Shown here: one piece after another, positions 1-19,253 of the stretch
Numbering within the stretch: the stretch's first letter is position 1
Layout: each line of letters starts with the position of its first letter
Notes under the pieces: generated by a model
Database searches by the model: none
What the model was told of the DNA's origin: nothing
What the model saw: only the letters and a program-made list of their open reading frames with translations
Program-made: the position numbers and the translations under genes
Origin: Acidobacteriota bacterium
GTDB taxonomy: Bacteria; Acidobacteriota; Vicinamibacteria; Vicinamibacterales; JAFNAJ01
Assembly (NCBI GenBank): GCA_017860085.1
Contig: JAFNAJ010000009.1
Coordinates: forward strand, 1 to 19,253
DNA length: 19,253 nucleotides
Direction: 5' to 3'

Positions 1-1
1 T

Positions 2-1084
2 CGTGGACGCGAGGCGTGGGCCGCAGGCGAGGGCCTGCCGCTGACTCCCGCCCCGAGGGTCGTTCGGCTCGACAGCAACGAAAACCCGAACGGGCCGGGA
101 CCTCGTGCGCTGGAGGCCATTCGTGGTGGTTTCGACGACGTGCCGCGGTATCCACACCGGACCGTCAAGTCGCTCGTCGAGACCGTGGCGCAGACCATCG
201 GCGTCGGCGCCGACCACGTCTGGCTGGGGTGTGGGTCGACCGAGATCCTGCACCTGGCGGTGCTGGCGTTCACGTCAGCTGACCGCGCGCTGGTGGCTGG
301 CGTCCCGACCTTCGAGAATCCGGTCCGCACGGCGTCGCGGATTGGGCGGCGGGTTGTCGAGGTCCCAGTGGATGCGGGGCTTCGTCTCGACCTCGACGCG
401 ATCGGCCGGCAGGCTGCCGGGGCGGGGCTCGTGTTCCTCTGCAATCCCAACAATCCGACCGGCACCGTGATCGGGGCCCCGACCATCGCCGACTTCGTCG
501 GGCGTGTCATCAAGGCGTCGCCGGAGACGATCATCCTGCTCGACGAGGCGTACCACGAGTACGTCGACGAGCCCGCCTACGCGACGGCGATCCCGCTCGC
601 GATGCAGCACCGACAGGTCGTGGTCAGCCGGACCTTCTCGAAGGTCTTCGGGATGGCGGGGCTGAGGGTTGGCTATGCAGTCGGTCACCCTGAGACGCTC
701 CAGCGGATGAGCGCCTGGGCATTCGGGCAGAACATCAACATGCTCGCCCAGCGCGCGGCGGCCGCGGTCGTCGCCGATGCCGCGCTCATCGAGCGCGAAC
801 GCCAGCGCAACCGCGACGCGCGCGACTTCACCTGCCGGGCCTTCGAGTCGATGGGGTTCGCGCCTGGCGATCCGCAGACCAATTTCGTCTTTGTCGACCT
901 CAAGCGCGACGTCGACGCCTTCCGCCGCGCGTGCCTCGAGCAAGGGATCGCGGTCGGACGCCTGTTCCCACCGCTGACATCTTACGCGCGCATCTCGATC
1001 GGCACGATGGACGAGATGCGACAGGCGGTCGACGTGTTCCGCAAGGTCCTGGGTACGAGTACGTCGCTGGCAGGTGCACGTTGA
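2..1084 (+). CDS. hisC: Histidinol-phosphate aminotransferase-like class I/II (PLP) aminotransferase, 5' partial (reading frame open to the window edge)
   Basis: The frame-2 translation runs from position 2 with no stop (RGREAWAAGEGLPLTPAPRVVRLDSNENPNGPGPRALEAI...), so the GTG at 140 in the ORF track is not the true start. HisC-type motifs are present: LDSNENPxGPGP near the N-terminus, LCNPNNPTG, and the PLP-lysine box SRTFSKVFGMAGLRVGYAVG. The stop TGA is at 1082-1084. Confidence 0.75.
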   Translation, partial: RGREAWAAGEGLPLTPAPRVVRLDSNENPNGPGPRALEAIRGGFDDVPRYPHRTVKSLVETVAQTIGVGADHVWLGCGSTEILHLAVLAFTSADRALVAGVPTFENPVRTASRIGRRVVEVPVDAGLRLDLDAIGRQAAGAGLVFLCNPNNPTGTVIGAPTIADFVGRVIKASPETIILLDEAYHEYVDEPAYATAIPLAMQHRQVVVSRTFSKVFGMAGLRVGYAVGHPETLQRMSAWAFGQNINMLAQRAAAAVVADAALIERERQRNRDARDFTCRAFESMGFAPGDPQTNFVFVDLKRDVDAFRRACLEQGIAVGRLFPPLTSYARISIGTMDEMRQAVDVFRKVLGTSTSLAGAR

Positions 1085-1119
1085 ACCCCAGGCCGTCGTG
1101 CGCCGTTGGAGGGCGAGCC

Positions 1120-2613
1120 ATGCGCCATCGGGGGTTCCAATCAGTCGGGACGTTGCTGACGCTTCTCGTGTCCGTGTTGCTGGTCACCCCGATTCCGGCG
1201 ACGGGCGGCGATGTCCAGGACGACCTCAAGGCACGCCGCGCCCGACTGATGGAACGGCTCGGCGGCGACACGTTGTTCGTGGCCTTCAGCGCACCGCTGC
1301 AGGTGTACTCCCGCGACGTTGAGTACGAGTACCGGCAGGACAGCAACCTCTGGTACCTGGCGGGGACCGACCAGGAAGAGACGATCCTCGTCTTGATGCC
1401 CGGCAACTCCGCCCGGCGCGAGATTCTCTTCATCAGCGAGCCCAACCCGAGGCGCGAGCACTGGAATGGCCATCTGCTGACGAAGTCGGAGGCGCGTGCG
1501 CTCACGGGCATCGACACCGTCTACTACACCACCGAGTTCGAGCCGTTTGTCACGGCCCTCATGAACGGGCAGCCGTTCGACACACCGCGGCAGGCGGTGG
1601 CGACCGACTTCGACGCGTATCTGGCGGCCGTGGGGCGCGGACAGGCCAGGGTGTCGCTGCTGTTCGGGCGACGTCCCGCGCCGTCCGCCGAGTTGCCCGC
1701 TATCTACGAGTTTGCCCGGCGCATGCGTGACCGCTTCGTCGGCGCAACCATGGTCGACGCCACACCCCTCGTCGAAGGACTGCGCCAGGTGAAGACCCCG
1801 TATGAACAACAGGTCCTCCGGCGCAGCCTCGAGATTTCGAGCGATGCCCATCGTGCGGGCATGCAGGCGGCGGTGCCCGGCGCGTACGAGTACGAAGTGG
1901 AGGCGGCCATCGAGCGGGCCTATCTGGCCAACGGCGCGATGAGTCCCGGCTATCCGTCGATCGTCGGCAGTGGTCCCAACGCCACGGTGCTGCACTACAA
2001 CAAGTCGAGCCGCCAGATGCAAGCCGGCGACCTGCTGCTCGTCGATGCGGCCGCCAACTACAAGGGTCTCACCGGGGACATCACGCGTACCTATCCCGTT
2101 TCGGGACGGTTCACCGACGCCCAGAAGGACATCTACCGTGTCGTGCTCGACGCCCAGGCAGCCGGGATGCGCGCCGTTCGGGCCGGGGGCTATCCCGCCG
2201 ACGTCGAGCAGGCCGTGGCGAGTGCCGTGAGGGACGGCCTGCTGCGCCTGGGGCTGATCACCGATGCTTCAGGCGATCAGTTCCGCACGTGGTACACGCA
2301 CGGCGTGTGTCACTTCATCGGCATGGACGTGCACGATGCCGGCGACTACAAGCGGCCCTTTGAACCCGGTGTGGCATTTGTCATCGAGCCCGGCGTCTAC
2401 ATCCGGGAGGCGGCGCTCGAGATGCTGCCCGACACACCGGAGAACCGGGCGTTCATCGCGGCCGTGCGTCCGACCGTGCAGCGGTACCGCGACATCGGCA
2501 TCCGCGTCGAGGACTCGTTCCTCTTGACCGCCCAGGGGCTCGTGACGCTGTCCGACGTGCCGAGGACCATCGAGGACATCGAGCGGTTCATGGCCCGGCC
2601 AGCCGCGCGGTAG
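1120..2613 (+). CDS. pepP: Secreted Xaa-Pro aminopeptidase, M24B family with an N-terminal AMP_N domain
   Basis: ATG at 1120 follows GGAGGG (1106-1111). The N-terminus MRHRGFQSVGTLLTLLVSVLLVTPIPATGG looks like a signal peptide. The M24 metal-ligand context is present: HYNKSS...DLLLVDAAANYKGLTGDITRTYPV (D, D), HGVCHFIGMDVHD (H), AFVIEPGVY (E), IRVEDSF (E). The 931 start of the ORF track overlaps hisC and is rejected in favour of 1120. Confidence 0.8.
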   Translation: MRHRGFQSVGTLLTLLVSVLLVTPIPATGGDVQDDLKARRARLMERLGGDTLFVAFSAPLQVYSRDVEYEYRQDSNLWYLAGTDQEETILVLMPGNSARREILFISEPNPRREHWNGHLLTKSEARALTGIDTVYYTTEFEPFVTALMNGQPFDTPRQAVATDFDAYLAAVGRGQARVSLLFGRRPAPSAELPAIYEFARRMRDRFVGATMVDATPLVEGLRQVKTPYEQQVLRRSLEISSDAHRAGMQAAVPGAYEYEVEAAIERAYLANGAMSPGYPSIVGSGPNATVLHYNKSSRQMQAGDLLLVDAAANYKGLTGDITRTYPVSGRFTDAQKDIYRVVLDAQAAGMRAVRAGGYPADVEQAVASAVRDGLLRLGLITDASGDQFRTWYTHGVCHFIGMDVHDAGDYKRPFEPGVAFVIEPGVYIREAALEMLPDTPENRAFIAAVRPTVQRYRDIGIRVEDSFLLTAQGLVTLSDVPRTIEDIERFMARPAAR

Positions 2614-2633
2614 CGACCGGAGCACACCGTTCC

Positions 2634-2662
2634 TTGACTGCGGCAAGGTCGTGGGATAGCGT
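2634..2662 (+). promoter_or_regulatory. Candidate sigma70-type promoter upstream of the BNR/Sortilin-like gene (TTGACT-17 nt-TAGCGT)
   Basis: TTGACT at 2634-2639, then 17 nt, then TAGCGT at 2657-2662, in the 138-nt intergenic region before the ATG at 2752. The -10 is weak and this is pattern only. Confidence 0.2.
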
Positions 2663-2751
2663 TCCGCCGCCCCCGCCCCTCGTGCCCTCATCGGACGACG
2701 AACGTTTGCCGGCCCGAGCAGCCGACCACCCTCGAACGAGGAGAAGAAACG

Positions 2752-5700
2752 ATGATGGTGTGCCATCGCTCCGTGTCTCTCGTGACGACCTCGGCGCTGC
2801 TGGCTGTCACACTCGCCAGCGCCTCGGCTGCGCCTGACCAGGCGGCCGCCCAGGGGGCCAGCCAGGCCCGCCCGTCCGCCGCCGCGTCGAGCAGCCGCGA
2901 CGCCGCACGCGGCGCGGCGATAGCCACCCTGAAGTTCCGGGAGATCGGCCCAGCGGTGATGGGCGGTCGCGTTGACGATGTCGCGGTCGTCGAGTCGAAT
3001 CCCTCGATCGTCTACGTGGGCACCGCTTCCGGCGGCGTGTGGAAGACCGTCAACGCCGGAACGACGTGGACGCCCGTGTTCGACAACGAGGCCGTCTCGA
3101 CGATCGGCGACATCACCGTCGCCCCCTCCGACCCGTCAATCGTGTGGGTGGGCACGGGCGAGCCCAACAACCGCCAGAGTTCGTCGTGGGGCAACGGCGT
3201 GTACAAGTCCACCGACGGCGGTCAAACCTGGCGGCACCTGGGTCTCGCGGAGACCCACCACATCGGCCGAATCGTCATCCACCCGACGAATCCCGACGTC
3301 GTCTACGTGGCGGCCCTTGGCCGGCTCTGGGGGGCCAACAAGGAGCGGGGCGTTTTCAAGACAACCGACGGGGGCCAGACCTGGAAGCACGTGCTGTTCA
3401 TCAGCCAGGACACGGGCGTGGTTGACGTCGCGATGGATCCAGTGAGTCCAGAGACGGTATATGCGGCGGCGTACCAGCGTCGACGCACGGTGTTTGGTTT
3501 CGTTGGCAGCGGCCCAGACGGCGGCCTTTACAAGACAACCGACGGGGGGGCGTCGTGGAAGAAGGTCACGCCTCAGCCGGAGGCAAGCCCCGAGAAGGCG
3601 GACCGGCAGGAGATTGGGCGCATCGGCGTCGCCGTCTACCGGCGCGACCCCCGCATTGTCTACGCCCTGGTCGAACACGCCAACGGCGGGATCTTCCGCT
3701 CGGAAGACCGCGGTGAAACCTGGGTGCGAATGAGCGACACGAACCCGCGCCCGATGTACTACAGCAAGGTCCACGTCGATCCCACCAATGACCAGCGCAT
3801 CTGGGTATTGGGGGCGCAGATGTTCTATTCGGAGGACGGGGGGAAGACGTTCATGTCGAACCTGGTCCAGCGCATCCACGGCGATTACCACGCCATGTGG
3901 ATCAACCCGGCGAACGCCAGTCACATGGTCGTCGGATCGGACGGCGGGGTGCACTGGAGCCACGACCGCGGTCGCACGTGGGACTTCGTGAACACGATCG
4001 CCATCGGCCAGTTCTACGAAATCGGACTCGACATGCGCGAACCCTACTACGTGTGCGGCGGGCTGCAAGACAACAACACGTGGTGCGGGCCGTCGGCGTC
4101 GATGGACCCCCGGGGCATTGCCAACAGCGAGTGGTTCGCCGTGGGTGGCGGCGACGGGTTCTACGCCCAGGTGGATCCCAACGACCCGATGACCGTCTAC
4201 GCGGAGTCGCAGGACGGCAACGTGCTGCGCCGAAACCTGTCCACGGGCGAGTCGCGCAGCATCCGTCCGCAGCCTGCCGAGGGCGACGCACCGTATCGCT
4301 TCCAGTGGAACTCGCCGATCGTCATCTCGGCGTTCGACTCCAGGACGATCTACTACGGGGGGAACTTCGTCTTCAAATCGACCGACCGGGGCGACTCGTG
4401 GACGCGAATCAGCCCCGACCTGACGACCCTGGTCGACCGCAACACGCTGGCCGTTCTGGGCCGAGTGCCCGATCGGCAGACACGGTCCCGGCACGATGGC
4501 GTCCGACACTACCCGGCCATCACGACCCTGGCGGAGTCGCCGCTCAGCGCGCAGGTCGTCTGGGCCGGGACCGACGACGGCAACCTGCAGGTGACACGGG
4601 ACGGAGGCGCGTCGTGGCGAAACGTGGTCGGGTCGGTGCCGGGACTGCCGAAGGGCACCTACGTGAGTCGTGTCGTTGCGTCACGGCACGCGGAAGGCAG
4701 GGCCTACGCGACCTTCGACGGCCATCGCAGCGACGACTTCAGCATCTACGCGTATGTGACTGACGACTATGGGGCCACGTGGCGGAAGATCACCGCGGGC
4801 ATCCCCGACGACAAGGGGGTGCTCAACGTGATCCGTGAGCACCCGAGGAATCCCGACCTGTTGTTTGCCGGTGGGGAGTACGGCGCCTATGTGAGCTTCG
4901 ATCGCGGGGTGGCGTGGACGAGGCTGCGGCTCAATCTGCCAACGGTGCCTGTCGATGACATCGCCGTCCACCCTCGGGACAACGACCTCGTGCTGGCGAC
5001 GCACGGGCGATCGATTTGGATCCTCGATGACATCGCCCCGCTGGCCGAGTTGACCGACGCGGTCCTGGCCGCTGACCTCCACCTGTTCACCATCCGTCCA
5101 GCGATCCAGTGGCGGACCCGGTCGCCCGGCGGGTCGACGGGACACAAGATGTTCTTCGGCGAGAACCCGCCGGGCGGCATCATCGTGAACTACCACCTGG
5201 GCGCCAAGCCTGCCGAGGGGCAGGGGGTGAAGATCGTGATCGCCGATGGAGCCGGCAAGACCGTCCGCGAGCTCGATGGCACGTCGGACATCGGCGTCAA
5301 TCGCGTCGTGTGGGACATGCGGATGGCATCGCCGATCCCGCCGGCGCCTGGCGGGCGCGGTGCAGGAGGCGGAGCCGGAGGTGGGTTCTTCGGCGGGGCG
5401 GTCGGTCCTCGGGTCGATCCTGGCGCGTACACGGTGACGGTGAGCGCAGGCTCGGCCAGTGCCAGGGGCACCGCCGTCGTGCGAGACGATCCCCGTGTGA
5501 CGATGACCGACGCCGATCGCGCGGCCCGGTGGGCCGTGCTCAACCAGCTGATGCCCAAGGCGGGACCGCTCGTGACCGCCCAGCGAACGATCACCGAGCT
5601 GCGGACCACCGTGGCTTCGCGTCTCGAGGCGTGGAAGCGGCCGGGTCCGGGTCGGCCACCCGAGAACGTGCAGAAGGCCGGCGAGGCGCTGCTCCAGAAG

Positions 5701-6024
5701 ATCGACGCCATCTATGCCAGCTTCGCGACGCCGCCATCGGAGGCGCTGGGCCTGGGAGACGCCGGGCCGCCGCTCGTCGAGCGGCCCACGCCGTATCCGA
5801 ATCGGATGCTGATGCTCTATGGACAGGTGGCCAACTACAGCGGGCCGCCAACGGCGTGGCAGCGTGAGGAGGCGACGCTACTCGCGGCCAAGGCCGACGA
5901 ACTCGTCGCCGCGGTGCAGGGCCTGGTGCAGACGGACCTTGCGGCGCTCAACAGGCTGATGAACGAGTCGGGCGTTCCACACATCAGCCCGCCGGTGATT
6001 GGCGGCGGACGCCCGAGGCGCTGA
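2752..6024 (+). CDS. Secreted BNR/Asp-box repeat protein, Sortilin/VPS10-like (double beta-propeller), 1090 aa
   Basis: RBS GAGGAG at 2738-2743, 8 nt before ATG 2752 (a second ATG is at 2755). The N-terminus has a signal peptide (VSLVTTSALLAVTLASASAAPDQAAAQ). At least 10 Asp-box motifs (S/T-x-D-x-G-x-T/S-W) are present: KSTDGGQTWRH, KTTDGGQTWKH, KTTDGGASWKK, RSEDRGETWVR, SEDGGKTF, SHDRGRTWDF, KSTDRGDSWTR, TRDGGASWRN, TDDYGATWRK, FDRGVAWTR. A Gly-rich insert (PAPGGRGAGGGAGGGFFGGAVGP) is encoded near 5340-5410. Confidence 0.75.
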   Translation: MMVCHRSVSLVTTSALLAVTLASASAAPDQAAAQGASQARPSAAASSSRDAARGAAIATLKFREIGPAVMGGRVDDVAVVESNPSIVYVGTASGGVWKTVNAGTTWTPVFDNEAVSTIGDITVAPSDPSIVWVGTGEPNNRQSSSWGNGVYKSTDGGQTWRHLGLAETHHIGRIVIHPTNPDVVYVAALGRLWGANKERGVFKTTDGGQTWKHVLFISQDTGVVDVAMDPVSPETVYAAAYQRRRTVFGFVGSGPDGGLYKTTDGGASWKKVTPQPEASPEKADRQEIGRIGVAVYRRDPRIVYALVEHANGGIFRSEDRGETWVRMSDTNPRPMYYSKVHVDPTNDQRIWVLGAQMFYSEDGGKTFMSNLVQRIHGDYHAMWINPANASHMVVGSDGGVHWSHDRGRTWDFVNTIAIGQFYEIGLDMREPYYVCGGLQDNNTWCGPSASMDPRGIANSEWFAVGGGDGFYAQVDPNDPMTVYAESQDGNVLRRNLSTGESRSIRPQPAEGDAPYRFQWNSPIVISAFDSRTIYYGGNFVFKSTDRGDSWTRISPDLTTLVDRNTLAVLGRVPDRQTRSRHDGVRHYPAITTLAESPLSAQVVWAGTDDGNLQVTRDGGASWRNVVGSVPGLPKGTYVSRVVASRHAEGRAYATFDGHRSDDFSIYAYVTDDYGATWRKITAGIPDDKGVLNVIREHPRNPDLLFAGGEYGAYVSFDRGVAWTRLRLNLPTVPVDDIAVHPRDNDLVLATHGRSIWILDDIAPLAELTDAVLAADLHLFTIRPAIQWRTRSPGGSTGHKMFFGENPPGGIIVNYHLGAKPAEGQGVKIVIADGAGKTVRELDGTSDIGVNRVVWDMRMASPIPPAPGGRGAGGGAGGGFFGGAVGPRVDPGAYTVTVSAGSASARGTAVVRDDPRVTMTDADRAARWAVLNQLMPKAGPLVTAQRTITELRTTVASRLEAWKRPGPGRPPENVQKAGEALLQKIDAIYASFATPPSEALGLGDAGPPLVERPTPYPNRMLMLYGQVANYSGPPTAWQREEATLLAAKADELVAAVQGLVQTDLAALNRLMNESGVPHISPPVIGGGRPRR

Positions 6025-6343
6025 CCGCAGCGACCACCTCGGCGACCGCGCGGCGGTAGCGGACCCCGCGCTCGGTCGGGAAGCGGCGCAGCCCCTCGGC
6101 TCGCAGCCGGGGGGCGTGATGTCGCTCGTAGGCGGCGAAGTCCTCGCGCGTGGCGAAGTGGTATCGCGCCTCGCCGCGGTAGACGGTGCGCCCACCGCTC
6201 GAGACGCTGTCGAGGGCGATAGCCTCGGCGTCTGTCGCCCCCGACGCGCAGACATCCGCGAGGTGGCCGTTCTTGAGCCAGTCGAGCCACTGCTTCAGCA
6301 ACTCCGCATCGTCGAACTCGGCGACGACGGTGTACGCGATCAT
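5984..6343 (-). CDS. DUF4286-family small protein (function unknown)
   Basis: MIAYTVVAEFDDAELLKQWLDWLKNGHLADV...FAAYERHHAPRLRAEGLRRFPTE matches the remembered DUF4286 pattern (MIIYN.T..V......EWL.WM...HIPEV...F..Y...FAPKL.AE). Its ATG (6343..6341) overlaps the TGA of the upstream hemerythrin gene (6342..6340) as ATGA. Its 3' end overlaps the convergent BNR gene by 41 nt. Confidence 0.5.
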   Translation of the reverse strand: MIAYTVVAEFDDAELLKQWLDWLKNGHLADVCASGATDAEAIALDSVSSGGRTVYRGEARYHFATREDFAAYERHHAPRLRAEGLRRFPTERGVRYRRAVAEVVAAVSASGVRRQSPAG

Positions 6344-6798
6344 TGCGACGGCCCCGCACCCTCCAAGTGGCTGAGAAACGCGCGGTCCTGCCCCTCGATG
6401 TGCTTCGTGAGCCAGGTTCGAACCGACTCGATGAAGGCGAGCGTCGGCCGGGAGTGCCCGGCGTCCACGCGATCCTGGAGCGCCTGTGCCTGTTCGAGCA
6501 GGTGATCGTGCTCGAGCGCGTGCGCCTCGTAGCCCGGATAGGCCGTCAGCCGCATCAGCATCTGCTCCGACATGAAGTGCACGGTGGTGTGTTCGATGAG
6601 TTGCGTCAGGATCTCGTTGATGCGGTTGGGGCCAAGGTCGCGTCGAACCGCGTCTTCGAGGGCACCGAGCAAGGCCATCTCGACCCGGTGTTCGGCCTCG
6701 ACTGTCGAGCGACCCTCCGCTTGGGCGAGCACCCAGCCGGACTGTTCCTCAGGGAACTGGGGCGATTCGGGCATAGGAGCGCCAGAGACTCCCAGCAT
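6340..6798 (-). CDS. Hemerythrin-like (bacteriohemerythrin HHE cation-binding) protein
   Basis: H/E ligand motifs are spaced as in hemerythrins: EAEHRVEMALL, HTTVHFMSEQ, HALEHDHLLEQ, and the signature WLTKHIEGQDRAF. The ORF is open to 6876. The start is chosen at the ATG at 6798 (M27). An alternative ATG lies at 6774 (M35). Neither has a clear SD. Confidence 0.7.
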   Translation of the reverse strand: MLGVSGAPMPESPQFPEEQSGWVLAQAEGRSTVEAEHRVEMALLGALEDAVRRDLGPNRINEILTQLIEHTTVHFMSEQMLMRLTAYPGYEAHALEHDHLLEQAQALQDRVDAGHSRPTLAFIESVRTWLTKHIEGQDRAFLSHLEGAGPSQ

Positions 6799-6946
6799 TC
6801 TACGAGATTCGCGCAGCAAGGTCGATGCCGGCAGCGCCACGGCGCTGCGACCTGACGCGCACACGCCCGGGCGCACACGCGCTTACAGATTCCGGCCTCC
6901 GCTGCCGAGAAGGGAGGCCCTGCGGGGCCAGGCACTGGCTCAAATG

Positions 6947-6971
6947 GCCGCCGTTGATTACAATAGGCGGC
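6947..6971 (+). promoter_or_regulatory. AT-rich promoter-like island (TTGATT / TACAAT) bracketed by a GCCGCC/GGCGGC inverted repeat, upstream of the kinase gene
   Basis: GCCGCC (6947-6952), then gttgattacaata, then GGCGGC (6966-6971). TACAAT at 6959-6964 lies 17 nt before ATG 6981. It is the only AT-rich 13-mer in a very GC-rich divergent intergenic region (6877-6980). Confidence 0.25.
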
Positions 6972-6980
6972 ACCTCGGCC

Positions 6981-7448
6981 ATGTCAGATTCGTGCGAGTT
7001 CAACCCTGATGATCTGGTCGTCACCTTCGACCGCGTGTTCCCTGCGGACGCGGAGGAGATTGACGGCGTGGTCGAGTCGGTGATGTCGACCGTGGGCCGG
7101 ATGGGATGTGCCGACGGACGTGAGCACGACATCGAGCTCGCCCTTCGCGAGGCCCTGGCCAACGCCATCAGGCACGGGTGCAAGAACGATCCCTCGAAGC
7201 AGGTGCAGTGCATGGTGGCGTGTGACCAGCAGCGGGGGATACTCGTCGTCGTGCGGGACAGCGGTGAGGGCTTCGACCCCGCCGCCGTGCCCAGCCCGCT
7301 CGTCGGCGAGAACGTCTTTCGCCATCATGGCCGCGGCATCTACCTGATCAACCAGTTGATGGACGAGGTCAGGTTCGAAAAAGGGGGGACCGAGATCCAC
7401 ATGCGCAAGCGTGGGCCCCTGGCGCCCCTGTCCGACGACCAATCCTGA
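6981..7448 (+). CDS. RsbW/SpoIIAB-like anti-sigma regulatory factor (HATPase_c_2 serine protein kinase)
   Basis: The protein is 155 aa. It carries the N-box ELALREALANAIRHG, the G1 box VVRDSGEGFD, and the G2 region HGRGIYLINQLMDEV. Size and motifs are typical of partner-switching kinases. The ATG at 6981 is chosen over the upstream in-frame extension of the ORF track. Confidence 0.7.
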   Translation: MSDSCEFNPDDLVVTFDRVFPADAEEIDGVVESVMSTVGRMGCADGREHDIELALREALANAIRHGCKNDPSKQVQCMVACDQQRGILVVVRDSGEGFDPAAVPSPLVGENVFRHHGRGIYLINQLMDEVRFEKGGTEIHMRKRGPLAPLSDDQS

Positions 7449-7530
7449 CTGACGCCGCCCCGCGCAGGCCGGCCACCTCGGCCGCGAACGCCGACCCGCT
7501 CATCCTCGTCTCAGGTGTGAGGGTGCCGCC

Positions 7531-9642
7531 ATGAGTCTCCGGTCCAAGCTGATCACTGCCTTCCTGCTGATGGCCGTGGTGCCGCTGGCGCTGGTGACCG
7601 TGGCGTCGTACCGGACCTCGGTGCGGGCATTCCGCCACGCGGTCGAAGCAGAGGCCGCCAGCCTGGCCGGCGACATGGGCCAGCGCATGGAGGTCGTGAC
7701 CAGCGAGATCGGCCGGCGGGTCGAGCGGGTCTGGGATGCGCCTGGATCCGACGAGTGGAGCATTGCCCAGGCCAGCGAGCACGTGGCCGCCCGGATTCCT
7801 GAGGGCCTGGCCGAGGCCCTCGGAGAGACCGCGCTGCTGCTCGAACGGGTCGAGGTGGTGCCGGTCGCCCCTGCCGCAAACGGGACGACCCGCGAGCACC
7901 GGTCATTCATTCTGAAAGGACACGTACCGCCGCCCCCGCCGCCCCCTGCCCCCGAGCCTGAACATGCCGCCCCCGCCGTACCGCCGCCCCCGCCGCCCAA
8001 AGTGGCCGTGGTGGCAGCGCCCGCCGCGTCGCGTGGCGAGGCGGTCGTCGTGGATCTCACCGGGGTGATGGAGGAACTGAAGCGCGAGATCGCCGGGCCA
8101 GCCGGCGATCCGCAGCGTGCGGCCGCCGCCGCGTGGGTGGACGTCGTCGGGCGTCAGGTCGTCACCGGCCTCGAACTGGGGCGGCGCTCGGCTGCTGCGG
8201 GGCTGCGCCTGGGCGCCGAAGAGCTGGCGCGCCAGGCCGAGCGGCACCAGTGGACGGTCGAGCGGAAGCGGGCCCTCATGCAGCGGGGCGAGATCGACGT
8301 GCCCGTCGAGCGCGAAGGCCGCGTCGTGGGCAAGGTCAATGCCCGCGTAGACCTCGAGCGCATGCTGGGCACCGTGCTCGCCTTGTCGCGGCGCGAGGCG
8401 GGCGAGGTGCCGTTCGCGATCGACGCGCAGCGCCGCGTGCACACGGCACGCGACAGCGACCGGGCCACGCTCGAGAACATCGGCGTGATGAGCGACGCGA
8501 AGGCGGGCAGCCTGCCGGAGGTCCGCTCGGACGACGACTGGATCGTCGTGACGAGGGCCGATTCGAGCGGCGTCGTGTTCGGGCTGGCGCGACCGGTGGC
8601 CGATTCGCTCGGCGAGATCCGGCGCACCTCCGTGCGCAACCTCGGCTTCGGCCTGGCGCTGATCGGCCTGGCGCTCATCGGGATCATTCCCGTGTCGCGT
8701 GGCATGACGCGCAACCTGTCAGTGCTGACTGACGGAGCCAACCAGTTGGCCCGGGGCGACCTCAGCGTCCGCGTTCCGGTGAAGTCCTCCGACGAGTTCG
8801 GTCACCTCGCCAGGTCGTTCAACCAGATGGCCGCAGGCCTGGAGTCGCATCAGAAACTGGTGGTCGAGCAGGAACGGCTGCACCGTGAGCTCGAGCTCTG
8901 CCGCCGGATCCAGACTGAAATGCTGCCGCGGACCCGCCTGCGGCTCGGGCTGGCCGAGATCAAGGGCATCTCGATTCCCGCGCGCGAGGTGGGCGGCGAC
9001 TTCTTCAACTACTTCGTCTTGCCCGACGGCAGCCTGGCGCTCGTCGTGGGCGACGTGTCGGGCAAGGGCGTGAGTGCGGCGCTGCTCATGGCAAACATCC
9101 AGGCCACGCTGCGCGCCCGCATGCCGCTCGAAAACGACCTCGCGCGGCTGGTAGAGACGATCGACCACGAAGTGGACGAGAACACACCAGGTGGCGTGTT
9201 TGTCACCCTGTTCGTGGGGATTCTCGACACCGAGCGCCGCGTGTTGCGGTACATCAACGCGGGTCACAACCCGCAGTTCGTCCTGCGGGCCAGCGGAAGC
9301 ATCGAACGGTTGTCGTCGGCTGGCCTGCCCGTGGGCCTCTATCCGGGCCAGGGCTACGCGGAGAGCGAAGTCGCCCTGGGCGATGCCGATCTGCTCTTCT
9401 TCTACACGGACGGCATGGTCGAGACCGAGAACGAGCGCGGCGACATGTTCAGCATCGACCGTCTGGAGGCGCTGCTGGTCGCCGAGCACCAGGCTGGCGT
9501 CGACGACTTGCTCGACCGCCTCGAACGCGTGGTGCGGGAGTTCAGGGGAACGGCCGAGCCTTTCGACGATGCCACCATGATGGCGCTGCGCCTCGACCGT
9601 GGACCAGCCCTCTCGTCGCCTCAGGTCCCCCTGGAACCGTAG
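7531..9642 (+). CDS. Membrane-anchored sensor PP2C serine phosphatase (TM - large extracytoplasmic region with poly-Pro tract - TM - HAMP - SpoIIE/RsbU-type PP2C)
   Basis: GAGGG at 7519-7523 lies 7 nt before the ATG. TM1 is LITAFLLMAVVPLALVTVASY and TM2 is LGFGLALIGLALIGIIPV. The HAMP region is LSVLTDGANQLARGDLSVRVPVKSSDEFGHLARSFNQMAAGL. PP2C motifs are present: VGGDFFNYF, LVVGDVSGKGVSAALLMA, FVTLFVGILD, YINAGHNP, LLFFYTDGMVE. A proline-rich stretch PPPPPPPAPEPEHAAPAVPPPPPPK lies in the extracytoplasmic region. Confidence 0.8.
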   Translation: MSLRSKLITAFLLMAVVPLALVTVASYRTSVRAFRHAVEAEAASLAGDMGQRMEVVTSEIGRRVERVWDAPGSDEWSIAQASEHVAARIPEGLAEALGETALLLERVEVVPVAPAANGTTREHRSFILKGHVPPPPPPPAPEPEHAAPAVPPPPPPKVAVVAAPAASRGEAVVVDLTGVMEELKREIAGPAGDPQRAAAAAWVDVVGRQVVTGLELGRRSAAAGLRLGAEELARQAERHQWTVERKRALMQRGEIDVPVEREGRVVGKVNARVDLERMLGTVLALSRREAGEVPFAIDAQRRVHTARDSDRATLENIGVMSDAKAGSLPEVRSDDDWIVVTRADSSGVVFGLARPVADSLGEIRRTSVRNLGFGLALIGLALIGIIPVSRGMTRNLSVLTDGANQLARGDLSVRVPVKSSDEFGHLARSFNQMAAGLESHQKLVVEQERLHRELELCRRIQTEMLPRTRLRLGLAEIKGISIPAREVGGDFFNYFVLPDGSLALVVGDVSGKGVSAALLMANIQATLRARMPLENDLARLVETIDHEVDENTPGGVFVTLFVGILDTERRVLRYINAGHNPQFVLRASGSIERLSSAGLPVGLYPGQGYAESEVALGDADLLFFYTDGMVETENERGDMFSIDRLEALLVAEHQAGVDDLLDRLERVVREFRGTAEPFDDATMMALRLDRGPALSSPQVPLEP
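7921..8005 (+). repeat. Low-complexity CCG/CCC (proline-codon) repeat tract inside the PP2C sensor gene
   Basis: ccgccgcccccgccgccccctgcccccgagcctgaacatgccgcccccgccgtaccgccgcccccgccgccc encodes the poly-Pro linker. It is coding low complexity, not a CRISPR or intergenic repeat. Confidence 0.6.
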
Positions 9643-9649
9643 AAGCGGT

Positions 9650-9736
9650 TTCACAACCCGGACGGGTCCTGTCCGCGAGGCTGTGAAGCCGGTTCCAGAA
9701 CGATCCGGCTGCACGGGTTAGGGTTAAGCTGTCCCG
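9650..9736 (+). ncRNA. Weak candidate degenerate TPP (THI-box) riboswitch in the 5' leader of the NCS1 permease gene
   Basis: GCGAGGCUGUGAAGCC resembles the thiM GUGAAGGCUGAGA element, with UGUGA in place of the conserved UGAGA. GAACGAUCCGG...CGGGUUAGGG resembles the CCUGAUCUGG...GCGUAGGGA pyrophosphate-sensor arm. The match is partial and unverified. Confidence 0.2.
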
Positions 9737-10972
9737 ATGCGTGCCGTCGAGTTTGGTCCGGTCCCGCTGTCCGAGCGCACGCAGTCGGCCTTCGACCTCT
9801 TCCTGATTTTCGCCGGCGCGAACATCGTCGCCACGACGCTCCAGGTTGGTGCAGCGCTGGCGCCCGACTATCCCCCGCGGCTGGCCATGGCCCTCATCGT
9901 TGCGGGGACCGTGCTGGGATCGGCCCTCGTGGCGGTGTTGGCGCCCATTGGACCGAGGCTTGGCGTGCCCTCGGTCGTCGCGGCCCGGGCGGTGCTCGGC
10001 CTGCGAGGGGCGGCCGCGGTCGCGCTGCTCCTCTACCTGACCAACTTCGCCTGGATCGCCATCAACAACCAGATCGCGGCCTCGGTCAGTGCCCAGGCGG
10101 TCGGCCACCCCGGTGCCGCCAGGCTGTTGAACGGGTTGCTCGGCGTGATGGCCACTGCCATCGTCGCGGGAGGTCCTCGGGCCGTGGGCCGTGCCGACCG
10201 CGTCGCCGTGCCCGTGATGCTGCTTGTGGGTGTGCTGTTGACGGCTGCGCTGATCACGAGGGTTCCCACGCCCGGCGGGAGCGTTGGGCCAGCTTCGGCC
10301 CCGCTGCTCCGCGGGCTCGACGTCGTGATCGGGTACCAGGTGTCGTGGATCCTCATGTTCGCCGACTACTCGCGGTACACCCGGTCGGCCAGGCGCGGGG
10401 CCGTGGCGGTGTTTCTCGGGCTGGCCGTGATGAGCGCCTGGTTCATTCCCATCGGTTTCTACGCGGCGCGCGCGGCGGGATCGAGTGATCCGGGCGCGAT
10501 GCTGGCCGCGACGGGCATTGGTTGGTGGGGAGCCCTGCTCGTGACGTTGGCGACAGTCACCACCAACTTCGTCAACATCTACCTGTCGTCGCTTGCGCTG
10601 AAGAGCCTGTGGCCCAGGGTGGGCGACCAGTTTGCCGTGTGGTCCATCGGCCTGGCCGGCACGGCGCTCGGCTTGTCCTCAAATGCGTGGCTGGGTCGCT
10701 ATGCCGACCTGATGCTGGTGTTGGGTGCCTTGCTCGTGCCGGTGGGTGGCATTCTGCTCGCGCACTACTTCCTGCTGGATCGCTCAACGAGGGTGGACGA
10801 TCTCTACGACTCTTCAGGCCCGTACGCCCGCCGGGGCGGATTCTCGACCGCGGGCGTCACGGCCTGGGTCGTGGGCAGCGCCACGTACTTCGTGGCCAGC
10901 CCGATAGGGTCCACGCTGCCGGCTCTGCTGGCTGCCGTGGTGACCTATGCCGCGCTCGCACGTCGTGCCTGA
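9737..10972 (+). CDS. NCS1-family permease (cytosine/purine/hydroxymethylpyrimidine CodB/CytX-like), 12-TM
   Basis: The 411-aa protein is very hydrophobic. The N-terminal SERTQSAFDLFLIFAGANIVATTLQVGAAL parallels CodB FTVWFGANMVITTLMTGALL. The length fits CodB/CytX. Confidence 0.65.
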   Translation: MRAVEFGPVPLSERTQSAFDLFLIFAGANIVATTLQVGAALAPDYPPRLAMALIVAGTVLGSALVAVLAPIGPRLGVPSVVAARAVLGLRGAAAVALLLYLTNFAWIAINNQIAASVSAQAVGHPGAARLLNGLLGVMATAIVAGGPRAVGRADRVAVPVMLLVGVLLTAALITRVPTPGGSVGPASAPLLRGLDVVIGYQVSWILMFADYSRYTRSARRGAVAVFLGLAVMSAWFIPIGFYAARAAGSSDPGAMLAATGIGWWGALLVTLATVTTNFVNIYLSSLALKSLWPRVGDQFAVWSIGLAGTALGLSSNAWLGRYADLMLVLGALLVPVGGILLAHYFLLDRSTRVDDLYDSSGPYARRGGFSTAGVTAWVVGSATYFVASPIGSTLPALLAAVVTYAALARRA

Positions 10973-11003
10973 GCCCGACTCGTCGACGCACGCTGGGGCC
11001 ACG

Positions 11004-11987
11004 ATGGGCGTGGCGTTCACGGCCGATCGCGGCGACGCCGGTGTGCGGGTCGACTTGGCGGTGTTGAGGCATCTCCCCCCGTCGAGGGTGCGATCGCGGA
11101 CCCGGGTTCAGCGCCTGGTCGCCGGCGGCGCGATCGAGGTCAACGGGCGAGTCGTGCGGCGCGCGTCGACGCGCCTCGCGCCGGGTGATCACGTCCTGGT
11201 TGCCTGGCCGGACGCGCACGCCCGGCAGGCGCCGGTGCCGCAGGCCATCAGGTTGGCGGTGCTCTTCGAGGATGAGTGGCTGATTGCCGTGAACAAGCCG
11301 CCCGGGCTCATCGTGCACCCGTCGTACAAGCACCCGGATCACACGCTGATCAACGCGCTCGTATGGCACGCGCGGATGGCCGACCCTGCGAGCGAGGCGC
11401 CCCGGTTGCTGCATCGCCTCGACAAGTGGACGTCGGGAGTGGTCGTGGCGGCGAGGAGTGGCTCGAGCTATGGCCCCCTGCTGACCGCGATGCGCGCGGC
11501 CGACGCTGAGAAGGCCTACCTGGCCGTGACCTACCGCGGACCTCGCCGACGTACCGGTGCGATCCGGTTCGCACTGGGGCGCGATGCTCACGACCGACGC
11601 CGGGTCGTGGCGTCGACAGGTGACGGGCGTGAGAGCCTCACGCGGTATGAGTGCGTGGCGCGAACCGCTGGAGCCAGACGAGGGCTGTCGTTGCTGCAGT
11701 GTCGCCTCGTCACCGGGCGGATGCACCAGATTCGAGTGCACCTGTCGGCCAGTGGCTGGCCGATCGTCGGCGATCCGTTCTACGGCAGCCGCGGCTGGGA
11801 GCGCATTCGCGATCCCCACCTGGCGGAGGTGACGCGACAATTCCCACGGCAAGCCCTGCACGCCTGGCGAGTGCGCTTCACGCACCCGTTCACGGGCGAA
11901 CGACTCTCGATCGTGGCCGGTGTACCCGACGACCTGGGGGCCTTGCTCGACGCGGGCGGGTTCGACCCGCGGCTCACCGACGCCTGA
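11004..11987 (+). CDS. RluA-family 23S rRNA pseudouridine synthase with an N-terminal S4 domain (RluD-like)
   Basis: The S4-like N-terminus is RVDLAVLRHL...SRTRVQRLVAGGAIEVNGRVV. The catalytic motif is HRLDKWTSGVVVAAR. Conserved HQIRVHLSASGWPIVGDPFYG is present. The 327-aa size matches RluD. An alternative in-frame ATG at 10947 would overlap the permease gene by 26 nt. Confidence 0.8.
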   Translation: MGVAFTADRGDAGVRVDLAVLRHLPPSRVRSRTRVQRLVAGGAIEVNGRVVRRASTRLAPGDHVLVAWPDAHARQAPVPQAIRLAVLFEDEWLIAVNKPPGLIVHPSYKHPDHTLINALVWHARMADPASEAPRLLHRLDKWTSGVVVAARSGSSYGPLLTAMRAADAEKAYLAVTYRGPRRRTGAIRFALGRDAHDRRRVVASTGDGRESLTRYECVARTAGARRGLSLLQCRLVTGRMHQIRVHLSASGWPIVGDPFYGSRGWERIRDPHLAEVTRQFPRQALHAWRVRFTHPFTGERLSIVAGVPDDLGALLDAGGFDPRLTDA

Positions 11988-12008
11988 TTCGTCGGTCATC
12001 GGCCGCGC

Positions 12009-12518
12009 TCAGTGCATGTCGATTGGCGGCGCGGACGCGGTACCCGCGCTGGGCATCCAGCGGGGGGTCGAGGCGCGGTAGGCTGCGTACTCGTCCCCGA
12101 ACTGACGTCGAAGACGAGGCTCCTCGTAGAGCACGACGAAGGCGTGGAAGGCGGCGAAGCACGCCACCGTGTAGATCGCCAGTGAGGGGGCCGCGAAGTA
12201 CAGCGCCTCGCCAGCCAGGAGCAGGGTGACGCCGATGTACATCGGGTTTCTCATCGACCGATAGGGGCCGGTCACGACAAGGTGTCGCGGAGGGTCCACG
12301 GGCGCAGGGGTACCACCGCCCACGAAAGCGAACGTGGCGAGCGCCGACGCGTAGAGTGAGGCTCCGGCGAGCACGGCAACCAGCCCTCCGGCGCTCAGGA
12401 GCCACGGCACCGCACCGTCACTCGTGGGCCAGCGCTCGAGGATCCTCCGAGGGACCAGTACGGCCACGGCGCCGGGCACGATGATGGTGAACACCAGGTT
12501 CTTGACGAGTAGCCTCAC
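12009..12518 (-). CDS. Isoprenylcysteine carboxyl methyltransferase (ICMT)/phospholipid methyltransferase-family membrane protein
   Basis: The ICMT/PEMT signature LVVTGPYRSMRNPMYIGV is present. The protein is hydrophobic and 169 aa. It starts at GTG 12518 and is convergent with rluD. Confidence 0.7.
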   Translation of the reverse strand: MRLLVKNLVFTIIVPGAVAVLVPRRILERWPTSDGAVPWLLSAGGLVAVLAGASLYASALATFAFVGGGTPAPVDPPRHLVVTGPYRSMRNPMYIGVTLLLAGEALYFAAPSLAIYTVACFAAFHAFVVLYEEPRLRRQFGDEYAAYRASTPRWMPSAGTASAPPIDMH

Positions 12519-12596
12519 GGCAGCGCCCGGTCAGGACGCGATCGTATACGAGAGGCCGGCCGGTTGCTCAGGCTCGCAGGCTGTCAGTCGCATATC

Positions 12597-13679
12597 ATGA
12601 AACGCGCCATGACACGTCGAGCCCCTGCGTTCCAGGTCCTGTGCGTTGCGGGTGTCATCGCCCTCAGCGCCACCGGGGCTGGCCGCGCGACGCCACCCGC
12701 CGCCCTGACAGTCCACCAGGACGTTCCAGGGGATAGGGGAACCTTCGAGCAGTGGATTGCGGATGTTCGTTCCGTGGCCCTCGCGCGCGGCATCAGGGCC
12801 GAGACGATCGACGCGGCGCTCACGGGTCTGGAGCCCCTGCCAGTGGTCGTCGAGCGAGACCGGACCCAGGCAGAGGTCAGGTTCGACCTGGATCGGTACC
12901 TGAAGCGCCGCCTGACGCGCAAGATGCTGCGCACAGCCAGCGACCAGATGCGCCAGCACCGCGCGCTTCTTGAGCGGACCTTCGCGGCCTACGGGGTGGA
13001 GCCGCACATCCTCGTCGCGATCTGGGGACTGGAATCGAACTTCGGTCGGTTCGCCGGCGTGCGACCCACCGTGGCTGCCCTGGCGACGCTTGGGTGGGAG
13101 GGCCGACGCGAGACGTTCTTTCGCGAGGAGTTGATTGCCGCGCTGCGCATTCTCGATGCCGGCGACATCTCGCCCTCTGCCATGAAAGGGTCGTGGGCGG
13201 GCGCCATGGGCCAGCCACAGTTCATGCCATCGAGTTACTTGCAGTACGCGCAGGACTTCGACGGTGACGGCCGCCGCGACATCTGGGCGTCACTGCCGGA
13301 CGTGTTCGCGTCGATTTCAAAGTACCTGGTGGATCGTGGGTGGGTGAAAGGCGAGCGGTGGGGACGCGAGGTCAAGGTGTCGACTGCGGCCGCCAGGCGG
13401 ATCGTGCAGAGCGTGCCGTCGCGCGACTCGAGCTGTAACGCGGCACGGCAGGCTCGCGGCCCGCTCCCCATCCAGCGCTGGAGGGAGCTGGGTGTCGTGC
13501 TGCCTGGGGGCGGGGCCCTGCCGCGGAGCGACATGCAGGCATCGCTCTTCCAGGCCGGTCGCCGCAGCTTCCTGCTGTACCGAAACTACGACGCGATCCT
13601 CGCCTACAACTGCGCGAATACCTACGCGCTCAGCGTGGGGCTGTTGGCCGATCGGACGGCGGCCGCACGTCGACGGTGA
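12597..13679 (+). CDS. mltB: Lytic murein transglycosylase B family (Slt35/MltB, SLT_2)
   Basis: The N-terminus has a signal-like MKRAMTRRAPAFQVLCVAGVIALSATGAG. The catalytic-Glu box ILVAIWGLESNFGRF and conserved AMGQPQFMPSSY are present. The ATG at 12597 is chosen. Another ATG is at 12609 and neither has an SD. Confidence 0.8.
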   Translation: MKRAMTRRAPAFQVLCVAGVIALSATGAGRATPPAALTVHQDVPGDRGTFEQWIADVRSVALARGIRAETIDAALTGLEPLPVVVERDRTQAEVRFDLDRYLKRRLTRKMLRTASDQMRQHRALLERTFAAYGVEPHILVAIWGLESNFGRFAGVRPTVAALATLGWEGRRETFFREELIAALRILDAGDISPSAMKGSWAGAMGQPQFMPSSYLQYAQDFDGDGRRDIWASLPDVFASISKYLVDRGWVKGERWGREVKVSTAAARRIVQSVPSRDSSCNAARQARGPLPIQRWRELGVVLPGGGALPRSDMQASLFQAGRRSFLLYRNYDAILAYNCANTYALSVGLLADRTAAARRR

Positions 13680-14742
13680 CCTCGGCAACCCCGAACCCTC
13701 GCTCGCCCTCGCGCGCGTAGCGCACGTCGCGCATCAGTACGTGAACGCCGGTGGCGGTCTCCGCCACGTCGAACGACGGATAGCGCATCCACGTGCGAAA
13801 GCCCCGAACCTCTGGATTCGAGAGAGCCACGGCCACCGCCGGGTGGTCGTCGCCTCGCCGGAGGGGGGATCCGCCCGCGCTGATCTCGCCGTTCCGCAGA
13901 TCGACGACCAGGAACTCGTAGCGATCGGCCAAGCCGACAATCACGTCGCGGCGCCAGGGATCGAGCGGCAGGGGACCCGCCATGAGCGTGACCGGGACGA
14001 CGTCGCGGGCAGCCAGCCAGGCGCGAGCCCGCTCTCGCGCCACGACCGATCCGCTTCGCATGGCCGCGATGTACACCAACAGGGCGCTCAACCCGACGAG
14101 AGCGAGCGTCGGAGCATGGCGTTCGGTGTCCAGCCTCGTCCGAGCCACGACGATCGCTGACACGCACGCGACCCAAACGATCCTGGCCGTCCACGATCCG
14201 AACGGGCTCGAGATCACGAACGCCGTGGTCAGCAGGGCGAGCGCGCTCCACGCCCATGTCTGCGCGCGCCCGCCGCGGGCCGCCACGGCTGCCCCGACGC
14301 CTGCCAGCAGCCAGAACCACGGATCGACGATGAAGAGCGTGTCGCCGTAGAACCAGCGGCCGTCGAACGGCATCAGGAGGCGAACGCCGTAGGTGTTGAG
14401 CAAGTCGAGGGCCGGATGACTCCAGACCGCGAGGAACGCGAGCAGGAGCAAGGGGACGCCGCGAACGGCAGGCACGCCTCCAGCCCCGCGCCGCGATGGG
14501 CTCCGGCCGAGCAGGACCATGGCTCCCGCCAGCAGGAACGGCAGCACGAACAGGGCTGCCACGCCATGGGTCCAGCCTCGGCGAACCAGGAGCGCCGTGT
14601 CCGAACCAGCCAGGTAGGCGACCGCGTCGAGGTCGGGCAGGTTGGCCCCGATGACGAGCGTGGCGGCCCCGAAGCGGCTCAGGCGCTTGAGCCCCGTGGC
14701 CGCGAGGGACGCGCCGACCAGCGTGTGGGCGACAGGATCCAT
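13630..14742 (-). CDS. YdjM/DUF457-family membrane-bound metal-dependent hydrolase (371 aa) with a C-terminal extramembrane domain
   Basis: The N-terminus MDPVAHTLVGASLAATGL...GANLPDLDAV is typical of the YdjM metal-dependent hydrolase family. Multiple TM helices follow, then about 150 aa of soluble domain. The ORF-track ORF (13630..15468) is truncated to the internal ATG at 14742. The upstream extension is low-complexity translation that overlaps the next gene in another frame. The ATG lies 10 nt after the upstream gene's stop. Confidence 0.6.
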   Translation of the reverse strand: MDPVAHTLVGASLAATGLKRLSRFGAATLVIGANLPDLDAVAYLAGSDTALLVRRGWTHGVAALFVLPFLLAGAMVLLGRSPSRRGAGGVPAVRGVPLLLLAFLAVWSHPALDLLNTYGVRLLMPFDGRWFYGDTLFIVDPWFWLLAGVGAAVAARGGRAQTWAWSALALLTTAFVISSPFGSWTARIVWVACVSAIVVARTRLDTERHAPTLALVGLSALLVYIAAMRSGSVVARERARAWLAARDVVPVTLMAGPLPLDPWRRDVIVGLADRYEFLVVDLRNGEISAGGSPLRRGDDHPAVAVALSNPEVRGFRTWMRYPSFDVAETATGVHVLMRDVRYAREGERGFGVAEVTVDVRPPSDRPTAPR

Positions 14743-14752
14743 CGGCGCGGGG

Positions 14753-15844
14753 TCAGTCGGCGTTGAGGAGGACCACCATGACGATGAGGAGGATCGCGAT
14801 GACGACGAGGGCGATCTTCCAGACGCTCTTCGGGTAGTCTCCGGCGATCTTGCCAGTGCACCCGTTGACGGCCACCTGGTAGGCCTTTGCTCCGTAGGTG
14901 TAGGAGAGAAACCAGACAGGCACCAGCACGTGCTTGAACGTGGGCCTCGAGAACTCAGGGTGGATGCTGAGGTTACGGTACGTGTCGCCAGGCACCTGCG
15001 CGCCGCACATCTCGGTGAGTTTCTGGCGCATCGCTTCCCGCGACATGTTCGCTGCCTCGACGAGCACCACCTGGTAGTGCTCGACGACGTGCCCCGAGAG
15101 GTAGCCGGTATCGTAGGGCACGAGCTCTGGTGTCGGGAACGGTTCGATCTGCCTGACGAGGTCCGTGCGCATGCCTCGCGTCCCAGGCACGGGCTCGTCG
15201 TCGAAGAAATGGTCGACGACTCCCGACGCCCATTCCCACCGGACCTTGCGCACCTGTCGGACCTGGGGGCGGCCACGACCGTCACGGACCTCCTCGCGCA
15301 CGTAGTAGTAGTGGCCCGCCTCGGCCTCCCAGGGGCAGTGCACTTGCGCGTCGAAGGTCCAGTAGGGAACGTACAGGCTGCGTACCGTGTCGACCAGAGC
15401 ACGGCGCTTGAGATTGCCCGGCGCGAACCACTTGCTGCCGAACCAGCGCCGGATGTCGTCGCGGACACGGCCGGCGCCGATCTTGAAAGGCAACAGGCTC
15501 TGCGGCGTGATCGGGGCCTTGATCTCCTCGTAGGGCACGAGCGCCGGCGAACCGCAGAACTCGCAGTTCTGGCCCACGCGTTCGGCGGGGAACACCATCA
15601 CCGCCTTGCAGCTCTGACACTGCACGCTGCGGCTCTCGAGGTGCCACCCGCGCAGCTCCTCGGGCAGGTCGCGGAGGGCCGTGACGAGATCAATCTCCTG
15701 GATCTTCCCGGTGTCCTTGTCGAACACGTAAGGCGACTCGGTGCCGCAGAACGGGCACACGAGGCGCTGACTGGCCGGGTTCCACTCGGCCTGGGCGCCG
15801 CACGCGGGACACGCGTGCTTCTCACGGGCGACGACGTCGGTCAT
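14753..15844 (-). CDS. Double zinc-ribbon protein with a central domain and a C-terminal transmembrane anchor (YdjG-like partner of the SPFH protein)
   Basis: Two CxxC-x(n)-CxxC ribbons are present: HACPACGAQAEWNPASQRLVCPFCG and VQCQSCKAVMVFPAERVGQNCEFCG. The C-terminus has a TM helix, VWKIALVVIAILLIVMVVLL. It lies immediately downstream of the SPFH gene on the same strand. Confidence 0.55.
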   Translation of the reverse strand: MTDVVAREKHACPACGAQAEWNPASQRLVCPFCGTESPYVFDKDTGKIQEIDLVTALRDLPEELRGWHLESRSVQCQSCKAVMVFPAERVGQNCEFCGSPALVPYEEIKAPITPQSLLPFKIGAGRVRDDIRRWFGSKWFAPGNLKRRALVDTVRSLYVPYWTFDAQVHCPWEAEAGHYYYVREEVRDGRGRPQVRQVRKVRWEWASGVVDHFFDDEPVPGTRGMRTDLVRQIEPFPTPELVPYDTGYLSGHVVEHYQVVLVEAANMSREAMRQKLTEMCGAQVPGDTYRNLSIHPEFSRPTFKHVLVPVWFLSYTYGAKAYQVAVNGCTGKIAGDYPKSVWKIALVVIAILLIVMVVLLNAD

Positions 15845-15914
15845 CGTTCAAAGAGGCGTGTGTCCAGCGGGCTGGTGGCGCGGCTGAACCTCGAGGCCTC
15901 GGCAAGGCTCCCGG

Positions 15915-16982
15915 TCAGCTGGCCAGGTAGGCATCGAGCGCACCGCGCGTCACGCGCCACGTCGATCCGATCTTCTTGCCTTTGAGATCGCCCGACTCGA
16001 GCACCGCGGTGACATCGGCCTCCGAGACACCCAGTGCCTGAGCGACATCGGCGACCGACAGCAGCGCTGCTGCCTCCGCGGGCGGGGGGCTGGCAGTCTT
16101 GCCAGGGCCGGCCGCGGCCGGCGCGCCCGCCATCATGCCGCTCTGCTGCATCATCTGCTGCGCAATGGCGAAGCCGACGGCGAGTTCCGTCGCCGTGCCG
16201 GCCGACCCGGTGCCGCCGGTCTCCATGCCCTTGGCCATCTGGTACTTGACGAAGTCGTTGAGGTTGCCAATCGTCGCCATGCTCGAGCGCTTGTCGATGG
16301 CCTGCTCGACCTCGGGCGGCACCGACACGTTCTCGACGATGAAGCTGGCGATATAGAGGCCGTACTTCGCCCCGACGACGGGGTTGACGAGGGGCAGCAG
16401 CGCATCGCCGAGCTCGCCGTAGCGGGTGGCCACGTCGAACACGGGGATCTTCGCCGATGCGAGCGCGTCGCTGAACACGCTGACCAGGCGCGACCGCATG
16501 GTGTCGGCGAACTCGTCGAGCCGGAAGTTCTGGTCCGAGCCGGCGACTTCCTTCAGGAAGAGCTTCGCATCGACCACCTTGACATCGTAGGTGCCGAACG
16601 CGCGCGCGCGGACAACACCGAGGTCGTCATCGCGCAGCATGATCGGATTGGCCGTGCCCCACTTGTTCCCCGTGAACAGCCGGGTGTTGATGTAGTAGAG
16701 GTCGGCCTTGAACGGCGAGTTGAACCCGTACTTCCATGACTTCAGGCGCGTCAGGACGGGGATGTTGTCGGTGGTGAGCGTGTGTTTGCCCGGTCCGAAG
16801 GTGTCGCCGAACTCGCCGAGGTACAGGAACTGCGCGACCTGGGACTCGCGCACGATCAGCTGGCAGCCGTTCTTGATCGCCTTGTCCTCGTCGGGGAACC
16901 GCCAGGAGAGCGTGTCGCGCGAGTCATCGGTCCACTCGATGATCTCGATCAGTTCGCCCTTGATGAAGTCGAGAATGCCCAT
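15915..16982 (-). CDS. SPFH/Band-7 family protein of the YdjI/COG4260 type with a C-terminal excisionase/MerR-like HTH_17 DNA-binding domain in place of the usual Zn-ribbon
   Basis: The N-terminal region is colinear with B. subtilis YdjI (MGILDFIKGELIEIIEWTDDS, WKYGFNSPFKADLYYINTRLF, Gly/Met-rich linker GMETGGTGSAGT...QQMMQQSGMMAG). The C-terminus LLSVADVAQALGVSEADVTAVLESGDLKGKKIGSTWRVTRGALDAYL matches the HTH_17/excisionase-family consensus (L.t..eaA..LgVs...v.....G.L...kiG..wRi....L..yl). GAGGAG lies 11 nt upstream of the ATG. Confidence 0.7.
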   Translation of the reverse strand: MGILDFIKGELIEIIEWTDDSRDTLSWRFPDEDKAIKNGCQLIVRESQVAQFLYLGEFGDTFGPGKHTLTTDNIPVLTRLKSWKYGFNSPFKADLYYINTRLFTGNKWGTANPIMLRDDDLGVVRARAFGTYDVKVVDAKLFLKEVAGSDQNFRLDEFADTMRSRLVSVFSDALASAKIPVFDVATRYGELGDALLPLVNPVVGAKYGLYIASFIVENVSVPPEVEQAIDKRSSMATIGNLNDFVKYQMAKGMETGGTGSAGTATELAVGFAIAQQMMQQSGMMAGAPAAAGPGKTASPPPAEAAALLSVADVAQALGVSEADVTAVLESGDLKGKKIGSTWRVTRGALDAYLAS

Positions 16983-17003
16983 GGTGTAAACAACTCCTCT
17001 GCT

Positions 17004-17025
17004 GACCCCTTTCCAGGAAGGGGTC
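17004..17025 (-). other. Perfect 8-bp stem / 6-nt loop hairpin (GACCCCTT-nnnnnn-AAGGGGTC) between the dodecin and SPFH genes
   Basis: gacccctt tccagg aaggggtc at 17004-17025. On the minus strand it lies 21 nt before the SPFH ATG and carries no U-tract. It may be an attenuator or RNA-processing/stability element rather than a canonical terminator. Confidence 0.35.
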
Positions 17026-17057
17026 GGCGCTCTGCAAGCCTTCCGCTTTGGCCAGCG

Positions 17058-17261
17058 CTAGTCGTTGAGGACGAAGGTGACCTTGAGGTCGACCCGGTAC
17101 TCCTTGATCTTGCCCTTCTCGACCTCGACCTTCATGCCCGACACCCACGCCCCGCGGACGTTCTTGAGGGTCTTGTTGGCCCGAACGATGCCCGACTTGA
17201 CGGCGTCGTCGAAGCTCTTGTCCGACGAGGAGATGATCTCGGTGACGCGTGCAACGGCCAT
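17058..17261 (-). CDS. Dodecin-family small flavin-binding protein
   Basis: The 67-aa protein MAVARVTEIISSSDKSFDDAVKSGIVRANKTLKNVRGAWVSGMKVEVEKGKIKEYRVDLKVTFVLND matches the dodecin pattern (V.k..El.gsS..s.edA...A...A.kTlrnv.......v.v..Gki..y.v.l.v.F..e). A strong RBS AGGAGG lies 4 nt before the ATG. Confidence 0.7.
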   Translation of the reverse strand: MAVARVTEIISSSDKSFDDAVKSGIVRANKTLKNVRGAWVSGMKVEVEKGKIKEYRVDLKVTFVLND

Positions 17262-17286
17262 GTGTCCTCCTGCGTGTGCTGATGAC

Positions 17287-17526
17287 TCAGTGGTCCAGAG
17301 GCGCCGCGTTGCCGCTGGGCGTGGAAGGCCGGCGGGTCTTCCACCGGCCGACCAGCGCAGTCAACAGCAGCAGGCCGAGCTCGTCGGCCAGCGGCACCAC
17401 GTCGGGCACGACGAAGTCCACCAGGGTGAGTGCCGCGAGGAGCACGAACAGCGTCGGGTACCTCAGGTCGAGACGCTCAATAAGACGGCCGACGAACGGG
17501 ATCGTGACGCGCGACGAGCTCGCCAT
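17287..17526 (-). CDS. Hypothetical small membrane protein (2 predicted TM helices), first gene of the dodecin/SPFH block
   Basis: The 79-aa protein has hydrophobic segments LFVLLAALTLVDFVV and LGLLLLTALVG. Its stop is 25 nt before the dodecin RBS. There is no clear SD of its own and no recognisable family. Confidence 0.35.
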   Translation of the reverse strand: MASSSRVTIPFVGRLIERLDLRYPTLFVLLAALTLVDFVVPDVVPLADELGLLLLTALVGRWKTRRPSTPSGNAAPLDH

Positions 17527-17559
17527 GGGGTCGGGGGCACCCGCTAGTCTAGTGCAGAA

Positions 17560-17586
17560 GGCGCACCCGCGTCACGCCGGTGCGCC
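17560..17586 (-). terminator. Hairpin (8-bp GC stem GGCGCACC/GGTGCGCC, 11-nt loop) immediately after the REC-ATPase stop codon, followed by a weak T-rich run
   Basis: On the minus strand the sequence reads TGA-GGCGCACC-GGCGTGACGCG-GGTGCGCC-TTCTGCACT. It could insulate the upstream gene from the downstream five-gene block. The U-tract is poor. Confidence 0.3.
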
Positions 17587-18420
17587 TCAGGCCGTGTGCT
17601 TGATCATGATGACCTCGTTGCCGCGCTCGTTGTAGACGAGTTCGTCGACGATTTGCTTCACGAGGAGCATCCCGAACCCACCTGGACGTCGGCCCTCCTC
17701 CGCCCGCCTGATGGCCGATGCCAGGACGTCGTCTGCCAGGCTCGTCTTGGCGGCGTGGGCCAGATCCTCCCGATCGAAGCCCGACCCGGGGTCGCGGAAG
17801 TGGTACACGATGGCCCGCGCGGTGTGAGCGGCCGTGACCTCGACGACCTTCTCCGGGTTGAACGCGGCGCCGTGCTCCATGGCGTTGATGAGCATCTCGC
17901 GAAACGCGGTCATCAGCAGATCGCGGTCGCCGCCAGGCACGTCCGACTGGTACTCGGTCATGAAGCGGACGAGGCGCTCGGCGGTGAGGAGGCGGCAACT
18001 GACGCGCAGCGTCACCCAGTGCGGGAGGCCAGACACCACCTCGATCCCGTCCGTCCAGTGATCGTCGGCGATCGCGGCGGCCACCATCTCAGCCACCTCG
18101 GCGAGATCGATCGGCGAGGAGAAACACGCGAACACGCTCGTCTTGAGCGCCTCGATGACGTCTTCGGGCGAGGTGGCGGGTGCCAGCACGATCAGGCGGA
18201 CACCTGGGCGGATCGCTCTGATCTCTCGCGCCAGCGCGAGGTCCTCGGCGACCGGCGTGGCCGGGTCGGTCAGCACGACGTCTACCGCGCGCTGCCGAAG
18301 CAGACGCACGGCCTCGACGCCCCCGGCGCAGGTGAGGATCTCGAGGCCGGGCAGCTTGTGATGCTTGTGCAGCGTGTCGAGCAGTTGGTCCGTCGGATGG
18401 ATGCAGAGGGCTCTGTGCAT
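17587..18420 (-). CDS. Fusion of a response-regulator receiver (REC-like) domain to a RsbW-type HATPase_c_2 ATPase/kinase domain
   Basis: The N-terminal receiver-like fold MHRALCIHPTDQ...AVDVVLTDPATP...VRLIVLAPA has the phospho-acceptor Asp in DVVLTD, but the usual N-terminal acidic pair is replaced by HPTDQ. The C-terminal part has the N-box FREMLINAMEHGA, G1 YHFRDPGSGFD, and G2 GGFGMLLVKQIVDEL. The start is chosen at ATG 18420 with GAGG 7 nt upstream. The ORF track extends to 18555 through low-complexity sequence. Confidence 0.65.
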   Translation of the reverse strand: MHRALCIHPTDQLLDTLHKHHKLPGLEILTCAGGVEAVRLLRQRAVDVVLTDPATPVAEDLALAREIRAIRPGVRLIVLAPATSPEDVIEALKTSVFACFSSPIDLAEVAEMVAAAIADDHWTDGIEVVSGLPHWVTLRVSCRLLTAERLVRFMTEYQSDVPGGDRDLLMTAFREMLINAMEHGAAFNPEKVVEVTAAHTARAIVYHFRDPGSGFDREDLAHAAKTSLADDVLASAIRRAEEGRRPGGFGMLLVKQIVDELVYNERGNEVIMIKHTA

Positions 18421-18451
18421 GGGTGAACCTCTGGTGCGGAGTCTACGGGGC

Positions 18452-18814
18452 TCAGGCGCCGCGGTTCCTGCCGCGTCCAGGGTCGATGACTTCAGGGTCG
18501 AGGAGTGCGATGACCTCCCGGGTCCGGCCTGGCCACCAGGCCGAGCCGAAGTCATGCGCCAGGATGCGGCGGACGATCGCGACAGGCTGGTGGGCGATGA
18601 GGCGGCTGAATCGCGCGCACTCGTCGGCGAGAGCGTGCCGCTCGTCGCGCGAGGCGTCAGCGAGGAAGACCTGGCGCGCCGCCTCGGCCGACCCGTACTC
18701 GGCCACGCACTCCTCGTGGAGGTAGGCGTGAAGGAACTCGGCGAGGACGGGGAAGTCGAGCCGACTCACGACCGGCGCGGCGCGCCGACTCGACGCTGTC
18801 CGCTGCGCACTCAT
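18452..18814 (-). CDS. CdiI-like immunity-protein family member (contact-dependent growth inhibition immunity fold), orphan
   Basis: LAEFLHAYLHEECVAEYGSAEAARQVFLADASRDERHALADECARF...DFGSAWWPG follows the remembered CdiI_2-type pattern (L..FiGaYfHQDWdleg.daeav...f........l..El..ll). The RBS GGAGG lies 7 nt before the ATG at 18814. No toxin-like gene is visible upstream in the window. Confidence 0.4.
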   Translation of the reverse strand: MSAQRTASSRRAAPVVSRLDFPVLAEFLHAYLHEECVAEYGSAEAARQVFLADASRDERHALADECARFSRLIAHQPVAIVRRILAHDFGSAWWPGRTREVIALLDPEVIDPGRGRNRGA

Positions 18815-18954
18815 CGTCAGGCCTCCGGAGACGAGGTCAACACGAGAAGATCGCGTGGCGGCCGACATGACGCGGACCGGAAGGCCGATTGTATCTCACC
18901 TGGCAACCACGCACGCGAGGCGCTCGTGGATGGCGGGTGGGCACCGTACACAAC

Positions 18955-18981
18955 GCGCCCCGGGCGTCGGGCCCGGGGCGC
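18955..18981 (-). other. Strong GC hairpin (11-bp stem GCGCCCCGGGC/GCCCGGGGCGC, 5-nt loop) in the intergenic region downstream of the small Cys/His ORF
   Basis: gcgccccgggc gtcgg gcccggggcgc at 18955-18981. It is a possible terminator for the 19025..19231 gene on the minus strand. Flanking U content is poor. Confidence 0.3.
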
Positions 18982-19024
18982 CAGGGGTGTGGAAGCAGCG
19001 AGGAGGACGCCGAGTGGACGTGAC

Positions 19025-19231
19025 TCAGGCGGCGCGACGAGCCAGATTGAGCGTCGCGGTCCGCGGCGCCTCAGCTCGGCGCTCTGCGTGACGGCCGATC
19101 TCGATGCCGGGCGTGGCCCGGCCGCACTTCATGCACTCGAGATACAGCCGATGCGGCTCGTGGCGCGACGTCCACTCGTGCGTGCAGAACAGGGCAACCG
19201 CGGCGTTCGCGATTCTCGTGAAGTTCGACAC
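19025..19231 (-). CDS. Hypothetical small Cys/His-containing (possible zinc-binding) protein, 68 aa
   Basis: A strong RBS AAGGAG lies 6 nt upstream of ATG 19231 (caaaggagtacgaagATG). The protein contains CTHEW...HEPHRLYLECMKCG. No family was recognised. Confidence 0.45.
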   Translation of the reverse strand: MSNFTRIANAAVALFCTHEWTSRHEPHRLYLECMKCGRATPGIEIGRHAERRAEAPRTATLNLARRAA

Positions 19232-19253
19232 CTTCGTACTCCTTTGTTCCTAC

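Follow-up and report, generated by a model that had tools for sequence, protein, structure and literature searches.

[quoted passage not shown] We consider it probable that this pair is the functional unit of the block and represents a PspA- and SamH-independent variant of SamI/SamG, with a function that we infer by analogy. The window, by which we mean the whole stretch of DNA that was analysed, comprises 19,253 nt of contig JAFNAJ010000009.1 (GCA_017860085.1) from an Acidobacteriota bacterium (Vicinamibacterales). A first-pass annotation had described a compact block of five minus-strand genes, and all five open reading frames were present where it had placed them, separated by spacers of 25, 75, 70 and 10 nt (Table 1); the same five genes were called independently on near-identical contigs. 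Its Dodecin, SPFH, HTH_17 and YdjM (PF04307) assignments were all recovered by Pfam, the SPFH domain as Band_7_1, and the small membrane protein, which displays one hydrophobic segment, belongs to DUF6116. The proposed zinc ribbons gave sub-threshold Pfam matches only, yet four conserved CxxC pairs are present. The YdjM match spans aa 1-175 of a 370-aa protein with several hydrophobic segments, whose reading frame starts at an internal ATG of a longer ORF and shares 50 nt with a convergent SLT_2 gene. The co-directional run continues upstream of the block with a REC+HATPase_c_2 gene, 60 nt away, and then a weak CdiI_2-like gene.

Table 1. Features of the gene block, with positions in the window.
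Feature	Position	Strand	Evidence or remark
DUF6116 small membrane protein, 79 aa	17287..17526	-	Pfam 2.4e-13
Dodecin, 67 aa	17058..17261	-	Pfam Dodecin 1.5e-24
Perfect 8-bp hairpin GACCCCTT-CCTGGA-AAGGGGTC	17004..17025	-	Inside the 75-nt dodecin/SPFH spacer
SamI/YdjI-like soluble SPFH protein (355 aa), first gene of the conserved core pair	15915..16982	-	Pfam Band_7_1 6.9e-79 and HTH_17 8.7e-9
Band_7_1 (SPFH) domain, aa 27-236	16275..16904	-	Pfam
Gly/Met/Gln/Ala/Pro-rich low-complexity linker, aa 237-306	16065..16274	-
C-terminal HTH_17 head (excisionase/MerR-type winged helix), aa 307-354	15921..16064	-	Pfam 8.7e-9
SamG/YdjG-like tail-anchored membrane protein (363 aa), second gene of the conserved core pair	14753..15844	-
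Two zinc ribbons, C12/C15/C30/C33 and C76/C79/C94/C97	15554..15811	-	Alignments, sub-threshold Pfam matches
Single C-terminal transmembrane helix, aa 341-362	14759..14824	-	Hydropathy, AF2
YdjM-family polytopic membrane protein, putative metal-dependent hydrolase, 370 aa	13630..14742	-	Pfam PF04307 3e-26

The SPFH protein was correctly recognized as a homologue of YdjI/SamI, with which it shares 26% identity over 276 aa (E 3e-30) in addition to its Band_7_1 domain. This domain is the most conserved region of the protein (mean identity 79% to 67 orthologues), and hydropathy analysis detected no hydrophobic segment in the protein. The linker varies in length from 33 to 80 aa among orthologues, with 48% identity, and is modelled by AF2 with a pLDDT below 50; YdjI possesses an equivalent M/Q/G-rich linker (PMC8581546). 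The C-terminal head, which indeed occupies the place of the YdjI zinc ribbons, also matches TIGR01764 (1.8e-6, just under the family cut-off) and adopts in AF2 a beta-alpha-alpha-beta-beta-alpha fold (pLDDT about 80), the whole-protein model being poor (pLDDT 50). Its consensus reads LGVsEaDV.a.le.G.LKgKKIGs.wRitRaAld.fL. The idea that the HTH had been gained locally did not hold: a very large clade, already listed by NCBI as "SPFH and helix-turn-helix domain-containing protein", has Band_7_1 followed by HTH_17 as its standard architecture.

The following gene had been taken for the YdjG counterpart, and its 363-aa product does align end to end with B. subtilis YdjG/SamG (E 8e-35); no similarity to YdjH was found, and it is not a merger of the YdjG and YdjH functions. 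Since B. subtilis YdjG already joins zinc ribbons to a transmembrane segment, their presence in one protein is no difference from Bacillus. The layout is the same in both proteins, with two zinc ribbons, an alpha/beta domain and a C-terminal transmembrane helix, and YdjG has been described as two zinc ribbons, a YpeB-related domain and a transmembrane segment (PMC11237479). None of our three alignments (A1, A2, A3) shows variation at six of the eight zinc-ribbon cysteines (C30, C33, C76, C79, C94 and C97); C12 and C15 are likewise invariant in A2 and A3, with conservation of at least 90% in A1 (52 sequences). Hydropathy peaks at 3.25 over aa 337-363, and with this single C-terminal helix the zinc ribbons and the alpha/beta domain would face the cytoplasm. 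Judged by sequence, the two genes are orthologue-level relatives of SamI and SamG.

From the at least 600 matches of a genome scan we retained the 80 best loci, and the related loci (n=83) came from Acidobacteriota, Verrucomicrobiota, Betaproteobacteria and others. Among the 80 informative loci, 74 have an SPFH-HTH gene immediately before the YdjG-like gene (SPFH identity 62-80%, median gap 82 nt), and in 66 of these it is full length, HTH included. The pair recurs in one order, on one strand and usually less than 150 nt apart in at least four phyla. The YdjG-like gene stands alone in 6 of the 80 informative loci of the HTH clade and in 4 of 7 distant family members, so that the pairing is strong without being obligatory. 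All-vs-all ORF clustering revealed no third conserved family, and the genes flanking the pair elsewhere are varied and mostly of housekeeping type. The reported lack of a nearby PspA was confirmed: neither PspA nor TPM/YdjH was detected by jackhmmer within +/-10 kb in any of the 83 loci, nor in the 19-kb window.

The first-pass annotation had read all five genes as one combination, possibly a dedicated membrane-damage, envelope-stress or defence operon working together. The genes are indeed co-directional and closely spaced, no terminator-like sites were found between them, and the intact block recurs in relatives from several metagenomes. Two of the accessory genes also appear beside the pair at other related loci: the YdjM gene follows it in L083 and L085 and lies upstream in L008, whereas the DUF6116 gene, which immediately precedes SPFH-HTH in L084, is 2 kb upstream of it in L014 and absent from the remaining loci. 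However, the five genes do co-occur intact only in strain- or species-level relatives, at 96-99% identity and with the whole 17-kb synteny kept, which points to shared ancestry rather than selection on the block. In the 83 related loci, jackhmmer found Dodecin in none, DUF6116 in 2 and YdjM in 3; tblastn likewise found no dodecin, which adjoins the pair only in those 96-99%-identical relatives, and unrelated genes flank the pair in most genomes. As to defence, PADLOC yielded a single HTH-domain match to mad1, a viral-contig scan found nothing, and the flanking genes gave no support either. We regard such a five-gene operon as very improbable. As a general system it is largely refuted by its lack of recurrence in related loci. 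The dodecin, DUF6116 and upstream REC-HATPase_c_2 genes are lineage-specific neighbours, DUF6116 being an occasional one and dodecin lying outside the conserved module. The significance of the hairpin between the dodecin and SPFH genes is doubtful: it carries no T-run, no comparable element common to the other loci was found, and the whole 75-nt spacer folds no better than shuffled sequences (z -0.94).

YdjM, which does not belong to the general module, recurs beside the pair within a narrow Vicinamibacterales subgroup and may be a local client there. Under this scenario the SPFH scaffold of a Vicinamibacterales lineage would have acquired the YdjM hydrolase, much as HflK/C is paired with FtsH or stomatin with NfeD, giving a three-gene module of SPFH-HTH, SamG-like and YdjM. 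Only 10 nt separate the SamG-like stop from the YdjM start, and the latter gene is, given this gap, possibly translationally coupled. The adjacency persists at 90% (L083) and 75% (L085) SamG-like identity, and the neighbour was retained through rearrangement on the opposite side of the pair in L008, which suggests linkage. Membrane proteases and enzymes are moreover the typical clients of SPFH scaffolds (bioRxiv 10.64898/2026.02.06.704340). Against this, the gene accompanies 3 of 83 related loci, 74 of which extend far enough downstream to show it, all three being of one taxonomic order, L084 lacks it at 73% identity, and the SLT_2 gene travels with these loci too (L007, L008), pointing to plain local synteny. 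An acquired YdjM client appears decidedly unlikely, although several Vicinamibacterales lineages have YdjM next to the pair, in two gene orders, which hints at more than chance, and "two-gene" may be too strict a description for this lineage.

The head of the SPFH protein differs between related pairs. In cultured genomes, annotated pairs carry an HTH_17 head in Comamonas, a GYF_2 head in Paracoccus and Vibrio and a zinc-ribbon (DZR) head in Enterococcus; GYF_2 heads also occur in Kiritimatiellota and two other assemblies, and zinc-ribbon heads in Bacillus. GYF_2 (aa 305-353) takes the position of HTH_17 (aa 307-354) behind a 47%-identical SPFH body, as measured over aa 1-248 against the Kiritimatiellota protein. 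In the Bacillus-type operon Pfam assigned PspA_IM30, Zn_Ribbon_TF, TPM_phosphatase and Band_7_1 with a zinc ribbon. With HTH_17 here and GYF_2 or zinc ribbons in more distant pairs, the head behaves as a swappable module.

The HTH head may bind DNA, and SPFH-HTH could accordingly be imagined as a membrane-sequestered transcription factor, its oligomer and HTH held by the SamG-like anchor until a perturbation releases or exposes the HTH, which would then regulate genes or tether DNA to the membrane. HTH_17 is a DNA-binding family, the match passes the Pfam cut-off, the domain is well conserved (64% identity across orthologues) with a basic wing KKIGxxWR, and zinc ribbons, its Bacillus equivalent, can bind nucleic acid too. 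Furthermore, loss of SamI in B. subtilis leads to global transcriptional changes (bioRxiv 10.64898/2026.02.06.704340). On the other hand, no palindrome or operator common to the loci was found upstream of the SPFH-HTH gene, and sister clades hold GYF_2, a peptide-binding-type module, at the HTH position. At the putative recognition-helix positions, where the HTH_17 consensus would lead one to expect basic or aromatic residues, the helix is acidic (S-E-A-D-V-M/T-A-I/V-L-E-S-G), and the net charge of the domain lies between -4 and 0 in all 68 orthologues (median -1). Because of this acidic helix and the protein-binding-type replacements, an adaptor or partner-binding head is at least as likely as a transcription factor, and we consider the sequestered factor unlikely. 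The pair might alternatively still work with PspA/IM30, and perhaps TPM, encoded elsewhere in the genome, as a dispersed form of the Bacillus PspA-SamGHI system. An Enterococcus SPFH-YdjG-TPM cluster with a DZR head and no adjacent PspA speaks for it, and we keep this reading as a tentative, rather weak possibility: PspA and TPM are absent around all the loci, the conserved PspA partner, YdjH/TPM (PMC11237479), is among the missing proteins, and the head that could contact PspA is of a different type.

For the SamI/SamG-like pair we propose a mechanism modelled on B. subtilis (PMC8581546; bioRxiv 10.64898/2026.02.06.704340). Anchored by its tail, the SamG-like protein would expose its zinc ribbons and PepSY-like domain on the cytoplasmic side of the membrane and there recruit the soluble SPFH protein, which would then oligomerise into a sub-membrane scaffold and, through its flexible low-complexity linker, hold out its C-terminal head towards a client or output partner. 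Such a module could take part in surveillance of the membrane or in signalling stress. For the HTH-type pair, the recruitment, oligomerisation and stress-sensing steps are all borrowed from a single Firmicute, where membrane localisation of YdjI requires YdjG/YdjH and YdjI contacts YdjH rather than YdjG in two-hybrid assays (PMC8581546). As YdjH is missing here, the recruitment step may work differently.

Several known systems resemble parts of this locus. E. coli YdjM (PF04307) is a LexA-regulated inner-membrane protein; the protein described here matches the family in its N-terminal 175 aa and is likewise polytopic, but reaches double the length, about 195 additional residues making up its C-terminal half, and the 10-nt gap before its gene is too short to accommodate a separate promoter or LexA box. 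In HflK/C-FtsH and stomatin/QmcA-NfeD (YbbJ), as here, an SPFH gene adjoins the membrane partner on which the SPFH protein presumably acts. The SPFH members of those systems (PF01145 type) are themselves anchored in the membrane and carry a coiled-coil cap, whereas the present one is an anchorless Band_7_1 protein, and neither the protease nor the NfeD partner gene is present. The uncharacterised GYF_2 pairs of Paracoccus, Vibrio coralliilyticus and Kiritimatiellota, found in the present analysis, share the two-gene arrangement, the gene order and the head position, and differ in the type of head and in a YdjG-like partner of about 30-35% identity. In the B. subtilis sigma-W membrane-stress operon PspA-YdjGHI, renamed PspA-SamGHI, SamI is, as here, a soluble Band_7_1 SPFH protein with an M/Q/G linker and a small C-terminal head, and the adjacent membrane protein SamG has, as here, two N-terminal zinc ribbons, an alpha/beta domain and a C-terminal transmembrane helix. 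That operon includes PspA and the TPM protein SamH (YdjH), neither of which lies near our pair, its order is G-H-I instead of SPFH followed by SamG-like, and the SamI head is a double zinc ribbon instead of HTH_17. Identity between the pair and B. subtilis SamG/SamI is only 23-26%, and both homologies extend over the full length of the proteins.

All five minus-strand open reading frames that the first-pass annotation had placed at 13630-17526 were recovered, with spacers of 25, 75, 70 and 10 nt, and gene callers delivered the same five genes on near-identical contigs. Pfam bore out four of the five proposed assignments, namely DUF6116, Dodecin, Band_7_1 with HTH_17, and YdjM; the zinc-ribbon/TM protein gave zinc-ribbon matches below threshold only. 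The dodecin, a member of a flavin-binding storage protein family, fell under the cut-offs of the NCBIfam equivalogs (52.8 vs 75), and the zinc-ribbon/TM, YdjM-like and DUF6116 proteins had no NCBIfam match. The YdjM-like protein is polytopic, with several hydrophobic segments. In E. coli, YdjM is under LexA/SOS control. The gene of the window lies only 10 nt from the upstream gene and hence has no room for a separate promoter, and its 3' end overlaps that of a convergent SLT_2 lytic transglycosylase gene by 50 nt (13630-13679), an overlap that is also called on the near-identical contigs L090-L096. The co-directional run begins farther upstream than the five genes, with a REC+HATPase_c_2 gene and a CdiI_2-like gene. 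A promoter scan found no promoter, a terminator scan gave a single terminator-like site, below chance expectation and located within the SamG-like ORF, and neither regulatory RNAs nor tRNAs were detected in the window with Rfam and ARAGORN.

Genes of the window, with forward-strand positions and Pfam support
Feature	Position	Strand	Match or remark
Sortilin/Vps10 + BNR/Asp-box repeat protein, 1090 aa	2752-6024	+	
RsbW-like HATPase_c_2 protein	6825-7448	+	
HAMP+SpoIIE (PP2C) phosphatase	7531-9642	+	
SLT_2 lytic transglycosylase	12564-13679	+	convergent with YdjM-like gene
YdjM-like protein, 370 aa	13630-14742	-	PF04307 3e-26 (aa 1-175), 92.4 bits vs cut-off 29
Zinc-ribbon/TM (SamG-like) protein, 363 aa	14753-15844	-	
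SPFH-HTH protein	15915-16982	-	Band_7_1 6.9e-79; HTH_17 8.7e-9 (aa 307-354)
Dodecin		-	1.5e-24, 86.5 bits vs cut-off 22.5; 67 aa, within the usual ~65-70 aa
DUF6116 small membrane protein		-	2.4e-13
REC+HATPase_c_2 protein	17587-18555 (likely true start 18420)	-	60 nt upstream of DUF6116 gene
Weak CdiI_2-like immunity ORF, 120 aa	18452-18814	-	27.6 vs cut-off 26.7 bits

A B. subtilis-type pspA-ydjGHI reference locus was retrieved with a 30-nt primer whose sequence is given in PMC8581546, and its four genes encode, according to Pfam, PspA_IM30, Zn_Ribbon_TF, TPM_phosphatase and Band_7_1 with a zinc ribbon (YdjG, YdjH and YdjI are now also named SamG, SamH and SamI). BLASTP confirmed that the SPFH protein of the window is a YdjI/SamI homologue (26% identity over 276 aa, E 3e-30). 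It contains no hydrophobic/TM segment. Both proteins possess a similar M/Q/G-rich linker but differ in the small C-terminal domain that follows it, hereafter the head, which is made of zinc ribbons in YdjI (Zn_ribbon_3/DZR, aa 300-322) and is an HTH_17 domain in the window protein (aa 307-354). The zinc-ribbon/TM protein can be aligned with YdjG/SamG over its full length, at 23% identity across 340 aa (E 8e-35), and displays four conserved CxxC pairs and one C-terminal hydrophobic helix. In YdjG, a pair of zinc ribbons is combined with a YpeB-related domain and a TM segment (Ravi et al., PMC11237479). The window protein is built likewise, with two zinc ribbons, an alpha/beta YpeB/PepSY-like domain and a C-terminal TM segment. 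The idea that this protein merges the YdjG and YdjH functions is thus not tenable: it is YdjG-like throughout, and a YdjG-YdjH fusion was ruled out by its lack of similarity to YdjH. Since the YdjG architecture is reproduced in full, the protein is, judging from its sequence, best described as a YdjG orthologue-type protein.

We investigated which of these genes stay together by scanning one genome per species with a 14-sequence YdjG-like alignment. The matches numbered 600 or more, and the 80 best loci, at 52-69% identity, were taken; they originate from Vicinamibacterales, other Acidobacteriota, many Verrucomicrobiota, Casimicrobiaceae, Burkholderiales, Nitrosomonadales and a few others. Three further loci, supplied by the nearest metagenomic relatives, bring the set to 83, in which the window proteins were sought by tblastn and iterative HMM searches (jackhmmer). 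The SPFH-HTH gene was found directly upstream of the YdjG-like gene on the same strand in 74 of the 83 loci, and in 66 it was full length including the HTH (62-80% identity, median gap 82 nt). Three of the loci without an upstream SPFH gene had no room for one and six did. Neither dodecin nor the REC-HATPase_c_2 gene was present in any of the 83 loci, and DUF6116 and YdjM were found in two and three, respectively. Short contigs do not account for these absences: beyond the YdjG-like gene, 74 loci offer at least 1.2 kb of downstream sequence, and ahead of a complete SPFH gene 58 offer 700 nt or more. All-vs-all clustering of the ORFs within 6 kb in the 80 loci revealed no third conserved family. 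The pair itself is split by 0.5-1.4 kb in some loci, and the inserts are lineage-specific: a secreted DUF4019 protein of ~144 aa (8.9e-32) in Casimicrobiaceae and other betaproteobacterial loci (L036, L047, L048 and L066), a PDDEXK_3 protein in two Verrucomicrobia, an IS200-like gene and a DNA methylase.

The five genes were encountered as a complete block solely on contigs with an SPFH protein 96-99% identical to that of the window, and the wholly identical 17-kb gene order on these contigs indicates that they belong to the same species or population and do not represent independent conservation. The first-pass annotation was right in assigning the two proteins to YdjI-type SPFH and YdjM, whereas the co-occurrence of the five genes is limited to these very close relatives and their combination carries no general significance, only the pair recurring in most of the 83 loci. 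The identity between phyla is unusually high for both members (62-80% for SPFH-HTH and 52-69% for the YdjG-like protein across Acidobacteriota, Verrucomicrobiota and Betaproteobacteria), which may stem from strong constraint or from horizontal transfer. In four Acidobacteriota loci (L016, L033 and two others) a multi-CxxC zinc-ribbon protein of ~250 aa is encoded just upstream of SPFH-HTH (clusters C21 and C27).

Dodecin is not associated with the pair outside the species of the window. The two other loci at which DUF6116 turns up again are of Vicinamibacterales type (directly upstream in L084, 2 kb away in L014), and YdjM recurs in two different gene orders, downstream as in the window in L083 and L085 and upstream of the SPFH gene in L008. 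This recurrence of YdjM may denote a lineage-specific functional link, for instance as a client of the SPFH protein, or plain synteny, which is conceivable since SLT_2 accompanies these loci too; L007 and L008, for example, have SLT_2 in the vicinity of the pair. In either case DUF6116 and YdjM are outside the general module. The window also has three partner-switching-type signalling genes (those of the RsbW-like, HAMP+SpoIIE and REC+HATPase_c_2 proteins), none of which recurs beside the SPFH pair in other loci, and it showed no gene for a CdiA-like toxin.

The pair belongs to much larger families. At E<=1e-3 the YdjG-like family comprises 6,864 representatives of 50%-identity clusters, and the SPFH-HTH protein has at least 8,000 candidate relatives. 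Of the best 120, 119 contain Band_7_1+HTH_17, and in NCBI these go by the name 'SPFH and helix-turn-helix domain-containing protein'. Among distant YdjG-like genes, those of a Kiritimatiellota genome and two other assemblies are directly preceded by a Band_7_1+GYF_2 gene, and four others are solo. Over aa 1-248, the SPFH protein from Kiritimatiellota and that of the window share 47% identity, and the GYF_2 domain of the former (aa 305-353) occupies the position of HTH_17 in the window protein. RefSeq-annotated replicons of cultured bacteria provided further examples: the pair carries an HTH_17 head in Comamonas odontotermitis, where it is LAD35_RS21005/RS21010 in strain WLL, and a GYF_2 head in Vibrio coralliilyticus, no other neighbours being noted in these two, a GYF_2 head in Paracoccus ferrooxidans, and a double zinc ribbon in Enterococcus gallinarum, where a TPM gene follows and PspA is absent. 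On the Paracoccus ferrooxidans plasmid pFER4 (L101, 1545-6263), co-directional TelA (toxic anion resistance, 1.2e-106) and DUF2927 genes precede the pair; these surroundings are another membrane-stress-type context. From the exchange of heads and the recurring pairing, we infer that the general unit pairs a YdjG-like anchor with a Band_7_1 SPFH protein that has no anchor of its own and carries an exchangeable head behind a linker.

Whether the HTH head binds DNA or a protein partner was considered from its sequence and predicted structure. Its HTH_17 match lies above the Pfam cut-off (36 vs 27 bits), that to TIGR01764 falls just under the cut-off (28.2 vs 28.8), and the domain is conserved, with 64% identity among 68 orthologues and the consensus LGVsEaDV.a.le.G.LKgKKIGs.wRitRaAld.fL. 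In an AF2 model of the SPFH-HTH protein, of low overall pLDDT (50, from a low-diversity alignment), the HTH domain reached ~80 with a winged-helix-like secondary structure, and the modelled fold is consistent with HTH_17. Canonical HTH_17 members typically carry R/K/Y at several recognition-helix positions. Over the 68 orthologues the net charge of the domain ranges from -4 to 0 (median -1), and in their consensus the putative recognition helix is acidic and the wing basic. In view of this acidic helix, which is a lead, and of the occurrence of GYF_2 in place of the HTH in sister clades, we rate partner binding, on sequence grounds, no less likely than DNA binding. An autoregulatory operator was also sought and rejected, as the 160-nt regions preceding the SPFH gene, compared in over 60 loci, had no palindrome in common; a hairpin upstream of the window SPFH gene was not significant. 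In several Verrucomicrobiota loci (L028, L031, L034, L035, L041-L044 and L046) a promoter-like pattern, ~TTACAcAA ... AAATTnTACTTCC ... ATGATAC, lies ~40-100 nt before the start of the SPFH gene, and several Acidobacteriota loci have TAGAAT-like -10 boxes instead. Such patterns suggest that the pair usually has a promoter of its own.

A defence-type module, as had been envisaged, found no support and was rejected. The sole match in PADLOC-DB 2.0 was that of the HTH domain to mad1 (7.6e-8), confined to aa 307-350, no relatives were found in 2.9 M viral contigs, a phage collection yielded six distant matches (18-26% identity) on unannotated records, and the genes flanking the pair elsewhere are diverse and mostly housekeeping. 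A role at the membrane is suggested by analogy with B. subtilis (PMC8581546; bioRxiv 10.64898/2026.02.06.704340), where the membrane partners recruit the SPFH protein and envelope stress induces the system through sigma-W. The predicted topology is that of a tail-anchored SamG-like partner and a soluble SPFH protein; the former would bring the latter to the membrane on its cytoplasmic side, where it would oligomerise and present its head to a client, and the module would sense or signal membrane stress. It is to be noted that in a Bacillus two-hybrid assay YdjI contacted YdjH (PMC8581546), a partner that is missing near the window pair, which calls for caution regarding the analogy of recruitment. 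A wider scenario, which we consider improbable as a whole, pictures an ancient, PspA-independent surveillance module of many phyla whose output is delivered by a swappable head, the HTH coupling the membrane to DNA or transcription and YdjM being scaffolded here. The nature of the head (zinc ribbon, HTH_17 or GYF_2) would then set the output; in the HTH clade of Acidobacteriota, Verrucomicrobiota and Betaproteobacteria, a DNA-binding head would be sequestered in, or released from, a sub-membrane SPFH assembly, and in the Vicinamibacterales lineage the module would also scaffold the YdjM membrane hydrolase.

We conclude that the locus is an HTH-headed variant of the SamI/SamG SPFH module, in a neighbourhood devoid of PspA and SamH and with species-specific gene surroundings. 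No new kind of system emerges from it. The SPFH plus HTH architecture is already catalogued in databases, but we know of no published analysis of the HTH-headed variant. The breadth of the family and the swapping of heads are of moderate interest for SPFH and Psp research. Head-domain swaps offer a concrete handle on what the SPFH scaffold communicates with, and culturable carriers are at hand in Comamonas odontotermitis WLL, Paracoccus, Vibrio coralliilyticus, Opitutaceae EW11 and Verrucomicrobium sp. BvORR106. To our knowledge, B. subtilis SamGHI is the sole member of the module to have been studied, and it has reportedly been interpreted as accessory to the ESCRT-III-like PspA stress system. 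The B. subtilis operon contains both PspA and the TPM protein SamH, whereas the neighbourhood of the window has neither. The reported absence of PspA was borne out, as no PspA/IM30 was found in the window or in any of the 83 loci, whose flanks were covered to as much as 10 kb on either side. No similarity to the TPM protein was seen in the window, and jackhmmer detected none in these loci. The SamI/SamG core occurs without neighbouring PspA or SamH in Acidobacteriota, Verrucomicrobiota, Proteobacteria and Kiritimatiellota, and the survey changes the view of what belongs to the core of the Bacillus system and what is added on: PspA and TPM are additions to the general unit that are encountered in Firmicutes.

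Follow-up and report, generated by a model that had tools for sequence, protein, structure and literature searches.

In Bacillus subtilis, the SPFH protein YdjI, renamed SamI, is a soluble protein that ends in a zinc finger and whose localisation at the membrane depends on YdjG/YdjH (PMC8581546). YdjG, or SamG, has two N-terminal zinc ribbons and, behind them, an α+β domain related to YpeB as well as a TM segment (PMC11237479). SamI restrains SamGH signalling, and the loss of SamI in B. subtilis leads to global transcriptional changes, which have been ascribed to unrestrained SamGH signalling and not to DNA binding (bioRxiv 10.64898/2026.02.06.704340). The SPFH domain of this family, Band_7_1 (PF13421), is also the commonest partner domain of SHOCT, and the SPFH+SHOCT pairing has been described (PMC3581485). 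Excisionase/MerR-like helix-turn-helix (HTH) proteins such as Streptomyces BldC, the mycobacteriophage Pukovnik Xis protein (Gp37) and the ICE protein RdfS are free-standing, net-basic DNA binders with Lys, Arg, Thr and Trp residues on the recognition helix (PMC5859096; PMC11963761).

The window, that is the whole stretch of 19,253 nucleotides analysed here, contains a gene in which these two kinds of domain are joined (Table 1). The segment 15915-16070, which had been singled out in the first-pass annotation, corresponds to residues 305-355 and the stop codon of this SPFH-HTH protein. Upon translation, the linker reads GMETGGTGSAGT...QQMMQQSGMMAGAPAAAGPG and the tail LLSVADVAQALGVSEADVTAVLESGDLKGKKIGSTWRVTRGALDAYL. 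Like B. subtilis YdjI, the protein consists of a Band_7_1 core without a membrane anchor, a low-complexity linker and one small C-terminal module, but this module is an HTH_17 domain instead of a zinc finger. As in the pspA-ydjGHI operon, the SPFH gene adjoins a gene for a protein that appears to combine two zinc ribbons with an α+β domain and a TM helix, the gene order here being SPFH gene, then partner gene. Unlike in B. subtilis, neither PspA nor the TPM protein YdjH (SamH) had a match among the ORFs of the window or among the conserved neighbours at 82 homologous loci. As PspA and TPM/YdjH are central in B. subtilis, the functional analogy may be a loose one.

Table 1. Coordinates of the SPFH-HTH gene, its domains and the adjoining partner gene in the window.
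Feature	Position	Strand	Extent and basis
SPFH-HTH gene, YdjI/SamI-family variant	15915..16982	(-)	355 aa, ATG start, stop codon included; ORF + Pfam
SPFH (Band_7_1) domain	16275..16904	(-)	residues 27-236
Helical segment C-terminal to the SPFH domain	16143..16262	(-)	residues 241-280; AF2 helices 241-254 and 261-280 (low confidence)
Low-complexity Ala/Pro/Gly linker	16065..16142	(-)	residues 281-306; pLDDT below 50
HTH_17 / excisionase-fold winged helix-turn-helix	15921..16064	(-)	residues 307-354
Spacer, SPFH-HTH gene to partner gene, 70 bp	15845..15914	(-)	intergenic; sequence
YdjG/SamG-like tail-anchored partner gene	14753..15844	(-)	363 aa; ORF

The Band_7_1 match is very strong (E 6.9e-79, 264.8 bits versus a gathering score of 24 in Pfam), which bears out the earlier assignment of the SPFH protein to the YdjI type, and the domain structurally matches stomatin, HflK/C and flotillin. 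The best 19-residue hydropathy window of the protein reaches 1.4 and lies within the SPFH fold; the protein is predicted to be soluble and to have no membrane anchor of its own. The helical segment behind the SPFH domain is presumably the oligomerisation region, by analogy with solved SPFH cages. Pairwise identity is 0.70 for residues 241-282 and 0.65 for the HTH, with only 0.30 for the linker at residues 283-305. The distance from a GNLNDF motif to the HTH ranges from 50 to 78 aa across the 82 loci, and the distal part of this stretch is composed of 36% Ala, 17% Pro and 14% Gly. The AF2 model of the whole protein is of low quality (mean pLDDT of 54, N-terminal 99 residues unmodelled) because the input alignment contained only sequences that are at least 73% identical. 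The usable parts of this model are confined to the HTH and a portion of the SPFH domain, and any oligomeric geometry is therefore pure analogy.

The tail of the protein adopts an excisionase/MerR-like winged HTH fold. HTH_17 (PF12728) matches with 36.0 bits in the full protein, above the Pfam gathering score of 27, and with 39.9 bits when the last 71 aa are scanned alone. The NCBIfam model TIGR01764, 'excisionase family DNA-binding', scores 28.2 bits with the full protein, just below its cut-off of 28.8, and 32.3 bits with the isolated tail. As the protein contains no Cys residue beyond residue 40, a zinc ribbon is absent from the tail. In the AF2 model, the HTH has the beta-alpha-alpha-beta-beta-alpha topology of a MerR-like winged HTH and superposes on BldC and Pukovnik Xis with 1.3-1.6 Å; its best structural neighbours are BldC, Xis and RdfS, and RacA is also listed. 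With the tail as sole query, a PDB sequence search returned chance-level matches only, and it took a profile to reach Xis and BldC. The observation that an HTH_17/excisionase tail takes the place of the zinc finger of B. subtilis YdjI thus holds.

The 363-aa protein encoded downstream is, judged by its architecture and the context of its homologues, predicted to be a YdjG/SamG-type partner. Its first zinc ribbon is formed by the CxxC pairs C12/C15 and C30/C33 and its second by C76/C79 and C94/C97; the α+β domain at about residues 114-340 is followed by a TM helix at residues 341-362, which is present in the AF2 model (pLDDT 76.5) and coincides with a hydropathy of 3.25 over residues 344-362. 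The Pfam scan gave weak zinc-ribbon matches only. Partners from Comamonas, Vibrio, Enterococcus, Paracoccus and Tsukamurella align colinearly with the protein from the window, with C12, C15, C33, C76, C79, C94 and C97 being invariant. The match to the Enterococcus protein has a BLASTP E value of 5e-32, and the gene for this homologue is situated between an SPFH-zinc-ribbon gene and a TPM/YdjH-like gene, while the Vibrio, Paracoccus and Tsukamurella homologues adjoin SPFH proteins of the GYF_2 type.

Among the 82 loci, the partner is the only other universally conserved neighbour of the SPFH-HTH gene, being located directly downstream on the same strand at 79 of them; a third conserved gene near the pair was not found. 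The spacer has a median length of 50 bp and does not exceed 200 bp at 62 of 74 loci, and these short distances are consistent with co-transcription of the two genes. In the window, neither a promoter-consensus site nor an intrinsic terminator was found between them. Additional small ORFs are present between the two genes in sub-lineages only. The partner does not accompany all Band_7_1 proteins; it was encoded in only 12 of 155 plasmid or chromid records with a relative, and the context in Ralstonia is a different one.

In this SPFH family, the C-terminus serves as a swap slot in evolution. Of 48 diverse and full-length relatives, a sample that was filtered by hand for intact tails, 15 end in a zinc ribbon, 14 in GYF_2, 11 in SHOCT and two in HTH_17. 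The SPFH+SHOCT, SPFH+GYF_2 and SPFH+double zinc ribbon proteins have the same core, linker and module position as the SPFH-HTH protein and differ in the terminal fold. With 15 of 48 relatives carrying it, the zinc ribbon, which the COG4260 description names, is not a defining trait of the whole Pfam family, and the term 'canonical', which had been applied to it, is too strong. The HTH variant is the rarest of the four in this sample and is limited to one tight clade of the tree, which adjoins the zinc-ribbon types; these are its closest non-HTH relatives, with SPFH domains that are about 40-50% identical. It had also been suggested that the zinc ribbons moved from the SPFH protein to the adjacent gene. 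This is incorrect, as the zinc-ribbon and GYF_2 variants are accompanied by the same YdjG-like neighbour. In other words, the YdjG-like anchor stays constant while the terminal module varies.

Based on these findings, the reading that we favour, with moderate confidence, is that the SPFH-HTH protein acts as a YdjI/SamI-like sub-membrane scaffold, in which the HTH is a docking module on a tether and neither an excisionase nor a transcription factor that recognises a specific sequence. The protein belongs to the YdjI/SamI branch within the SPFH superfamily and would be a soluble cytoplasmic scaffold that oligomerises and most likely owes its place at the inner face of the membrane to the tail-anchored YdjG/SamG-like partner. 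In this family, short helices and a flexible, low-complexity linker of roughly 50-80 residues lead from the SPFH core to the terminal module, which has repeatedly been exchanged between zinc ribbon, GYF_2, SHOCT and, in the clade described here, HTH_17. A winged HTH of the excisionase/MerR-like type took over the slot in one lineage from a probably ancestral zinc ribbon, after which the two-gene module spread, or was kept, over several phyla. The SPFH oligomer would present many copies of the HTH and in this way capture a ligand. We speculate that this ligand is most likely a protein and, with lower probability, a nucleic acid bound with low specificity via the wing. MerR-like folds have been solved in protein complexes, as for CbpM with the J-domain of CbpA, DafA with Hsp70-Hsp40 and RppC with the small terminase, and TorI also belongs here; beyond the fold, CbpM, DafA, RppC and TorI have no detectable sequence relationship to the SPFH-HTH tail, and the proteins that they bind have no relation to SPFH systems. 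The system might have a role in envelope-stress scaffolding, by analogy with B. subtilis SamGHI.

An unlikely, though credible, alternative is that the HTH is a working DNA binder, which either tethers chromosomal or foreign DNA to the membrane in a similar way as RacA, the B. subtilis chromosome anchor, or acts as a membrane-sequestered transcription factor that links the state of the membrane to gene expression. The HTH_17 match above threshold and the similarity of the fold to BldC, Xis, RdfS and RacA speak for this possibility, and in an oligomer the many copies would add avidity. It would also agree with the transcriptional changes caused by the loss of SamI, but these have been explained by SamGH signalling, and with DUF2089 proteins, which occur in PSP-like contexts and in which a zinc ribbon is joined to HTH and SHOCT-like domains (PMC11237479). 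In the sister clades, however, the same slot is filled by GYF_2 or SHOCT, neither of which is an established DNA binder.

The residues of the HTH also speak against DNA binding. BldC contacts DNA through K26, T27, T29, R30, W31 and K33 of its recognition helix, and the R30A substitution alone abolishes DNA binding (PMC5859096). The equivalent positions in the SPFH-HTH family are A/S/T, D, M/L, A/T/S, I/V and E, and in the protein from the window Ala, Asp, Met, Ala, Ile and Glu. None of the 83 sequences aligned has a Lys or Arg at the equivalents of BldC K26, R30, K33 and K36 (positions 322, 326, 329 and 332) or at any other BldC DNA-contact position of the recognition helix, and Asp323 of this helix is invariant (83/83). 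The base contacts of RacA are made with an Arg equivalent to BldC Arg30 (PMC5859096), whereas an Ala, Thr or Ser is found here. Whereas BldC, Xis and RdfS are free-standing and net basic, the HTH described here forms a C-terminal appendage with an acidic net charge, which averages -1.1 (range -3 to 0) as compared with +4 for Xis in its aligned part; across the span aligned with BldC, the net charge is +3 for BldC and -4 for the SPFH-HTH protein. Helix 2 (residues 321-330) is acidic, in contrast to the basic wing (residues 334-346), in which K336, K337, R343 and R346 are always basic (83 sequences) and position 342, the site of BldC His46, is an aromatic Y or W; this conserved wing is a further point in favour of DNA binding. 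The HTH has kept the fold and a conserved basic wing, but its recognition helix has lost all basic or DNA-contacting side chains. The tail had been called a textbook DNA-binding HTH; the fold fits this description, the DNA-reading residues do not.

The upstream regions do not point to a regulator with a common target either. No operator motif was shared when the 160 nt before the SPFH start codon were compared with a control region by k-mer enrichment at 81 loci. The sole enriched word was TAGAAT, a -10-like hexamer found at 31 of the 81 loci and not at all in the control. Another word that recurred reflects the start of the coding sequence (M..LHCPNCG) of a divergent neighbour gene in some Vicinamibacterales. 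The direct coupling of membrane state to transcription or to DNA or phage recognition, which had been proposed for this protein, is thus unproven and, because the recognition-helix contacts have been lost and the domain is net acidic, the less likely reading.

The conserved basic residues of the wing together with the aromatic residue and the avidity of an oligomer make low-specificity binding of DNA or RNA possible. One might therefore imagine an SPFH oligomer as a ring of at least 12 winged HTH domains, which bind through the wing only, do not read sequence and are carried on tethers of 50-80 residues, that holds nucleic acid at the membrane, either the nucleoid or DNA or RNA that becomes exposed where the membrane is damaged. 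We regard this as improbable. Were it true, YdjI-type scaffolds would have one so far unrecognised task, which the zinc ribbon, SHOCT, GYF_2 and HTH tails would solve in different ways: a physical link between the membrane and the nucleoid or a ribonucleoprotein in the handling of envelope stress. Taken together, the swap slot, the constant YdjG-like anchor and an HTH without DNA-reading residues narrow the question to the common ligand or task of these tails.

Considerably less probable still is that the tail is a remnant or a component of an anti-phage system or a mobile element, as an excisionase/RDF or a MADS-type HTH, with the SPFH protein sensing or acting on phage DNA. Phage and ICE excisionases are among the closest solved relatives of the HTH, PADLOC returned a match of the HTH to mad1 (30.5 bits) and nothing for the partner, and NCBIfam MADS1 scores 17.5 bits with the HTH. 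The MADS matches are generic ones that reflect HTH_17 similarity, with the 17.5 bits far below the family cut-off of 80. Unlike the Xis and RdfS excisionases, the SPFH-HTH protein has no recombinase partner, and no integrase, att-like repeats, mobile-element genes, other MADS genes or defence genes were found in the window or in the conserved neighbourhood. The genes on either side have ordinary housekeeping functions and vary from genome to genome. A tblastn search of 50,697 phage records yielded six weak matches, all to the SPFH part only and none over the HTH. One Vibrio homologue pair is located near a TIR-domain gene, which might be seen as a hint of a defence context.

Finally, a frameshift, an assembly error or a missed stop codon that joined an SPFH gene to a small excisionase gene, as might be feared for a low-complexity, GC-rich linker of an indel-prone kind and with the JGI product name 'excisionase family DNA binding protein' for whole proteins, is ruled out, as the fusion lies in one uninterrupted frame at all 82 fetched loci, and the linkers, despite their varied length and sequence, never hold a stop codon. 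The concern about a frameshift, which the first-pass annotation had itself raised, can hence be set aside; the SPFH-HTH fusion is real and conserved far beyond chance. The loci were assembled independently, stem from Acidobacteriota, Verrucomicrobiota, Burkholderiales and Acidimicrobiia, and include complete chromosomes and isolates such as Opitutaceae bacterium EW11 and Comamonas odontotermitis WLL. According to precomputed Pfam assignments, both domains are present in 119 of 120 homologues among the matches listed, and the 120th, P0093, has the HTH by alignment. Relatives of the protein are encoded in at least 596 species-representative genomes, and the best 80 of these all span residues 1 (or 3) to 352-355. 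The architecture is a widespread variant of the YdjI/SamI family, which has already been annotated in RefSeq as "SPFH and helix-turn-helix domain-containing protein". The JGI label is misleading, as nothing ties these proteins to recombination. Since C. odontotermitis WLL and Opitutaceae bacterium EW11 have been cultured, experiments should be possible. In soil Acidobacteria, the family is also abundant, and its copies in metagenomes number in the thousands.

The sequences quoted in the first-pass annotation match the translation of the minus-strand SPFH-HTH gene (see table) in the window, itself a complete 19,253-base contig of an Acidobacteria MAG. By Pfam, residues 27-236 match Band_7_1 (PF13421; E 6.9e-79) and residues 307-354 match HTH_17 (PF12728) at 36 bits, above the gathering score of 27; scanned by itself, the tail scores 39.9 bits. 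The 355-aa translation has no cysteine in its tail, and the claim that this SPFH protein ends in a helix-turn-helix (HTH) domain is confirmed. With the NCBIfam model 'excisionase family DNA-binding', the full protein scores 28.2 bits (cut-off 28.8) and the isolated tail 32.3 bits. The middle of the chain resembles stomatin, HflK/C, prohibitin and flotillin.

The same two-domain architecture is present in all 120 best database homologues, which are 73-99% identical to the SPFH-HTH protein, as judged from precomputed Pfam domains in 119 and from the aligned tail for P0093. When one genome per species was scanned, at least 596 proved to encode a relative, and in each of the best 80 the match extends from residue 1 (or 3) to 352-355. 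The hosts of these 80 are Acidobacteriota (Vicinamibacterales, Bryobacterales), Verrucomicrobiota, including the isolate Opitutaceae bacterium EW11, Burkholderiales/Casimicrobiaceae and Acidimicrobiia. Across 83 sequences the SPFH domain has a mean pairwise identity of 0.82; the helices after it reach 0.70 and the HTH 0.65, against 0.30 in the linker, and the HTH tail is under purifying selection. The linker region spans 50-78 residues, is Ala/Pro/Gly-rich in its distal part and contains no stop codon in any homologue compared. The fusion therefore stands, and a frameshift or assembly artefact, which the earlier annotation had considered, can be excluded as its source. The architecture is not categorically new: it is common in soil metagenomes, some NCBI records are named 'SPFH and helix-turn-helix domain-containing protein', the RefSeq name also carried by the protein on a 373-kb replicon of the cultured Comamonas odontotermitis, and JGI uses 'excisionase family DNA binding protein'. 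No published description was found in the literature searched. The taxon labels on several of the MAG records, 'Bifidobacteriaceae' for example, are implausible.

To place the tail within its family, the SPFH domain alone (residues 1-245) was searched against 1.84 billion representative proteins, yielding 3,977 relatives. From these, 48 representatives whose tails were intact and unscrambled were retained; 45 were full-length, three were truncated at the N-terminus, and identity to the window protein ranged from 30 to 66%. Pfam assigned a double zinc ribbon to 15, GYF_2 to 14, SHOCT to 11, HTH_17 to two, and TerD and SWIM to one each. In a neighbour-joining tree built from the SPFH domains, the HTH types form a single tight clade with zinc-ribbon types alongside; zinc-ribbon types are dispersed over the whole tree, and most GYF_2 types and part of the SHOCT types form their own groups. 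The module counts and the tree indicate that the C-terminal end of the Band_7_1 family is a swap slot. The domain swap proposed in the first-pass annotation is thus supported, but its single canonical zinc-ribbon ending is not. The ancestral tail was most likely a zinc ribbon, with the HTH probably gained in a single event. That SHOCT accompanies PF13421 had already been published (PMC3581485). P0261, a 372-aa protein from the representative library, is sister to the HTH clade; its tail (…SLQEASNTFGVSVKALEDAVEGGKLPAYELLGEKVV…) looks HTH-like without matching Pfam, and it may be a more divergent relative from the same acquisition.

A homologue of the downstream YdjG/SamG-like partner, whose α+β domain is modelled confidently, directly follows the SPFH-HTH gene in 79 of 82 loci (median spacer 50 bp); two of the other three lack a partner within ~5 kb and one has too little flank. 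It is the sole other neighbour conserved throughout, and the flanks vary by genome. Partner homologues also adjoin a zinc-ribbon-type SPFH gene in Enterococcus gallinarum, where the partner gene is followed by a TPM-domain gene, and GYF_2-type SPFH genes in Vibrio coralliilyticus, Paracoccus ferrooxidans and Tsukamurella tyrosinosolvens. Six proteins of the partner family align colinearly with seven invariant cysteines, and the window partner matches the Enterococcus protein with E 5e-32 (BLASTP). The partner therefore bears zinc ribbons of its own irrespective of the type of SPFH tail, and the notion that the ribbons had moved to the adjacent gene is wrong; this neighbour is the usual partner of the SPFH family. 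It is not universal, being present in only 12 of 155 plasmid or chromid records with a Band_7_1 relative. The Ralstonia Band_7_1 copy lies in a DUF350/membrane-protein context; at L088 (R. solanacearum megaplasmid, 3492-4517) no YdjG-like partner was seen there, and the annotation given to this homologue, 'ydjI: antifreeze protein, type I', is unfit for an SPFH protein and suspected to stem from a presumed Ala-rich linker. A gene for a ~140-aa signal-peptide protein separates SPFH-HTH and partner in Burkholderiales/Casimicrobiaceae loci L060, L062, L068, L079 and L081, and a ~270-aa gene (MPIHCPVQIK...) does so in L042 and L069; both genes could be third components or insertions confined to their lineages. 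Between the window and loci L043, L044, L050, L077, L079 and L080, the SPFH-HTH proteins are ~70% and the partners 53-58% identical. As these values are unusually high across Acidobacteriota, Verrucomicrobiota and Betaproteobacteria, they suggest that the two-gene module spread horizontally.

Among solved structures, a profile of the tail comes closest in sequence to Pukovnik Xis (E 0.004), then BldC (E 0.28). In the BldC-DNA structure, Lys26 and Arg30 read bases, Thr27, Thr29, Trp31 and Lys33 hold phosphates, and the wing residues His46, Arg47 and Arg48 insert into the minor groove; either substitution, R30A or H46E, eliminates binding (PMC5859096). At the equivalent SPFH-HTH positions 322, 323, 325, 326, 327, 329 and 332, Lys or Arg occurs in none of 83 sequences. 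On present evidence, the direct membrane-to-transcription link proposed earlier is the less likely reading. The domain has a mean net charge of -1.1 (range -3 to 0), whereas the aligned part of Xis has +4; over the BldC-aligned span, BldC has +3 and the SPFH-HTH protein -4. Recombination directionality factors are 'typically small positively charged', and the recognition helix of RdfS is basic (PMC11963761). The wing stays basic in the 83 sequences (K336, K337, invariant R343, R346), with Tyr or Trp at 342. This conserved surface, together with avidity from an oligomer, could still allow real nucleic-acid binding, as a RacA-like tether or a membrane-sequestered regulator, which we consider the main alternative and rather unlikely. 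A weak test on the sequence preceding the operon in 81 loci turned up no shared operator-like motif; the one element to emerge was a -10-like TAGAAT. CAGTTCGGACAATGCAG recurs ~60-110 nt upstream of the SPFH start in L004, L013, L014, L016, L018, L026 and L034; read on the opposite strand, it encodes the start (M..LHCPNCG) of a divergent zinc-finger gene, an operon neighbour in some Vicinamibacterales. An MsrB-like gene lies near the operon in 24 loci.

An artefact, a mobile element or a defence role can be all but excluded as explanations. On balance, we lean towards a YdjI/SamI-type sub-membrane scaffold with tethered winged-HTH docking modules; the family assignment itself is held with considerable confidence. 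In B. subtilis, membrane localisation of YdjI requires YdjG/YdjH (PMC8581546), YdjI recruits PspA, and SamI restrains SamGH signalling (bioRxiv 10.64898/2026.02.06.704340). The B. subtilis operon differs in having pspA and a TPM gene, neither of which is found in the window or among conserved neighbours of the 82 loci. We propose that the SPFH-HTH protein would be soluble and oligomeric, like other SPFH proteins, and would be recruited to the membrane by the tail-anchored partner encoded next to it. On long, flexible tethers, the SPFH oligomer could then present a small docking module in many copies. In the HTH clade this module would be a repurposed winged HTH, more likely to bind a protein than a specific DNA site. 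By analogy, both proteins probably act in envelope-stress scaffolding or signalling. The SPFH-HTH protein offers a natural experiment on the role of the enigmatic C-terminal module in YdjI-type SPFH proteins.

Features of the window, the two proteins and one related locus
Feature	Position	Strand	Description
SPFH-HTH gene	15915-16982	-	ORF, 355 aa
SPFH-HTH residue (BldC-contact equivalent)	322		Ala, Ser or Thr (83 sequences)
SPFH-HTH residue (BldC-contact equivalent)	323		Asp, 83/83
SPFH-HTH residue (BldC-contact equivalent)	325		Met or Leu (83 sequences)
SPFH-HTH residue (BldC-contact equivalent)	326		Ala, Thr or Ser (83 sequences)
SPFH-HTH residue (BldC-contact equivalent)	327		Ile or Val (83 sequences)
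SPFH-HTH residue (BldC-contact equivalent)	329		Glu, 64/83
SPFH-HTH residue (BldC-contact equivalent)	332		Glu or Asp (83 sequences)
Partner gene	14753-15844	-	ORF, 363 aa; 70 bp downstream of SPFH-HTH gene
Partner zinc ribbon 1	C12/C15 with C30/C33		
Partner zinc ribbon 2	C76/C79 with C94/C97		
Partner C-terminal TM helix	residues 341-362		
Intervening ~140-aa gene, locus L060	6056-6475		
Sortilin/Vps10-BNR repeat protein	2752-6024	+	1,090 aa; unrelated to SPFH-HTH
Stand-alone HATPase_c_2 (RsbW-like) protein	6825-7448	+	Partner-switching-type signalling
HAMP+SpoIIE (PP2C) phosphatase	7531-9642	+	Partner-switching-type signalling
Dodecin gene	17058-17261	-	PF07311, E 1.5e-24; ends 75 bp before SPFH start
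DUF6116 protein gene	17287-17526	-	Small protein; upstream of dodecin gene
Receiver domain fused to HATPase_c_2	17587-18555	-	Partner-switching-type signalling
138-aa ORF	18452-18868	-	Borderline CdiI_2 immunity-protein match, 27.2 bits (cut-off 26.7)

No toxin resembling CdiA was seen in the window to accompany the CdiI_2-like ORF. The receiver-HATPase_c_2 gene lies ~600 bp upstream of the SPFH gene, an arrangement not conserved at the other loci compared. The dodecin and DUF6116 genes lie between them, and the dodecin gene is followed by a GC-rich hairpin (GACCCCTTcctggAAAGGGGTC) without a T-tract.
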